IMG/VR virus record: IMGVR_UViG_3300009826_001423
Coordinates: 4,198-68,197 of that record
Direction: 5' to 3' (one strand)
Length of the DNA stretch: 64,000 nt
Origin: a virus
Positions within the stretch are counted from its first letter, which is position 1, and each line of letters starts with the position of its first letter. The position numbers and the translations under genes were made by a program. This document shows, one piece after another, positions 1-64,000 of this stretch. Below the pieces are notes generated by a model, which worked only from the letters and a program-made list of their open reading frames with translations, was not told where the DNA came from and did no database searches.

Positions 1-95
1 GTGATAGCTTGGCTTCGAGGCGTGTTACGGTGAGGTGACAGTTTCTGGATTATCGCCAAAACGCTGTTTGTGATGTTTTTCAGCCAATCAGCCAT
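1..95 (-). CDS. Endolysin (N-acetylmuramoyl-L-alanine amidase type), 5' part only
   Basis: Own translation MADWLKNITNSVLAIIQKLSPHRNTPRSQAI resembles the 'SPNRNSPRNHKID' start of Firmicutes phage amidases. RBS GAAGGGGG; follows holin-like genes; runs off the window. Confidence 0.6.
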   Translation of the reverse strand, partial: MADWLKNITNSVLAIIQKLSPHRNTPRSQAI

Positions 96-207
96 TTGCA
101 CTTCCCCCTTCCCCGCACCCTTCGCACAGTTCCTTGTACATTTCTGGGTGACTCTCTTGGGTTATTTCGTCTGCGTCATTGATTACCGGCAATTCATCAT
201 TAAGCAT
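88..207 (-). CDS. Small hypothetical protein (39 aa)
   Basis: RBS GAGAGGAG then ATG (MLNDELPVIN...); overlaps the endolysin start. Confidence 0.3.
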   Translation of the reverse strand: MLNDELPVINDADEITQESHPEMYKELCEGCGEGGSANG

Positions 208-210
208 AAG

Positions 211-639
211 TCAGTCTCCTCTCTTTGTGACAACAGTGCATTTTGGCACTCCATTTTTCATGATGTAGCGTTCTAATCTTTTAATTGCACGTTTTCTTTG
301 TGCGGCCACCTTTAGTTCATTCGGGACGTAACCCGCACCCCATAACTCTCTATCTGTAAGTTTGCGGATAATAATGTCAACCAAAAATTCTGTATACATG
401 CACGACATATCTAATGACGCACAAATTTTACGAATTTCTGATTCTGTTAAATCATACGCATTCGGGGGTTTGGGTTTTGGCTTCGGCTTGCGCTTCTCAC
501 GCAATACTAATAAAAACCAAATTACACACGCCGCATACAAAACAAATACCCCTGTATACCCACAGATATAAGCGGTTGCGGAATAAAGTACGATTATGCA
601 AAATATAAAAACAACGTCTTTTATCCGCCTTTTTTTCAT
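211..639 (-). CDS. Hypothetical membrane protein in the lysis region
   Basis: ORF 211..690, likely start at MKKRRIK; two hydrophobic segments followed by KPKPKPKPP. Confidence 0.5.
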   Translation of the reverse strand: MKKRRIKDVVFIFCIIVLYSATAYICGYTGVFVLYAACVIWFLLVLREKRKPKPKPKPPNAYDLTESEIRKICASLDMSCMYTEFLVDIIIRKLTDRELWGAGYVPNELKVAAQRKRAIKRLERYIMKNGVPKCTVVTKRGD

Positions 640-646
640 ATTTTTC

Positions 647-1024
647 TTAAGTTGGAAATTTGGCAAGTATTGTTTGTATATTTCCATCATGCTTGCCAGC
701 TTGACTATTGAGAGTTGTTATTTGTTTTTCAAGAAAATCAGTCTTGCTTTCAAGAGCGATAATTCTCTTGGTGTTGTCGCTAACGTCAGTTTTTATTTCT
801 CGTAAATGCGTGTTGGTTTCGTCAGCTTTTTCACCCAAAGACTCTATTTTATTGCCTACACGCTCTTGCCATACAGCCTGCGCCTCGTCTTTGCTCTTTT
901 GTTCTTTTTCCTTGACATCATCTTTTTCTTTGTCAGACCTGCGCCACGAGGCTAACTTGTAAAATATTGTTACAAGCCCTACAGCTATGGTTACGACTGC
1001 TCCTACTACATATAGCACTTCCAT
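647..1024 (-). CDS. Single-TM coiled-coil protein (holin/XhlA-like, lysis cassette)
   Basis: N-terminal hydrophobic helix, coiled-coil C-terminus, position in the lysis region. Confidence 0.5.
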   Translation of the reverse strand: MEVLYVVGAVVTIAVGLVTIFYKLASWRRSDKEKDDVKEKEQKSKDEAQAVWQERVGNKIESLGEKADETNTHLREIKTDVSDNTKRIIALESKTDFLEKQITTLNSQAGKHDGNIQTILAKFPT

Positions 1025-1055
1025 GTTATGTCTCCTTTCTGCCTAATATTTGCAC

Positions 1056-1334
1056 TCATTTTTGAATTTTCGCTCGGTTTTCATAGGCGGCCTTGCCCAT
1101 GTAGCTTACGATTCCTGCAATGAATGGCCAAACAAAGAATTCAGCGATTTCTCGCGGCCAGTCACCGATTAGAAACCATGATAACACCGAAGCGATGTAC
1201 GCCAGCCCGATAAAAATTAAAGCCCCCAAGATGAGTTTCTTGGAGAACTCCATGCGTGGTGGGTGCCGCACCCGTCGTTCATCCAAGGCGTTCAAAGTTT
1301 CAATAACTGCCTTCTTTACTTCAAATGACTCCAT
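1056..1334 (-). CDS. Putative holin
   Basis: RBS AGGGAGG before MESFEV; two TM segments; MEFSKKLIL...YMGKAAYENRAKI pattern typical of Firmicutes phage holin-like proteins. Confidence 0.6.
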   Translation of the reverse strand: MESFEVKKAVIETLNALDERRVRHPPRMEFSKKLILGALIFIGLAYIASVLSWFLIGDWPREIAEFFVWPFIAGIVSYMGKAAYENRAKIQK

Positions 1335-1451
1335 GACATCCTCCCTTCTGCATGAAAATAAAAAAAGACAGCCTATGCCGTCTTGATTCTTAATATATAT
1401 ACAATCCCCCAAAAGACAACAGCAGCTAGTGATGGTTACACGGTGCTACAG

Positions 1452-1688
1452 TTATACGTCTTTACTATCTTTGTCCTGTGGCGGATTGGGTACTCGCTCC
1501 AACAAATCAGTAATATCACAATCAAGAGCCTCGCATATGGCATCCAAATCTTGAAAGGATATGCCAGCGGCTATGTCGTTATACAGGTCGCTAATTGTAT
1601 TCTTGCGAATGAGCGTTTTACTGTGGAGATCAGCTTGCTTCTTGACTTTCTTTTTTGCCATTACAACGGCAAGGTTGCATTTTATCAT
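1452..1688 (-). CDS. Xre/Cro-C1 family HTH regulator directly downstream of the DGR RT
   Basis: TISDLYND...ISFQDLDAICEALDCDITDLLE is an HTH_26-like pattern; RBS AAGGGGG. Confidence 0.85.
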   Translation of the reverse strand: MIKCNLAVVMAKKKVKKQADLHSKTLIRKNTISDLYNDIAAGISFQDLDAICEALDCDITDLLERVPNPPQDKDSKDV

Positions 1689-1833
1689 ATATAAATTCCC
1701 CCTTCGGGTAGTAAGCTACAAATGCTCTTAGGGGAATTGTATCGGATACAAATGCAGAAAAATACCTGTTTTGATACAACGAAACGATATTCGATACGTT
1801 GTACCAAAATTCGTTACATTATATCGGTATGTG

Positions 1834-2925
1834 CTATGACTTGTTCTCGTCATTCCTCCTGCTTAGAACAAAATCATCCAGTATTTTACGTTTTAGCCGT
1901 AAACTATCACAGTGTTTCAGCAATCCGAAATATGACTGCATTGTGGCATTGGCTTTATCAAAGTCTATTTCACCATCGGCATACTGTTTTTGAATGTGCT
2001 TCATTCGCCGCTTCATTTTTCGTGCAGATGATTTTCTAAGTTTAATATGGGTAGACCACACTTTATAACCTAAGAAATCAATCCCCAACGTTACAGGGCG
2101 AATGCAGGTTTTATTGTTGAGGTTAAGCCGTAACTTCTCTCCAAGAAAAACCGTTATTAAGTCTTTATACTGGTGAAGTAGCTCCTTGCTGTCGGATAGG
2201 ATTACAATATCGTCCATGTAGCGGATATAGTGGCGTATTTGCAACACACGTTTGCAATATTGGTCTAACTCGTTGAGATATACATTGGCAAACATCTGGC
2301 TTGTCAAATTGCCGATGGGCATACCCTTATCGAAAAGGCGTTCATCTGTTTCATGTGCTGAAAACCCAATGGGTAGTCCGAAGCCTGTATCTTCCGAGTT
2401 TACTATTTTATCAAGTAGCCACATGGTGTCTGGGTCATCAATCATACGCCCCATGATATCCAAAAGAATCTCATGGTCTACTCTGTAAAAATATTTAGAA
2501 ATATCCAGCTTAAGAAAATATACTTTCTTATCGCTCTTACTCAATTTTCGTAGCCAATATTTCAATCTCTTTATTGCTTGCTGTGAACCTCGCCCTTCAA
2601 TACACCCATAACTGTCGGATATATAACCCTTACTATATATCGGATTAAGGATATGATATACAGCCCATTGGACAACACGGTCACGAAATGGCAGAGCCAT
2701 TATCAAGCGTTTCTTAGGGTCATACACGTAAAACTGGCGGTACTTGCCAATTTCATATGTCTTATGGATAAGGTGATTTTGGGTGTCAATCAAGTTTTCT
2801 TCCAAGTTAGCTGTATATGTGAGAACCTCGCCGCTATATCGCCGCCCATACTTTGACTTGTTATACGAAAAAAGAAGGGTTTCAAAATCATATATTTGTT
2901 GGTATAAATTTTTTAACCTCTTCAT
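1834..2925 (-). CDS. DGR reverse transcriptase
   Basis: RT motifs ALPFRDRVVQ, GMPIGNLTSQ and YIRYMDD; adjacent to TR and avd. Confidence 0.97.
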   Translation of the reverse strand: MKRLKNLYQQIYDFETLLFSYNKSKYGRRYSGEVLTYTANLEENLIDTQNHLIHKTYEIGKYRQFYVYDPKKRLIMALPFRDRVVQWAVYHILNPIYSKGYISDSYGCIEGRGSQQAIKRLKYWLRKLSKSDKKVYFLKLDISKYFYRVDHEILLDIMGRMIDDPDTMWLLDKIVNSEDTGFGLPIGFSAHETDERLFDKGMPIGNLTSQMFANVYLNELDQYCKRVLQIRHYIRYMDDIVILSDSKELLHQYKDLITVFLGEKLRLNLNNKTCIRPVTLGIDFLGYKVWSTHIKLRKSSARKMKRRMKHIQKQYADGEIDFDKANATMQSYFGLLKHCDSLRLKRKILDDFVLSRRNDENKS

Positions 2926-3176
2926 GCGACCAGCCTCTCATTCAGTATCTTTGCCATGCCTTGTGCTTGTTTTTGCGTTCTGTACAAATAGAATCTGGAT
3001 ACAGTGTATTCGTGTTCGGTGTACTCTTCCAAATCTAAAGCCGCAAATTTGACCATAAATTGGAAGGGTAAAATTAAGCCTTTGCGATACTCCACCATAA
3101 CAGGCATGGCAACAAATGATTCCCATAGGTCTGTAACATACCAATATAAACCGCCTTGGCGCGGAAATAACACCAT
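2922..3176 (-). CDS. 84-aa hypothetical protein between TR and RT, stop overlapping the RT start (ATGA)
   Basis: AAGGGG RBS-like sequence; 4-nt overlap with the RT start. Confidence 0.5.
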   Translation of the reverse strand: MVLFPRQGGLYWYVTDLWESFVAMPVMVEYRKGLILPFQFMVKFAALDLEEYTEHEYTVSRFYLYRTQKQAQGMAKILNERLVA

Positions 3177-3362
3177 GCCCCTGCCCCTTTTCTAAAAAAA
3201 TGCTGCGCTTTGCGAAGTTCGGTTAAATACCTATTGTTGGCATACGCAGCTACATAGATTTTTTGCCTTCGGCATGTCACCGGGGCAAGGAAACAAATCC
3301 CTTTAACTGTCCGTGTACTGGAAGTAAACCCAGTAGGTTTACGACTTCTGACTTTACAGACA

Positions 3363-3478
3363 AAGCGAAGCGAGAGCCGTTGTTCGCATTAACGTTCCAG
3401 AGCCCGTTGTTCGTCGCGTTCAAAGCACGGCACCCAGCCCGCGCACCATTATTCCACCTGGCACCGGCAAGCAGAGCC
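3363..3478 (-). repeat. DGR template repeat (TR), 116 bp
   Basis: Ungapped match to 4020..4135; all 13 differences are A in TR (- strand); 9 AAY codons. Confidence 0.97.
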
Positions 3479-3491
3479 AATGACCTGTTCC

Positions 3492-3833
3492 CTATGATTT
3501 ATCGGCTTGGGATTTTATCCAGCCGCCAATCATCTTACCAATCTCAACATTCATTGCAGTCCAATGTTCATATTTTTTGGTCTGCAAGAAGCCGAGTTCA
3601 TGTGCAATTCGGGTATAAACCCGAACCTTTGCAAGAGTCACATCAAGATTTTGTAACGTTGATTTCTTGTAATATTTTTTTTGGGCTTCAACTTCCAATT
3701 CCAGAAGCTGATCCAGACACCGCTTAATATCTGCGGCCATTGCATATTTTTCAGATTTGGGGAATTGTGCAAGGGCTAAGTATGCGTACTTAATCATATC
3801 AATAGTTTTTTGAATGACCTTCATCTCGTCCAT
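3492..3833 (-). CDS. avd: DGR accessory variability determinant (four-helix bundle)
   Basis: FPKSEKYAMAADIK and EIGKMIGGW motifs; start probably MDEMKVIQK (the ORF extends to 3890). Confidence 0.93.
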   Translation of the reverse strand: MDEMKVIQKTIDMIKYAYLALAQFPKSEKYAMAADIKRCLDQLLELEVEAQKKYYKKSTLQNLDVTLAKVRVYTRIAHELGFLQTKKYEHWTAMNVEIGKMIGGWIKSQADKS

Positions 3834-3894
3834 GCTTTGCACAACGCCCCTTTCCAGAAAAGTATAATCCGTTATAAAAGCGTTTGCCATAGGC

Positions 3895-3913
3895 TTTGAT
3901 ACAACGTATCAAA
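3895..3913. promoter_or_regulatory. Perfect palindrome TTTGATAC-AAC-GTATCAAA upstream of avd (candidate operator)
   Basis: 8-bp inverted repeat; a related 34-bp copy lies at 1793..1826 upstream of the HTH gene. Confidence 0.55.
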
Positions 3914-3966
3914 ATCCGTTATTTTGTATCGAAATACGATACGAAAAAGCCCAAAAAATTTTACCC

Positions 3967-3982
3967 CCGTGCTATCGCACGG
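3967..3982 (-). other. DGR target-recognition hairpin CCGTGC-GATA-GCACGG
   Basis: 6-bp GC-rich stem with a GRNA-type loop about 24 nt downstream of the target stop codon, as in phage DGRs. Confidence 0.8.
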
Positions 3983-4005
3983 TGGTGCAGGGAACAGGAA
4001 GCAGA

Positions 4006-5334
4006 TTACAGGGAATCACAAGCGAAGCGAGAGCCGCGGGTCGCAAGAACGCGCCAGAGCCCGTTGTACGTCGCGTGCAAAGCACGGCACCCAGCCCGCG
4101 CACCAGCAGCCCACCTGGCACCGGCAAGCAGAGCCGTCATTTGCAAATCGTAACATTGCCACACACCGCCGTTGTCGGGATTTCCACCAACAGTATCACC
4201 CAATGGGGAAACCGGATCCCATGCGTACCAACCAGCAACCGGGGCATTGTTTGTATTTACAGTACGAGTGATTTGTCCATGACCTGTACCAGTAGCCGGG
4301 GCTTCTAACCCTGCACGACCACCATCCCATGTTGCAAAGACAAAGGGATTCACAGCAGGATCAGTAGAGCCACGGAATACACGACCGCCATCCGCATTCT
4401 TCATAATTTGGTCTAACCACTCCCATAGGTTACCCACACAGTCCACACAACCGATTGAAGAAACAGCATGTAGTTTCGCATCTGTTCCTGTGGCATTACC
4501 AGTGGCGTTTGTTGCACCAGTAAGGGAACGGCCTGTGTTTGTAGTCTGCGTCCATGCGTGAAGGTTATCGGCATCATTACCTTGGGGAGAACCGTAAGCA
4601 GAACGAAGCCAAAGGTTGTATGACAGCATCTTCTTACCAACCTTTAACGCAAGATCAGCAAATGATAAATAATTATGACCTTCCGTGCCGCTTAAAGGCA
4701 TTACACCATGAGCAGATACACCTCCGGGACCTACTAAATAAATATCTACCCAGTCACCACCGCCAGCGTATACCATGCCCTCCGGGTCACCGGGGCGTTT
4801 TGGACGATGCTTAAGCGTCCATACACTTCGGGGAACTATACCGTTATAGGTGTTGATTTCCCACCCTGCGCCGTAAACCACCCCAGCAGAGTTTATCGGT
4901 TCAAGGTTGCTGTTTATCCTGCGGCAACGACCGAAGTGAAAGCCTCCTATTTTGCGGGAGTTATTTGCAGTAAAGCCCGATGGGAAGGTGGAGTTTAAGG
5001 ATATTCGATACGTTGGTGAACCGCTTCCACCGGATACCGCCGCATCACATAGGTATACATAGTAGTCGCGCCCAAGTTCAAACACAGAACCTACGTCAAG
5101 TTGTGCAGCCCCTATATTCGTGGAAAGTGTACGGTATACTAAATCACCTACACGGAGAACAACGCCACCTTCAATACTAAGCTGATTACCGTTTGCCGCA
5201 GTGCCAGAAGAAAGTGTTGCCCTCAAATATTCATTAACAGGAGCGGCAATATCCGCACATGCTGCTATTCTTGCCGCAGTTATAAGAGATAAAGGGTCTT
5301 CTGCGGGGCCATCTCTGAATAATAGTTCAGCCAT
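4006..5334 (-). CDS. DGR target: Mtd-like receptor-binding/tail-fibre protein with C-terminal C-type-lectin (FGE-type) fold
   Basis: VR at the extreme 3' end; GFHFG, PEGMVY, WVDIYL, DCVGNLWEW and GSRFACD motifs; last gene of the tail module. Confidence 0.9.
   Translation of the reverse strand: MAELLFRDGPAEDPLSLITAARIAACADIAAPVNEYLRATLSSGTAANGNQLSIEGGVVLRVGDLVYRTLSTNIGAAQLDVGSVFELGRDYYVYLCDAAVSGGSGSPTYRISLNSTFPSGFTANNSRKIGGFHFGRCRRINSNLEPINSAGVVYGAGWEINTYNGIVPRSVWTLKHRPKRPGDPEGMVYAGGGDWVDIYLVGPGGVSAHGVMPLSGTEGHNYLSFADLALKVGKKMLSYNLWLRSAYGSPQGNDADNLHAWTQTTNTGRSLTGATNATGNATGTDAKLHAVSSIGCVDCVGNLWEWLDQIMKNADGGRVFRGSTDPAVNPFVFATWDGGRAGLEAPATGTGHGQITRTVNTNNAPVAGWYAWDPVSPLGDTVGGNPDNGGVWQCYDLQMTALLAGARWAAGARAGCRALHATYNGLWRVLATRGSRFACDSL
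4020..4135 (-). repeat. DGR variable repeat (VR)
   Basis: See TR; 8 of the 9 TR Asn codons are changed (to A, A, H, Y, R, L, T, R). Confidence 0.97.
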
Positions 5335-5814
5335 TTATGCCACCTCCGTTGGTAATGAGTTTTGCAAAGTTTCACGAATGGAGCGTACCTCTTCCATATT
5401 GAACCCGTTATAAACCAAGCAATTACATGAGTTTTGGATGTGTATAAATTTCTCACCCTCCGGCCATGCGGCTGACAAAGTAATTTTGGTGCAGGTCGGG
5501 CTTTCGCTTTCCTCACCCTCGTCACCCATCACATCATCTGGTGGAGTGAAATGTTCAACAGCGGTAACAGTCATACCGTTGTTTGTTTCGCCGCCAACTT
5601 CAACCTCATGGAAAAAGCGTGTAGTAACAGTTGCGCCGTCAATTTTGATAACTGGAACATGGAAAAACTGCTGGTCACACAGGAAGTCTATTTTTTCAAT
5701 CAAGAGTTCTGTGTCGATTTTGCCGTTCGTCGCTTGCCATGTGGCATCTTGCCACAGTTCATGTAGATTTCTTAAATCCTGCGGCGTTTGAATTTTTGAG
5801 GGTAATCCTCTCAT
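5335..5814 (-). CDS. Hypothetical tail-fibre-associated protein
   Basis: ORF abutting the target gene; RBS AAGGGAG. Confidence 0.6.
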   Translation of the reverse strand: MRGLPSKIQTPQDLRNLHELWQDATWQATNGKIDTELLIEKIDFLCDQQFFHVPVIKIDGATVTTRFFHEVEVGGETNNGMTVTAVEHFTPPDDVMGDEGEESESPTCTKITLSAAWPEGEKFIHIQNSCNCLVYNGFNMEEVRSIRETLQNSLPTEVA

Positions 5815-5835
5815 AATTTTTTATCTCCCTTCAAA

Positions 5836-6549
5836 TTATAATGTGCCGAATCGGGCTGAACCAAAACGAGCAGTACCAAAAACGGCACTGTTTCTATTAC
5901 CGCCTACGCTAACCTGCATCCAGTTATAGCCGTCATAAATCTCTAACGTTCCAGCGTCTTCGTTAAAACGGATTTTATGTGGCTCGTTTGCAAACACCGT
6001 TTCATCAATGTGGGCGTTAAACATCTGCGCCAACTCACGGATTGCTTCTTGTAGATTTTCAGCCATAAGCCCAGTACCAGTATTGATAAATGTGATTTCC
6101 GATGCAAAAGCTGACGCTACTATAGTTGCGGTAATATTCGTGGCATTTGCAGTAAAAACACGCACTGTAAAACGTTCTTCCTGTAGCCATACACCGTTGA
6201 ATTGCCCCATGGGGCTTGCGTTATCCCCGGCATTAGCATAAGCAAAGAGAATGCTTCCAAGGTCTGGATCATCTGCTCTTATGCCAAATTCTCTAAACTC
6301 CATAAAAGCCGTAAGATTTTGATTTGTGATGATGCATTCCAACTCCGTAAATGTTCCCATTTCCCGCACATCAACAATGCGACCGTCAAGTCTATGGCTC
6401 ACCAATTCGGTTAAGTCCATGACATCACCATCAAACTCGCCGTCACCGGCCTGCACAATGTCGAAGTTAAAGTTTGTTTCCCCTGCCAGCACCTTTGCAA
6501 TTAGGGCATGGCCTTGGGCGGTTACTTTTGTTGCGCTAAATATAGCCAT
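5836..6549 (-). CDS. Tail fibre/collar protein (baseplate-attachment domain)
   Basis: VTAQGHALIAK and FREFGIRADDPDLGSILFAYAN are typical of P2-like tail-collar N-termini. Confidence 0.75.
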   Translation of the reverse strand: MAIFSATKVTAQGHALIAKVLAGETNFNFDIVQAGDGEFDGDVMDLTELVSHRLDGRIVDVREMGTFTELECIITNQNLTAFMEFREFGIRADDPDLGSILFAYANAGDNASPMGQFNGVWLQEERFTVRVFTANATNITATIVASAFASEITFINTGTGLMAENLQEAIRELAQMFNAHIDETVFANEPHKIRFNEDAGTLEIYDGYNWMQVSVGGNRNSAVFGTARFGSARFGTL

Positions 6550-7375
6550 TTTCCACCTCCTCCGAGTTTATAAATGTTTTTGAAATATGCCGATGCGACA
6601 TCCCGGTACTGATTTGGGTATTAGGCACATAAGTAGTCACACCTTCACCATCTACGGTAAAATGTCTGGTTTGCCTTCCCGCAAATCCAACGAATGTATC
6701 TAGTGGTTCAGTTTGAGATTTATCTGGGTATGTGCCGATTACTTCAAACTTTGTAGTATGCCTTCCTACAATGCCAAAGTGCGTAGTGATGTCATCAACC
6801 TTACTTTCTGGTGCATATCCATCAATCTCAAAATGGCGAGTGTGCTTTCCTGCCATACCGACATAGATAGTTCCTTCGGCTTCCCGATGGAATGTTATGC
6901 CCTCCAACCAGCTACGTTCGTTTTTCAACTCGTATATGGCACGAATCAGGTCGTTATACTGCTCTTTCTCTCTAAGGGAATCCCAAGAAACAAGGCGAAA
7001 GAAGTATGGTTCACCATCGTACTCAAACCATTCTTCGATATAGAAGTTTTCAAAAAATAGCGTTCGAATCATGCTTTCAAGAGCGTATTTCGTGCCTTTA
7101 TATCTGTGCCATATCAGCGAATTTTTAACTAAGGCTCGTTTTCGGTCGAGGTCAAGCCCTAATGGTTCATAGAAATCAACGTGCAATTGCCACGCAAGCA
7201 GGTCAACAATTTCCTCCGGCAACTCGTCAATTCGAGTCATAATAAGGGCTTCACTGATAGCTTTGGTTATTTGTTGTAATTCGGGGTTTATGGCATTAAA
7301 AAAGGCCAGCACATCAGGTATCTTGATGCTATCTGGCGCAATATCTTCTAGCCGAAGATTTTCTAAGTTAATCAT
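6536..7375 (-). CDS. Phage tail protein I (P2 gpI-like)
   Basis: IDELPEEIVDLLAWQLHVDFY; HRYKGTKYAL; EEWFEYDGEPYFF. Confidence 0.9.
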   Translation of the reverse strand: MINLENLRLEDIAPDSIKIPDVLAFFNAINPELQQITKAISEALIMTRIDELPEEIVDLLAWQLHVDFYEPLGLDLDRKRALVKNSLIWHRYKGTKYALESMIRTLFFENFYIEEWFEYDGEPYFFRLVSWDSLREKEQYNDLIRAIYELKNERSWLEGITFHREAEGTIYVGMAGKHTRHFEIDGYAPESKVDDITTHFGIVGRHTTKFEVIGTYPDKSQTEPLDTFVGFAGRQTRHFTVDGEGVTTYVPNTQISTGMSHRHISKTFINSEEVENGYI

Positions 7376-8510
7376 CTTCTAAGCCCCCGTATACAACCTC
7401 TATTTCGTCCTCATTTGCCACGCCGATTTCATAATATTGCAATACCTTAAACTCTGGCAGGATGTTATCCATATCGACTCGCTTTACTCCTGTAGATTTA
7501 ACCATCTCCACCAAAGTTGAAGGGGTTATATCACGACCAAGGACTGATTTTTGCCATAAAATGTAATCCTCCACGGCTTTTTCAGCACGTTCTTGTAAGA
7601 TTGTACCTATAGCTGCATTCTGTCTGGAAATATAATAGGTTAGCCTTACTGGATATCCAACAGGTTCTGGAGCGCGTGATACTACTTTGTCTGTAAGCGG
7701 CCGCCTATGGTCTGGGCTAAGTACGGCGTAAACCTCATCCAATATGGACTGGCTGGGTATTTCGCCGTTACGCAATAGCGTTACAACATCCACCACACCA
7801 GGGCTTGGGGTTTTGACTCTTACATCAACAATAAGTTGGTTTGCTGTCCTTGCCCAAAACTCATATGCCCCATATGGGCCGGCTGTGGAATAACTTTCTG
7901 GAGCCATCCTTATCCGATCACGAAACGGTTCTAAATCCTCTTCATTTGCACCGCCTTGAGTTATTGTTGTATTTCTCACGTTATAGAAGAACGGGAATGA
8001 GTCCACGATACGGTTAATTTGTCCGGGGAAAAAGCCGTTTCCAATTTCACCGACTTGGGAGCATTCGGCAGGGGCTTCAATGCTAAATTCTCCCGCTGGT
8101 ATTTCCACATCTTCTGTTGTAGCAAAATACAGGTTATTTCCCGGTGTAGCCCGTGTGCCTGCGGCAATGGTGATATTACTCGGCATTGCTTGGCTTATGG
8201 TAAATTCAAGAGTGGTTATGGCTGGCCTTGGTTCAAGCCGTGGGTTTTTGCCAAGAACTAAAGCCCCAATATGCTCTATAAAGCCATCCGAGGAAAACGC
8301 CAGTAAATTTTGCTTACCTGTAAAGTCTATTTTGCTTCTCTGTAGTGAAAGAAAATATACAACAGTCAGTAAGGCTTGCCGCCACGGGTCACCGGGGAAT
8401 AATGTTCTGCCAGTGTCTTTCTCAAATCGTGCAATAACCTCTGCCGCTATTAACTCCGTGTCTTTTTCGGCAAAATTTATGTCTGGCAGATTTTCAAGTA
8501 AGGTATTCAT
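7368..8510 (-). CDS. Baseplate J-like wedge protein
   Basis: GGANEEDLEPFRDRI, STAGPYGAYEFWA and RPLTDKV motifs. Confidence 0.92.
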   Translation of the reverse strand: MNTLLENLPDINFAEKDTELIAAEVIARFEKDTGRTLFPGDPWRQALLTVVYFLSLQRSKIDFTGKQNLLAFSSDGFIEHIGALVLGKNPRLEPRPAITTLEFTISQAMPSNITIAAGTRATPGNNLYFATTEDVEIPAGEFSIEAPAECSQVGEIGNGFFPGQINRIVDSFPFFYNVRNTTITQGGANEEDLEPFRDRIRMAPESYSTAGPYGAYEFWARTANQLIVDVRVKTPSPGVVDVVTLLRNGEIPSQSILDEVYAVLSPDHRRPLTDKVVSRAPEPVGYPVRLTYYISRQNAAIGTILQERAEKAVEDYILWQKSVLGRDITPSTLVEMVKSTGVKRVDMDNILPEFKVLQYYEIGVANEDEIEVVYGGLEDD

Positions 8511-8838
8511 CTAATATTCTCACCTTCACTCTCGGATATAATCGACCATCCATAGCTTCATCTGGTAGCGGTGCGAAGTCTACTTCTCTCACTTCTACTC
8601 TTGGCTCGTAGTCTTGGATGGTTTCCAATGCAAATATAGCGAATCGCATCATTCCCCTTGGTGAAGGATCATCTATAAAGTCGTTTGTTAGTCCAAGTTC
8701 ACGGTCAAGGGGTACTGTGCCTCGTATTGTGAGCAAAAGCATCATCACATTTTGCAGAATTTCTTCATGCACGGACTGGGGAGACATATTTATTTGGCGT
8801 AAATCAATCCCCATAAGTGTGTGAAAAATATTGTTCAT
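8494..8838 (-). CDS. Baseplate wedge protein (gp25/gpW-like)
   Basis: LLTIRGTVPLDRELG; YEPRVEV. Confidence 0.85.
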   Translation of the reverse strand: MNNIFHTLMGIDLRQINMSPQSVHEEILQNVMMLLLTIRGTVPLDRELGLTNDFIDDPSPRGMMRFAIFALETIQDYEPRVEVREVDFAPLPDEAMDGRLYPRVKVRILDEYLT

Positions 8839-8840
8839 GA

Positions 8841-9254
8841 CTACCCCCTTGCGTATTCTTCAAAGCTAACGGTTACTTCTGACCGCCTAATAAAACCAGT
8901 GTTATCTATTTGTTCTTTAGGAATGCTTAAATCGGCAATCCTCCACCTATATGTGCCAAAGGCAGTCTTTCCAATAATTATTGAAACCAAATCCCCATCT
9001 CGTTGTATGTGAATTAGCTTGTCGTACTCCGTCCGCGGGTCTACCCCATACTGTGCATCAAGTAAAATTTTGAGACTGATGTTATCAAGGCTGGGGCCAA
9101 CATATTGGCTGATGGGCTTTTTCAATAAAGTGTTGTTTGTAGCAAATCGAACGCTGTTATTTCTGATCATATCAGTAAATGTCAAGACTCTCTCAGATGA
9201 AACTTCGAAAAGAATTACATCACTGAGGCTTCTTGAGCCTATTGCACCGAGCAT
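8841..9254 (-). CDS. P2 GpU-like tail protein
   Basis: KPISQYVGPSLDNISLKILL; VSFEEY. Confidence 0.8.
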   Translation of the reverse strand: MLGAIGSRSLSDVILFEVSSERVLTFTDMIRNNSVRFATNNTLLKKPISQYVGPSLDNISLKILLDAQYGVDPRTEYDKLIHIQRDGDLVSIIIGKTAFGTYRWRIADLSIPKEQIDNTGFIRRSEVTVSFEEYARG

Positions 9255-9267
9255 AGGCGGTCACCTC

Positions 9268-9540
9268 CTAACTATTGATATTCACGTTCGGACTACCTGT
9301 TGCTTCTCCATTTGGAGGATGAAACGGAGGAATAGGCTCTCCGGCATTGTTATCACCCACTCGCGCAAGTGCCAGATTATTTACAAATACGTTGGGACTT
9401 CCCTCGGCCTGGGTACCGCCGTGGGAATCTCCATCACTTACTCGATGTGCGGCGAGAGTGTTAATAAAAACATTAGGGCTTCCCCCAGTATCTACAGCAC
9501 CACATCCATGGTTATCACCCATCCTGCAAGCTGCTGGCAT
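9268..9540 (-). CDS. PAAR-domain spike-tip protein
   Basis: PAACRMGD plus three GSPNVFIN-type repeats and a His. Confidence 0.9.
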   Translation of the reverse strand: MPAACRMGDNHGCGAVDTGGSPNVFINTLAAHRVSDGDSHGGTQAEGSPNVFVNNLALARVGDNNAGEPIPPFHPPNGEATGSPNVNINS

Positions 9541-9552
9541 AATTACAGCCCC

Positions 9553-10161
9553 CTAAAACTTGTCATTAATATGCACGATAGGCGCATTTATGTTTATTGA
9601 TGTATCGCTATCAATGGTCATTGCACCTTCGCAATGGATTTTCATATCTCCTTGAGCGTAAACTTCTATGTGCCGTGCGGCAAAAATACTAACATCCCGC
9701 TCGGAATAAACATTTATATCACGATTACAAAGGATATCTATGTCAATTTCAGTAGTAACATCAATTGATGTTTCCTCCGGGTTTGCTTCGGGAATCGTGA
9801 TGGTTAACTTGTGGATATCTCGGTCGTATTCAATGAGAGTTTCATCCTCAAATTTGATGTACCGCTTATCTTTGTTTTGAATAGGCGGCAGTCTGGTATC
9901 GGCATAAAATGAGCCTACAATATAGCCCTTTGTCGGTGCTGAAGGATCAAAAATACACAGTACCCGTTCCTCTAAGTCGGGCATGTAATAGGCGTGGTCT
10001 TTCAATGTCAGTGGCACAATAATGTGTAGGTCACCAGAAACAAGGTCGTGCCTATCTTCAAAAACAACTTGTGCCGTACATTTTTCGTAATCAATTGATG
10101 ATACTTTGCCGACACGAAATAAATCGCTATGCTTATCACGCATCAATATCCCTCCAAGCAA
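9553..10161 (-). CDS. Baseplate spike (gpV-like)
   Basis: RVGKVSSIDYE...YYMPDLEERVLCIF...GYIVGSFY, with a beta-helix-like C-terminus. Confidence 0.85.
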   Translation of the reverse strand: MLGGILMRDKHSDLFRVGKVSSIDYEKCTAQVVFEDRHDLVSGDLHIIVPLTLKDHAYYMPDLEERVLCIFDPSAPTKGYIVGSFYADTRLPPIQNKDKRYIKFEDETLIEYDRDIHKLTITIPEANPEETSIDVTTEIDIDILCNRDINVYSERDVSIFAARHIEVYAQGDMKIHCEGAMTIDSDTSININAPIVHINDKF

Positions 10162-11153
10162 CGGCGAGTACGCAATGAAGTTGTATATCCGTTGTCACCT
10201 ATAGTGTGAGTGCAATTTGTTATGTGGTACTTACCATCAAAACGATACCATCCCTCGTATTCTACATTTGTTCCAGAAAAATAAATGATGTCACCCTTCA
10301 TAGTTATGTCGCAAGTCCACTCGTTACGGTTTTTCTCCCGGCAACGCGCTCTGGCTTTGCGGTCAAGGCTTATATCATCACCCTCGCCGTTAAAATGCTC
10401 ACGAAGAGTTAACACATGGCCGACATCTCCCACATTTGGGGCTTCAAAGTATCCAGTGTAGAGTTCATCCGTCTTGGGGTCAAAATGAGATATTTCACAG
10501 GCTTTGTATACATCCTTTGCCCTGCGGTTGAATCTTGGCTCCTCTATGATGTTACTGCTGCCCCTTATTATGGTGGTTACTTCTGGCTCGGATTCGTACT
10601 TGCTTTCTTCAAAAACAATTAGCTGTCCGTCTGTAACTTTCAGACAAAGCCCATCGGATTTACAGAGTTCTTCCAAATACTCAAGGTCTGATTTGTCGAT
10701 TTGATCAGCTACATCATAAAAGGGGTCTACATTGGTATCATAAACCAATGAAACCCCTACATTGCCGGATATATCCCCGGCTATTGCAGATAATGAAACC
10801 TGTTTCCATGTTTCGTGCTTCTTTTCGCTTCGCCCACTGCCCGTTATTGGAACAGCGGTTGCACTTATTGAAACAGCACCATCCCAAGTTACATCGTCAA
10901 TTTCAAATGAGCCGAGGTCTATTGTGCGGTTATCGCCGTTGCTATTCCAATCAGAAACTTCTATGGAGGCTTGCAGGGTATCTCCTGTTTCGGGAAAGAA
11001 ATCACTTATCCAGCGTCTGTCACGGTCGGACAGGGAAACCCGCAAATCATCCGTCTGGTCGTAGTTATCGGTATAAACAAAATTCGTTACATGCCTTGAG
11101 ATGTCCTGCCCTCTGTATTGAATGCTTGCCTTTGCCCGTCTTGCTTTCGCCAC
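10143..11153 (-). CDS. Baseplate hub / late control D (gpD-like)
   Basis: QIDKSDLEYLEELC, LKVTDGQLIVF and GKYHITNCTH motifs. Confidence 0.88.
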   Translation of the reverse strand: MAKARRAKASIQYRGQDISRHVTNFVYTDNYDQTDDLRVSLSDRDRRWISDFFPETGDTLQASIEVSDWNSNGDNRTIDLGSFEIDDVTWDGAVSISATAVPITGSGRSEKKHETWKQVSLSAIAGDISGNVGVSLVYDTNVDPFYDVADQIDKSDLEYLEELCKSDGLCLKVTDGQLIVFEESKYESEPEVTTIIRGSSNIIEEPRFNRRAKDVYKACEISHFDPKTDELYTGYFEAPNVGDVGHVLTLREHFNGEGDDISLDRKARARCREKNRNEWTCDITMKGDIIYFSGTNVEYEGWYRFDGKYHITNCTHTIGDNGYTTSLRTRRCLEGY

Positions 11154-11179
11154 CGAGCATCACCACCTTTGCGGCAAAG

Positions 11180-11202
11180 AAAAAAGCCGCCTTGTAGCGG
11201 CT
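11180..11202 (-). terminator. Intrinsic terminator after hicB
   Basis: AGCCGC-6nt-GCGGCT followed by TTTTTT on the - strand. Confidence 0.75.
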
Positions 11203-11220
11203 CTAATCGGAATGTAATCT

Positions 11221-11616
11221 TTACTTTACGGCTAAATACTCTTTCAACCCTTCTTGCAATATCTGAGAAAACGGAGCGTTAGCTGCCTCGGCTTGATGGT
11301 TTAGCCATGCTGGTATTGACAACGTTTTCTTAATAGCCCTTGTGTCGTGCTGGCGGCGATATTCGTTTGTATCTGCGGCAATTAATGTAACTCGCTCATT
11401 CGGTTTGGCTTCCAAACTCTTTGAGGCTTTTGGTATTGCCATGCCTGTATTTTCAGCATTCCACAACCACATAGCAATGGCATCTTGCGCCATAAACAAA
11501 GCATCTGCCTCGTCCTCTCCGTAAGTGTGACAACCCGGCAAATCCGGCACGGTAACGCTCACTTTTCCATCATCTGCATAGAGTATCGCACTATACACAT
11601 ATTTCATACAAAGCAC
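11221..11616 (-). CDS. hicB: HicB family antitoxin
   Basis: VTVPDLPGCHTYG; C-terminal KKTLSIPAWLN RHH region. Confidence 0.93.
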   Translation of the reverse strand: MLCMKYVYSAILYADDGKVSVTVPDLPGCHTYGEDEADALFMAQDAIAMWLWNAENTGMAIPKASKSLEAKPNERVTLIAADTNEYRRQHDTRAIKKTLSIPAWLNHQAEAANAPFSQILQEGLKEYLAVK

Positions 11617-11646
11617 CCCTTTCTATACGTAGCCAAAGGCGAGGGC

Positions 11647-11835
11647 TTATTTAAGCCCTGCGTCTTTTAGCATTTGGTTTAATGTACCGGTGGGAATTTC
11701 GCCTGTTCCTCTTTGGATTGGTATTTGCAGTCCTGGCTTGTCTGGGTGTACTGCCATTTCATGTCGTGTGCCTTGCACGAAATACCATTTCTTATCTGCT
11801 TTTTTTAGCTTTTGTTTATACTCTTTGGCTGTCAT
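11647..11835 (-). CDS. hicA: HicA family mRNA interferase toxin
   Basis: 62 aa with GTRHEM (catalytic His) and IPTGTLNQMLKDAGL. Confidence 0.88.
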   Translation of the reverse strand: MTAKEYKQKLKKADKKWYFVQGTRHEMAVHPDKPGLQIPIQRGTGEIPTGTLNQMLKDAGLK

Positions 11836-11853
11836 TTCCTCACCTCCAAATAC

Positions 11854-11882
11854 ATTATATACGTATTATTACGTGTTGTCAA
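11854..11882 (-). promoter_or_regulatory. Consensus sigma-A promoter of hicAB with an internal palindromic operator
   Basis: TTGACA-17-TATAAT; ACGTA-N4-TACGT at 11861..11874 within the spacer. Confidence 0.85.
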
Positions 11883-11923
11883 TGGGGTTAATGAAAATAT
11901 TTTACACATTATTTTTGTTGCAT

Positions 11924-12127
11924 TTATCCAGCCCTCCAAGGAGGCCAAGTTACCCTAACCTCCCTAGAGACTTCTGGTACAGCTAACACGCAATTTGCAG
12001 GGAAAACCGCAATAGTGCGATATTGAGGGTTTGCGTCAACGAGAATGTGCATAAGGGCTTCGTTGTTATATAGTTGACGAGCGATACTATCCCACATATC
12101 GCCTTGTACGGTTGTATAATTACGCAT
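11924..12127 (-). CDS. Tail protein X (LysM-like)
   Basis: YTTVQGDMWDSIA...ANPQY...PPW. Confidence 0.9.
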   Translation of the reverse strand: MRNYTTVQGDMWDSIARQLYNNEALMHILVDANPQYRTIAVFPANCVLAVPEVSREVRVTWPPWRAG

Positions 12128-15100
12128 TTGCCAGCCTCCTATTTCTGTAATCCTCTTCACGCACAACTTGAAGGATTAATTGCTTCAGTTTGGCTTCGCC
12201 CTCCCTGTCACGTTGGTTAAGCATGGTCTTCAAGTCTTCAATATTAAACCCGCCACCCTCAATGTTATAAACAGGATTGTAATTGACTGACACATCCCCG
12301 CTTTGGTGATATGCAGAATCGCCCATCCGCTTTATTACATCAACAGGATTTGAAGATGAAAATGTATCGCTGTTGTCATCATTTAAATGATTATAACGGC
12401 TGAAGCTGTTTTGGGCTGAATGTGCATTTGATACCGCTGGGAATGGAATAATATTAGAAGCATCATGGGAGAGTTCCAATCCTGCGGAACCAAAGTCTGG
12501 AGTTTCGTTGTGTAGGTTTTTTGCTATTATCTTTGAAATTTTCTTACAGGCTCTTTCTACATTTCCGGCCTTGCCATACATGGTATCAGCTAGACCATCC
12601 ATGATGTCCTCGGCAACTTTCATCATTTCCCCATACTTGGAGTTCATGCCGTTTATGCCACCGTCCATGATTTGCCCGAATATTTCAAAGCCTGTATCGC
12701 TTTGTTTTGCGCTATGAGGAATTTTATATTCCACAGACTTAATGTCAGTAATGCTGGGGGAAACATGTAAATTATCAGCCATTAGCTTTGCGATATTCTT
12801 GCATGTGGCTTCAATTATCCCGACTTTGGAGCGCATACCCATTGCCATATCCTCAATGAAATGCGCCCCTATGTCCATGGAGTCAGATAATTCAGTATCA
12901 GCTAAAGAAGCATTTACTTTTATATCCTGCGGTTTTACATACAAGCCTTTTGCAATAAGCATAGAAATTTTCTTGCAGGCTGTTTCAACAATGCCAGCCT
13001 TGTGATACATAGTATCGGCAAGACCATCCATAATGTCTTCGCTAACTACCATCATTTCATCATACTTGGAATACATGCCGTCAATTCCACCATCCATAAT
13101 GTAGCCGAACATCTTAAATGTCGCTCTGGATGGAGAGTTGATTTCTGCCGCTCTTCTCATGGTTGCCAGTGCATCGTTGATAATCTGTTGTGCTGCATTA
13201 CATAAAACGCTACTGCCTCTCAACATGCCTTGTGCTGCGCCATTAGGAATTTCATATCCAGCGGAGTCAAATCCAGCGTGTTCTATCGCACTGCTGAAGG
13301 AGTCAAATCCGCTGTTTACCTTGGCGATTAAAGCGTGTTCCATTGCTTGGTTTTCAAGGATTGTAATGGCAAGATTATCAATAAGTTCCTCGGCAGATTG
13401 TGCAATACCTTCTGGATCAAGTTCACGTTTCATGGATTCCATGGCTATATACGTTGAGTGTTCAAATGCAGCATTAAGAGCATCAAGTTCGTAATCTGCG
13501 GCATTTACCAATTCGCGCACTGTAGCGGCGGCTTCTGGTCCCGCTTGCCGAAGTTGTTCAATCAAGCCCTCGTCTAAGCCGCGCTCTGTGAGTTTCGCCA
13601 TGTTTATGCTCCACTCTTCGACTTGTGCAGCATTTTGCAATAAATTTGAGGTCATATCGCCAACAGAAACTGCTACATTTTCAGTAACCGTTTGAAACAC
13701 GTTAGTGGTCAATCGCTTGTATGTTTCGAATGAGCGATTCATTCTGTCTAATGCTTCACCTTGTGCATTTGCCCATTCTTCAGCAGTGAACGCTTGTCGG
13801 CGCATAGCCATTTCCAAACCATACGTTTCAATGGCAGCTTGTTGTTGCGCACGGCTGATTTCATCTAATGCACGGATATTTTCTAGGTAGAGGGCATTGA
13901 CTGCACCTTGTTGATGTTCATTTGCTTCAAGTGCCGCCCTGTATCCATTTTCGACAGCGATTATATCTTCAAGTGCTGCTTCCAAAGCACGGGTGTCTGC
14001 TCGGCGGCGGCGTGAACCATCGTTTAACTGGTCGTATATTTCCATGCGCCGTGTATAGACATCTTGGAGTTCAAGGTCGAGTTCAATTGCCTCTCTGTTA
14101 AGCCGTGTCTTTTCAGAAAGATTGGCCGCCTGCATATTTGCCAAATGTTCAGTCCGGTCTGCCACAGAATCAAGTTGTGAGCCGTACTCCTGCATTATGC
14201 GAGCATTCCTCATAAACTCATCTGCGGAATTTGCTGCCGAATCAGTTAATTGTAACTGTCGGTCTGCAAGTGCTTCAACCTCCTTACCTACGGCTTGATA
14301 CTCAGCGCCCACACGTCTAAACAAAGTTATTAATACGCCTACAATCGCAATCACACCAGCAACTGCGGCAAGAATCCATCCAAAGACAGGAATTTTCATA
14401 ATTGCAATGGACATAACCTTGAACGCAACAGAAAGACCTTTTGTGGCTAAGGCAAGAACGCCACTGCCAGTAGCTGTAGCCGCAAGAGCAACACTCTTGG
14501 CTTTAAGTGCCGTCGCAGATGCAGCTTTTGCTTTTAGCGAGAGCGCATATGCTTTGCCAAGTTTACTGGTTGCAAGAGTGTTCGCCTTGGTTGCCGTTGT
14601 GTCAGCAGTTAATGCCGCTGTGTTTGCCTTGGTTGCCATTGCTCTTGCTGTTTCAGCAGCGGCTGTTCTCTGGTTTGCTATACTCGCTTTAGTGGTGGCA
14701 ACAGTTCTTAAATGTTCAGCTTGTGCTACTGCTGCCATTGTTTTAGCACTTTTTGCACCTGTGGTTACTCTTAACATCTCGGCCTTTTCAGCCATCCGCA
14801 CTGCTTTTGTTTCTGCGGCAGTCGCAGCCTTTCTCGCCGCTGATGCCGCTTTATCTGCATTAGCCGCTAAAGTATTAAATCCTGTAGCTTTTGTTTTCGC
14901 CACTTGTGCGGCTGTTGCAAGTTGTGTCGCTGTTTTTACAGCCAGCAAGGTGTTTTTGAACGTCTTGTATGCAGCATGAGCCGCACCAACGGTTTTTACA
15001 ATCTTACCTGTCACCATCAGCATCGGCCCAGCGGCGGCGGCAACTAAGCCCAAGGTAATAACAATTCGTTGAGTTCCTTTATCAAGGCTTGCAAAGCGAT

Positions 15101-16244
15101 TTATCCATACCCCAATGAAATCAACAAACCCTATGGCATGTGGGAGCAGATGTTCACTTATTTGGAGCATTATTTCCTCTAAGGAATTCTTCAACTGCTG
15201 AACAGAGCCGGACATTCCCTCTTGTTGTATCGCTGCCATTTGGAAAGCAGTGCCTGTGCCATCTACAGCACTTGCGGTTTCATATAATTCGGGAATAAGT
15301 TCCCGTAAGCCGTCACGCTGATTAAACAGTTCATCGGCAAAGGCTCTAGCACTTTGCTGGGTAAAGAGAGTAGACATAAGGTCTAACCGTTCCGTACCGT
15401 CAGTTACGCCCTCAAGGGCATCACCCAAAGCGAAAAGTTGATCCATTGTGCTTTTCGATTGCCATTCAAGGCTGTCTGTGGATATTCCCAGCCGCCGAAA
15501 TGCATCTGTTTGGGCTGCTGTCGGAAGCAACATGGTTTCAATCGCTTGTTGGAATCCGCTGTAGGCATTAGCCCCTCGTACCCCGGCTTGATATAACTGC
15601 CCGAAAACTGCTGTGGCCTCTGTACCAGATATACCCGCTGCGTTCAAGGAAGCATTTGCCCTAAACAAATAGTCTTGTAGTGTGTTAAGCCCTATACCCG
15701 TTCGTTGATTCGTGGCCGCAAAGAGATTGATGTATTTCTCTGCATAACTTGCGTCCTTACCTACCTTCAAGAGATAATTTCCAAGGAAGTACGCCGTATT
15801 TCCTAAATCATCACCAACGGCAGTAGCCAATACCATAGACGTTCGCATAATTTCTGTACCGAACGCTGCGTCTTGGCCTCTAACGGCAATATCGGCGTAG
15901 GCTTCGGCTATCTGCCGCGCACTAAATATGCCATAATCCCCAGACACGGCCATAGCCCTAAATGAATCGCTAAGTTCGTTGACCTCATAAGCGGTCATTT
16001 CCGTTCGAGCCTGTATTTTACCTAAAGAGTTATCATAATCTGCACCAATTGCAAGTGCAGCTACGCCGATACCCAACAATGGCATTGTTACACCCATTGT
16101 TAGCCCTTTGCCAACACTTGATATTTTGTCACCAATCCTGGCAAAACGATTCTCAGCTTCTTCAAAGGTTTTGCCAAAGCCACTACCTAACATGGCATCT
16201 AACTTGAAGGCTATTTTATACGCCTTAGATTTACCGCCAGCCAT
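12120..16244 (-). CDS. Tape measure protein
   Basis: 1374 aa, Ala-rich and helical, between the chaperones and tail protein X. Confidence 0.93.
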   Translation of the reverse strand: MAGGKSKAYKIAFKLDAMLGSGFGKTFEEAENRFARIGDKISSVGKGLTMGVTMPLLGIGVAALAIGADYDNSLGKIQARTEMTAYEVNELSDSFRAMAVSGDYGIFSARQIAEAYADIAVRGQDAAFGTEIMRTSMVLATAVGDDLGNTAYFLGNYLLKVGKDASYAEKYINLFAATNQRTGIGLNTLQDYLFRANASLNAAGISGTEATAVFGQLYQAGVRGANAYSGFQQAIETMLLPTAAQTDAFRRLGISTDSLEWQSKSTMDQLFALGDALEGVTDGTERLDLMSTLFTQQSARAFADELFNQRDGLRELIPELYETASAVDGTGTAFQMAAIQQEGMSGSVQQLKNSLEEIMLQISEHLLPHAIGFVDFIGVWINRFASLDKGTQRIVITLGLVAAAAGPMLMVTGKIVKTVGAAHAAYKTFKNTLLAVKTATQLATAAQVAKTKATGFNTLAANADKAASAARKAATAAETKAVRMAEKAEMLRVTTGAKSAKTMAAVAQAEHLRTVATTKASIANQRTAAAETARAMATKANTAALTADTTATKANTLATSKLGKAYALSLKAKAASATALKAKSVALAATATGSGVLALATKGLSVAFKVMSIAIMKIPVFGWILAAVAGVIAIVGVLITLFRRVGAEYQAVGKEVEALADRQLQLTDSAANSADEFMRNARIMQEYGSQLDSVADRTEHLANMQAANLSEKTRLNREAIELDLELQDVYTRRMEIYDQLNDGSRRRRADTRALEAALEDIIAVENGYRAALEANEHQQGAVNALYLENIRALDEISRAQQQAAIETYGLEMAMRRQAFTAEEWANAQGEALDRMNRSFETYKRLTTNVFQTVTENVAVSVGDMTSNLLQNAAQVEEWSINMAKLTERGLDEGLIEQLRQAGPEAAATVRELVNAADYELDALNAAFEHSTYIAMESMKRELDPEGIAQSAEELIDNLAITILENQAMEHALIAKVNSGFDSFSSAIEHAGFDSAGYEIPNGAAQGMLRGSSVLCNAAQQIINDALATMRRAAEINSPSRATFKMFGYIMDGGIDGMYSKYDEMMVVSEDIMDGLADTMYHKAGIVETACKKISMLIAKGLYVKPQDIKVNASLADTELSDSMDIGAHFIEDMAMGMRSKVGIIEATCKNIAKLMADNLHVSPSITDIKSVEYKIPHSAKQSDTGFEIFGQIMDGGINGMNSKYGEMMKVAEDIMDGLADTMYGKAGNVERACKKISKIIAKNLHNETPDFGSAGLELSHDASNIIPFPAVSNAHSAQNSFSRYNHLNDDNSDTFSSSNPVDVIKRMGDSAYHQSGDVSVNYNPVYNIEGGGFNIEDLKTMLNQRDREGEAKLKQLILQVVREEDYRNRRLANA

Positions 16245-16259
16245 GGCAAACCCTCCCCT

Positions 16260-16571
16260 CTATCGTTTTTGATTGCGCTGGTTTTTTATGGCTCTATTTC
16301 GCTCTTCAACGTAATCTGCATATAGTTCCATTTCCTGATGTAACTCCGATAAGGGGAGGGTTTTACAGTATTGCGTACTGTTATTTGTACCCACAGCTAA
16401 GAGCATAATGCCACGAAGGAGTTCTTTTAAGTCCTCCCTTATTCCGTCGAGGAAGGGGGTTTCCCGCTCCCCGTCTGTTTCGGATTCGAAGTCTCTATTT
16501 TCCCAGACTTTTGGGTTTGCTTGCCCTCGCCCTCCGTCTCCTCTTCCTCCGATTCCCCATCCAGCAAAAAA
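16260..16571 (-). CDS. Tail assembly chaperone extension (probable -1 frameshift product)
   Basis: Open -1 frame overlapping the chaperone; slippery T TTT TTG at 16565..16571. Confidence 0.55.
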   Translation of the reverse strand, partial: FFAGWGIGGRGDGGRGQANPKVWENRDFESETDGERETPFLDGIREDLKELLRGIMLLAVGTNNSTQYCKTLPLSELHQEMELYADYVEERNRAIKNQRNQKR

Positions 16572-16846
16572 TCCTGCACTAAAAGGCACACTTGGGTATA
16601 ATCCTGTGCGCCAAACGAGCGGATATCATTCAGTTTCAGCCCCGATGCTTTGGCGGCCACACAGGAAAGATATGTTTTATTGGTTTCCGGTACCGGCATT
16701 CCCTTCTTTTTGCCGAGTAATGCCTTGGCCTGTTTTTCGCAGTTCTCTAAGTCCACCACCGACAAATCTTCCAAGTTTAAGGTGATTTCGGTGAGTTGCT
16801 CACCGCCAGCAGTGGTAATGGGCTTTTTCAATACATACTGTTCCAT
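16439..16846 (-). CDS. Tail assembly chaperone (gpE-like)
   Basis: Position between the tube and tape measure genes; ...DYTQVCLLVQDFL. Confidence 0.85.
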   Translation of the reverse strand: MEQYVLKKPITTAGGEQLTEITLNLEDLSVVDLENCEKQAKALLGKKKGMPVPETNKTYLSCVAAKASGLKLNDIRSFGAQDYTQVCLLVQDFLLDGESEEEETEGEGKQTQKSGKIETSNPKQTGSGKPPSSTE

Positions 16847-16855
16847 AATGTCCTC

Positions 16856-17374
16856 CTAGTCTCTGCCGATATTACGGCGAACTTCGTCCATGTAATCAGT
16901 TCCGTTGATTGTGCATATGAAGTTGAGTTTATCAATCTCTACCTTTGCCCTTCCGGCTACGGAAAGCAGGAGATAAATAATCTCGTATTCTACGCTGGTT
17001 CCCATTTGGGCAGCAACTCCAAGGTTGCCGAGAGTTACATTTTTAGGAATACAGCGCATCACAACTTTTATACCTGTATCCCTATACTCGCCGCTACCTT
17101 CGTCATAAAACTGGACGTTGCCCATGAAAGCAAAGTGGTATGTTTCTGGGGCAGAATAAACAACATTATCCGCAAAAAGAGTACGCCAGTTAATTGTTGT
17201 TGTAAGAGATTGGAAATGCCCCTTTGTTGGTGAATCAATCTCTCCGGCAATGCCAGCCCCGCTCATGCTTTCGGTCATATAGTTGAGATTGGGAAGGGTA
17301 ACATCCACAATCCCCAGCATTTCGTTACCTGCGTCATAGCAGATAAAATTTGTTAATTTATCGGGTATCGCCAT
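16856..17374 (-). CDS. Major tail tube protein (P2 FII-like)
   Basis: VTLPNL, SGAGIAGEID and EIDKLNFICTINGTDY motifs. Confidence 0.93.
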   Translation of the reverse strand: MAIPDKLTNFICYDAGNEMLGIVDVTLPNLNYMTESMSGAGIAGEIDSPTKGHFQSLTTTINWRTLFADNVVYSAPETYHFAFMGNVQFYDEGSGEYRDTGIKVVMRCIPKNVTLGNLGVAAQMGTSVEYEIIYLLLSVAGRAKVEIDKLNFICTINGTDYMDEVRRNIGRD

Positions 17375-17387
17375 GAGTTACTCCTTT

Positions 17388-18866
17388 CTAGCTGAACAGC
17401 GTCAACAGATAATCTGGGTCATATTGCAGTATAAATTCGCCTTGTTCGAATGGAGGGGGAGGAGAAACCCTTACTCTGAATCGCAATATGCCGTCCAGCA
17501 AATCGGTCAGTGGATTATCCTCTTCCTGTAGTGGTTCTATGCGGCCACCGAGAATGAAGCCCCGTGCGGCCAGACCATTAAGCCATATGTTTCCACTGTC
17601 AATAATAGTGTCTCTGAGTCTGCGGCTTATTGGTGCGTCCACTCTGACAAAATGGGTAAGGACGAGAGTATTGCCTATCCAGTCAAACATGCGCCTAATT
17701 GGAATGAAAACGTCCTTAACATCTGTTGTGCCTGGGAATGCTCCAGTGCGGTTGCCCCACGCTACCCAGCCGTTTGTAAAATTGACGGCTGCCGTAATTC
17801 CATTGTTTGCGAGGAAAGTGGCTTTTAGATTGTTAAGGATAATTTCATCGCCATTTTCATAGCAGAGACCGTTTATCCGAAGATTATTGTTGGATGGTGA
17901 CTCATAGGGAACATCCCCATTGTCAAAATCTGTTCTCCCTATAAGCCCTGCCATCTGGGATGAGTAATAGTATTTCTGATTCCCAAGACGTAGCATAGGA
18001 TAGAGATTTATTTGCCGGGTAGATACATAGTTGTTAATGTTCTTCCATGCAGGGATGTTTTGATATCTGTGTGGAATTAAATCTCCGCCCCCATTGCTAA
18101 TCATTGTGGGCATGTCGTTTAGAGTTATACAGCGAAAATGGCCGTTGATATTGTTCCCCTTGGTTTCCATCACGGCGGCCACAACAGGATTTCCAGACCA
18201 TTTAGGTGCTAGTATTTGCCCTGGAACCATCCTAAAGAGCGAATAAATGTCATCAATAATCTCTAGCCCTAAATTTTTATCAGTATTGATGTCAACGCCG
18301 CCAAGAATGTCGTATTCGTCCACCATTTCAGGTGCGAGTCTGGTATAAGATACAGTGATGGTTTGAGTTTCCGTTATGCCGCCTGTTACGCCTGGCTTGG
18401 CATTAATGACAACAAGACCATCACGGTTAAAAGCAAGGGTGTAGTGGGTGTCCTCTTCAAAGCCGTCTACTTCAACGGTATCAATTAACACACCATCAAC
18501 TTGCAGCACCCCAGAGAACCTGCTGAGTGTGACTTCTGCTCCTGTTTCGTCCACCGAATGAATATCCGGGTCAAGTACGTTGATCATAATCAAGGGTGCT
18601 ACACCAAACAAATTAAATTGGGAAAAAATCACTTGTGGTGCAGTGTAGTTATCCCAAATGTCTGGCCTCATGCTAAAGCCGAATGCTCTACGTGCCTGCC
18701 CATTGGTGTGTAGTAGTTGAGGCTTATTAGTTATGTTGTAAGGGTCTTCGCTAAGATGGATAGGTGCTGTTACAAAAGCCACGGGCAAACTTGCATTCAC
18801 TCTCACGGGTGGAACTATAGGGGTATCATCTTCCGAGATAAAAATGCCACGTCTATTTGCTGCCAT
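17388..18866 (-). CDS. Tail sheath protein (FI-like)
   Basis: YESPSNN, NGWVAWGNRT, FIPIRRMFDWI and PPPFE motifs. Confidence 0.93.
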   Translation of the reverse strand: MAANRRGIFISEDDTPIVPPVRVNASLPVAFVTAPIHLSEDPYNITNKPQLLHTNGQARRAFGFSMRPDIWDNYTAPQVIFSQFNLFGVAPLIMINVLDPDIHSVDETGAEVTLSRFSGVLQVDGVLIDTVEVDGFEEDTHYTLAFNRDGLVVINAKPGVTGGITETQTITVSYTRLAPEMVDEYDILGGVDINTDKNLGLEIIDDIYSLFRMVPGQILAPKWSGNPVVAAVMETKGNNINGHFRCITLNDMPTMISNGGGDLIPHRYQNIPAWKNINNYVSTRQINLYPMLRLGNQKYYYSSQMAGLIGRTDFDNGDVPYESPSNNNLRINGLCYENGDEIILNNLKATFLANNGITAAVNFTNGWVAWGNRTGAFPGTTDVKDVFIPIRRMFDWIGNTLVLTHFVRVDAPISRRLRDTIIDSGNIWLNGLAARGFILGGRIEPLQEEDNPLTDLLDGILRFRVRVSPPPPFEQGEFILQYDPDYLLTLFS

Positions 18867-19260
18867 TCTTCAAAACCCCCTTGCGTATGGATTGGGCTAC
18901 ATAGTGATAGAGTCTGTACGGTTCGCTTCCTTGGATTACCAGAGAATTCTTGAAATCCGGGTAATCTTTATCCTCCACAAACAATTCCTTAAGTTCTGGA
19001 AGTTTGTCGATAGTGTCTTTTAGTGTTTCGGGAATCTCCATGTAGATTCCTCCAGTAATCAACGCTCCGCCGGGTATATATGGACCAGAGTAAATTAGGC
19101 GTTTCTTACCTCTAACCTTGGCCGCTTGCCGTGCCTTCTGGCGGCGTTCTTTATTCTGACGCTTTTCGGCTTCAAGTTTCTGCCCCAGCGTTTGCTTGGT
19201 TGCGACACTGGATTCGTTCACCGCATCGGTTTTGGCGGCACTTTCTGCTTTTTTGCTCAT
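18853..19260 (-). CDS. Hypothetical tail-region protein
   Basis: ORF overlapping the sheath start; YSGPYIPGG motif. Confidence 0.6.
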   Translation of the reverse strand: MSKKAESAAKTDAVNESSVATKQTLGQKLEAEKRQNKERRQKARQAAKVRGKKRLIYSGPYIPGGALITGGIYMEIPETLKDTIDKLPELKELFVEDKDYPDFKNSLVIQGSEPYRLYHYVAQSIRKGVLKNGSK

Positions 19261-19278
19261 TAGCCTTGCTCCTTCCTG

Positions 19279-19809
19279 CTAAAATAGGTGTTCTTCCAAT
19301 TGAGGCCGTGGATAGACAATGTGCCATTTTGTGCGACACCAGCCCTCCCAATACGGGTATATTTGCTCTGGAAGCATATCTGCCTCAAAGAAATCCTCCA
19401 CTACCCTATATTTTTTGTCGATTGTCATAGTGGCAAAAATGGCTTGCCGAGTAGCTTCTATAAGGTTCCAAAGGTCACGATACCCGCTACCGTCATCTAC
19501 CAATTTCCCGTTATCATCATAGTTGCCTGGGTCATAAACTCCGAAAAGCACATCCAAAGTAGCGAGGCTCTGCCTTTCGTTTTTTACGTTTTCTACACGG
19601 CGTAGCCGAGGTAATATAAAAGGGAACTCCTCGTCTTCGCCGTCCTCGCCGTCAATACTCTTAGGCAAAAGGAAGCCGGAGCGTATGACTTGAGGATTCT
19701 TAAACGATTTGTTCCCATTTATATCAACTGTTTTTAATGTGAATCGTGAGGCAACTGCTTTTTCCAAGAAATTGCATATGCCATCATGTAAGGTTACTGT
19801 AGTAATCAT
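19279..19809 (-). CDS. Putative tail terminator/completion protein
   Basis: FPFILPR...GYRDLWNLIE...YPYWEG; position before the sheath. Confidence 0.55.
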   Translation of the reverse strand: MITTVTLHDGICNFLEKAVASRFTLKTVDINGNKSFKNPQVIRSGFLLPKSIDGEDGEDEEFPFILPRLRRVENVKNERQSLATLDVLFGVYDPGNYDDNGKLVDDGSGYRDLWNLIEATRQAIFATMTIDKKYRVVEDFFEADMLPEQIYPYWEGWCRTKWHIVYPRPQLEEHLF

Positions 19810-20429
19810 GATTGCGCTCCCTTACTTTTAAGAAGGGTTTGGATTTCACGGTCAAGTTCAAGCTGAAGCCGTGCCGCTGCCCTTTCTTCAACCGCACTTC
19901 GTACATCATACTCACTAAGCATATCCGGCACACTCAAGCCTCTTGCAAGGGTTAGGCGGTCACGGTGGTTTCCAATACGTCGATACACACCAGAGCCTCT
20001 GTCTACTGTTCCGTTTATATTTCTAACCATAAATGCTTTACTTTGGTTTCCCTCGGCATCAAGCATCATTCGGCTTCCGCTTTTTCGAGGACGTATACCC
20101 ACAGGCGCACCACCTCGGACACCGGGATTTGTGTTGTCTATTGTGGGGAAACGTCTGGCTTGCCACCTCGGACTCTTACGAGTAACAGTTACACTTGGCT
20201 TGGATGCTGTTGCTCTGGATACCCGCATACCGCTCTCTACGGAGTCTGCTCCGACATTAGAGAATGTTTGCGACACCTCCGTTGCGGCAGTATCTTTGAT
20301 TGTACCAACGGTTCTGTTCAACGCTCTGGCGATTGCGTTGTTTGCACCGCCACGAACACTTCTCAAAGCATGTACAGCTTCATCAATACTGCCTTGGGTG
20401 TCAATATTGAGAGTGATTGCTTCTGCCAC
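19806..20429 (-). CDS. Minor tail protein Z-like (tail completion)
   Basis: AIARALNRT..., KAFM..., LSVPDML..., ELDREI. Confidence 0.7.
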   Translation of the reverse strand: MAEAITLNIDTQGSIDEAVHALRSVRGGANNAIARALNRTVGTIKDTAATEVSQTFSNVGADSVESGMRVSRATASKPSVTVTRKSPRWQARRFPTIDNTNPGVRGGAPVGIRPRKSGSRMMLDAEGNQSKAFMVRNINGTVDRGSGVYRRIGNHRDRLTLARGLSVPDMLSEYDVRSAVEERAAARLQLELDREIQTLLKSKGAQS

Positions 20430-20431
20430 TG

Positions 20432-20824
20432 TTACCGCCCCCTTACAGCTTCCAGGGTAAACTCCAACACGCCCATCTCTTCAGCTACGGCAGATACCAG
20501 ATACTGTTTGCCGTCAAATTTGAGAGTAGATTCTACCTTGGGGATATGCTTAAACCTCTCTATCCATTCACACTTCGGGATAAAGAACACAAGTCCGTTT
20601 AAGCTAACACCCTCAACTTTATCCCGGATCATGCGTTGGAAATACCTCTCGCTGTCAACAACAACCTCGCAGTCAAAGGCTTCTGATACAATGCCTCTTA
20701 TGCCTTGGATTTTGTGGACGGTAACGAATTCCTTTGCGGCAAAATTAAAAAAGACATCATGAATGTCCTTCATTTGCTGGTCTTGGAATGTGAGGTTTGG
20801 GGCTTGACCTTGAAAACTAAGCAC
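20432..20824 (-). CDS. Head-tail joining protein (ATP-binding-sugar-transporter-like family)
   Basis: FQDQQMKDIHDVFFN...EF...LKFDGKQYLV...EEMGV; start uncertain (20773 to 20935). Confidence 0.6.
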   Translation of the reverse strand: MLSFQGQAPNLTFQDQQMKDIHDVFFNFAAKEFVTVHKIQGIRGIVSEAFDCEVVVDSERYFQRMIRDKVEGVSLNGLVFFIPKCEWIERFKHIPKVESTLKFDGKQYLVSAVAEEMGVLEFTLEAVRGR

Positions 20825-21269
20825 CGTCTTTGCCGCTTTCGTCTTCCTTGTTGGAGTCATCTGCGCCGTTATTCGGGATGTCAGTATCATCATCCACACC
20901 ATCGCCAGAATCATCCTCGTCTTCAAATTCATCAATGAATTTATTTACAAGGGTTTGCAAGCGTTTTGTCGGGATATTTGCTTTATACTCTACACCAATA
21001 TGGTCGGCGTATGCCATAAGGTCAGGGCGCAAAAGTTTATTAACTTCTTGTGGAGGCAGGTAATCTTCGGCGGTAATATAGAACGGCAGATTATTAACTT
21101 CGGGCTGTTCCAAAATGGGAGAAGTCCCTACTGCCTTTATATACCCTCTCGCTAAGTAACGGCTGATCCTATCCTCTCCAACCATTTCAGCGGTTATAAT
21201 TGCATCTTTGCGGTAGGTCTTGTTGCCTACCAACAAATTAACCCGCTTTACTACAAGATAGCTTTTCAT
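20817..21269 (-). CDS. Hypothetical protein after the capsid gene (acidic C-terminus)
   Basis: ORF coupled to the major capsid stop. Confidence 0.6.
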   Translation of the reverse strand: MKSYLVVKRVNLLVGNKTYRKDAIITAEMVGEDRISRYLARGYIKAVGTSPILEQPEVNNLPFYITAEDYLPPQEVNKLLRPDLMAYADHIGVEYKANIPTKRLQTLVNKFIDEFEDEDDSGDGVDDDTDIPNNGADDSNKEDESGKDGA

Positions 21270-22345
21270 CAGGGCGTACCTCCATACACATCAAGAATAG
21301 CCCACGCATCAAGGCTCTTTGGACAGGGAAGCGGAGAAGAAGAAAGTTTAATATATCTTTCAGACGGCTCTTGTTGCTCCCATTGTTTAGGAACTCTGGC
21401 TCTCGCAAAGCTACCGATTTGCAGGTCGTGAATTACTGCGTAGAGCATTTCACCGGGGAAATTGGCGGCAGGTGCTACAACTACTTTGCCTTTAGGCACA
21501 AGCGGATAAACAGCAGGCTCGAAGCCTTTGTCTTCTGGCCTTATTCCGGGGAACTCTGGGTTTTCATTGTCATTATCAGCATACACGCCTTCATAAGAAT
21601 ACAGGTGCAGATTTGCCACACGCAGGAATCCCCAGTACATTGCACCGTTTTGCAGAAGTTCCGGCTTTATAATGCCCATTTCAAAACGGGTGTTATCAAG
21701 CAATTCCTTTACAGTGGTATTGTTGACCAAATCCCACATAGTTTCGCTATCACCAATGGCCATTGTTGCCGTGAACCCGGAACGACCTGCTCGATCCCTT
21801 GCATTTTTGAGGTCGATAATAGGCCGGGAATTAACTAGGTCTGACCACGGAATATCTACAACCGTCATGTTATCGAACTCAAATTCTATCGTTTCGGCAA
21901 CACCCTCGCCAATGACGGGGATTTCCGCATTGAACATAACCTGCGTACACATCCATTCCTCACGGCGGGTGATTGCTTCATCCAATTCCATTAAATCTGT
22001 TTGGAGCAGTTCTGCACGTCTGCGATTGGGATGATACCCATTATAGATAGGCTCACCGGGTAAGCGAACGGCTATGTCATCCGTTGTCAACACTCGTCTC
22101 GGTGCAACAAGTGGAGGCTCGTAAGACTTGGTTGAGAAGCCGCCTCGTTCTAAGACTTTACTTCCTATACGCCTTGAAACAAAGGGAGCCATTGCCATGC
22201 CGCCCTTTTTTACATCAAACTTAACGGCCAATGTTGGGAAAGTCCGTATGCGCGGGAAAAATGTATCTTTAATGAATGTTGGCAAAGGCGGCGTTTGCTT
22301 AAGCATTTTAATCATGAATTGTGGATCATATATGTTTGTAGCCAT
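21269..22345 (-). CDS. Major capsid protein (lambda gpE-like)
   Basis: FIKDTFFP, MAPFVSRR, AITRREEWMCTQV and SSPLP motifs. Confidence 0.93.
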   Translation of the reverse strand: MATNIYDPQFMIKMLKQTPPLPTFIKDTFFPRIRTFPTLAVKFDVKKGGMAMAPFVSRRIGSKVLERGGFSTKSYEPPLVAPRRVLTTDDIAVRLPGEPIYNGYHPNRRRAELLQTDLMELDEAITRREEWMCTQVMFNAEIPVIGEGVAETIEFEFDNMTVVDIPWSDLVNSRPIIDLKNARDRAGRSGFTATMAIGDSETMWDLVNNTTVKELLDNTRFEMGIIKPELLQNGAMYWGFLRVANLHLYSYEGVYADNDNENPEFPGIRPEDKGFEPAVYPLVPKGKVVVAPAANFPGEMLYAVIHDLQIGSFARARVPKQWEQQEPSERYIKLSSSPLPCPKSLDAWAILDVYGGTP

Positions 22346-22358
22346 AGGTTATCTCCTC

Positions 22359-22715
22359 CTATATTCTTGTGCCTCTGACAATCAAGCTGATGTCAGTCAT
22401 ACGGCGAATGTGTGTTTCTACTGTGTCCGTGCCGCCAAAACGCAAAAATCTACGGTTGTATTCACCTTTAATGTACATACTTGAAACGGCTGTTGTGCCA
22501 TCTTCAACTACTACATCATCGCAGGCAATACCAACAACAGACTGCGAGCCATCAGTGGCGGTGGAATCCACAAGGATATAATTTCCGTCATCTGTTGCAC
22601 CCAACACATCGCCACGCTTTATTTCAGCGGGACCAGTAATTGATATTTCTTGGACTTCGGTTGGAAAATCACCGGCAATAAGTCCGTCCGGCTTAAAAGT
22701 ACCTACTGTAGCCAT
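22359..22715 (-). CDS. Head decoration protein (lambda gpD-like)
   Basis: DSTATDGSQSVVGI...YIKGEYN. Confidence 0.85.
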   Translation of the reverse strand: MATVGTFKPDGLIAGDFPTEVQEISITGPAEIKRGDVLGATDDGNYILVDSTATDGSQSVVGIACDDVVVEDGTTAVSSMYIKGEYNRRFLRFGGTDTVETHIRRMTDISLIVRGTRI

Positions 22716-22726
22716 TGCGAGTCCTC

Positions 22727-23902
22727 CTATCTTCTAATGGTCTTTGCAACATCAGCAGCACAAGCCAAGAGGTCTGCTTCTTCTGCCTCATCGGTCTGCG
22801 GTGTGCTTGCGGTCGGCACATCGTCAAGTTCTGTTGCATCTGCATGTGCATTGTTTAAATAAGTGATGCCCTTTTGTTTTTGGGAAGCGAGAACTTCCAT
22901 TGCATAAGCCTCGGCAGAAATTCCTGTTTCAAATTTTGCCTTATTTGTTATGGCTTCCATGCCGGATAAGGCGATATTATCAATTGCTTGGATTCTCGCT
23001 CTCTCGGCTTTGATACCTTCGGTACGGGCATTTTCAAGTGCCTCAGAAGATGTTGCTTGTGCTATGCCTTCTTGCACTGCGGCGTTGTAGATCTCTGGAT
23101 GATTTGCTTTTAACTCAGCAAGATTCATTACGGTGTCCTCCTTTTTATTTTGTGGTTCTTGCGGTTTATTCTGCGGTTCCTGGGGCTTAATTGTTGGCTT
23201 TGTCGGGAGCATAGCCACAAACCGCTCTTTGTTGTGAAAATTGTCGAGGTCAATATTTAAGCCATTAAAAAAGGCCGTTGTCTTATCTTCACTGAGATAA
23301 GCCTCGACCTCCATTTCCTCAACCTCGTCCACGAAGCCTTTTTCTTTGGCTTCTATGCCGGTAAGCCATGTGTCAGCTTCTACCATCCGCATCAAATCCG
23401 CTTTTGGTATTTTAGTTTTTTTATGGTAGACATCAACCATTGAATTTGTAATGGTTTTTAGTGCGTCTATCGTCTTTTGGATTTCTATTGAATTGCCCCA
23501 TGCCCATGTTGACGGCAAATGAACCATAAACACAGAACCCAATGCCGATATGATTTTATCACCAGCCATAGCAATAAGTGTTGCTGCGCTTGCGGCTATC
23601 CCATCAATATGGACAATAATCTGTGCCTTGTGCGATTTTAGCAGATTCATAATGGCATATGCCGCAAATACACTGCCGCCTCCGCTATTAATCCGCACGT
23701 TGATTGTGCTTACGTCACCCAAATTATTAAGTTCATCCTTAAATTTGTTGGGAACGACATCATCAGGAAAATTCCAATTTCCCATATCATAAGTCACAAT
23801 ATCACCATATATATACAGCGTAGCTTCGCCGGTGTCGCTCTCTGTGCTATTCTTAAATTCCCAGAACGGCACGTCATTACCGGGCTTTTTCATTATCATC
23901 AC
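22727..23902 (-). CDS. ClpP-family head maturation protease with scaffold-like C-terminus
   Basis: INSGGGSV, IDGIAASAATLI, MVHLP and ETW-like DTWLTG motifs. Confidence 0.93.
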   Translation of the reverse strand: MMIMKKPGNDVPFWEFKNSTESDTGEATLYIYGDIVTYDMGNWNFPDDVVPNKFKDELNNLGDVSTINVRINSGGGSVFAAYAIMNLLKSHKAQIIVHIDGIAASAATLIAMAGDKIISALGSVFMVHLPSTWAWGNSIEIQKTIDALKTITNSMVDVYHKKTKIPKADLMRMVEADTWLTGIEAKEKGFVDEVEEMEVEAYLSEDKTTAFFNGLNIDLDNFHNKERFVAMLPTKPTIKPQEPQNKPQEPQNKKEDTVMNLAELKANHPEIYNAAVQEGIAQATSSEALENARTEGIKAERARIQAIDNIALSGMEAITNKAKFETGISAEAYAMEVLASQKQKGITYLNNAHADATELDDVPTASTPQTDEAEEADLLACAADVAKTIRR

Positions 23903-24116
23903 CGTCCTTATCTAAGGCGGCCAAAGCTATCAATCGCCGTGCGCCGTAACCCCTTGATATTTTTCGCCTTGCCCTAAAATAGTCGTACAGTTCTAATCCT
24001 GTTTTTATGACATTGAGTATTATTCCTAATAGGGCAAAGCAGAGAATAGAATTAACCAGTACCATTGCGAAGGAGAATAAATTTGCGGCATTATAAACCG
24101 TTGTAGTAATATCCAT
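23877..24116 (-). CDS. Small hydrophobic hypothetical protein between portal and protease
   Basis: 79 aa with a TM-like segment, coupled to the portal stop. Confidence 0.4.
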   Translation of the reverse strand: MDITTTVYNAANLFSFAMVLVNSILCFALLGIILNVIKTGLELYDYFRARRKISRGYGARRLIALAALDKDGDDNEKAR

Positions 24117-25660
24117 TAACTACCTCCTCCAGTTTCCATAATTGCAAGAAGTTCCTTGCGCATAGTTTCCTCTTTCACTCGCTGTCTATGGTTCACATTG
24201 AAGTCCGTGCCAGTCATTTCGGCGGCCTCACGCTCCCTTGTGCTTATTTCTGCTTCTATCCGTCTAATTGCGGCAGTCACTTCTCGAAGGGGGTCTATTT
24301 GCCCCTGTGAGGGACCATGCCATTCTGCTTTACAATAGGCCGCTCTGATAATAGGGTCATCAAAAAAGCCTGGGGCATATATACGTCCTTTGGCAACAGC
24401 CTCCGCAAGCCATTCTTCATAAATAGGCTGGCAGAAATCATTAGCAAACCACTTGCGCCGCATTCTAAACATCTTCCATGCTTCCAATAATGCGGCACGG
24501 CTCGCGCTGTACGATGCGCTGAAATGTTTAATCAACAGTTCATACGGAATTTCCAGTGCCGAGCCTATCTGCCGCAAAATTGCATTAACGAATCCATCAA
24601 AGGCTACGTTAGGTCTGCCGGGACTTTGAATGTCGAATTTCTCACCCGGCCCCATATAATTTATTGATCCCGGCCCCATTTCGTAAGTATACGGATTTTC
24701 AGCATCAATCTGTTGCTCCTTGGGAATCCCTTCACCCATGGCAGTTTCGGGTATATCCATTGTTACAGAAATGGCAACCAAACCACTGACTACAGCGGCA
24801 CTCAGTTCAGCTTCTGTATATTTTCCAAGCTGCCGTAAACTCTCTATGACTGGGGATAATATCGGGATTCCTCTTGTTTGGTCTGGGCGTTCCGATTCCA
24901 TCAAGTGGAGTATATTACGCCGTCCTGTCGCAGAACCAAAAACAGAAACCCGTTTGTATGTGCCATCATCTGCTTCGGAGCCGGGAAAATTATTTGCAAT
25001 ATGATAGGCAACAATCTCGCTGTTTTTGGTTTCCACGCCTTGGCTTATGCTTTCATCTCCTTCATTGTCTGGTGGAGTTGCAACACGGTCACTCTCCACA
25101 AGCTGTATGCGCAGGTCATATAAGAATCCTTTCCTACTTTTGTAAGGAAGCAGAACAAACACATCTCCCGACATCAATGTGCTTATAAAAGCTAGTTGTT
25201 GCAATTCATAAAAGTTGTTAAGCCGGAGGCGGTCACAGTTTACGGAATTTGCAAAATACTCAAACTCCCTAACAATGGATTTTTCCCACTCCTCAACCTC
25301 GGCATCAGACAATTTAAGGAAATCACCGTCTATGGAGGGCTTAAGCATAAGTCCATATCCAACTGTATTTGTTCGAGTTGTCTTTATACCCCCTGTTGCA
25401 ATATTCGCACCACCCATATAAAGGTCACGGGAACGCTCACGCAATTTGGAAAGGTTGTCGTTTATATCTTCGGAAGGGGAGTTACTGCCACTATCCCATC
25501 CAAGCATTGATTTTTTCTGTATGTTTGCGCCGTGATGTGAATAGCCGGAATTTATAAACTCCAAACGCTGACGGGCAAGTTCTCTTTTTAATGCATACTG
25601 TGGGGCTACTTTAGCGATTGCCTTATCTAGCTTACTTGGCGTTCTTGCGCTTCGTTTCAT
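24116..25660 (-). CDS. Portal protein (lambda family)
   Basis: LRERSRDLY, RPDQTRGIPILSPV, SYSASRAALLE and IDPLRE motifs. Confidence 0.95.
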   Translation of the reverse strand: MKRSARTPSKLDKAIAKVAPQYALKRELARQRLEFINSGYSHHGANIQKKSMLGWDSGSNSPSEDINDNLSKLRERSRDLYMGGANIATGGIKTTRTNTVGYGLMLKPSIDGDFLKLSDAEVEEWEKSIVREFEYFANSVNCDRLRLNNFYELQQLAFISTLMSGDVFVLLPYKSRKGFLYDLRIQLVESDRVATPPDNEGDESISQGVETKNSEIVAYHIANNFPGSEADDGTYKRVSVFGSATGRRNILHLMESERPDQTRGIPILSPVIESLRQLGKYTEAELSAAVVSGLVAISVTMDIPETAMGEGIPKEQQIDAENPYTYEMGPGSINYMGPGEKFDIQSPGRPNVAFDGFVNAILRQIGSALEIPYELLIKHFSASYSASRAALLEAWKMFRMRRKWFANDFCQPIYEEWLAEAVAKGRIYAPGFFDDPIIRAAYCKAEWHGPSQGQIDPLREVTAAIRRIEAEISTREREAAEMTGTDFNVNHRQRVKEETMRKELLAIMETGGGS

Positions 25661-25674
25661 TTAGCAACCACCCC

Positions 25675-25905
25675 CTAAGTATCCCTTGGAATAACTTGCT
25701 GCACACGAATACGGGAACGCCCTTCCAAGCGGTCAACTTCGGCTTTCCAATATTTAATCCGTTGTGCAATATCCAGCAAATCAGCGCGCCTTAAACGGCG
25801 TGAACCTATGGTGTAATCTTGCCCGGACATAACAGCCATTTCTGCCAACATCCAGCCCTTTAACATTTCTCTTGCATTGTGTAGTTCATCTTGCCGGGTA
25901 ATCAT
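25675..25905 (-). CDS. Head-tail adaptor (gpW-like)
   Basis: GQDYTIGSRRLRRADL. Confidence 0.8.
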   Translation of the reverse strand: MITRQDELHNAREMLKGWMLAEMAVMSGQDYTIGSRRLRRADLLDIAQRIKYWKAEVDRLEGRSRIRVQQVIPRDT

Positions 25906-27749
25906 TCGTCACCTCTCGTTCTGACAGCACCGCGCCTCCTTGCAGGTCTTTTTTGCCCTGCCGTCTTGCGATTCTTCACTTCTTCAAAATTTGGGTTTAA
26001 TATTTCAATAGCAGCAATGTTATAAACACGGATGTCAAGCGGCTCATTTCGTGCGCCAGACTTTAATTTCCATTCTGTTTTAGGCTTACCCATAACCAGT
26101 TTAACAATCTTTACTTCGGAAGTTAAACCCTCGAAATATTTTTCATCATAGCCTCGGTCGTAATTATCATCCGTCGGAAAGTGACAGTACCCAGCTTTTT
26201 TTGTATCTTTTTCGGCAAGGCGAGAAAATAACCTTGCTTTTGCAGCATCAACAGCTATCGTAAACAGATGATTTTTTACTTTCTTAGTTTTATTGTAAGT
26301 ATGCACAATGCTCATGCCCGAGCCGCCTTTACCTTTGATTGCCCATACCCCTCGAATCTCACGGGGTTTACAGAAGCGGTATGTTTCGGTTGTGCGGTGA
26401 CCGCCACTATCTATGCACACAGTAGAAAGCGGTATAACTGATCCATCCTCGCATGTGTATGCTTTTAGTAAATGTTGATCAAGTTTTTCCCATGTGTCGG
26501 GTTCTGATGTGTCACCATAAATGGTTTTATATTCAATACCCCAGCTTACCTTATTTTCACCCCACCCAACTACTTCCATTTCAAAGCGGTCATCTTGAAC
26601 GTCTACCCCGGCAGTTAACACCAAAACACCTTCTGGCACCAGAGCGTTATATTCAATACGGCGGTTATATAGTGAATCTGGATCAATGGAATCTCCGTCA
26701 ACAAGCCACACCTGCCCAAGAACAGTATTCGTCCACACCTTCATCATTTCGCTATCGCCTTTGGACTTCCAGAATTCCTTGACGATTGCAAGCCATGACA
26801 TCCAAGGACTGACGAGTGCATTAAGGCGAAAACTTTTTACAGTTTCGTTTTCATTTTCTGCAAACCACTCGCCCTCTCCGGCTTTCCATGCAAATTCGTT
26901 ATTGAGTTCTCCGCATGATTTACATGTACAGAGAACTTCTTGCTTTTCGTCAAATACCCCATCTTCATCTTTTCCGAAAACGATTTCAGACCATAGCAGT
27001 TCTTGAAACTCCCCACAGGCAGGGCATGGAAGTTTCCATTGTTCCTTTGAACCTAACTCGTACTCATGCTGAATACGACTGATGCCGTCTATGGTCGGAG
27101 AGGAAACTTTCAGTAGTTTTTTTGTAAATGGATAAGTTGATGTCCGTTTTTCAACAATGGTTAATGGATCACCTTCTGCTTTTGCACTTTCCGGCCAACG
27201 GTCAACCTCATCAGCCAATACAACTTCAACCGGGCGAGAAGCGAGTGCCGATGGGGAGTTTGCACCAACTATAGCCAAGTACCCGCCGGGGTACATTTTC
27301 TGCATAATTGTGCTTGCTGCACTACGACTTTTTTCCGGGCTGAAAATAGAGCGAAGAATAGGTGTGTCTCTGATGGTTGGTGCTATACGCTCTTTGGAAA
27401 ATTGTTCACCAGTTTTTACAGTAGGTTGCACCATCAGCACTGATGTTGGTCTTTTGTGTGAATAATACCCCATTGCGTTCAATAAAAATTCCGACTTCCC
27501 AACTTGCACACAGGACATCATGACAACTTCACGGACTTTCTCGTCCGTAAGGCACTCCATAATTCTTTTCAAATATGGCGTTCTTGAAGTTTGCCAACGT
27601 CCGGGTTCGGCACTGCTTTCGGCAGGAAGCCGTCTATACTTATCTGCCCATTCAGCCAAAGTCATATCATCAATCGGTCGAAGGCGGCGAAATATTCTCT
27701 TGAAAAGTTCGTTTGTGTGAGGCTCAATATATGGTCGCTGCTCCATCAT
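25902..27749 (-). CDS. Terminase large subunit (lambda GpA family)
   Basis: QVGKSE Walker A, ADEVDR, SSPT, LTAGVDVQ, IDSGG and NEPLD motifs. Confidence 0.96.
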   Translation of the reverse strand: MMEQRPYIEPHTNELFKRIFRRLRPIDDMTLAEWADKYRRLPAESSAEPGRWQTSRTPYLKRIMECLTDEKVREVVMMSCVQVGKSEFLLNAMGYYSHKRPTSVLMVQPTVKTGEQFSKERIAPTIRDTPILRSIFSPEKSRSAASTIMQKMYPGGYLAIVGANSPSALASRPVEVVLADEVDRWPESAKAEGDPLTIVEKRTSTYPFTKKLLKVSSPTIDGISRIQHEYELGSKEQWKLPCPACGEFQELLWSEIVFGKDEDGVFDEKQEVLCTCKSCGELNNEFAWKAGEGEWFAENENETVKSFRLNALVSPWMSWLAIVKEFWKSKGDSEMMKVWTNTVLGQVWLVDGDSIDPDSLYNRRIEYNALVPEGVLVLTAGVDVQDDRFEMEVVGWGENKVSWGIEYKTIYGDTSEPDTWEKLDQHLLKAYTCEDGSVIPLSTVCIDSGGHRTTETYRFCKPREIRGVWAIKGKGGSGMSIVHTYNKTKKVKNHLFTIAVDAAKARLFSRLAEKDTKKAGYCHFPTDDNYDRGYDEKYFEGLTSEVKIVKLVMGKPKTEWKLKSGARNEPLDIRVYNIAAIEILNPNFEEVKNRKTAGQKRPARRRGAVRTRGDE

Positions 27750-28291
27750 TCGCCCTTACCTTCACCCGGTTCATCCAAGCTGGAATTGTATTTTCCCTCT
27801 GTAAAATCTTCGGGATTGTATGCGGCCAGTTCTTGTAGCGCATCGGATGTTGATTTTTTCAGCACTTCGAGGATGTTCTCTGATTTTTCGCTACCCTCGG
27901 GGATTGCCATTAGCAGTGGCAGAACCTTGAACGGCATGGTTTCCATCTTGGCTTTGAACGCCAGAATATAGTTCGTCACGATAAACTCCACGATATGTGC
28001 GTGGTGTAACTCGTTCCGCTTTACTTGCAAATCCAACTCGGCATCCTCTCGCTTAATGCGAGTAAGCCGTGCCTTCTCTTGGCTATAATCCGAGGATAGG
28101 TCATCATCGGAAATCAACGACTGCAAATAACCGATATATCCCTGCACTGCCGGGAGCAATTTATAATACCCCGGTGAAAATTCCTCAATCTTGCCCTCTT
28201 TGGTAAGCTGTTTCACCCGATTTTCGGAAATAGTCAGCACTTTGGCTATGGATTTGCGAGTGTAAATCTTGCCTTGATTGCCCACGGGCAA
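27746..28291 (-). CDS. Terminase small subunit (Nu1-like)
   Basis: N-terminal wHTH; EKARLTRIKRE...ELDL; coupled to TerL. Confidence 0.85.
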   Translation of the reverse strand: MPVGNQGKIYTRKSIAKVLTISENRVKQLTKEGKIEEFSPGYYKLLPAVQGYIGYLQSLISDDDLSSDYSQEKARLTRIKREDAELDLQVKRNELHHAHIVEFIVTNYILAFKAKMETMPFKVLPLLMAIPEGSEKSENILEVLKKSTSDALQELAAYNPEDFTEGKYNSSLDEPGEGKGE

Positions 28292-28492
28292 AACCTCCCG
28301 GAAAAAAAGGAAATGGAAAAAAAATTTTGAAAACTAAAAAAGCCCTGCGCCTCGCGCACCCACAGGGGGAAATTTTCCCCGGAAGGAACCGTGGAGCGGC
28401 GGCGAGCCGAGCAGAACCTTATTTATATACCCCCGACTGGGAACTTCCAGTTACCCACCAAGGATTCGTATATCCCGCTGCGCACACCGTTG

Positions 28493-29461
28493 CTACTCGT
28501 CAAGGTCAAGGTCAAGTCCAAATCCAAGGTCATCATCGTCAATCAACTCGTCAAGGTCAATCTGGCCGCTAATGCGCTGGCGTTGGAGTTTCAGCTTGGC
28601 GCGGTCAATTTCGGCACGTTCGTCATCCTTCTCCATCTTGTGCCATACCTCCAATGCTTTTTGCAAACTCTTTTGTGTGCGCCCAAGTGCTTCATCTAAT
28701 TGCATACGTCGCTTCAACTCTGGCTCTGCAACATGGGTAGCCGTGTCCACTGCTTCGGTGGTGCTATTGCCATCCCATGCCTCACCTGATTTGTTGCGGT
28801 TGATATACGAGGTTGTATTCGAGCCTTTTTGCTTTGTTACACTATCAATAATCATGCCACCAGGTGTTTCTTTTACTTTGCGGATTTCCTGTAATATGCG
28901 CTTTTCACGAATTTTGAGTGTATCAATTAAGAGTAGTTGTTGGACATATTTATCGTAGTCAGCATCTAATATGGCACGTTCTTCATCATCAATTAAATCT
29001 GCCGAGAAAAATACTGTTGCATATTCATGAGTCTTTATAGCAAATTTATTTCTTATTGGACCACCTAAACCTCCTTTATTTCCAGCAGCGTTTTTATTAC
29101 CCGGCTGTGCGCCTCGTTTTTTTAAGTTGGTTTCGGCGGTTGCGCCGCTTTCAGTATTTTCCGCAATTTTTGAAGCAGATTTTTTAGTGGATTTATTTGT
29201 AGAGATATTTTTGCCCTGTTCCGAACGCTCCTTATTATCATTTGGAACGCTCCGTATTTTTTCGGAACGCTCCGTATTTTTTTTTGACTTAGGCGTTCCG
29301 CTTGATTTCATATCCCAATTATCTTTAGCTTTCCATCCTCGCACTGTGCCTTCCGACACATTCAAGCGGTCGGCAATTTCATTTAGCTGAAGTTCACCTT
29401 TGCTTTGAACATACAGCTCTCGCGCCTTATCTCGCTCTGGACTACGTTGTCGCGGCATCAC
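28493..29461 (-). CDS. Second terminase-small-subunit-related protein (N-terminal HTH)
   Basis: MPRQRSPERDKARELY...TVRGWKAKDNW and GAQPGNKNA motifs. Confidence 0.75.
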   Translation of the reverse strand: MMPRQRSPERDKARELYVQSKGELQLNEIADRLNVSEGTVRGWKAKDNWDMKSSGTPKSKKNTERSEKIRSVPNDNKERSEQGKNISTNKSTKKSASKIAENTESGATAETNLKKRGAQPGNKNAAGNKGGLGGPIRNKFAIKTHEYATVFFSADLIDDEERAILDADYDKYVQQLLLIDTLKIREKRILQEIRKVKETPGGMIIDSVTKQKGSNTTSYINRNKSGEAWDGNSTTEAVDTATHVAEPELKRRMQLDEALGRTQKSLQKALEVWHKMEKDDERAEIDRAKLKLQRQRISGQIDLDELIDDDDLGFGLDLDLDE

Positions 29462-29498
29462 CTCTCACCTACTTTTTACACATAGCGTAAGCTATCAT

Positions 29499-31097
29499 TT
29501 AGTGCTTCGTGCCTTTAATCACAACCGTAATCCCTGTTATTGTAATCGCACTTGCGCTTGTGTTATTAAGTTCTATTCGAACGCCATCGGTAATAAACGG
29601 GTCTGTAACTGTATGGGTATAACTTTCAAAGCAGATGCTTTTAGAATTTAACGTTCCCATTCCGATAATGCCTCGCTCTGAAGCAACAGTGTCAACACCA
29701 GCAACAGGGCGCACCAGTTCAATGCTGAACTCGCCTAAGTTGCCCGGCCCCACGCCCGATATAGTTCCAGATAACCGTACATCAATATTTAAGTTTACAT
29801 AACCATCAATTGCTTTAAATACTAATGCCCCATTTGGTGTTATACCCCATTGGTCAGCCGTTGTATTTGCCATTCTTTCAATGTTGTCCGGGAAAGCAAA
29901 TCCTTGCAATAGATTTCCTTTTGCACCAGAAGCAATATTAATATTGACGAGGCGTGAAATTCTGAATAAGTAGCCGTCAGAACGTAACGCTGGAGTTTCG
30001 CCGCCTATATCTACACTGCCATTGAATGATGCATTTCCGTTCCATGTATTGCTACCAATGAAATTATTATCGCCGTTTAACTTGGCGTATGCGCCAGCAA
30101 GTTTTATATTTTCTATCCATTGTTCAAATGGTAAAGTGTTATTGATAGGGTCTAGGCTTTGCCACGCTTGCCAAGCATTTATAAGGGCTTCTGGGCTTCC
30201 CACGTCGCTAATGCTGGTTGTCTTTGTTCTGAAAATTGCAGTATCTGAATCCCTGTCACCAACATATATAGCAAGCGTTCCATTTGTGTCATTAACCCAT
30301 GAACCGCCACCAATGAGCGGAACACTTGATGCCAGCCGTGCCTTTAGAATATCTGTTTCGCCATTTATGACTGTGTTTAGAACTATATCGCTTTCTAATG
30401 TCTGCGTAACCTTGCCCGATAACACCCGGTTAGTTTCCTGTAGTGCGCTGTTAAGTTCTGCAAGTCCGTTCCCCAAGGTAGAGTTCAATTCAGCAATCTG
30501 CTGTTGCTTATCAGTTATAGCTTGCTCTCTGTTTGTGATTTCGGAAGATAAATCATTTTCAAGTGTTTGGAAATCGCTTTGTAGCACTTGGATATCTGCC
30601 AGTATGCTAGATAAGTCGCAGCCGTCACCTATTAGTTCTTCAAGAGTGTCGAGTTTAGATTTAAGGTCAGATATGTCAATTTCCGTTACGTCAACTATGC
30701 CCTCCAATGTAATAAGGTCAAATTGCAAGGTTGCGATAGCTGATAGAATACCGCTTAAATCCACATCGTCGCTAGGCAGGTTGTCAATTTGCAACTGCAA
30801 GTCGTTAATAAGTTGCAAAAGAACTTCATCTGTTAATTTTAATGAGGATACATCATTCTGCAATTCTGCTATATCTATAAGGATGTGACTTAAATCTGCT
30901 GCACCGCCGTCTGCCGGAACGCCTGTGTCCACATAAGCGTTTAGCATTGGGTCGAATATTAACCAGTGGTTGTTTCGTAGGTCTATCATAGGGATTCTAA
31001 CAGACACGCCGTTCAAGGCAACCGAATCAGTGTAGGCTTTAGCTTTTTGCAGTGCCGCACCTATAGCCACCACATCCATTATCCGCTCAACTCCCAT
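29499..31097 (-). CDS. Fibre-like protein (coiled-coil middle, beta-rich C-terminus)
   Basis: HWLIFD...VDTGVPADG, heptad region, AKLNGDNNFIGSNTWNG. Confidence 0.5.
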   Translation of the reverse strand: MGVERIMDVVAIGAALQKAKAYTDSVALNGVSVRIPMIDLRNNHWLIFDPMLNAYVDTGVPADGGAADLSHILIDIAELQNDVSSLKLTDEVLLQLINDLQLQIDNLPSDDVDLSGILSAIATLQFDLITLEGIVDVTEIDISDLKSKLDTLEELIGDGCDLSSILADIQVLQSDFQTLENDLSSEITNREQAITDKQQQIAELNSTLGNGLAELNSALQETNRVLSGKVTQTLESDIVLNTVINGETDILKARLASSVPLIGGGSWVNDTNGTLAIYVGDRDSDTAIFRTKTTSISDVGSPEALINAWQAWQSLDPINNTLPFEQWIENIKLAGAYAKLNGDNNFIGSNTWNGNASFNGSVDIGGETPALRSDGYLFRISRLVNINIASGAKGNLLQGFAFPDNIERMANTTADQWGITPNGALVFKAIDGYVNLNIDVRLSGTISGVGPGNLGEFSIELVRPVAGVDTVASERGIIGMGTLNSKSICFESYTHTVTDPFITDGVRIELNNTSASAITITGITVVIKGTKH

Positions 31098-31300
31098 CCG
31101 TTGGTTGTGAAGAAATAAATATCGAATATCTTTGTATAGGCTACGCTTCCTACGGCTAACGCACTGCTTATTTGTTCTGGGATTTCATCAAGTGTGGCCG
31201 CATCTTCGATGAAAACTTCACAAAGGTTTTTGCTAGGGGAAACAGGCTTCGATTCAACAACTTGATACCGTTGGTTCGCCATATTAATCAGCCCTTTCAA
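31079..31300 (-). CDS. Small hypothetical protein
   Basis: GSVAYTK...YFFTTNGW; overlaps the start of the fibre-like gene. Confidence 0.55.
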   Translation of the reverse strand: MKGLINMANQRYQVVESKPVSPSKNLCEVFIEDAATLDEIPEQISSALAVGSVAYTKIFDIYFFTTNGWELSG

Positions 31301-31302
31301 GA

Positions 31303-31330
31303 AAATAAAAAAAGACCGCCAAGAGGGTCT
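31303..31330 (-). terminator. Probable intrinsic terminator
   Basis: AGACC-8nt-GGTCT followed by a T-rich tract on the - strand. Confidence 0.5.
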
Positions 31331-31394
31331 ATGTAAATATATCTGTACGAGGCATAGCCCCGCAGGGGCTGCTCCTCAGTTGTAGTTTTTCTTA

Positions 31395-31601
31395 TTATTC
31401 GTATTCGCCGCGCTTGAAAGCCCAATCGGTGAGTTCCGTTAATTGTCCGACAATGTACTCTGCGTTCCCAACATCTCCCCAGTTTATATCATCGGAGTTT
31501 GTTTCCATGTGGTTTTCCATAAAGCTGGTAAGTTCTCCGAGCAGGGTATTTGCCTCTGCTACTCTTGCCATGAATTCGGCTAATGCTTTTTCGTTTTTCA
31601 T
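31395..31601 (-). CDS. Small acidic hypothetical protein
   Basis: MKNEKALAEF...INWGDVG; RBS AGGGAGG. Confidence 0.65.
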   Translation of the reverse strand: MKNEKALAEFMARVAEANTLLGELTSFMENHMETNSDDINWGDVGNAEYIVGQLTELTDWAFKRGEYE

Positions 31602-31617
31602 ATGCTCCACCCTCCCT

Positions 31618-32031
31618 TTAGTGTTGCCCAGCGTTTCTGAATGTCCATCCACTTTTTTTGGTATATCGTGCGGTTGTTACTTCCATGCCGTTTGAACCGC
31701 CGCCCTTATGCTCGTATTGCATATGCACCTGCACCCAGTATCCAAGTTCGCCGGTTTCCTTATCTTTGAAAACGCTATTGCTGAAGCTGGAAAGGTTGCA
31801 ACTTTTGAGTATCGCTGCGAATGCCCCGGTTTGGTCTGCTATATCGGCTGACATGAAGCTGATGTGTACATTGCCTCGGATGGTGATTATTTCCGGCTGG
31901 TAGAAGGTGCAGTCTACTTTTGCAAACTCTTTTGTGTGTTCAAAAAGTTGGGTGAAATCAATCGTTTGTGCGAAGGCTACCAAGTCTTCATTGTGGTTGT
32001 CTACCGTTACCCTTTTCATGATTGCTATCAT
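31618..32031 (-). CDS. Hypothetical protein
   Basis: RBS AAGGAGG before MIAIMKR. Confidence 0.65.
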   Translation of the reverse strand: MIAIMKRVTVDNHNEDLVAFAQTIDFTQLFEHTKEFAKVDCTFYQPEIITIRGNVHISFMSADIADQTGAFAAILKSCNLSSFSNSVFKDKETGELGYWVQVHMQYEHKGGGSNGMEVTTARYTKKSGWTFRNAGQH

Positions 32032-32074
32032 TTTCGTTTCCTCCTTGGGGGTTTTGTTTGCGTTTCCGCTGTAT

Positions 32075-32107
32075 ACATTAATCACTCAGGAGGGCATTAA
32101 AAGCAAG
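32075..32107 (-). promoter_or_regulatory. Bipartite promoter-like motif, copy 1
   Basis: CTTGCT-N13-TGAGTGATTAATGT; identical core and spacing at 33079..33111 and 48199..48231. Confidence 0.6.
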
Positions 32108-32216
32108 TCAATTGTGGGGCGTATACTACACAATCATTTGGGCTGAGTAATGAGTTTTTGTGTGTAACAAGCACAAGCCAGCCGTTAGTATATAGCTGGC
32201 CTATGCAGTATGGGCT

Positions 32217-33032
32217 TTATACCGCCTCGGCGTGGGTGGTTTCGTTTGCTGCTGTGGCTTCTGGCTCTTCTTTGGTCGGTGCGCCATTTTTCCAACTTGA
32301 ATTCCCATCCAGTTTTGAAAGAAGAATTTTTCTTGCTGATTTGTATTCAGCACCTATCATCCCAAGGGAAAGCAGGAAGCACCTCATGGCGTATTTGGGC
32401 GAACCTTCAATTGGCTTTTCTTTAGCTGTGACACGCTTTTTGGCCTTTGCAGTGGCGCATAGTAGGCTTATAAGTGTGGCGTAGGCTTCTGCTTCTTCAG
32501 CAGTTTGCATCCCAAACCAAGGAAATTTTATTGTTCCATCTATTACTTGGATGGGGAGTTCTTCTGCACCAAGAGCAGCCTTTATAAGTGCCTCCTTGGC
32601 CGTTACCAGTTTGCACAGGTTTTCGAGTTTATCTGGGTTAAAGCCGTCTAAGGGCATTTCTATGGTTAAGCATTGAGGCATTTGGCAGTCGCTCTCAAGC
32701 ATACCATCTTCACCGGGGTAATCGCGCCGTTGCTTTCCTGCGCCGAGTTCTTCTTCAAGGGTCAAATTGTCGGTAAACTCTGGGGTTTCTTCGAGAGTTG
32801 GCGTTGAGTAATCCGCACTGGTCGGGATTAAGTCGTGCAACCCTTGTAAGTCGGCCACAAGCTCCCAATTGTCATCCCCGGTGAGTGTGCCATCCCTGTC
32901 AATGATGTAATCACCCACTTGGTATGCAAAGTGTGGTGCGCCTAGGTATTTGGAAGGGGTATTAAGTTCTTGGCTAATAGCTTCTACTAATGATTTACGC
33001 TTTGCGCCGGTTAATTCATATCTTATAGTCAT
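32217..33032 (-). CDS. Conserved prophage protein (often annotated 'virulence-related protein')
   Basis: KYLGAPHFAYQVG and PKYAMRCFLLSLGMIGAEYKSARKILLSKLDGNSSWK motifs. Confidence 0.75.
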   Translation of the reverse strand: MTIRYELTGAKRKSLVEAISQELNTPSKYLGAPHFAYQVGDYIIDRDGTLTGDDNWELVADLQGLHDLIPTSADYSTPTLEETPEFTDNLTLEEELGAGKQRRDYPGEDGMLESDCQMPQCLTIEMPLDGFNPDKLENLCKLVTAKEALIKAALGAEELPIQVIDGTIKFPWFGMQTAEEAEAYATLISLLCATAKAKKRVTAKEKPIEGSPKYAMRCFLLSLGMIGAEYKSARKILLSKLDGNSSWKNGAPTKEEPEATAANETTHAEAV

Positions 33033-33078
33033 GTGAATGACCTCCTTGTTTTTGGGGCTTTGCGCCCGTTCGTTGCAT

Positions 33079-33111
33079 ACATTAATCACTCAGCTTGGCT
33101 GTAAAAGCAAG
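33079..33111 (-). promoter_or_regulatory. Bipartite promoter-like motif, copy 2
   Basis: Same motif as copy 1. Confidence 0.6.
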
Positions 33112-33140
33112 CAAATAATCAATTGTAAATGTACCAAAAA

Positions 33141-34769
33141 TCAAGGAGGGTTCTGCATAACTTCATGTGCAATACCACCGAGGACAAAGACTACACATGG
33201 AAGGGCTACGCCATTACCCCAGAGGCGGTATTCAGCCGAATCGGTATGGGGGTTCTTCAGCCATTTTATTATTTGGCTTCGGCTTTTGGGCTTGGCTGAT
33301 TTTCCTACTGCTTTCCGATGGGATTCAAAAACCTTCGACCAAAACGCAATATCATCCTCTGTTGGGTCAAAAGTTTCCAGACCAAAGCACCAGTCAAAAG
33401 GAAAGCCTTGTAGCATGGCACATTCCTGTGGAGTTAATCGGCGTACAATATATTGGTTCTGCGTCACCAAAGGAGGGGCCTTGTAATCTCTTGCTTGGAG
33501 CGTAGGGGATTTCTCTTTGCAAATTTGTGCATAGCTTCCGGTAGTCATCGTGTAGGCGAAATCGTTTTTCACCATTACCATGTGATTTTCCACAGTATTT
33601 AGTGTGGGGCAAACATTTTTGCTTATACCGCTACCTCGGTGGGATGGGCGCGTGCCGTTTCCTTCCATACACACAACCACTTGACCGCCATTTCCAGAGC
33701 AAGCCCCGGTATCAAGTGTGCGGCTGATTTCCATTTCATATATTCCACTATTCGGATTTCCAGATTTCATAGAATTACTATTTTGAGAGCATATACCGAA
33801 AACGTGGGAAGAAGGTTCGCTTTTTAATACAAGAGGCACATTACCACCACCGGTACCCATGCGCTTTGTTAGCGTTTGAAATGTTCCGCTTTCATCTAAA
33901 TTAATACGGCTGTCATTTGGATGGTTCTCTACGGCAATGGCCGCTTGATTGTCACCCATATGGGCGCGAAGAGTACTGGCCGTTTCATTCCAAGCATGAC
34001 CGCCATACCCAAGCCGAGACACTGCTCCGGGTTCAAACCCAACTACCTGCCGTGGATTGCTTGGGCTTCCAGCGGTATCCGAAGAATTGCTGGCAGTTCT
34101 TTGCCACGGATAGCTGAACGATGAAGGATGCCTTGACAAGCGCGACTCGTTAAATTGTATTTCTCCGGCACGTTCGCCATTAAAATCGAGGACAATGAAA
34201 CAACGGCGGCGTCTTTGGGGGATTCCCCATAAACTCGCACACATAGTTCTCCATGCAAGGGAGAAACCATCTCCCACGATTTCACCTGCTCCGAGCCATT
34301 TTCCCTTTTTAGGCATAGGGATAGATAGGGTTTGGTCTTTGATTTTGACGAGTTCACTTAACACCTCCAAAAAGTCTCTACCTTGGTTGCTTGAATACAT
34401 ACCCGGCACGTTTTCAACTACAACGAACCGTGGGGATTGATGCCCCGTGGCTTCTCTCATTTCACGAATGACACGCACCATCTGAAAAAATAACCCGGAG
34501 CGGTCACCACGCAAACCATCACGCTTACCTGCCATAGAAAGATTTTGACAGGGAAAACCGCCAGTGATTATATCCACAGGGGGAATCATTGCACCGTTTA
34601 TTGTATTTATATCCCCAAGGTGCATCATTTGCGGAATCCGCTTTGTAGTGACACGAATTGGGAACGGTTCAATTTCGGATGACCATATCGGTTCTATTCC
34701 ACATAGTAGCCCAGCAAGAGGAAATCCACCAGAGCCATCAAAAAGAGAGCCAAGCGTCAGCCTATTCAT
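33141..34769 (-). CDS. DNA (cytosine-5) methyltransferase
   Basis: LFDGSGG, GGFPCQ, ENVPG, QRRRR and GNGV motifs. Confidence 0.95.
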   Translation of the reverse strand: MNRLTLGSLFDGSGGFPLAGLLCGIEPIWSSEIEPFPIRVTTKRIPQMMHLGDINTINGAMIPPVDIITGGFPCQNLSMAGKRDGLRGDRSGLFFQMVRVIREMREATGHQSPRFVVVENVPGMYSSNQGRDFLEVLSELVKIKDQTLSIPMPKKGKWLGAGEIVGDGFSLAWRTMCASLWGIPQRRRRCFIVLDFNGERAGEIQFNESRLSRHPSSFSYPWQRTASNSSDTAGSPSNPRQVVGFEPGAVSRLGYGGHAWNETASTLRAHMGDNQAAIAVENHPNDSRINLDESGTFQTLTKRMGTGGGNVPLVLKSEPSSHVFGICSQNSNSMKSGNPNSGIYEMEISRTLDTGACSGNGGQVVVCMEGNGTRPSHRGSGISKNVCPTLNTVENHMVMVKNDFAYTMTTGSYAQICKEKSPTLQARDYKAPPLVTQNQYIVRRLTPQECAMLQGFPFDWCFGLETFDPTEDDIAFWSKVFESHRKAVGKSAKPKSRSQIIKWLKNPHTDSAEYRLWGNGVALPCVVFVLGGIAHEVMQNPP

Positions 34770-36060
34770 TGGTTATCACATCGCAGTGCGGTATTTTTGC
34801 ACCGTTACGCTCCAAGAATACGTTGCTATCGCTTCCTAGAAGTTCTATATATCTCCGTACAATTACATCACAATATTTGGGGTCAAGTTCCATTAACCGA
34901 GATTCACGCCCGGTCTGTTCAGCGGCAATCATCGTAGTGCCAGAGCCACCGAATAAGTCCAGAATAATATCGCCTTCAAGTGAACTATTCTGTAAGGCTT
35001 TTGCCACCAGTGTCACAGGCTTCATAGTTGGATGTTCCGGGGATATCTTTGGGCGTGGTATTTGCCAGAGGTCGGATTGCTTTCGGTCTTTCAGAGGATA
35101 CAACCGTTTGCCGCTATCTAGCCAGCCATACCATAAAGGTTCGTACTGCGTGTGATAATCCTTCCTAGATAATACCAGTGAATCTTTTGCCCATATTATT
35201 GTACTTGACCAATGATAGCCCGCTTCTCGCATAGTGGTCATTACGTTGCTCCACTCTTGCGAACTCATGGCAACATATGTCATGCAACCTGGCTCTGAAG
35301 CCTCTGCCATACATTTGAAGGCTGACAATAAAAAAGCACCGAAGTCCTCGGCACTCATCTTATCGTTTAATATTTGTCTGGCTTTCCAGCTTGGATGCCG
35401 GGTATCAGAGCCATAATCCACATTCCAAGGGGGGTCTGTAAATATGCACCTTGCTCTTTTGCCGACCATAAGATTTTTAACATCAGCGGAGGAAGTGCTG
35501 TCACCGCACATAAGCCGATGGTTGCCCAACAACCAAACATCCCCACGCTGCGACACGGGGGTTTCAATTTCCTCGGCTACTTTGTCTGCGTCAAATTCAT
35601 CTTCTTTGATTTCTGGAGTATCCCCAGCCGTACCGCTTTCAGAGAATAGCTTTTCAATTTCCTCAAGGTTAAACCCGGTTAATTCAATGTTGAAATCAAG
35701 TGATTGCAGTTCCTCTATTTCCAATGCCAGCATCGCCTCATCCCAGCCAGCGTTCAGAGCCAGTTTATTGTCGGCCAGTACGTAGGCTTTCTTTTGGGTT
35801 TCGGTCAAATGCTCCACGAATACACAAGGGATTTCTTCCAATCCCTCTTCCTTTGCCGCCAAAACACGACCATGACCGGCAATGATATTAAATTCATGGT
35901 CAATAAGCAATGGGTTCACGAATCCAAACTCTCGTATACTTGAGCGTAGCTGAAGAATCTGTTCTTTGCTGTGTGTTCGTGCGTTTCTAGCATAGGGGAT
36001 TAGTTTATCAATGCTAATTTGCTCTAATCGTTCCGTGGTGTTAATTTCCCTACCATTCAT
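34762..36060 (-). CDS. ParB-N-domain N6-A/N4-C DNA methyltransferase
   Basis: PYARNARTH, TDPPWN, HPTMKPV and LDLFGGSGTT motifs. Confidence 0.93.
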   Translation of the reverse strand: MNGREINTTERLEQISIDKLIPYARNARTHSKEQILQLRSSIREFGFVNPLLIDHEFNIIAGHGRVLAAKEEGLEEIPCVFVEHLTETQKKAYVLADNKLALNAGWDEAMLALEIEELQSLDFNIELTGFNLEEIEKLFSESGTAGDTPEIKEDEFDADKVAEEIETPVSQRGDVWLLGNHRLMCGDSTSSADVKNLMVGKRARCIFTDPPWNVDYGSDTRHPSWKARQILNDKMSAEDFGAFLLSAFKCMAEASEPGCMTYVAMSSQEWSNVMTTMREAGYHWSSTIIWAKDSLVLSRKDYHTQYEPLWYGWLDSGKRLYPLKDRKQSDLWQIPRPKISPEHPTMKPVTLVAKALQNSSLEGDIILDLFGGSGTTMIAAEQTGRESRLMELDPKYCDVIVRRYIELLGSDSNVFLERNGAKIPHCDVITNE

Positions 36061-36195
36061 GTGAGTCTCCTTACTTTCATGATGAAAGCGACGCAGTGGT
36101 AGGGTCTACGCCGCTTTTTGGATTGCAAAAATTAAATACCCGCAACCATAGAGGCGCGGGTACAGGGGGTCAATTAGCTAAAATTTCACACTGCA

Positions 36196-36224
36196 ATTCT
36201 AACACACTCATTATGCCATGGCAA
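36196..36224 (-). promoter_or_regulatory. Candidate late promoter downstream of the ArpU-like activator
   Basis: TTGCCA-17-TAGAAT with extended TGn. Confidence 0.55.
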
Positions 36225-36244
36225 TGCCCAGTGTGTGAACTGCG

Positions 36245-36802
36245 CTATTTTTTGGACAGATAAAGTCCATCAATGCCAAATAACAAAGCTGTTAATCTCT
36301 CGACCGCCGCATCAACATCTTTATATATTGTCCTTTTGTCCAAATATTCTTCTTTCGCTAGGTCACTTACTGTCTTAGGTTCATCTGCAAGGTACAGCCA
36401 ATATATAACCCTGTATCGCCGTGAATCCTCGTCCTTTGGTGATCTGTCGCAGTATATTTTGTATAGGTCAATCATCATGTCTATGTGGTCTACAATAATC
36501 CGTGTTCTCACTGCACTTTGGCGTATACTCTCTATTTCAAGATTTGCATCTGTATTGAAACTTTCAAGTATATCTGCAAGGGTATAGCCTCCGCCTTGGT
36601 CTATAGATTCAGTATCGTAAATTGCGCTCTCACAATGGTCTACCAGTGAACGATATTTTCGGAGCAATAGTTTTGTATTAGCCTTTCTCTTATCGTGTTT
36701 AGTCTTGGCTGCCGTTGCCTCCTCTTCACGAAGCCTATCTATGACGAAATTAGTAATCTCCTTCAGCATAGCGGACTCCAGTTTTAGTTCTTGATTCGCC
36801 AT
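36245..36802 (-). CDS. ArpU/RinA-like late transcriptional activator (sigma-4-like HTH)
   Basis: NTKLLLRKY...RRYRVIYWLYL...LDKRTIYKD; position before the late genes. Confidence 0.7.
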   Translation of the reverse strand: MANQELKLESAMLKEITNFVIDRLREEEATAAKTKHDKRKANTKLLLRKYRSLVDHCESAIYDTESIDQGGGYTLADILESFNTDANLEIESIRQSAVRTRIIVDHIDMMIDLYKIYCDRSPKDEDSRRYRVIYWLYLADEPKTVSDLAKEEYLDKRTIYKDVDAAVERLTALLFGIDGLYLSKK

Positions 36803-36919
36803 AAATCTTCACTCCCAATTTTTTATTTTGACACTGCAACAAGCGACTTGTTATAATAACGGTGTCGAGACGTTACTTAACTGGCCGCTTGTTTCAGCAT
36901 CTTGGGAGCAGTGGCTTTT

Positions 36920-37402
36920 TTATTTTGGCGTAGAACTTTCGTAGATTGCTCCATTAAGAATTTTGGTAATTTCGACTGCAATTTCACGAATATGCCCATT
37001 TTGCTGCTGCCACACAGTCGGCAACATTGTATCGTTGCTGGCATCTTTTGCGTATTCATCTGCCACGTTCAGCACTTTAATCATGGCTTGCATTTTTTGA
37101 CCAATATGTTCCAGATTGCTTGTAGCTTCTCTCAATGATTCAGCACGGGCTTTCCAGTGGTCACGACTGCTTGCTGACTCTCTCGCTTCACCCTGTAGGC
37201 GCAAGACGTGTCCAGCAAAGTCTTGATTGATGCGTTGCGCAGATTCCAATGCTTCTAGCAAAACAATGACATCGTTCTGCACCGCTTGCCAAATTGGTGC
37301 TTTGTCCATACCGCCTACAAGTGCCGCACTTTCAGTAAGATTTTTTTGCCGCGCACGAATGGCAAGAACATCAATGTTGCTCATGAAAATCCATCCTCTC
37401 AA
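36920..37402 (-). CDS. Hypothetical coiled-coil protein
   Basis: ORF in the operon. Confidence 0.55.
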   Translation of the reverse strand: MRGWIFMSNIDVLAIRARQKNLTESAALVGGMDKAPIWQAVQNDVIVLLEALESAQRINQDFAGHVLRLQGEARESASSRDHWKARAESLREATSNLEHIGQKMQAMIKVLNVADEYAKDASNDTMLPTVWQQQNGHIREIAVEITKILNGAIYESSTPK

Positions 37403-38090
37403 ATTTATATACCCATACCCAAGGGTTATCCGCCCAATAATGCCCGTCTCCGCACTTGTCGTTTATTTTGCTCCAAAGGTGAGCATAGGCTCTAGCCCAT
37501 TTTGTCTTTGCGCCGATGTAATTGCCCCAATCTTGCATGACTTCATCAGCAGGTTCCCCAGCAATTGTGCTAGATTCGTCTTGCTTGTCACCGGGAAGCC
37601 AATCATTTTCTGTCAGACCTTCCGCTATGCAATCGTCATCAGATATATCTTGCAACCGTTCCGCTCGAACGGCAGTCATTCGGAGGAATATCCTCGCAGC
37701 GGATTTTGGCATATGAATAGACGGCTTCCATTTGTCATTATCATCCAACATGTTATTTCTGCCATTGCCACATCCAATTTCATCATCTGCACGGTAACAG
37801 TAGATTGCATCACTACCATCGTAACCAGCTATTAGCCAAGTTTCACGTACATATAAAGCATCTCCGGCATTGTATCTCGGCGTACAGGGTACAAACTGCC
37901 GCACCTTGTGTCTAGTCATCCCATTCGGCAATTTAACGGATGGCGTTGGCGGCTCTGTTTCGCACAATATATCCCTGTTTATCTCAAATACGCTATCGGT
38001 AAACTTAGGCTTAATTATTCGCCGTGTCTGTGTTTTGTTCCCTGCTAAAATTGACTTAACCATTGGGGTACTGAAAAGTATGGGCTTCAT
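37371..38090 (-). CDS. ASCH-like phage protein
   Basis: MKPILFSTPMVKSILAGNKTQTRR, LYVRETW, WKPSIHMP and NPWVWVY motifs. Confidence 0.8.
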   Translation of the reverse strand: MKPILFSTPMVKSILAGNKTQTRRIIKPKFTDSVFEINRDILCETEPPTPSVKLPNGMTRHKVRQFVPCTPRYNAGDALYVRETWLIAGYDGSDAIYCYRADDEIGCGNGRNNMLDDNDKWKPSIHMPKSAARIFLRMTAVRAERLQDISDDDCIAEGLTENDWLPGDKQDESSTIAGEPADEVMQDWGNYIGAKTKWARAYAHLWSKINDKCGDGHYWADNPWVWVYKFERMDFHEQH

Positions 38091-38171
38091 TGTCCATTAT
38101 CCTCTCTTTGGATGGTGAGGCATGGGTAGGTCATCAAACTCATTGTTCCTACCCATGCCAAGCATTACCGC

Positions 38172-39209
38172 CTATGATTTACGTCTGTATTTTGCAAACA
38201 CATCGGAAACGTCAGTTTTTGGTGTAACATTTTTGTTATTTGCTACATCAGAAAGAAAATTTATTCCGTCGGTTAGCTGGGTTTCCTTCGTAGCGGCTAT
38301 GCTTTTTGTTATGGCTTCACGATTGACTTCTACTTTCGCCCGAATTTCCTTCAGTGCAGTGTAAGGAAATGACAAGCCGCAGAATATACATATCGTGCTG
38401 TCCGGGTTAGTTCCTTGGAATACATCAAGGCAAGTGCCTGTTTCCCGTATAACAGCGTCTAGGTCTATTTGGGTGGAAGCCGAAAGCCCAATGTACTTGA
38501 TAACCCTGTCTGTTTCGGGAGGGGCAAATATGCTTTCACTGATGGACTTTATTAGCCTTGGTGTGTTGCTTGTGTTTTTAACCATCTTGCTGATAATAGC
38601 TGCGCCGCGAGTTGACAGCAGTTCTTTTATTTCCGCCACATCAATATTACCTCGCATGTTTTTATGTTGCGGAATGTCGATGAAGGAGTCAAACAACTCC
38701 ACGAAGTCACGGTTGATTGTAAACTTATCGGCTCTGTTGTTGTCCAGAATGAAAGTGGCGCAAGCATTTTCTATTCCTTCCAGTTCTTTGAAGCACTCAT
38801 ATGAATTGATGAATGCTTTCATTGACTCGGAACTGGATGGCAGTATGGTTATAGCCCCAACCTTTTTATTCGTGTGCTGAATGAGCAAGTCAACCAGCAT
38901 TGGTGATGAACCGGAACCCGTACCACCGCCGGAACTAAAAATAATGTAAATGTACTCTTCCGGGAGTTTTTGCTCTATCTGCTCTGAAATTGCTTCAAAG
39001 TCCTCAAAGATTAAATCCTTGGCTTTGTCACGGTCTTTATTACAGCCCTCGCCGCCTTTGATGTGGTAAGTGTGCTTTGCTTCGTTAAGCGTCTCCAAGT
39101 CTTCACGGGAAGTGTTAATGAATAAGACATTGTACCCACGTTCTTCAAGTAATGAACCTATGTTGCCCCCGCCTTGACCTACGGCGATAAATCCTATGTT
39201 GTTTCTCAT
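38172..39209 (-). CDS. tubZ: Tubulin/FtsZ-family GTPase (TubZ-like)
   Basis: GQGGGNI, INTS, GEGCNKDR and the GGGTGSG tubulin signature. Confidence 0.88.
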   Translation of the reverse strand: MRNNIGFIAVGQGGGNIGSLLEERGYNVLFINTSREDLETLNEAKHTYHIKGGEGCNKDRDKAKDLIFEDFEAISEQIEQKLPEEYIYIIFSSGGGTGSGSSPMLVDLLIQHTNKKVGAITILPSSSESMKAFINSYECFKELEGIENACATFILDNNRADKFTINRDFVELFDSFIDIPQHKNMRGNIDVAEIKELLSTRGAAIISKMVKNTSNTPRLIKSISESIFAPPETDRVIKYIGLSASTQIDLDAVIRETGTCLDVFQGTNPDSTICIFCGLSFPYTALKEIRAKVEVNREAITKSIAATKETQLTDGINFLSDVANNKNVTPKTDVSDVFAKYRRKS

Positions 39210-39451
39210 TTCATGGCCTCCTTCAGCGCATTTATACCTTTGTCCGTGATGAAATATGTGTGTTCACGGCTCTCTTTGATACCATTTTCCGCATACCCAT
39301 TTTCGATAAGATGCTTTAGCCTTCGATAGAGGGTATCGTTTTTTACCTCAAATTCCGAAAGTATTCTCTTCCGGCTTGTCGCACTCATTTTGGTTTTTGC
39401 TTGGCAAGTGTTCAGCATGAAATCCAAAAGTGCATAATCCAGCTTATCCAT
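39206..39451 (-). CDS. Winged-helix protein coupled to TubZ (TubR-like)
   Basis: 81 aa; TLYRRLKHLIENGY...HTYFITDKG; 4-nt overlap with tubZ. Confidence 0.7.
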   Translation of the reverse strand: MDKLDYALLDFMLNTCQAKTKMSATSRKRILSEFEVKNDTLYRRLKHLIENGYAENGIKESREHTYFITDKGINALKEAMK

Positions 39452-39467
39452 TTAACTCTTGCCAACC

Positions 39468-39527
39468 TTTCATACCGTGGATTAACTTTTCATAACTCGG
39501 ATTACCGTTTCATACCGTGGATAAACA
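39468..39527. repeat. Three tandem 20-bp repeats (candidate tubC centromere)
   Basis: TTTCATACCGTGGATTAACT / TTTCATAACTCGGATTACCG / TTTCATACCGTGGATAAACA, immediately upstream of the tubR-like gene. Confidence 0.7.
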
Positions 39528-39543
39528 TTGCAATGGTATCACC

Positions 39544-39825
39544 TCATTTCTCCAAAACTTTCTCAATGGCAACTTCTACTCTGTGAATGGTAGTTATGCC
39601 TACGCCCTTCATTTCTTTAAGAGCCGCTATTATTTGCTTTGTCAGATTTTCTGGGGCTTTGTTTGGCTCATTCTCCGAAGTTACTTTCCCAGCTTCCAGT
39701 CCACAGGCATATCGCTGCTCCATGTAATCTACGAGTTGTTGGTCAGTCAGCTTACGGAGTGACACCGCCTTTTCGTGGATTTGGCGTTCTTGCTCATTGC
39801 GTCTGCAATTTCGTTTTTTAGGCAT
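39544..39825 (-). CDS. Hypothetical protein
   Basis: KAVSLRKLTDQQL..., with a C-terminal KGVGITT HhH-like motif. Confidence 0.6.
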   Translation of the reverse strand: MPKKRNCRRNEQERQIHEKAVSLRKLTDQQLVDYMEQRYACGLEAGKVTSENEPNKAPENLTKQIIAALKEMKGVGITTIHRVEVAIEKVLEK

Positions 39826-40263
39826 TTACGCCACCCTTTCTGTCAGTAGTTCTGGGTTTTCATGAATATTTCCGATGATTACCGTTTCTTCTTGCAAAAA
39901 AGAATTTAGTTTAAACCCGGTAAACATATCAATCTGCAAATGTTCTGGTATAGAAACCACCCAGCCGTCATCGTCCCATTTCACAACACCGATATATTCC
40001 ATGCCTCGTTGCAAAATATCTCCATCAAAAACCCTTGTGCCGTGCTTATCTTTCGAACCTGTATATTGCATGACCAACATACTCCCCATGTAAAATTTCT
40101 TATTCATCATCGGGAAGAACAGCCCTGCTTTTGTGGTATCCTCGTCTGTTGTCATGAAACCGACATAGCCTTTATCAAAATATATCATTTTACCGCTGTT
40201 CCACGCCCTAAACTGCAATCTATCTTCGTCCATTTCAACCCTTCCTTCTATTTTTAAATTCAA
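39826..40263 (-). CDS. YopX family protein
   Basis: FRAW...MQYTGSKDKHG...FDGDI...IGNIHENPELL. Confidence 0.9.
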   Translation of the reverse strand: MNLKIEGRVEMDEDRLQFRAWNSGKMIYFDKGYVGFMTTDEDTTKAGLFFPMMNKKFYMGSMLVMQYTGSKDKHGTRVFDGDILQRGMEYIGVVKWDDDGWVVSIPEHLQIDMFTGFKLNSFLQEETVIIGNIHENPELLTERVA

Positions 40264-41236
40264 TATACTGTCGCTTGTATTCGTAAGAGTCTGCGAAGAT
40301 ATTCCTCGCTGCCTTTACAAGCTGTGGCTCGAAAGGTTCAGCTTTTTTCAAATCATCTTCAGCTTTGCTATTGAACGGACACCCTGCACAGCCAGTACGT
40401 TTCATGCCGTAAACTTCATAGCAGTCGGAGTAACGAATGTTGCGCCATTTCTTGTACGCTGCCTTATCTGCATCAGTCCAATATAGTAGAGGGTTGAATC
40501 TACTTGCATCGCTACTATCTCCAAGCGAGAAACACCCATTAACACTTACTGCTCGTCTTCCGCTCTCAGCTTTACGCATACCCATGACTACTAGGTCGAT
40601 GTTATGTTTTTTGATGTAGTCATCTGAGGTATACTTCTTTGCATAGTCACAGCATTTTGCTGATATTGTAAAAAATGGAGGTTTTAACATGATAAATTCG
40701 CGCAAAAGCCGATGTCGTCTGATTGTGTAAAATGGCTTTACGTTAGCGGGGTATCTATGAAACCACCACTTTAAGCCAGATTCGCACTTTCCATATTTTT
40801 CAGCAGTTGCTACTTCTGAAGCGTCTAACCAGTCAAAATTATGCATCTGAAGCATATTCATCATTTCACTAACTGCTTTGGTAAAAAATGGCACTCCATG
40901 CTCGTTGCAAGCCGTAACTATTGATTTTCTGGGCTTTTCACGGTCAATAGTTATACCAAGGTATTCCAAATGCCGCTTGGATGCTTCGTATTCAAGCCCA
41001 GTATCAAAAAATACAAATCTGACTTCTGGACTGCCCCACAAGTAAGGCTTCAGCAGTTCGTACAAATCTAAAATAGTATCGCTATCCGAGCCGCCAGATA
41101 TAGAAAATGCTATCCTCTGATGCCCACTTAGTACAGATACCGCTTTTTCTAAGGAGTGTGCCTTTTGTGAGCCGGGTTCTGCCTCAATGCATTTACATAT
41201 TTCCTGCATAACTTCCGTTATTGTTTTCACGGCCAA
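40235..41236 (-). CDS. PAPS-reductase-family protein
   Basis: SISGGSDSD, CCDYAKK, GMRKAES and RTGCAGCPF motifs. Confidence 0.88.
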   Translation of the reverse strand: MAVKTITEVMQEICKCIEAEPGSQKAHSLEKAVSVLSGHQRIAFSISGGSDSDTILDLYELLKPYLWGSPEVRFVFFDTGLEYEASKRHLEYLGITIDREKPRKSIVTACNEHGVPFFTKAVSEMMNMLQMHNFDWLDASEVATAEKYGKCESGLKWWFHRYPANVKPFYTIRRHRLLREFIMLKPPFFTISAKCCDYAKKYTSDDYIKKHNIDLVVMGMRKAESGRRAVSVNGCFSLGDSSDASRFNPLLYWTDADKAAYKKWRNIRYSDCYEVYGMKRTGCAGCPFNSKAEDDLKKAEPFEPQLVKAARNIFADSYEYKRQYIEFKNRRKG

Positions 41237-41243
41237 CTCCTTA

Positions 41244-42809
41244 CTAAATGGCTATTGTGCTTTTTAGTCCTGCCATAGTGCTTATTTTCAAGCCGCACAT
41301 CTCGGGCAAATTAGCCCTCACCAATGCTTCAGCGAACGGAGGCGGTACAGCATTTCCACATCTGGAAACCTGTGCGGCTTTGGTGATGGGTTTGCTGTTC
41401 AGTCCTTTATCTATTGTGTAATCTGGCGGAAAGCCTTGTGCATTGAATAACTCCCTTGGTGTAAGCATCCTCAAGCCGATGTCAACTATGGCATATTGCT
41501 CTCCGTGAATAGTCACCAGATCGAATCTATCCTGGGCAGTGATGGTATTAAGCGGCTCGACTATTCCTTGCGCATCGCCTTGACCATAATATTTAACCAA
41601 GAAAGCACGAACCTCCCCAAAGTGATTACCTCCGGCTGTTATAGTACGCATTGGCTCATCTAAGGCATTGCCCGTTTCTTTACCCTTCAGCTTTACGAGG
41701 CTTGATGTTACGATGGCATTATGGTCTATTGCTGTCACAGTATTAAGTGGCTCAGTTATGGCATTTCCACTTCCTTGATGACCACCACTGTAATATTTGG
41801 ACATGAAAGCCATTACCAAGCCGTAGCGGTTAGCTCCATCAGCCGTAAAGAGCGGTCGTTTTAGGCATTGCCCTCGTACTTCTTTGCCAGATTGCTCACC
41901 GTGATACTGGATAAGCGTTGGGGCAACAAGTCCGTATCCATTTACAGATGTGACTGTGTTTAGTGGCTCACCGCTTCGTTTTGGTGAATTTTCAAATTTG
42001 AAATCCACAATAAACGGCTCCGGGTTTTCAAATACGAATTTTTGTAATCCCTTTGCAATACGCTTAAGTGTTGATTCGGCAAGTGGCCGCACGGCTCGAA
42101 GGCCATACTTTTCCCATATTTCTTCCGCAGTATCGAAAATAGAGGGGCAGGGAAGCGTCCAGTTGATGATGTCGGCCGCAGTGCGCCAAGGCTTCAACTT
42201 CCCAGCCCTTACCGCCTCACTTGCCGGATCACCGTGGGTGGGCTTCGGCCATACAATGGGCTTCCCATCGCACCGGGCTATTAAGAAGAATCGTTTTCGG
42301 ATGGTGGGCGCGCCATAGTCACAGGCTCGTAACTCCCGGTAATCCACCTTATAGCCATATTTCTGAAGGGCATTTATAAAACTACTAAAGGTACGCCCTG
42401 CTTGCGCCTTTATGGGCTGACCGTCTTTAATCGGCCCCCAAGTCTTAAATTCTTCTACGTTTTCAAGAATAATTACCCGTGGGCGTACTGTTGCCGCCCA
42501 CCGAACAGCTATCCATGCAAGCCCACGAATATCTTTCTCAACAGGCTTACCACCTTTGGCTTTGGAAAAGTGTTTGCAATCCGGGGAGAACCATGCAATT
42601 GCTACAGGTCTACCATTCGTTACCTTGCGAGGCTCTACATCCCATACACTTTCACAATAATGCTTTGTGTAAGGGTGATTTACCATGTGCATGGCTATTG
42701 CGGCCTCATCATGATTTATTGCAATGTCAACAGGTCGGCCAGTTGCTAATTCAATTCCTGTGCTTGCACCGCCGCCTCCAGCGAAATTGTCAATTATAAG
42801 TTCGTGCAT
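41244..42809 (-). CDS. DNA (cytosine-5) methyltransferase, second
   Basis: FAGGGG, SPDCKHFS, ENVEEF, YGAPTIRKR and GNAVPP motifs. Confidence 0.93.
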   Translation of the reverse strand: MHELIIDNFAGGGGASTGIELATGRPVDIAINHDEAAIAMHMVNHPYTKHYCESVWDVEPRKVTNGRPVAIAWFSPDCKHFSKAKGGKPVEKDIRGLAWIAVRWAATVRPRVIILENVEEFKTWGPIKDGQPIKAQAGRTFSSFINALQKYGYKVDYRELRACDYGAPTIRKRFFLIARCDGKPIVWPKPTHGDPASEAVRAGKLKPWRTAADIINWTLPCPSIFDTAEEIWEKYGLRAVRPLAESTLKRIAKGLQKFVFENPEPFIVDFKFENSPKRSGEPLNTVTSVNGYGLVAPTLIQYHGEQSGKEVRGQCLKRPLFTADGANRYGLVMAFMSKYYSGGHQGSGNAITEPLNTVTAIDHNAIVTSSLVKLKGKETGNALDEPMRTITAGGNHFGEVRAFLVKYYGQGDAQGIVEPLNTITAQDRFDLVTIHGEQYAIVDIGLRMLTPRELFNAQGFPPDYTIDKGLNSKPITKAAQVSRCGNAVPPPFAEALVRANLPEMCGLKISTMAGLKSTIAI

Positions 42810-42821
42810 TGGTTAAACCCC

Positions 42822-43700
42822 TTATGTGCTGAAATCCATAAAATGCGTACCGCTTTTCATATGTCTCTTTATAGCTGCCGGCCGCATCCACGACCGGGCA
42901 AATGCCTCCCATACCTCGTCATATTTATCTTTGGTATCGGCAAAGCCTCGATATAGCATTGCAAAGGGCATAGCCCCAGCGTTATAAACCTCATGTAGCC
43001 GCACCTTGTTCTTTTTCATGTCATCACCGATTAGTACGTAGCACTTAATCTTCTCCCTATTGAATCCAACCGCAGTCAACTTTGCGGCTGCTTGTTTGAG
43101 TTTGGGGAGAGCATCGTCAGTATCGCAAGCCAGCCAGAGTTCGGATATTCTGCTGTGTTTTTTTGTGCCTCTTGTGTAATAAAGGCTTCGCAGTGTTTCG
43201 CAAAAGTAATCATCTATCAGTTCAGCCGATAGGCCACCCTTGAAGCAAATACCCTTTTGGGTGCGGAGCATATCGAAAACCTTGTCTTTATGCGCTCGGC
43301 TGGCTTGCAAAAAATTATTGTCTTGAATTATGTTGCCTTGGTGGATTGTAATTTCCCGAAGCCGTCCTTCAACAAGCGGAACTCTGCACCATGGGCATTG
43401 ATTGTTACATCCTCTGGTCGTATAAGTGATACCAGCCTTGATATACATGCCGGGTATAAACTCATCTGCTTGAGAGCCATAAGCTGGGCCGCCAAGTTTA
43501 ACAGGTCTGTTTGTCTGCCCTTCCCAGTGGTAAGCAAGATGTTCACACAGCTTCTTATCCCACGTAAATGTGCAGGATATATGAACTTCTCTGTGTTCGG
43601 GAATTCGGTGATGTTCTGATGGTTCACCAATGAAGGCCATGTCATCATCGGGTGTAAATTCCGTATGCCGCCGAGGGAAAACTCTGATTATGCCATTCAC
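42822..43700 (-). CDS. Radical SAM protein
   Basis: TRGCNNQCPWC (CxxxCxxC); start probably the GTG at 43700. Confidence 0.8.
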   Translation of the reverse strand: MNGIIRVFPRRHTEFTPDDDMAFIGEPSEHHRIPEHREVHISCTFTWDKKLCEHLAYHWEGQTNRPVKLGGPAYGSQADEFIPGMYIKAGITYTTRGCNNQCPWCRVPLVEGRLREITIHQGNIIQDNNFLQASRAHKDKVFDMLRTQKGICFKGGLSAELIDDYFCETLRSLYYTRGTKKHSRISELWLACDTDDALPKLKQAAAKLTAVGFNREKIKCYVLIGDDMKKNKVRLHEVYNAGAMPFAMLYRGFADTKDKYDEVWEAFARSWMRPAAIKRHMKSGTHFMDFST

Positions 43701-43701
43701 G

Positions 43702-44151
43702 CTACATAATCTCCCGGAAGTCGATGTATGGATTTTGATACTCAAACAGATTACGCTTGACGATGTATGCTTTGTTTTTGGCTGTAGCTGGAGATTTGAC
43801 ATCCTCTACGACCTTGATGTAATACTGCTTCCCATCGCTCCCAAAGTATGCATTTATATTTAGGTCTAGCTTATCAATGTCATGCACCATTTCTTCGTAT
43901 TGGAAATCAGCGGAGTAACTAACTGCCCTGCGCTTTTTGGTTTTCGGAACCAAGATGAACTTGGGTTGTAGTTTTAAGTTTTTGATTTCTCCCGCCTTTT
44001 CCAATAGCTTTAATTCTTGATATCGCCGGGCTTCTGCTTGGCTATCGAAAGTTATGCCGTTCACCTTTGTTTTTATGTTGCGGTATTTGCTCTGCTTAAG
44101 AGTCGATTGTTCAGCTTTAAGCCGTCGATATTCGTCTTGGGATATTCTCAA
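43702..44151 (-). CDS. DUF1064 family (PD-(D/E)XK-like endonuclease)
   Basis: SKYRNIKT...FDSQAEA...LQPKF...YSADF...VEDVKS. Confidence 0.88.
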   Translation of the reverse strand: MRISQDEYRRLKAEQSTLKQSKYRNIKTKVNGITFDSQAEARRYQELKLLEKAGEIKNLKLQPKFILVPKTKKRRAVSYSADFQYEEMVHDIDKLDLNINAYFGSDGKQYYIKVVEDVKSPATAKNKAYIVKRNLFEYQNPYIDFREIM

Positions 44152-44190
44152 TGTAACAACCCCTTACCATAGATTTTGCATCATCTGCAA

Positions 44191-45600
44191 TTATGCGTTT
44201 TCGGTATATATGGAATGTGTACCGTCAATTAGCATCTCTTCCTGTTCGCTAGTTGTGTAGCCGATGGCCTTGAGGTAGTCATATATCAGAGTGAGAGATT
44301 CACTGGGTTTATATTTTCCGATATTGTCTAAGCAAGACACATTCCCTGGCTCCATGCGGCTATAAGCACCTTTGAATATAAAGGTTCCGCTGGTTTTAGT
44401 GTCATGGTGTGAATCAAGAATTCTGTTGATGGCCTCGTCTCTGGTTTCACCATCGCCTTTATCCCAGCTTTGACGAAACTTTTTATCAATACCAAACATG
44501 GCTCGGATTGTATCTTCGCTGGAATGCATTGTGCTGAAAAGTGCAATGGTAGCCATTTTATTAACCGCTTCGGAGGTTTCTGCCGTGGCGTTGAACTTTT
44601 TGGCAAAGGTTAGCCGCATTTCATATGCTTGCTTAAACATCCCCTTGATTCGAGATATATGGGCTTCTTTTTCTGCCTGTTCTTGCGCTTTTCGTTCTTC
44701 AGCTTCGGAGTTGGATGCAGGCTCATCCCTTTTTGTATATATAGTGATTCCGCTGAAGCCTTGCTCTACGGTATAAAACAATTCATTGCCAGCAAGTTCA
44801 CCATCTGGCTTTTCGGCTTCACTTGCCAGATTTTGTACAGCTTCCAAATCCCCCTGGTCGTATCGGTAATAATTCCAATATTGGGCTTTCAGTGATTTGT
44901 GGTATTCTTCCGGCGTTGCTTCTGTGGCAAATCCCGCTATGATACGGGCGAGTTGCATTTTTCTGCCTTCTTTTTCTTGGGCATCCAAGGCCGCCTTTAA
45001 AGCCCAATCAAATTCCCGTGTGCCGATTACGTCAAAGACCTCTGCTTGCTTTTCGGGGTTCTCGACCTTATAAACCTTCTCGTAATCGGCAAGGTCTATG
45101 GGTCTGTCTTGTACACGTTCAATGGCTTCTTTGCCGAAGGTTTTAACAATTTTCACCCTGCGGCGTACAGTGGTTTCCGAAAGTCCTGTTTTTTCGCTGA
45201 CCTCTTTGATACTATCTCCCCAATCAAGCATTAGCTGTATCCCTTGGGCTTCTTCAAGCAAAGTGAGTTCTTTTCTTTGCATGTTTTCCGAAAGCATAAC
45301 GGCAAGTTGGTCTTTGACATCCATGTCAGTTGCAATTAAGCATGGTACTTCTGTCAGTCCTGCCATTTTTGCGGCCGCACTGCGGCGGTGACCTATAACC
45401 ACCGTGTAATCGCCGGTGTAGGCTTTTTTACCAGTGATTTTGCGCTGATATAATTCCATGTCAGCGGGAACTACCGTGAGATTTTGCTGAATCCCTCTTG
45501 TTTTGATACTCTCGGCAAGTTCGGTTAAATCACCCAAACTTCCCCGCGGATTATTTGGGTGTGGATGTAGCCTACTAAGTTCAATGTTCGGCAATTGCAT
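44191..45600 (-). CDS. ParB/Spo0J-family protein
   Basis: HPHPNNPR, GIQQNLTV, GHRRSAAA, ENMQRKEL and HTH motifs. Confidence 0.9.
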   Translation of the reverse strand: MQLPNIELSRLHPHPNNPRGSLGDLTELAESIKTRGIQQNLTVVPADMELYQRKITGKKAYTGDYTVVIGHRRSAAAKMAGLTEVPCLIATDMDVKDQLAVMLSENMQRKELTLLEEAQGIQLMLDWGDSIKEVSEKTGLSETTVRRRVKIVKTFGKEAIERVQDRPIDLADYEKVYKVENPEKQAEVFDVIGTREFDWALKAALDAQEKEGRKMQLARIIAGFATEATPEEYHKSLKAQYWNYYRYDQGDLEAVQNLASEAEKPDGELAGNELFYTVEQGFSGITIYTKRDEPASNSEAEERKAQEQAEKEAHISRIKGMFKQAYEMRLTFAKKFNATAETSEAVNKMATIALFSTMHSSEDTIRAMFGIDKKFRQSWDKGDGETRDEAINRILDSHHDTKTSGTFIFKGAYSRMEPGNVSCLDNIGKYKPSESLTLIYDYLKAIGYTTSEQEEMLIDGTHSIYTENA

Positions 45601-45662
45601 ATTTTCCTCCTGTGTTCGGCTTCATGAGCCTTTATTATTAAACCGTCTTCGGTGAAAGACCT

Positions 45663-46292
45663 TTATTGCGCCGATGCGCTTTGATTGAAACTGAGCAGTG
45701 TAAGTTGCCGTGGTGGTTGCCCCCAAGAAAAACCGTCATCAAGAATATTCCAGAGCATCGCATCCGTTTCTGCCCAATTCTGCCCCAAAGTGGTAACCAT
45801 ATCAGTCCAATCTTCTATGTCATGGTTATGCAAATCGCCCAGCGATCCAATATGTCTAAGTTCATGATAGAAAAGTGCAATCCGCTGTTCGAAGGATTTT
45901 CTTTCAAAAAGATGCTGACGAATCTCGAATACATACCAATAGCCCCATATCTTTGTAAGTTCCTTTGCGGCTTTTTTAACTTGGCATACCCAAGGGTTAC
46001 CCGTTGGTGGTTTGTTTTCGTAGGAAACATGGTCTTCTATAAAAAGAATCCGCCTCACATCTATGTGTTCTAATTCTTCAAATTTAGCAATCAGCTTTTT
46101 GGCAAGCGGAGCATACTCATAATTTTTTATCCAATGACGTGGACTGTATTTTCCATTGTCGATTTGTCCACGAAGATGCAAGCTACCGTTATCCGTGTGC
46201 TTTGTATATTGCAGGGCATAGCCGCCTTCTACGCATTCGTCAAATTCAACTTCTCTGGTATGTTCATCTTGGATAATAATTCGTTTTCCCAT
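45663..46292 (-). CDS. Putative phage metallopeptidase
   Basis: LFYHELRH (HExxH) followed by HDIEDW. Confidence 0.75.
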   Translation of the reverse strand: MGKRIIIQDEHTREVEFDECVEGGYALQYTKHTDNGSLHLRGQIDNGKYSPRHWIKNYEYAPLAKKLIAKFEELEHIDVRRILFIEDHVSYENKPPTGNPWVCQVKKAAKELTKIWGYWYVFEIRQHLFERKSFEQRIALFYHELRHIGSLGDLHNHDIEDWTDMVTTLGQNWAETDAMLWNILDDGFSWGQPPRQLTLLSFNQSASAQ

Positions 46293-46298
46293 AGCCTA

Positions 46299-47279
46299 TC
46301 ATCCTCCCGTCAGTCCTAGCTCCGCATATAAAGCGGCTTTGTTCTGTTCACCTTTTTGAGTTCTCCAACTTTGCCCTGTGACCTCGAAAAATGTACACAT
46401 TTCCACAAGGCGATTATAGATTCGGTTAGATGGGTCGGTTAGCCTTGTTTTTGAATCAACGATGGAGAGGTTATCACGAATTTCATCTATCTTTTTACCC
46501 TTGCCATCTTCGCCAATTCGTAAATTTGTGGTGATTATGGTGGGCTTGTTTGCACGGTATCTAGTGTCGATGATGGCATAGAGTTTTTCGTAAGCCCAAT
46601 TTGTTTTATACTCAACACCAAGGTCATCAAGTATTAGCAGACTGGCTTCCCCGATGGTATTAAATACATCAGTTTCTCCCATATCTCCATGCTGGTCATA
46701 ACTGTCCTTAATAACCGCAAGAATGCGAGATACGGATATAGCCATGACTGCTTTCCCCTGCTTGTAAAGTTCATTGGCGATAGCAAAGCTGAAGTATGTT
46801 TTGCCGTTGCCAGCTTCGCCGTGGAGAAGGAGACCACGATTATTAGCAAAAACCGTTTCCCAACTGGCACAGTATCGTTTGCCAAAATCAAGTAAGTTTT
46901 GGTTGTCTGGCCTATGCTTCCAATTTTCAAAAGTGGAAGTAGCAAATCGCTCGTCCATTAGCGAATAGGCTCTGAACTTATCCAACCTGCGACGCAGGTT
47001 TTTTTCTTTTTCAGCTTCTTCTTCCCGACGCAATTCATCACTTCGACATCTGCATATAACTGGTACTCGCCGCTTTGCATCAAGTATCATGATATCTTTT
47101 CTGAGTGGATCACCACAGGTTTTGCAATGGGGCAGAGGTTGGCTGAAATCTCCCGAAGCATCGCTTGCGATTACTTGGAAAATTGATACTTCATGCTCGG
47201 TATCAGAGTTTCCCCGATGTAATATTTCTGTATGGGTCATCCTCTCCTCCGATTTGATAATTTGCGCCATTGTTTGCAT
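46299..47279 (-). CDS. DnaC/IstB-like helicase loader ATPase
   Basis: Zn-binding Cys residues; GEAGNGKT; LILDDLG; IITTN. Confidence 0.92.
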   Translation of the reverse strand: MQTMAQIIKSEERMTHTEILHRGNSDTEHEVSIFQVIASDASGDFSQPLPHCKTCGDPLRKDIMILDAKRRVPVICRCRSDELRREEEAEKEKNLRRRLDKFRAYSLMDERFATSTFENWKHRPDNQNLLDFGKRYCASWETVFANNRGLLLHGEAGNGKTYFSFAIANELYKQGKAVMAISVSRILAVIKDSYDQHGDMGETDVFNTIGEASLLILDDLGVEYKTNWAYEKLYAIIDTRYRANKPTIITTNLRIGEDGKGKKIDEIRDNLSIVDSKTRLTDPSNRIYNRLVEMCTFFEVTGQSWRTQKGEQNKAALYAELGLTGG

Positions 47280-48135
47280 TTGGTTTTTCTCCTCCGCCTA
47301 ATCTCGTTTTTGAGGCATTTCTATTGGCTTCGTGTATTTCGTGTTCCGCTAAAGTCTTGATGTTATTGCAAATGCAATTATTGACTATGCTTCTGGCATA
47401 CGGCCAATTGCGCTTGTTCATGTCGATGCTGACATCAATGGCTTTGCAGATGAGTTCGCCTTCAACTCCCTCGTTCAAAAATTCCGCAATTTCCATATAG
47501 GCAGTCGGGCTAAGTAAATTCCCCATGTGTTGTTGATAATATTTTTGTATGTGCTGGATTACGTTGCCATGCTGGTCAATTGCGGCCTTGACGTTAATGA
47601 GGCTGTTTTGTGGTTGTTCTTGCGGTCGTTTATCGTCCTCAATTATCGTGTGGTCTGCGTTGTGGTCGGGCTTGTGGTCGTTTAACGGCTGATTAGTATT
47701 ACTAACAACATCAACGATAATATCTTCAGTAGTTATACTGTCGTTGTTGTTAATAATGGGTCGGGGTTGCGGTTGGTATTGCGGTCGGGCTTGTGGTTGC
47801 TCTTGTGGTCGGGCTTGCAGTCGTTTAACGTCTGCAAGTTCAAATGAAATAATTTTATAGATAGGGGCTTGGTTGCCCTTTCTTTTTATCCACTCAATTC
47901 GTCCAGCTTGAACAAGCATGTTCCTGGCATCTTTCAATGCCGTGCTTTGAAGTCCAGATTTGCCCATAAGGACTGACTGTGCGACGGTAATCTGGTCTGG
48001 GTATCCTGCCCTTCGCCATGTGTCCATTAAGGCAAGCCATAATGCGATAGCCGATGTACCCAAGTTAGGATTAGTTTCACGCCAGTCGAAAAATCGTGCG
48101 ACTTCTATTTCAAGATTGGGTTTCCAATAGTCCAA
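47203..48135 (-). CDS. Replication initiator with C-terminal DnaD domain
   Basis: SAIALWLAL...wHTH; NWPYARSIVNN; overlaps the loader gene. Confidence 0.85.
   Translation of the reverse strand: MDYWKPNLEIEVARFFDWRETNPNLGTSAIALWLALMDTWRRAGYPDQITVAQSVLMGKSGLQSTALKDARNMLVQAGRIEWIKRKGNQAPIYKIISFELADVKRLQARPQEQPQARPQYQPQPRPIINNNDSITTEDIIVDVVSNTNQPLNDHKPDHNADHTIIEDDKRPQEQPQNSLINVKAAIDQHGNVIQHIQKYYQQHMGNLLSPTAYMEIAEFLNEGVEGELICKAIDVSIDMNKRNWPYARSIVNNCICNNIKTLAEHEIHEANRNASKTRLGGGEKPNANNGANYQIGGEDDPYRNITSGKL
47608..47826. repeat. About ten 12-bp iterons (TTGYGGTYG core) inside the initiator gene; candidate origin
   Basis: Clusters at 47608..47631, 47648..47683 and 47767..47826; the last two flank an AT-rich segment. 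Confidence 0.6.
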
Positions 48136-48198
48136 TCAATCACCACCATTACATTTATTTAACACCTTCTCCATATAGGTCTGCCTGAGTTCCCGCTG

Positions 48199-48231
48199 AC
48201 ATTAATCACTCAATAGGGCTTTATTAGCAAG
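48199..48231 (-). promoter_or_regulatory. Bipartite promoter-like motif, copy 3, upstream of the initiator
   Basis: Same motif as copies 1 and 2. Confidence 0.6.
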
Positions 48232-48320
48232 TTAATAATAGCGTGTATACTGCACAATCTTTTTAAGGTAGAGTCCTATGTTCTTGGTGCAATAGCCGTG
48301 ATTTAAGCGCGGCCTTGACC

Positions 48321-48956
48321 TCATTCGTTGAAAATAATGCCGTATACATGATGCTTATTTGCGAAGGTATCACGCCCGATTTGATGGGCTTCGTCATGGT
48401 GAATTCTGCAAAGGCATATTTTGCGGTGGTCGCTGTCATCGTAAGTTTCACGGTTACGCCCCATGCCAATTACATCCCAGTGGTGGACTTCTCCATCAAT
48501 GCCGCAGATAATACATTTCTTACGTTTCAACGATGAGTAGATTGCGGCGTTAATATCATCTGTGCGGTTAAGCATGGTGTCCATCAACGGTATATCAAAT
48601 TCAAGGGCAAAATCTAAAAGATGGCTTATAAACCGCCGAGCGGTGCTTATGCTACAATCGCTGAATGAAAAGAAATCTTCCCCTGTTGCCCCCATGAAGT
48701 GGTATTTCATAATGTCCTTCAAAGGCTCTGGCATATAGCCCGTATGGGCAGCTATATCCGCAAGAGTGGCGTATGCCTTTTTGCGTTGCTCTGCGGTTAT
48801 ATGCCGCCCATCGTCTATTCTTATCTCGCCCTTTAAAGCGCCGTTTACCGTCAGCTTCTTTAGTGTGTCAGTTAGGCTCTCACGGGGCAAAAGCACTGTG
48901 AGATATGTTCCTTCGGGGGCTTCTCTATTCACTTTTGCAATTATTTCTCTGTGCAT
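48321..48956 (-). CDS. Putative HNH nuclease (HNHc-like)
   Basis: CIICG...HH...GMGR...LCRIHHDEAH. Confidence 0.8.
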   Translation of the reverse strand: MHREIIAKVNREAPEGTYLTVLLPRESLTDTLKKLTVNGALKGEIRIDDGRHITAEQRKKAYATLADIAAHTGYMPEPLKDIMKYHFMGATGEDFFSFSDCSISTARRFISHLLDFALEFDIPLMDTMLNRTDDINAAIYSSLKRKKCIICGIDGEVHHWDVIGMGRNRETYDDSDHRKICLCRIHHDEAHQIGRDTFANKHHVYGIIFNE

Positions 48957-48977
48957 AGGTCACTCCCCATCGTCAAT

Positions 48978-50744
48978 TTAGAAAAGCAATCCAGCTTCAG
49001 AAACAAACTGGCTTCTTTGTGCCGCTTGAACTTTGCCATTCCAGCCAGTCATTGCATTTGGGCTGCTGATGTTCAAATACTCCCTCGCCCTTGTAATGGC
49101 TACATAGAAAAGTCGGCGTTCTTCTTCTAGGTCACCCCGGTTTGGGAATGTGCCTTGCGTTGCGCCAATTATGAATACCTCGTCAAATTCCAGTCCTTTG
49201 CTACCGTGTACTGTCATCAAATAGACCTTGCTTGCATCACGCTCTTTGTCCTGGCGTTCAGCCACATTTCCAAGCCGTACCCATTCAAGCAGAGCGGCAG
49301 GGGTTTCTGGTTCACCGAGGTCAATTTGACGTTGGTGCCATTTGGTTATTGCATACCTTGCCCCACGGTCATCTATTTTGAGGGTAGTTGCAATACGGTT
49401 TGCACCTTCCGATATGTTGGCATTGGCATGGAAGCGCTCACGCACAAAGTTAAACTGAGATATAAACTGCTCGGCTTCCTTGGTGACTTTCAAGGCATCC
49501 AAAAGTGGTATATTGTCTTGTACCTGAGTCCAATCAGCATCTAGGAGAGCCTTTTTACTTGCCCTTATATTTGCTATCCTACGCACTGCGGTATCATCCA
49601 ATGGGTTTTCTATAGCGGCAATCCACGCAATTAATTCTTTCGCACCCTTGCTTGAAAATGGATTGTCACTTGAAGAAGCCAGCGTTTCAAACTGGATGTT
49701 ATTAGCCGTTAGTAGCCCTTTGGCTCGTTCAAGTTGCTTATTAGTTCTGGCAAGTATGGCAGTTGTTTTGTATGAGCCAAGTTTTTGATTTGCTTCTAAT
49801 CGTGGCAAAATAGCTGTTATTTCAGCAACATCATCACCCGGTCTGCGGCACTCTATCTTTGCCCCTTCTTTCAAAGTGAGAAGTTGTTTTTCCGTTTGAT
49901 GGTTATGTTTTATGAGGGCATTAGCAGCGCACACTATAGGGGTGGATGAACGATAATTCCGCTCCAGCTTTACTGTGTGCCATTGGGTATTTTCGGCAAG
50001 TCCTAAAATTATGGTGATGTCGCTACCCCGGAAGCCGTAAATGCTTTGAAAATCATCACCGACTACAAATACATTGTCGGGGTTTATGCCCTGCACGATT
50101 GCCCATTGCTCGGCATCCGTGTCTTGGAATTCATCTACAAAGATGTGTTTGTATTTCTGTTGGAGATTCAAACGGATATCTTCACGGTTATAAACTGCCT
50201 TTTTTACCGTATTTATTAAGCCATCAAAATCAAATGCGTTGTTGCGCCGTAAGCGAAACTCATATTCTTTCAAGGCTCGTTCCGCTTGCTGGCGGTCTGA
50301 GGCGGTCATGTTGTCTACTCGACCGGCTCTGAAATCGGCTACTCGCTTGGCAGGTATTTTATATTTAAGGCTCGTTAATACTTCTGCCAGAAGTTCATCG
50401 CATTCTGGCTGGTCGTATACGCTGAAATTTGGCTCATACCCGAGTTCATGGGCAAAGGCTCGAATCGTATCGACACAAAAGGAATGGAAGGTGTTACAGA
50501 ACAACTCTTTGCCGTCAGCACCAATTAGGCCGATTACACGTTCTTTCATTTCTGCACCGGCCGCTCTAGTGAAGGTTAACGCAAGCATATTTGTTGGGCT
50601 GACACCCGCCTCATAGAGACGGGCAACACGCCGGGTTAATACTTGGGTTTTGCCTGTACCAGCACCAGCAAGGCATAATATTTGGGGCTGGTCACTGAAT
50701 ACGGCTTCGTGCTGTTCGGAGTTTAAGGATGAGTAGTCAGTCAT
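48978..50744 (-). CDS. UvrD/PcrA-family helicase
   Basis: AGAGTGKT, VDEFQD, GDDFQSIYGFRG, NYRS, TVHGSKGLEF and YVAITRAR motifs. Confidence 0.95.
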   Translation of the reverse strand: MTDYSSLNSEQHEAVFSDQPQILCLAGAGTGKTQVLTRRVARLYEAGVSPTNMLALTFTRAAGAEMKERVIGLIGADGKELFCNTFHSFCVDTIRAFAHELGYEPNFSVYDQPECDELLAEVLTSLKYKIPAKRVADFRAGRVDNMTASDRQQAERALKEYEFRLRRNNAFDFDGLINTVKKAVYNREDIRLNLQQKYKHIFVDEFQDTDAEQWAIVQGINPDNVFVVGDDFQSIYGFRGSDITIILGLAENTQWHTVKLERNYRSSTPIVCAANALIKHNHQTEKQLLTLKEGAKIECRRPGDDVAEITAILPRLEANQKLGSYKTTAILARTNKQLERAKGLLTANNIQFETLASSSDNPFSSKGAKELIAWIAAIENPLDDTAVRRIANIRASKKALLDADWTQVQDNIPLLDALKVTKEAEQFISQFNFVRERFHANANISEGANRIATTLKIDDRGARYAITKWHQRQIDLGEPETPAALLEWVRLGNVAERQDKERDASKVYLMTVHGSKGLEFDEVFIIGATQGTFPNRGDLEEERRLFYVAITRAREYLNISSPNAMTGWNGKVQAAQRSQFVSEAGLLF

Positions 50745-51189
50745 TTTGCACCTCCAGTAGCTTGGAATCGTCATGAATATTGCCGATGACTTCAAAGGAA
50801 TACTTTATGCCGTGTACGTTACTCTTGCCGTAAAAATTCATGGGGCAATCAAATTCCTTGTTCCATAAACAAAATTTCAAATGAGACTCGGCATATCGAA
50901 CAACACCAACTTCTGAAAACTCCGTACTTTTGTTTGTGCGCCGAACAATATCACCCTCAAATATCAAATTCCCATTAGTATCATTTAATCCGATACATTG
51001 TCCGATTGTAGCGGGGTCAATGTCATCATAAGTTATGCGTGAAGGGTTAGCCGTATAGTCCGCTATAGACCAGCCACTCCGACTAGGCACTTTAGGAGTT
51101 TCTATCAAATGCCCGATTACCCACCCATCACCATAAGGCACTTTACTCATTCCATGCCTTTTCCCACGAAATAAATATCTGTCGTTCAT
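50737..51189 (-). CDS. YopX family protein
   Basis: YLFRGKR...TIGQCIGLND...FEGDI...IGNIHD. Confidence 0.88.
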   Translation of the reverse strand: MNDRYLFRGKRHGMSKVPYGDGWVIGHLIETPKVPSRSGWSIADYTANPSRITYDDIDPATIGQCIGLNDTNGNLIFEGDIVRRTNKSTEFSEVGVVRYAESHLKFCLWNKEFDCPMNFYGKSNVHGIKYSFEVIGNIHDDSKLLEVQND

Positions 51190-51554
51190 TCCGCCTCCTC
51201 CAGCAGTTCTGGGTTATCGTGGATGTTTCCAATAACCTCGACATAAGAAGTGTTTTCGAGCGGCCATACGGTTTTTTCAGACTTGCACCACATGTTTTTG
51301 TGCCATATGACCTCATAAATACCCCTTCTGCTTGCGGCGTTTTGGATAATATCTCCTTCGAAAATAAGCCTGTCGTTTTTGTCCTTCATACCAGTGCTTT
51401 GTCCGATGGTGACAGGGTCTACTTCATACCGTGAATCTCCACATAAAATGTAGCCATTTACATGAGGTTGGGCAGAGTCAAGACCGCAGTAATAACCTTG
51501 CACCCATCCCTCATCACTCCATCGAATTCCTCGGAATAAATACCGCTCGGTCAT
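51186..51554 (-). CDS. YopX family protein
   Basis: MTERYLFRG...TIGQSTGMKDKN...FEGDI...GNIHDNPELL. Confidence 0.88.
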   Translation of the reverse strand: MTERYLFRGIRWSDEGWVQGYYCGLDSAQPHVNGYILCGDSRYEVDPVTIGQSTGMKDKNDRLIFEGDIIQNAASRRGIYEVIWHKNMWCKSEKTVWPLENTSYVEVIGNIHDNPELLEEAE

Positions 51555-53686
51555 GCTGCACCCCCATCCAAATTCCAAACATGCCAGTCGCTTCCAATAC
51601 AAAGAGCGTCCACGGAATCAATACCCATCACTCCGCTAAGGATGATGTTATCGAAGGATGCCCCTGCAACTTCTAAACCCTTAAGCACTCGGTGTAAATT
51701 ATCACTGTCCAAGGCTTCCATATTGTCTATAGCCAGCACTTTAAGCGGAGGGTTTAGCCGTTCCACGATGGTTGTCATAAAGGCAATAAGCAGAATCATC
51801 TGCTCACCTGTGGAAAGCGCATCAAAGTTACGGCGTTCTTCACGGTCATAATCCACATAACCGAACTGGAACACTTCCTTGCCTTTCTCGTCCTCGGTTT
51901 GAATATAGAAGATTCGTTCAACGCCCATTGCTCTTAACTTGCTATTTACAGATTCCTTCAGCGGTGCAATAGTGTCTTTGACAAATTCGCCTTGAAGTCC
52001 TTTGGGGCCGACAGCTTCGGTGATGCGCTTCCAAGCCTCGGTATGATAGCCAGCAATTGTGCCGTCAACCATGCTTGATTTAAGGTTGGCTAGGGCATTA
52101 CGAACCTTGGTTTGTTCGTCAATGGTGATTTTTAAGGCTTTTATCTCGGTTTCAAGTTCCCCTATGCGTTTTTCCAATGCTTGTGTTGGCAACAGTGACC
52201 ACTCCTCACCATCGGAAGGAAGCAGAGTTTGTAATTCTTCTTTTTGCGAAGCCAGCCACGCTGCCATTACACTGTCATCGTTTTCGGGCTTTTTTAAATC
52301 AGCTTCATACCCACGGATTGTCTGCATAACGTCCTCGTTTGAGCGGAGGGCTTTTATTTCCTCTTGCCGGAGCATATCAATCTTGGCTTGAGTTTCCTGT
52401 AAGGCACGTTTTTCATTTTCTAGGTTTGCGTTATTTGCAATGTCTTTTTCGCTTATGCCTCTCAAGTCGGCAGCGTAGCGTTGTACTTCGTGACCAAGTT
52501 CCATAATAAATTCTCTGAAATCGTAACCACACTGTATGCGTTCATTCAATGGACATGTTCCACTGTGATTTTTTAGACTGTTGACAAGTTTTTCACTTGC
52601 ATCCTTTTGTGATTTTATGGGTTGATGTTGTTCGAGTAGAGTAATCCTCAAATTTTCAAAGGAAGCAATATTTTTGTTGATGCCTTCTAAACGCTTTGTT
52701 TCTTGGGATATTAGCGCACTATTATCCACCTGTACCAGTTCGCCTTTGTACTGGGCGATTAGTTCATTGATGGCAGCAGCATTCTTAGTCGTATCGCTTG
52801 TTTCGGCTTCAGCTATGGCTTTCTTCCGAGAAGTGATTCGTTGGTTATTTAGTTCACGTTGTTTATTTTCGCTTTTCACCCGTGTAAGTTCGTTGGAAGC
52901 CGTGAGCCGTTCTTCATTCAGCACTTCTTGTTTTGCACGGTTTGCGTCCAAATTACGGTCGGTCTGCTCTAAATCGTTTTTATATTCTGCGATTTTTTGA
53001 GAAGCCCCCTCGGACTTATCACGTTCTTTCTTCCAATGGGTTAGCTGGTTCTTAGCGAAATCCAACATGAATGCTAAAAATTCTTGATAAGATACGGCTT
53101 CACTTGCTTTCCAATTTTTCTGTGCCACTTTAACGCATTCATCAATATCAGCATAAAGCGTTTCTACCTCTTGAGGGTCTGCGTCATCAGTTAATGCCGC
53201 CATAGCACGAATGGCATCACGAATGATGTCTGGGCTATAAGTTCCACCATCGTTGACGATTGAGAATATAAATTCCCTCCGCTTCATGTCAGATAGCCCA
53301 AGAAACTCACTAAAGTCCAACATTACAGGGATTTTGCCGAGTTCTTTCTCAATTCGCTGTTCTTTCTGTGCAGCGGTTTTTTCATCGCCTTTGGGGGCAA
53401 TGGTGACCGTCTGTGTAACAGTGCTGTCCTTGCGTGTGAATTTGCGGCTTACGCTGGTCGTGTTGTCTGTTTCTATTCCGACCTCCATCGTGTTGCCGCT
53501 TGCAAGTTTCATTGTTTCAGCAGATTGCTTGCCATTGCCGGGTATATAACCCAGCATTGCAAGAGCCAGTGATTGGGTACGTGTAGTTTTTCCTGCACCA
53601 TTCGAGCCGATGATGATATCGCGCCCGGTTAGGGTTTGTGTGGCATCTGCACCTTTAATACCCTTCATTGTGATTTGTGTAATCAC
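51551..53686 (-). CDS. SMC/SbcC(Rad50)-like coiled-coil ATPase
   Basis: GSNGAGKT, long coiled coil with a CPLN zinc-hook-like motif, LSTGEQ signature, AIDNMEALD; GTG start with RBS AAAGGAG. Confidence 0.88.
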   Translation of the reverse strand: MITQITMKGIKGADATQTLTGRDIIIGSNGAGKTTRTQSLALAMLGYIPGNGKQSAETMKLASGNTMEVGIETDNTTSVSRKFTRKDSTVTQTVTIAPKGDEKTAAQKEQRIEKELGKIPVMLDFSEFLGLSDMKRREFIFSIVNDGGTYSPDIIRDAIRAMAALTDDADPQEVETLYADIDECVKVAQKNWKASEAVSYQEFLAFMLDFAKNQLTHWKKERDKSEGASQKIAEYKNDLEQTDRNLDANRAKQEVLNEERLTASNELTRVKSENKQRELNNQRITSRKKAIAEAETSDTTKNAAAINELIAQYKGELVQVDNSALISQETKRLEGINKNIASFENLRITLLEQHQPIKSQKDASEKLVNSLKNHSGTCPLNERIQCGYDFREFIMELGHEVQRYAADLRGISEKDIANNANLENEKRALQETQAKIDMLRQEEIKALRSNEDVMQTIRGYEADLKKPENDDSVMAAWLASQKEELQTLLPSDGEEWSLLPTQALEKRIGELETEIKALKITIDEQTKVRNALANLKSSMVDGTIAGYHTEAWKRITEAVGPKGLQGEFVKDTIAPLKESVNSKLRAMGVERIFYIQTEDEKGKEVFQFGYVDYDREERRNFDALSTGEQMILLIAFMTTIVERLNPPLKVLAIDNMEALDSDNLHRVLKGLEVAGASFDNIILSGVMGIDSVDALCIGSDWHVWNLDGGAA

Positions 53687-53737
53687 GGTTTTTCTCCTTT
53701 CGGTGATGGAGTTTGCCTGTCTATCCAAGCTGTCAAA

Positions 53738-53805
53738 AGGCGTAGCAGGATTCGAACCTGCACTCTCCACGCAACCATGTAAGCGATTAACCCTACACTC
53801 TACCC
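53738..53805 (-). other. tRNA-like fragment (intact T-arm, non-canonical remainder)
   Basis: GCAGG-TTCGAAT-CCTGC; acceptor and D/anticodon arms are imperfect. Confidence 0.3.
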
Positions 53806-53867
53806 GTGGTGACTATCCGTAACGGTTATCAGCCGCTTTAATCGACACGCCATATACTAAACGTAGA

Positions 53868-54761
53868 TTACTGTGCTTTTTTTGCCTCTACTTGGCACTT
53901 TCGACATAGGCCACGACCATAATTCTTGCTTGAAAAGCCCTGCTCGGCCTGAGTTATTGTTGAACTACAGTCTGCACATACCAAAGGCTCTCCGCTTCCT
54001 GTTGGTGGCGGAGTGTATCCATCTACAGTTGAACCCTTTTTAGCGTCAATAATCCGACTTGCTTCAGAGCGATATATATCCTCATAAGAACTAATATCAC
54101 GTCCGCAAATGCCAGATAACTCAGCCATTGCGTCTGCTTCCGGCATACTTGCGAAAAATGTTTTTATGAAGCTGATTTGTTTTGACGATGGTTTTTCATA
54201 TTGGCCGGTTGCGGCTCCAAAGTCCTCCATATCCTGTGTGAACATACGGCTTGCACCAGTAGCTTTTAACACAGCATCCACAAAAGCCCGTTTATTTGCC
54301 ATTTTGATTAAAGTGTTCTGCAAGTCTGCTGGGTCTGGATTTTCAATTTGAATTTCCTTACCTTTGTCATCTTTAGCTTTGCGGTATCGGTGCTTTTTTT
54401 CATGATTGTTAGATGCGCCGACTCCGTATGCAATCTGCACACCGCTCTCAATGTGAATCAAGGGCATACCTATGGTGTAACTGAAAACACCTTTATCCCA
54501 ATCCTCGCTCTTATCCAACACATCAGCCTTACCTTGTGCCAATTTAAATACTTTGCAGAGAAGTTCTGCACCGGGCTTTAATAAGGTAGGCTTATCTGTT
54601 CCGGGTATTCGGTCAAAGTCCTTGCCCAGTTCAAGCAAATCTTCAAATAATTGTGTAAGTGCATTTCGCACTTGGATGGCTTCATTAATCTGAGCCTGCA
54701 TGTTGCGTGGCATTATGCTGTAACTGCTTTCAGCTACTGCGTTTTGATTGTCATAGCCCAT
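53868..54761 (-). CDS. Conserved phage protein, possibly a recombination/annealing protein, with C-terminal Zn ribbon
   Basis: IPGTDKPTLLKPGAE, KMANKRAFVDAV and CADC...CRKC motifs; function inferred from position only. Confidence 0.5.
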   Translation of the reverse strand: MGYDNQNAVAESSYSIMPRNMQAQINEAIQVRNALTQLFEDLLELGKDFDRIPGTDKPTLLKPGAELLCKVFKLAQGKADVLDKSEDWDKGVFSYTIGMPLIHIESGVQIAYGVGASNNHEKKHRYRKAKDDKGKEIQIENPDPADLQNTLIKMANKRAFVDAVLKATGASRMFTQDMEDFGAATGQYEKPSSKQISFIKTFFASMPEADAMAELSGICGRDISSYEDIYRSEASRIIDAKKGSTVDGYTPPPTGSGEPLVCADCSSTITQAEQGFSSKNYGRGLCRKCQVEAKKAQ

Positions 54762-54927
54762 ACCTTTCTCCTTTCAAACATTGGTTGTGTTTGCAGTTAA
54801 ACGCTTGCTGTGATAAACTTTATTTGCGGATAATCTCGGTAGATGATGACTGTAGATTAAACCGCTTCGGTGATGGAATGCCCCTTTCGAGGGGCGTTTC
54901 TAATTGTGGTGGTGAGCCACTGATGCA

Positions 54928-55359
54928 TTACGCTTCTTGGCTACTATGTTTTTTTCCTTCTACAAGAAATGCATTTGACCAGAAGCCTTTAGTACCTTTT
55001 TTTGTTTCCTTGGCAATTAACATTTCCGCACTATAGTTGTCAAAATTGCCTAACTGCGTGATTTTGCGCATTCTGTGCCTTAAAATATGTTCAACGACTT
55101 CATCTATAGCAGAAATTGGGTAATAATACCGAGTAAATGTATCCTTGACCGTCCTTGGGGCTTCAATATCACTCCCTATATTGAACATATAGGAAAGGTG
55201 CTTTTTGCCCGTGTGGTCTGAGATACGGATACTGTTTGCCAAGCCATAATCAAACTTTAGATAGATGGAGGCAGTGCTGTAGGCGTTATAGCGTTGTAAA
55301 ACTACTCCGGCCGCCAGAAGTCTTTTTTCGATTTCTGCAGCAACGTCCTTAATCTTCAA
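54928..55359 (-). CDS. Hypothetical protein
   Basis: SIYLKFDYG...IRISDH.GK. Confidence 0.6.
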   Translation of the reverse strand: MKIKDVAAEIEKRLLAAGVVLQRYNAYSTASIYLKFDYGLANSIRISDHTGKKHLSYMFNIGSDIEAPRTVKDTFTRYYYPISAIDEVVEHILRHRMRKITQLGNFDNYSAEMLIAKETKKGTKGFWSNAFLVEGKKHSSQEA

Positions 55360-55396
55360 TGTAAATCACCTCGCAATACAGGCTGGCATGAGGCGG

Positions 55397-55747
55397 TTAT
55401 TTGAGATTGGACAATGGGCTTATAAGTTCAGCTATTTCATCTTCAGTCAATGGAGAAATGTCTCTGCCCTCGTCCAACTCAACCTCTTTAACAATAACGA
55501 TGTCACCAACGATGGGGGAGTTGTTCCCTTGGTTTTCAAAGTTGTAAAGTTCGCTGCCGATTCTATTTAGGGGCTTCTGTTTCAATACGCCCTCTTCATC
55601 CACAATCATGCAATATGGGTGGTGCAGTCCTTTTGGACGCACAATCTCAATGTACCCGCCGACTACCTCTTGAAGGCTTTTGTACAGGGGTTCATTGAGG
55701 TCTATGATGTCAATCGTGTTGCATGTGGTAATTTTAATGCCTTTCAT
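55397..55747 (-). CDS. DUF3846-like protein
   Basis: LQEVVGGYIEIV...VDEEG...LN...IVGDIV. Confidence 0.75.
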   Translation of the reverse strand: MKGIKITTCNTIDIIDLNEPLYKSLQEVVGGYIEIVRPKGLHHPYCMIVDEEGVLKQKPLNRIGSELYNFENQGNNSPIVGDIVIVKEVELDEGRDISPLTEDEIAELISPLSNLK

Positions 55748-55856
55748 GGCTACCTCCTTGCGATTCCTTGCGCCCTCTGTTAAAATAAAGACAGAGGTCA
55801 CCGTTTGTGTCTAAGCCGCTTCTCTCATTCCCCAATGACGGCGGCTTTTTTGTTGC

Positions 55857-56303
55857 TTACTTTCCGACTTCTGACAACCACTTTTGAATGTCCTCCTCTC
55901 TAATCGTGCCGCCTTCCATCGGCATATGGGCTATGAAATCCCACTTGAAACGCTGGTATAGTCCGTTCTCTTGTGCGGCCTCATGTCCAATCATGGCCGA
56001 CAAAATATTGAGAGCCAGTTCAGCCGGTCCACTGCCGCCATACCCCCATTCAAAACCATTGGGGCTATGCCTTTCTACTGCATGAGGTATGTTTGCTGTA
56101 GCGTTGCCACTGGAATCTCGTTCAAGAATTACATCAAAGACACCAATGCCTTTGTTTGAATGCGAAGGTTCAGTCGTTTCTTTTTCGTTGGCGGTACTTT
56201 CCGGGTTAATGCCCAAATAACCGGCACATACCCTACCGATACGCATTCCCACCCAAGGTTCATTCTTTAATATCCGACCGCACCGATTGCATCTTGATAC
56301 CAC
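55857..56303 (-). CDS. Zn-finger-containing hypothetical protein
   Basis: CNRCGRIL...GRVCA; HSPNGFEWGYGGSGPAELA. Confidence 0.65.
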   Translation of the reverse strand: MVSRCNRCGRILKNEPWVGMRIGRVCAGYLGINPESTANEKETTEPSHSNKGIGVFDVILERDSSGNATANIPHAVERHSPNGFEWGYGGSGPAELALNILSAMIGHEAAQENGLYQRFKWDFIAHMPMEGGTIREEDIQKWLSEVGK

Positions 56304-56329
56304 TGTGATTCCTCCTACCGTGCGCTACA

Positions 56330-57223
56330 TTACTCCTGTACACCACATATTTGCTTTGCTACTCGCATTGCCTCTGGAGTGCGCAACCTTTGCCAAACTC
56401 CTATGCTTCGCGCCCACTTGAATCCACGGCTTTTTAACTTAGAGCGAATTTCTTCGCTCGGCTTTTCGTCAAAATTTATTTGAACTCTGCCGTCTGCTTC
56501 GTTGTCGATAATTACGCCGCCATCAAATGCAATGTCATCGGCAGCACCACGAACTTGAAGGTCTTGTAATTTTAGAAGCCGGATTTTTAGCCGTTTTATT
56601 TCAGCATTGTTATTGGTAAGTTTATAAGCTGGGTAAGGTGCTTGGTGGAATGAGTATCCACTTTTTATTCCACTATCCCAATGCTCCGCTGCGCTATCAC
56701 TCAGACCGCTAAAACCCTTCATGGTTTTATTTTTGCGATAATAAGCATTGGCCTTTTTCATAGCGATATGCTCCGATGATAGTTTTTCAATTTTTTCTTT
56801 GAGTTTTTCTATGGCATTGGGGTCATCTGACATTATGCCGCCGGTTCCTATGCTGTGGATTTTGTCCAAAAGTCCTTGAATTTTTGTCCACTCTTCCATG
56901 TTCTTGTCTCTGGCGGCGTTCTGCTTTTCCTTTTTTCGAGTAGGGAAATTTGAACCTCCGGCAATCATTATGGAAGGAACACGGGCATCTATTTCGTAAC
57001 CTTTGTTCAAGTTAGCGGCCATCTTCCGGCAATAAGTATCCAGCAGGGAATCTATTTTTTCATGGTACATAGAATCGACACTGCTTTTTTGTGCCTCTGC
57101 AATCTCTGTTGCTTTGGCTACTATCCGTTGATATTCAGCCGTTGCACTTCCTTCCTTATAATCATTAAAGCTATTTGCTTCTTTGGCTCTCCGTGCGGCG
57201 GCTTCGCTTATCTCATACGGCAT
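56330..57223 (-). CDS. Conserved mobile-element hypothetical protein
   Basis: PSIMIAGGSNFP; NNAEIKRL...; FDEKP...LKSRGFKW. Confidence 0.65.
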   Translation of the reverse strand: MPYEISEAAARRAKEANSFNDYKEGSATAEYQRIVAKATEIAEAQKSSVDSMYHEKIDSLLDTYCRKMAANLNKGYEIDARVPSIMIAGGSNFPTRKKEKQNAARDKNMEEWTKIQGLLDKIHSIGTGGIMSDDPNAIEKLKEKIEKLSSEHIAMKKANAYYRKNKTMKGFSGLSDSAAEHWDSGIKSGYSFHQAPYPAYKLTNNNAEIKRLKIRLLKLQDLQVRGAADDIAFDGGVIIDNEADGRVQINFDEKPSEEIRSKLKSRGFKWARSIGVWQRLRTPEAMRVAKQICGVQE

Positions 57224-57248
57224 GACATTTTCATCTCCATTCCATTCT

Positions 57249-57464
57249 TCAGTGAAGGGCTTCCTGCTCCCTATTCCATACCTTTAGTTGCCGAAGGAGC
57301 ACACTTGCTAAATGCGTCATTTCAATTTGGGTAAGCAGAACCGACTGCCCATTTCTTGCCAGGGTTACTTCTGCCGTACGCTCCTTATCGTTAGGCTCGA
57401 AGAATAAAACATAAGGGTTTTCAGCTTCTTGCCCCAAGCTGGGGGTTTCTTCTGTTTGACTCAT
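57249..57464 (-). CDS. Hypothetical protein
   Basis: RBS GGAGG; within the operon. Confidence 0.5.
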   Translation of the reverse strand: MSQTEETPSLGQEAENPYVLFFEPNDKERTAEVTLARNGQSVLLTQIEMTHLASVLLRQLKVWNREQEALH

Positions 57465-57478
57465 AAAGCTATGCCCTC

Positions 57479-57712
57479 CTATTTTTTGTAATTAGGGCAA
57501 CTCGCCCAGTGCGGCACATATCCGTGACCATCTTCTTTGCCGTCACCTTTGTACTCGCAAGAGAACACCTCACCTTGGGCAGTAACTATTCTTTTACTGC
57601 CCTTTGGCTTCAGCCAGTATGGGCGAGAATCTCCATCAACCGGCATTTTCTTACCATTGGTGGTTGTTAGCCATCGGATAGGCGCATTACAGAACTTGCA
57701 TTTTACAATCAA
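57479..57712 (-). CDS. Small Zn-binding protein
   Basis: CKFC...GKKMPVD...PHWASCP. Confidence 0.7.
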   Translation of the reverse strand: MIVKCKFCNAPIRWLTTTNGKKMPVDGDSRPYWLKPKGSKRIVTAQGEVFSCEYKGDGKEDGHGYVPHWASCPNYKK

Positions 57713-57775
57713 TGTTGCTCTCCTTTCTTCCCCTCATCTACCCATGGTATAATTTGAGAGAAAGGGGGTGATATT

Positions 57776-58045
57776 GTGGCTGATTTACCCATATCGGGAG
57801 ACCAATATTTTGCTGACTTCGCATTTGACCAGCGATGTTACGATGTCGAGCGAAATGGCAAGATCGTGGTAGCGTTAAATGGGTTACCCAATGAAGAAGA
57901 TGGAGAAACTTACATCCATTTTCCTTTGGGTAGCGATATAACAATTGGTGATGTACTGCACTCAGACGGCGAATCTTTGACAGTTACGAAAATTGACACC
58001 GACTGTTATAACGAAGAACCAGAACTTATCAAGGCATATTTTTGA
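57776..58045 (+). CDS. Antisense-oriented hypothetical protein with its own promoter
   Basis: TGGTATAAT (57745..57753) and RBS AAAGGGGGTG upstream. Confidence 0.65.
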   Translation: MADLPISGDQYFADFAFDQRCYDVERNGKIVVALNGLPNEEDGETYIHFPLGSDITIGDVLHSDGESLTVTKIDTDCYNEEPELIKAYF

Positions 58046-58292
58046 GTTCTGTGCCTGCTTCAAGATAAAATTTACGGCTCAGTTCTGCCCATTTGCTTAA
58101 AATTTCCTCGACATCATCAGCGTTATAGCTTCTTAGCGTTGCACATATTTCAAAAGTCATTATTGTGCCGCCAGTAAAAGTTGTATTGTAATTACGCTTT
58201 GCAACTACAGCCCCTTCGGGGGCTTTTTCTGTTGCCTCACCCATTTGTGCCACCATCTTTATCCGCTGGAATTTGATACTGTGGCTCCACAT
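58029..58292 (-). CDS. Hypothetical protein
   Basis: ORF in the operon; start uncertain. Confidence 0.4.
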   Translation of the reverse strand: MWSHSIKFQRIKMVAQMGEATEKAPEGAVVAKRNYNTTFTGGTIMTFEICATLRSYNADDVEEILSKWAELSRKFYLEAGTELKNMP

Positions 58293-58521
58293 CAGCGTTT
58301 TCGCCTTGGCTTAAAATTAGGGCAAGGCTTGTTTTGACCTCTTCAATTACAGATGTGGCGGCTACTGAGGTCTCAAATTTTCCGTAAGGTACGCCGTTTA
58401 CATATATTCCGTACTCGCTTACGCCTCCTTCTGAAAACGAGGGCGTAGGTATCACCTGCATAATACTGTTTACCCCTAAAACCCCTGTTGATAGCCCATC
58501 TTGGCTAGTTAAAATAAACAT
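58237..58521 (-). CDS. Hypothetical protein
   Basis: RBS AAGGAGG. Confidence 0.55.
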   Translation of the reverse strand: MFILTSQDGLSTGVLGVNSIMQVIPTPSFSEGGVSEYGIYVNGVPYGKFETSVAATSVIEEVKTSLALILSQGENADVEPQYQIPADKDGGTNG

Positions 58522-58535
58522 GTGATTTCCTCCTT

Positions 58536-58760
58536 TTATGCTTGGCTTGTAGCCATTGCTTTTTTATTAAGTACATTCTTTGCCGTTCCACCAGTTAGCC
58601 CTTCAACATAGGCAACAACGTGAGGAAATATAGTTCTTGCAATTCCGTCAATCTTTTCTTGCGGAACTGCATTTAAGCTAAATGGTGGTTCACACCCGCA
58701 AAAGCCCCTGTTGTCTGCGGGTTCATTACATATAGGGCAGATTTCATAATGCCATGCCAT
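58536..58760 (-). CDS. Small Cys-containing hypothetical protein
   Basis: MAWHYEICPICNE...FCGCE; RBS AGGAGG. Confidence 0.6.
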   Translation of the reverse strand: MAWHYEICPICNEPADNRGFCGCEPPFSLNAVPQEKIDGIARTIFPHVVAYVEGLTGGTAKNVLNKKAMATSQA

Positions 58761-58762
58761 GG

Positions 58763-58963
58763 TTATGCCTCCTTTTTCCTTAAAGAATCCATTGTTACCC
58801 CCAGCTTATCTGCCAAGCGACCGAGAACTTCCATGCTCGGTTGTTTTCGTCCAGCTTCATAGTGGTTTATCATTGACTGCGAAACGCCTACGGCATCACC
58901 AAGCTGGGTACCGGTTAAGCCAGCAGTTTCACGGAGAGACTTAAGTTTTAAACCGTTTAGCAT
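58763..58963 (-). CDS. Cro-like Xre HTH protein (copy 1)
   Basis: LKSLRETAGLTGTQLGDAVGVSQSMINHYEAGRKQPS. Confidence 0.9.
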   Translation of the reverse strand: MLNGLKLKSLRETAGLTGTQLGDAVGVSQSMINHYEAGRKQPSMEVLGRLADKLGVTMDSLRKKEA

Positions 58964-59044
58964 CAGACCACCTTCCTAAAGAAATTCTGTTTTTTTGCAA
59001 TAAAAAATTACATATGGGGTAGATTTTATAATGCCATGCAATGG

Positions 59045-59815
59045 TTATGCCTCATTTTGCTCATCAGATGAACTTGCGACATTTTCAACGGAACTATAAT
59101 CCTTCCCATCTATGAGAAAAATGCGAGCAAGCTTGTCAATTTCTAGGTACTTTCGACCTTCAATACTAATTTGCATATAGATGGTCTCGTACTCAACACT
59201 AGGCTTACCCTGTTCACCAACGCAGATTTTGCCAAGCACCACATTTTTGGGTATGCAGCGCATAACTATCTTCACGACTTCGGCTTGGAACTCGCCGCTT
59301 TCTTCATCGTAAAGCTGAACAGCACCGCGAAATTCAAAATGGTAAATTTGTGGGGCTGAAAAGAGTAAACACCTACCACCAACTAGCGAGTTCCAGTTTA
59401 TAGTAGTTATTAGCGGTTGTAGCATCCAATCCGCAATTGACACATCCATAAAGCCCCTTGAGGTGAGATATGCACTTGTTGCATAACTTAAATCAGGCAA
59501 CTCTATACGTTCGACACCTTTTACTTCATTGCCATCGTGGTAACAAATAAACCCAATAAATGCATCCGCATTAGAGCGTACCTCTATTGGCAATTTATCA
59601 AGCCAACGGTGGATAAATTTAAGAGTGCCGTTTTTCGTCTTGCATCTTCTGGGATTAGATTCTAGCCAACGCTTTATACTGTAGAGTTCGTCTATTACGC
59701 TAACATGTGGATGCAGTGCAATCAGTTTTCTTACATCTTCCTTGGTAATCAGAAGTTCACCGTCTCGTATTAACGGAAGGCGAATAACTTTATTCTGATT
59801 AGACACAGCAAGCAC
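59045..59815 (-). CDS. Fusion of a replication-initiator-like helical domain and a tail tube paralogue
   Basis: 50 of 88 ungapped identities (hand count) between the C-terminal block and the tube gene at 16856..17374. Confidence 0.75.
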   Translation of the reverse strand: MLAVSNQNKVIRLPLIRDGELLITKEDVRKLIALHPHVSVIDELYSIKRWLESNPRRCKTKNGTLKFIHRWLDKLPIEVRSNADAFIGFICYHDGNEVKGVERIELPDLSYATSAYLTSRGFMDVSIADWMLQPLITTINWNSLVGGRCLLFSAPQIYHFEFRGAVQLYDEESGEFQAEVVKIVMRCIPKNVVLGKICVGEQGKPSVEYETIYMQISIEGRKYLEIDKLARIFLIDGKDYSSVENVASSSDEQNEA

Positions 59816-59821
59816 TCCTTT

Positions 59822-60025
59822 CTATGCCTCCTTTTTTCTAACTAAATCATCCAGTGTTGTGTCGAAAAATTCCGCAATCCGCACAAGCACCTCAACACTT
59901 GGAGTTTTGAATTCCCTCTCCATGTTTGCAATCATTGATTGGTGCAAGCCTACGGCATCGCCAAGCTGAGTTGTAGTCATGCCAGCGGCTTCACGCAGGG
60001 CTTTCAGCCTTTTGCCGTTTACCAT
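59822..60025 (-). CDS. Cro-like Xre HTH protein (copy 2)
   Basis: About 40 of 66 residues identical to copy 1. Confidence 0.9.
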   Translation of the reverse strand: MVNGKRLKALREAAGMTTTQLGDAVGLHQSMIANMEREFKTPSVEVLVRIAEFFDTTLDDLVRKKEA

Positions 60026-60079
60026 CAGACGGACTCCTCTCGAATTCTGTATTTTTTCATCAAATTATTACCTTGGTAA

Positions 60080-60108
60080 TTGACACATTGCCCGCAAGAG
60101 GGGTATAA
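60080..60108 (+). promoter_or_regulatory. Perfect rightward sigma-A promoter
   Basis: TTGACA-17-TATAAT. Confidence 0.8.
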
Positions 60109-60189
60109 TTTCATTGTCCTGATGAAACTAAGCCCTTTGCAAAAGCAAGGGGGCGGCTTTTTGTTGCCGTTTTGTATTACCGTGGAAAT

Positions 60190-60235
60190 AGTATAGTCCG
60201 AATATCCGCACCTATCAATAGGCAGGTGCGATATT
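60190..60235 (-). promoter_or_regulatory. Leftward (lytic) promoter with overlapping inverted repeat (operator candidate)
   Basis: TTGATA-17-TATACT at 60190..60218; AATATCCGCACCT...AGGTGCGATATT inverted repeat. Confidence 0.7.
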
Positions 60236-60286
60236 TAGGACTTAAATCTGTTTTTGCAGTATAAGTGCGTCTAGGAAGGTGATTAT

Positions 60287-60937
60287 GTGTTTTTTGAACG
60301 ACTTGAAAAATTGTCTGCTGAACGAAGTACAACAGTCACAGCAGTTGTGCGTGACTTAGGTTATAGCAAGGGAAGTATGTCTCATTGGAAAAAAGGGAGT
60401 TGCCCCAGCGGTGATATTGTTGTGCGTTTTGCAGATTATTTTAGTGTTACAACTGACTACTTGTTGACAGGAAAAGAGTCTCTAGCTCGTCTCAATCAGA
60501 ACAAGGGAGATGAGAGCGTTGCAATGGACAAGGTTTTAGCCAGAGTGGCACTTCAAGCTGTCTTCCTATGTCCTGACGTTTATGAACCACATCACCTTGG
60601 GCCAGTTGACGCTAATTTGATTAGTGGGATTGCACCTTATATGGGCATGTGGGAAAAAGCTGTGCCTGTTATTTCAAAAAAATCTAAGGGGATTATTCCA
60701 GTTAATCGCATAGAAGGATTTCTTGAAATTGCTCATGCAAACACCAGCCTCCCCGATGACATGTACCCATCTCATCGTGAGTTTTTGGTTCTGCGTCAAA
60801 TGGCTATAAGGATGGATAGCAGGCAAAACAAAATAATGGATGATTTTCTTTTTCACTTGGATATTCAAAAAAGCGACGGCGATAAAATCGCCGCCGCCTT
60901 AAGGGAAATAGGTAAGGATGTAACTAACTTAGGCTGA
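60287..60937 (+). CDS. CI-like repressor (Xre HTH N-terminus)
   Basis: VVRDLGYSKGSMSHWKKG.CP...FADYFSVTTDYLL; divergent from cro. Confidence 0.85.
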   Translation: MFFERLEKLSAERSTTVTAVVRDLGYSKGSMSHWKKGSCPSGDIVVRFADYFSVTTDYLLTGKESLARLNQNKGDESVAMDKVLARVALQAVFLCPDVYEPHHLGPVDANLISGIAPYMGMWEKAVPVISKKSKGIIPVNRIEGFLEIAHANTSLPDDMYPSHREFLVLRQMAIRMDSRQNKIMDDFLFHLDIQKSDGDKIAAALREIGKDVTNLG

Positions 60938-61228
60938 CATAACCTTATCGTAGAATAGAGCCACTATTTCATGCTCCTCAAGGTGGGGATATCTTTGCCT
61001 AAGATTGCCTATGCGACTTTCCAACTTCACCAGCAAATGCACCTGATGAAGAATTGGTTGTGCCGCTTCAAAGCTACCATGATCAGCAAGAATTCTATCG
61101 GCCAACGGTTTATACGGGTCATTGCTTACTTGCTTTGGCAAGCCACTGACGGGGTTAAGGGTTATCGCCATATACAGTTCGTAAATAGCTTCAGGGGTTT
61201 CGTACCTTATATACTGTTTTGCGTTCAT
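60929..61228 (-). CDS. Hypothetical protein
   Basis: RBS GAGGAG; convergent with cI. Confidence 0.5.
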   Translation of the reverse strand: MNAKQYIRYETPEAIYELYMAITLNPVSGLPKQVSNDPYKPLADRILADHGSFEAAQPILHQVHLLVKLESRIGNLRQRYPHLEEHEIVALFYDKVMSA

Positions 61229-61457
61229 GATATCCGCTCCTCATTCTAATCATAAGTCGAGTTTTCGACTGGGTCAATGTACAGCCGCAAAAAAACGGGG
61301 TATCTAAGGTTTAGTGCCGAAAGGTAGCACCAACATTATCCAAGCTGGCTTGTCGGCTTTCAATATAAAACGGTTGTTTTTAACAACCATATGCAACAGC
61401 CTTCCATAAATCAGATATAGAGTTAATCCTCAATCATCTGTTTATGGAGGAATGCAC

Positions 61458-61658
61458 ATGGCATCAAAAGGCTTTACCATACGCATTGAAGAAGAAATGC
61501 TAAAGAGAATTAACTATGTCGCTGACTATGAGGGGCGTTCTGTCAACAGCCATGTTCTAGCATTGATTAGAACAGATATAGCTCGGTTTGTAGCGGAACA
61601 CGGAGAAATCAGCGGCACTATAAGGCCAGAAGAAAATATAAAGCCTGCTCGAAAATAA
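61458..61658 (+). CDS. Arc/ribbon-helix-helix DNA-binding protein
   Basis: FTIRIEEEMLKRI...EGRSVNS; RBS GGAGG. Confidence 0.8.
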   Translation: MASKGFTIRIEEEMLKRINYVADYEGRSVNSHVLALIRTDIARFVAEHGEISGTIRPEENIKPARK

Positions 61659-61931
61659 TAATGCCTTGGCGGGAATTGCGCTGTCAATAATGTAAAATAC
61701 TGGCATGTTCGGACGAGCCAATTTTAACAACCAGTAATTACCATATCAAGTTGACGTGATACGTTGTATCTATTTTCGATACATGGTATCAAAAATAGAT
61801 ACACGGGAGGGCTTAAGAATTGCTACTTGTGTAGTACCCCTCTGTAAGCAGTTATATCATTTTCTATGCCCATATTTGTTTCGATTCTTCATATGTAGCG
61901 TATACTATAAGCAAGAAAGAAGCTGCATATC

Positions 61932-62090
61932 ATGGATAAAGAATTGATCTTAAAAATGAAGGAATTAATCCGTGTTGCCAGACAGCAAAATAAAGTTTTA
62001 CCTGTGGCTACGGCATTCGAGACGTATCCCGTTGAGGATGAAGATCATAACGGAAAAATAGAATATTGGGAAAGTAAGAAAAGGAGATGA
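61932..62090 (+). CDS. Small hypothetical protein (52 aa)
   Basis: Own translation MDKELILKMKE...; stop adjacent to the next RBS. Confidence 0.35.
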   Translation: MDKELILKMKELIRVARQQNKVLPVATAFETYPVEDEDHNGKIEYWESKKRR

Positions 62091-62094
62091 TTTT

Positions 62095-62259
62095 ATGGCA
62101 ACGACAACATTTGAAAAAACTATTTACCTCGACCAAACCGCCGCAGAACGGTTAGCAGATATCCTTGAACAGCCTGCCCAACCACGCCCAAACCTTGGCG
62201 AAGATTTCTGGAAATATAACGAGAGGAAAGTAAAAGAATGGTTATCCCGACTGGGATAG
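62095..62259 (+). CDS. Small antitoxin-like protein, copy A (54 aa)
   Basis: RBS AAAGGAG; MATTTFEKTIYLDQTAAERLADILEQPAQPRP; paralogue of the next gene. Confidence 0.6.
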   Translation: MATTTFEKTIYLDQTAAERLADILEQPAQPRPNLGEDFWKYNERKVKEWLSRLG

Positions 62260-62319
62260 TATTATCTTCTGTTTCATTGTCTCTCGAATTGCGTATACTA
62301 ATAAAAAGGGGATGGTTTA

Positions 62320-62511
62320 ATGGCAACATCAACATTTTATGACAAGATTGTAATTGAAAAAGAAGCGGCTCAAATCCTTGTTGACGGTCTGAAAGGGCCG
62401 AAACATCCGCGCCCGGTTGTGCAAAAGGAATGTCCAGAACGGAGGGAAGCACTATTAAAACAATTTCTTACAAACTCGAAGAAATCGTTACAGACGCAGA
62501 CCGTCAATTAA
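62320..62511 (+). CDS. Small antitoxin-like protein, copy B
   Basis: 15 of 32 N-terminal residues identical to copy A; overlaps the GNAT gene. Confidence 0.6.
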   Translation: MATSTFYDKIVIEKEAAQILVDGLKGPKHPRPVVQKECPERREALLKQFLTNSKKSLQTQTVN

Positions 62512-63011
62512 TGTTCTGGGATGCTGCGAAACATTTCTCTTGCAGGGATAAGAACGTGGAGGGCTTTCTACAAGACAAAGCCCTTGAATTTGACAAGAGA
62601 AATGTTTCACGTACATATCTGTACGTTGACGAGGTTGCATTTGCTAGTGGTGCGATTGTAATAGCGGCTTATTATACAATTGCGCTTAAAACACTTTCAT
62701 TCACCCCCGCCGTGTCCAAAAGAATGATTAAGGATATTGACGGATTCTCAAAAGATGCTGAATCAGTAAGTGCCGTCCTAATCGGTCAACTTGGTAAGGA
62801 TGCTGTGCATGGTGCAGAGTTGCGTGGGTCAGATATTCTTTCATCTGCTGTAGATTCAGCTTATGAAATACGCTCCATTGCTGGATGCCGCATAGTTTTC
62901 CTTGAATGTGAATCCAACGAAAAGCTACTTGCATTCTACAAAGCTAATGGATTTGTCTATTTGCAAACCAACCCCAACTCTGGGCTAACACAAATGGTGC
63001 GATTTTTATAA
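62430..63011 (+). CDS. GNAT acetyltransferase (TacT/AtaT-like toxin candidate)
   Basis: CRDKNVEGFL, LIGQLGKD, GCRIVFLEC and LLAFYKANGF motifs. Confidence 0.8.
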   Translation: MSRTEGSTIKTISYKLEEIVTDADRQLMFWDAAKHFSCRDKNVEGFLQDKALEFDKRNVSRTYLYVDEVAFASGAIVIAAYYTIALKTLSFTPAVSKRMIKDIDGFSKDAESVSAVLIGQLGKDAVHGAELRGSDILSSAVDSAYEIRSIAGCRIVFLECESNEKLLAFYKANGFVYLQTNPNSGLTQMVRFL

Positions 63012-63047
63012 TTCTTGGCATATTTGATAACCAAAAGGGGGATATCA

Positions 63048-64000
63048 GTGGAAAAAGCAGTAATATATGCAAGGTACTCCCCTGGCCCCAACCAACGTGA
63101 GGAATCAATAGAGGGGCAGGTTCGGGAGTGTACCGAATTTGCAGAAAAGAAAGGCATTACGATAGTAGGTGTTTACGCAGACCGAGCCGTGAGCGGCAAA
63201 TCCGATAACCGTACAGAGTTCCAGCGTATGCTAAAGGACACAGACCAGAAGCTATTCGACAGCATAATAGTCTGGAAAATAGACCGATTTGGACGCAACC
63301 GGGAAGAAATAGCTGTAAATAAAATCCGTTGCCGTAAAAACGGTGTGCAAGTTCTTTACGCAAAGGAACATATACCCGAAGGCCCCGCAGGGATTCTCAT
63401 GGAATCTTTGCTTGAGGGATTAGCAGAATATTATTCGGCAGAACTGTCCGAGAAAATTTTGAGGGGATTGACTGATAATGCACTTAAAGGCAAAACTACC
63501 CATGGTAATCCCGGTATAGGATATAAAATAGACGAAGAGAAAAAAATCGCAATTAATGAATTAGAAGCCCCAATTGTAAGACTTGTCTTTTCCATGTTTG
63601 CCGAGGGTTCCAAATATGTAGAGATTGTAAATAAGCTGAATGAAATGGGATACAAAACCAAAACGGGTGGGGCATTCAACAAGAATAGCATTCAGCGGAT
63701 TTTGAAAAATGAAAGATACATCGGAAAATATACTTGGAATGGCATTGAAGTCGGAGTACCGGCCATCATCAGCCAAGATGTTTTCATAAGATGTCAAGAT
63801 AAAATGGCTAGAGTTAAGAATGTTTCGGGAAGGGGCAAGGCCACGGTGAATTATGTACTTACAGGGAAGCTGTTTTGCGGTCACTGCCAAGTCAACATGA
63901 ATGGTGAATCTGGCACAAGTAGACAGGGCAATTTATTTCACTATTACAAGTGTGCTACAAGGAAATTAAAAAAAGCCTGTAAAAAGGCTACGGTAAAAAA
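63048..64000 (+). CDS. Large serine recombinase (integrase), truncated by the window
   Basis: Own translation MEKAVIYARYS...DRFGRN...; recombinase domain; LTGKLFCGHC Zn ribbon. Confidence 0.93.
   Translation, partial: MEKAVIYARYSPGPNQREESIEGQVRECTEFAEKKGITIVGVYADRAVSGKSDNRTEFQRMLKDTDQKLFDSIIVWKIDRFGRNREEIAVNKIRCRKNGVQVLYAKEHIPEGPAGILMESLLEGLAEYYSAELSEKILRGLTDNALKGKTTHGNPGIGYKIDEEKKIAINELEAPIVRLVFSMFAEGSKYVEIVNKLNEMGYKTKTGGAFNKNSIQRILKNERYIGKYTWNGIEVGVPAIISQDVFIRCQDKMARVKNVSGRGKATVNYVLTGKLFCGHCQVNMNGESGTSRQGNLFHYYKCATRKLKKACKKATVK

Follow-up and report, generated by a model that had tools for sequence, protein, structure and literature searches.

The tubes of contractile tails are built by the family of P2 FII, Mu gp40 and R2-pyocin FIIR2 (PF04985; PDB 3J9Q, 5W5E and 6PYT). 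In the assembled tubes, a β-hairpin of each subunit passes under its same-ring neighbour and links that neighbour to a pair of subunits in the adjacent ring (PMC6088184). The Mu tube hairpin is likewise a mediator of the inter-ring contact (PMC11915804).

Tail assembly is also a target of mobile elements. Tab is a tail assembly blocker of Pseudomonas prophages with constitutive prophage expression and an activity that targets the tape measure (PMC10884400). Tai (tail assembly inhibition) is encoded by PICIs and prophages, and those of its proteins that were tested act on the central tail fibre or the tail needle (PMC11364771). Homology of the blockers to their targets is not reported in either paper, and each system comes with a means of sparing its own element while that element runs its lytic cycle (PMC10884400, PMC11364771).

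Here, we analysed a stretch of 64,000 nucleotides from the IMG/VR record IMGVR_UViG_3300009826_001423, hereafter the window, in which a tail-tube domain is fused behind a module of phage replisome organisers. The carrier of this chimera is a termite-gut prophage. The fusion of a tube with a replisome module is an architecture found so far in one phage.

The chimeric ORF lies on the minus strand at 59045–59815 and counts 256 codons from the first GTG to a TAA stop at 59045–59047. Its frame is open all along, as an earlier note on this DNA had described it. A ribosome binding site, AAAGGAG at 59815–59821, overlaps the first GTG and precedes the second GTG at 59806 by 8 nt. Because of this spacing, translation probably starts at the second GTG and would yield a product of 253 aa.

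Three parts can be told apart within the ORF, all on the minus strand. Residues ~8–76 (59588–59794) form the replisome-organiser-type module, a β-hairpin plus three helices, and residues 84–240 (59096–59566) form the tail-tube domain of the Phage_tube/FII type. The latter includes a rewritten inter-ring β-hairpin at residues ~114–135 (59411–59476). The two halves are oppositely charged, residues 1–83 being basic with a pI of 10.1 and residues 84–256 acidic with a pI of 4.6.

The chimera shares with the FII-type tubes the homology of residues 84–240, the core residues and the acidity, but differs from them in its 83-residue N-terminal domain, its rewritten hairpin and arms, and its early-region position 42 kb from the tail genes. 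With the replisome organisers it shares the C-terminal module, to which residues 8–76 align full length. In the organisers, however, a DNA-binding domain precedes the module, whereas the module of the chimera is N-terminal and the tube domain follows.

The tube homology is unambiguous. In BLASTP, the chimera matches residues 5–161 of the phage's own tube with 75/159 identities (47%) and an E-value of 5e-47, which agrees with the C-terminal alignment that had been noted before, and the shared motifs VMRCIPKNV, SVEYE and EIDKL pointed out then are all present. The genuine tube gene (172 aa, 16856–17374, minus strand) adjoins the sheath gene at 17388–18866. The chimera itself lies in the early region after cro1, not beside the sheath gene.

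The Pfam model PF04985 matches residues 88–240 over profile positions 6–156 of 165 with an E-value of 6.7e-19 and 68.7 bits (cut-off 22.4), about half the score of the resident tube (126.6 bits). PHROG 55 is matched at 3.8e-20, and residues 84–240 are 47–49% identical to the clade of the resident tube. On the NCBIfam equivalog TIGR01611 (tail_tube; cut-off 102.75 bits), the fusion scores 34.7 bits and six genuine tubes of the same clade score 49.6–75.3 bits, so the cut-off does not discriminate since the genuine ones fall below it too. The net charge of the tube domain, −11, is the negative extreme of 120 tubes.

The conserved residues are retained in a regional pattern. Across 120 tubes, 22 columns are at least 90% conserved, and the 11 at tube positions 21–28 and 116–160 are kept in the fusion except N151. 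The core residues kept are G21, L27, P28, G116, E131, Y134, E146-K149, G158 and D160. Those lost outside the hairpin are R64 and, in the C-terminal tail, R166 and G170; the N-terminal arm (IPDKL.NF) has also lost P4, K6 and L7.

In size, the fusion (253–256 aa) exceeds all of the 124 tube relatives, which range over 160–196 aa. Extra N-terminal codons amount to ~15 at most in these relatives and in 80 IMG/VR tube genes, against the 83-residue domain of the fusion.

The hairpin is the most altered element. Its motif is the most conserved word of the tube family in a scan of the collection, G[AP]GI[AG]GE[IVL][DE], and the family-wide form G-A-G-I-A-G-E-I-D...P..G has become TSRGFMDVSIADWMLQP in the chimera. 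Replacement of the segment that matches the SGAGIAGEID loop, already remarked in the earlier note, is thus confirmed by alignment. Of G39, G41, I42, G44, E45 and G52 in the resident numbering, G44 alone is kept: G39 is changed to T, G41 and I42 are deleted and E45 is changed to F, while G52 is lost to a residue, W or D, that depends on the alignment. G39, G41 and G44 are invariant in the 120 tubes. The loss of the element that joins ring to ring fits a subunit unable to stack or one ending a chain.

Two origins of the new hairpin sequence were considered and rejected. The other reading frames are interrupted by stop codons and lack similarity, which speaks against a double frameshift. That the gene and the resident tube gene recently underwent conversion would be at odds with the aligned blocks, which are only 73 nt and 26 nt long at 74–85% identity.

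Phylogenetically, the tube domain is nested among the relatives of the resident tube, in a clade with support of 100/99. Its end branch measures 1.4, the median being 0.24. The tree places it in a sister subclade, and the AU test also allows the resident clade. The proposal that it is a paralogue of the phage's own tube hence finds no backing, as the tree shows no duplication of the resident gene, within what the AU test permits. All the tubes among which it nests keep the canonical hairpin, so the rewriting appears to have happened on the fusion's own branch with the frame staying open.

The rate of change differs sharply between the core and the periphery. In the core (128 aligned positions), the fusion has 1.52 times as many unique changes as a genuine tube, a ratio within the range of 0.62–1.68 that genuine tubes give when tested likewise. 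The core is 53% identical to the phage's own tube, compared with 58% for a tube of the sister subclade.

In the hairpin and termini, the ratio rises to 8.4 against 0.39–2.08 in genuine tubes, with a core/periphery partition that was set once the positions of the lost conserved columns were known and whose hairpin limits agree with the literature. All 247 of 247 relative-rate tests on this periphery are significant. Its identity is 7/38 (18%) in the fusion versus 30/44 and 21/44 (48–68%) in two real tubes.

By these substitution patterns, the evolution of the tube part is clearly not neutral decay, because decay hits core and periphery alike while here the core changes at the tube rate and the periphery 8.4-fold faster. 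When substitution-only neutral decay was simulated down to the observed identity, the frame was still open in 2–9% of the runs, with indels uncounted. Synonymous sites are saturated at the 47% amino acid identity between the chimera and the own tube. The earlier note had held that a fusion unique to this genome and neutral in dN/dS would be a decaying duplication; so far, the fusion is indeed confined to this genome, yet its core is under a tube-like rate and neutral decay does not hold.

The N-terminal module belongs to a large family. An exhaustive phmmer search with residues 1–86 gives 1105 representative clusters at E ≤ 1e-3, and in most of the best 150 of these the match falls at about residues 150–250 of proteins of 240–300 aa. 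Of ten matches examined among those listed, four carry Phage_rep_org_N and one Lin1244_N, and nine are assigned to PHROGs named replisome organizer, DnaD-like helicase loader or replication initiation protein. The usual partners and groups of the module are accordingly Phage_rep_org_N (PF09681), Lin1244_N (PF14297) and PHROG 1032, 1163, 186 and others.

The chimera aligns with this family over the full length of the module and keeps all five invariant residues, W50, P55, K59, G63 and W71. It deviates in a change of Y35 to H and in the loss of the KEQD tail motif. Against a profile built without the chimera, it scores 85.8 bits, at the low end of the members (83–136 bits).

An AlphaFold2 model of the module has a pLDDT of 85, and in the ESM Atlas the module model superposes on replisome-organiser models with a TM of 0.76–0.82 and an rmsd of 2.0–2.7 Å. 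The resemblance of the N-terminal ~75 aa to the C-terminal domain of replication initiators, proposed in the earlier note, is thus substantiated by phmmer, PHROG and fold superposition. For the whole chimera without an alignment, AlphaFold2 gives a pLDDT of 39 and an unusable model.

The order of the domains is the opposite of that in the organisers, as the module starts at about residue 8 with the tube domain behind. Neither Phage_rep_org_N, Lin1244_N nor a DnaD-like winged helix is found before it. The idea that the module is paralogous to the DnaD-like initiator of the same phage was rejected for want of similarity; the module is absent from that protein and from every other ORF in the window.

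Other searches with the module returned little. Pfam and NCBIfam hold no model for it, Foldseek against the PDB gives nothing at E ≤ 0.001, and neither a fold search of AFDB Swiss-Prot with the module model nor a profile search of PDB sequences finds anything. The best Z in VIA-align is 4.0, and the values of 3.6 for DnaT (4OU6) and 3.1 for a DnaD domain (2I5U) are noise. Two ESM Atlas feature searches were uninformative.

A single chimera sequence is known, on three contigs from termite-gut assemblies that possibly share a source. A look-up of sequencing runs returned two DNA runs from termite gut, which may be the source data, and none of RNA. The same fusion is absent from the 124 tube relatives, the 80 IMG/VR tube genes and the best 150 relatives of the N-domain. 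A protein index of 5.8 billion sequences and IMG/VR return this architecture only in the chimera itself, and no second case is found in the INPHARED phages by tblastn, in the GTDB species genomes or at the loci around relatives of the primase-like neighbour gene. The earlier remark that no fusion of this kind had been described hence holds for the databases searched.

The locus of a sister phage, whose tube is 90% identical, provides an empty-site reference. There, cro is followed directly by a gene for a Cys-rich protein of 74 aa (MAWHYEICPICNE...; 58536–58760 in the window, minus strand) without the chimera. The orthologue of that single cro is cro1 (HTH_3, 67 aa, 59822–60025, minus strand; 84% amino acid identity), and cro2 (66 aa, 58763–58963, minus strand) is a second cro-like HTH gene, 60% identical to cro1 and to the cro of the sister phage. 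The gene does lie ~42 kb from the tail module right after cro, as first stated, but not after a single cro, as the two cro-like genes flank it.

Relative to the sister phage, the chimera and cro2 make up an insert of ~1.06 kb with microhomology scars at its flanks, and by this comparison the chimera is an accessory gene. A recombination scar at 59007–59058 (minus strand) consists of the chimera's last codons (N-E-A-stop) and a decayed copy of the next gene's first 11 codons. It is 90% identical to 58725–58776, with decay of ATG to ATT and of TGC to TAC, and is joined to the 5′ leader of the second cro at a GTAAT microhomology. The microhomologies at the insert joints are this GTAAT and AAAA-G-AGGCATA, and the chimera's last three codons derive from a cro 3′ end.

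The chimera and the second cro copy appear to have arrived together as this insert between cro and the next gene, by microhomology-mediated rearrangements. Both halves of the chimera are deeply diverged while the adjoining scar is still 90% identical to its source, which suggests that the gene is older than the local rearrangement.

A promoter-like site, TTGATA-17-TATACT at 60190–60218 on the minus strand, lies upstream of cro1. On the minus strand of the scanned 58400–60400, cro2 included, no other promoter-like or terminator-like sites were found. The chimera is probably part of the early operon of cro1, and its expression in the lysogen appears unlikely because it lies behind cro1 without a promoter-like site of its own.

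Taken by its sequence, then, the chimera looks like a selected accessory early gene, neither a structural tail gene nor a decaying copy. What it does can be proposed only tentatively. The reading we prefer, without much confidence, is that it is a selected non-stacking tube mimic that most likely interferes with tube assembly. The β-sandwich core of its tube part is under normal tube-like constraint, and the hairpin and both terminal arms are rewritten. The protein probably can still make the side-by-side ring contacts, or be recognised as a tube, and would be unable to build a stacked tube.

Made early together with cro1, such a mimic would enter or cap the rings of related P2-type tails and poison their elongation. 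The tails affected may belong to relatives that are co-induced or superinfect, or possibly to the phage itself, for which the mimic would serve as a timing device. The N-terminal domain may sterically hinder assembly or anchor the mimic to the replication machinery. A fuller version, which we hold to be rather doubtful, is that this temperate phage has made a tube gene, captured possibly from a related competitor, into a weapon or regulator in the form of an early poison or capping subunit with the ring core, no stacking hairpin and the replisome module. A predicted complex of the resident tube and the tube domain scores 0.21 (mark 0.32), which speaks neither for nor against contact between them. 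If expressed early behind cro1, the mimic would also meet the tails of its own phage, which counts against interference; known assembly blockers escape this by means of a counter-defence gene.

The likeness to Tab and Tai is in concept only, as a protein of a mobile element that would block the tail assembly of other phages. Unlike them, the chimera is a tube homologue and is probably in a repressed lytic operon, and no partner counter-defence gene is evident at its locus. Thus, of the earlier proposal of a decoy or chain-terminating subunit akin to prophage blockers, the chain-terminating part gains from the loss of the ring-joining hairpin, whereas lysogen expression like that of Tab or Tai is unlikely.

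The conserved core minus the stacking hairpin would also suit a protein needed as a single ring. The T6SS protein Hcp forms cytoplasmic, non-stacked hexameric tube-fold rings that bind partner proteins, sometimes with an extra domain. The chimera may be likened to it, at the level of the shared fold, as a tube fold with an added domain, although the extensions of 'evolved' Hcp are C-terminal toxins and Hcp belongs to a secretion machine. Single non-stacking hexameric rings of the chimera could then display six basic modules for early replication or replisome recruitment, the tube fold replacing the usual origin-binding N-domain as an oligomerisation platform. The module otherwise occurs almost solely in replication organisers and initiators, where its partner domains are diverse, its copy here is basic and the only one in the window, and the chimera, probably a member of the early operon, lies upstream of genes for the DnaD-like protein (47203–48135), a DnaC-like loader (46299–47279) and a helicase (48978–50795). 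We still consider this unlikely. A gene that the sister phage lacks is not a core replication factor, the strongly acidic tube domain shows no adaptation to holding DNA, and the reversed domain order and the missing KEQD motif set the module apart from that of the organisers.

The same conserved core surface with altered assembly elements might instead serve as an immune decoy, in that an early, non-assembling tube look-alike would occupy a host tube sensor without triggering it before the real tube is made late. An early accessory position beside a small HTH gene, as here, is typical of counter-defence cassettes. Tube proteins are known triggers of the NADase DSR2, which is countered by the phage inhibitor DSAD1 (PMC10981675, PMC11087589). 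Those DSR2 cases concern a siphovirus tube, no sensor is known for FII-type tubes, the record is a provirus alone, the PADLOC models (2023) match neither the chimera nor its non-HTH neighbours, and the N-terminal module has no obvious use in a decoy. The anti-DSR2 protein is not known to be a tube homologue, and we regard this role as improbable. No better is the chance that the chimera is a functionless by-product, not yet broken, of the illegitimate events that duplicated cro, joining a stray replication-module gene to a tube captured from an unsampled lineage. The duplicated cro, the decayed fragment of the next gene, the two microhomologies and the cro-derived end of the ORF are what such events would leave, and none of the databases searched has a second copy of the gene, which is missing from the sister phage. 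The uneven rates, tube-like in the core and 8.4-fold in the periphery, speak against it, along with the nesting among canonical hairpins (G39 and G41 invariant, n = 120), the few simulated frames that stayed open, and two halves far more diverged from all sampled relatives than the scar is from its source.

If the fuller version of this reading, the remodelled tube gene as an early poison or regulator, is true, the chimera would be without precedent among assembly inhibitors in being a reshaped version of its own structural target. If it does interfere with tube assembly, its route would differ from those of Tab and Tai in being a dominant-negative copy of the target. This would also suggest scanning the early regions of phages for remodelled paralogues of structural genes. 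Whatever the function, the locus separates the constraints on the tube fold, as the β-sandwich core is conserved and the inter-ring hairpin appears free to change once stacking is unneeded.

The analysis also exposes the module as a family of 1105 representative clusters in phage replication organisers, without a Pfam or NCBIfam model or a solved structure. Many seemingly stand-alone small module proteins lie at the ends of contigs and are possibly incomplete. The stand-alone ones that look complete are P0142 and NVP1122A_49 of a Vibrio phage.

The chimera is a single open frame of 256 codons at 59045–59815 (-), counted from the listed GTG at 59815. A start at the second GTG, 59806, giving a product of 253 aa, is the likely one, since the ribosome-binding site AAAGGAG at 59815–59821 overlaps the first GTG and sits 8 nt before the second. 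The stop of cro1 (59822–60025 -) lies 15 nt ahead of this start. A consensus scan found a promoter-like site upstream of cro1 on the coding strand (60218–60190); from there to the end of cro2, this strand showed no other promoter-like and no terminator-like site. So the chimera is most simply read, as a pattern match, as the second gene of an early lytic operon. The window is part of a 69.9-kb provirus record that is rated complete, and only termite-gut metagenomes yielded DNA of this phage.

By its sequence, the C-terminal part is a paralogue of the tail tube. Residues 84–240 align with residues 5–161 of the resident tube at 47% identity (E 5e-47), and PF04985 matches this region at E 6.7e-19. 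The resident tube gene (16856–17374 -; 172 aa; PF04985 E 1e-36) follows the sheath gene (17388–18866; PHROG 23) in the tail module, and the R2-pyocin tube (3J9Q, 5W5E, 6PYT) is its distant sequence relative. These two are exactly the tube-like genes of the genome. As an annotation matter, phrog_55, phrog_13676 and phrog_15831 are labelled ‘head closure / connector’ yet match the sheath-adjacent resident tube (Pfam Phage_tube E 1e-36); the label looks wrong for this family and is repeated in several GenBank phage records.

In its N-terminal part the chimera carries a replisome-organiser module, a member of a very large family. Exhaustive phmmer with chimera residues 1–86 against 1.84 billion representatives gave 1105 clusters of relatives (E<=1e-3), and in the best 150 of them the module mostly occupies about residues 150–250 of 240–300-aa proteins. 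Among the matches listed, ten hits were examined; five carry Phage_rep_org_N or Lin1244_N, and nine match PHROGs annotated as replisome organizer, DnaD-like helicase loader or replication initiation protein. Its partner domains include at least Phage_rep_org_N, Lin1244_N, DUF6291, HTH_36 and HNH (relatives P0005–P0153 in the family alignment A2), and small stand-alone versions exist, such as NVP1122A_49 of Vibrio phage 1.122.A and the protein P0142.

The family consensus is IxLPLNDGxExxVT...LYPAVDVxQELRxMxGWLxANPxRRKTKxGIxRFINxWLxKEQD. The chimera retains all five invariant residues, departs by Y35 to H and by loss of the KEQD tail, and scores 85.8 bits with a profile from which it was excluded, near the bottom of the range of the members (83–136). 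AlphaFold2 with the family alignment models a beta-hairpin and three helices (pLDDT 85). The model, a confident one, superposes on the equivalent region of ESM Atlas proteins of the replisome-organiser, Lin1244_N and DnaD-domain kinds (TM 0.76–0.82, rmsd 2.0–2.7 A) and on AFDB clusters, the best being ‘Primosomal protein I’. Neither Pfam nor NCBIfam has a model for the module, and no solved structure was found. It is absent from every other ORF of the window and unrelated to the phage’s DnaD-like initiator (47203–48135). Replisome organisers have a DNA-binding N-domain but the chimera does not, so it contains the module without being an organiser.

These matches and the 256 open codons confirm the earlier note’s description of a tube paralogue fused in an intact frame to a replication-initiator-like domain. 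The architecture is so far unique, a new variant assembled from two known families and known as one sequence. The 90% cluster of the protein is that one sequence, on three contigs. All 124 resident-tube relatives have 160–196 aa, 80 IMG/VR tube genes could be extended at the N-terminus by 15 codons at most, and none of the 150 best module relatives (of 1105 clusters) continues far enough beyond the module to accommodate a tube domain. In 50,697 phage records tblastn matched each half separately, never joined, and IMG/VR and the GTDB species genomes held no second example. Logan contigs from two termite-gut runs span the locus without difference, possibly as its source data and not as independent support.

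In an ML tree of 34 tubes, the chimera’s tube domain falls inside the clade of the resident tube’s relatives (100/99), in a sister subclade and not beside the resident tube (95/86), although placement with the resident clade is not rejected by the AU test (p 0.17). Its end branch is 1.4 versus a median of 0.24. Across 120 tubes, 22 columns are conserved at >=90%. The chimera keeps all those of the core except N151 and only G44 of the hairpin, whose motif is typical enough of the family for a collection scan to have chosen it as search word; R64, R166 and G170 are also lost.

We compared a core of 128 aligned positions with a periphery of the hairpin (tube residues 35–58), the first 8 and the last 12 residues (38–44 aligned), a boundary drawn after the loss of conserved columns was seen but with hairpin limits that agree with the published K33–G58 of CD1364. 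In the core, the unique-change ratio of fusion to tube is 1.52, within the 0.62–1.68 of genuine tubes, with 39 of 247 tests significant. In the periphery, it is 8.4 against 0.39–2.08, with all 247 tests significant. Core identity to the resident tube is 53% for the fusion, 58% for a sister-subclade tube and 42% for an outgroup tube, while peripheral identity is 7/38 for the fusion and 30/44 and 21/44 for two real tubes. No frameshift accounts for the rewritten hairpin. In substitution-only simulations of neutral decay to 47–65% identity, indels not counted, the frame stayed open in 2–9% of runs.

Because the core changes at the tube rate and the periphery fast, we conclude that the core is under tube-like purifying selection and its assembly elements specifically remodelled. 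A decaying duplicate, the refuting alternative named in the earlier note, does not fit this region-specific pattern. The same contrast, 1.52 against 8.4, speaks against a tolerated recombination by-product, which we consider quite improbable.

In assembled pyocin and T4 tubes the loop is a protruding beta-hairpin that runs under its same-ring neighbour and ties it to two next-ring subunits (PMC6088184). The Mu gp40 hairpin likewise protrudes towards the neighbouring ring, where it makes the contact between rings, and one gp40 ring is a 24-stranded barrel from six beta-sandwiches with a negatively charged lumen (PMC11915804). The tube part of the chimera is acidic (pI 4.6, net charge -11). Thus the ring-forming part and the acidic character are kept and, with the hairpin rewritten, the ring-stacking part lost. 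By sequence the chimera is a member of the PF04985 tubes but fails three defining features of working subunits: the hairpin motif, a position in the tail module, and the free termini with the length of a tube. In place of the short conserved arm of real tubes it carries a basic 9-kDa domain (pI 10.1). We infer a tube mimic that would be unable to stack.

What such a mimic does is less certain. It may enter or cap the rings of related FII-type tails and so disturb tube assembly, a tentative reading under which the phage’s own tails would be exposed as well. A single-ring scaffold that displays six replisome-organiser modules for a replication role is unlikely, as the gene is missing from the sister phage and the tube part is still acidic. 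By analogy with DSR2/DSAD1, the chimera could act early as a decoy towards a host sensor that recognises tube proteins, but sensors for this tube type are not known and we regard this as improbable. Of the proposed decoy or chain-terminating subunit, the non-stacking tube derivative is well supported, whereas its target and purpose are not.

Tab and Tai resemble the chimera in concept only. Tab, a constitutive product of the prophage, acts against the tape measure, the targets of the tested Tai proteins are the central fibre or tail needle, and some of these systems carry counter-defence genes. Homology to the own target is reported in neither paper, and no PADLOC model matches the chimera. 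The chimera is relevant to phage assembly and conflict biology with a weight that depends on experiments.

The sister phage, a 70.5-kb ENA contig also present as a JGI contig, has a tube 90% identical to the resident one and a colinear switch region of integrase, Arc-like gene, CI-like gene, single cro and Cys-rich gene. There the cro stop is followed by two bases and the start of the Cys-rich gene (MGWHYKICPICNE...). In the window, cro1 and the intact Cys-rich gene are separated by, in turn, the chimera, a decayed copy, a second cro leader and cro2 (58763–58963 -); compared with the sister, the net difference is a ~1.06-kb insert comprising the chimera and cro2. To the sister cro, cro1 is 84% identical; cro2 is 60% identical to both.

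The decayed copy (59007–59058) consists of the cro end and the initial 11 codons of the Cys-rich gene, in which ATG has become ATT and TGC has become TAC. It shares 90% identity with 58725–58776 (5 differences in 52 nt) and joins the second cro leader at a GTAAT microhomology. A cro 3′ end also supplies, in frame, the last three chimera codons (N-E-A-stop). At least two microhomology-mediated events are needed for this arrangement. Judged by these few differences the scar is young, but each half of the chimera shows deep divergence from all of the relatives sampled, so the chimera, or at least its tube part, would predate the rearrangement and have been imported already diverged.

The Cys-rich gene (58536–58760 -) encodes 74 aa with CxxC...CxC spacing (MAWHYEICPICNE...GFCGCEPP). 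It directly follows cro in this phage and three related contigs (65–81% identity), and has no family match in Pfam (WKF stays below threshold, E 0.019), in PHROGs or in PADLOC.

The CI-like repressors of the window (60287–60937 +) and the sister (L049:5958–6560 -) are 25% identical, beside a cro1 at 84% and promoter-region DNA at 78%. The repressor was apparently exchanged and its cro left in place; the new repressor might have cro2 as its partner. A perfect TTGACA-18-TATAAT promoter (60080–60109 +) faces the cro1 promoter-like site (60190–60218 -), with + strand terminator-like hairpins between them (60133–60168). By these patterns, the arrangement is that of a P2/186-type face-to-face switch.

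Elsewhere, the overlapping neighbours 50737–51189 (-) and 51186–51602 (-) each match PHROGs 98 and 8684 (YopX-like in the sister) and look like tandem paralogues within the replication region. The 297-aa protein of 56330–57223 (-) matches PHROG 19458 ‘primase’ (E 8e-103) and, weakly, Pfam DUF3560; relatives of it at 40–56% identity occur commonly among phages of gut and termite metagenomes.
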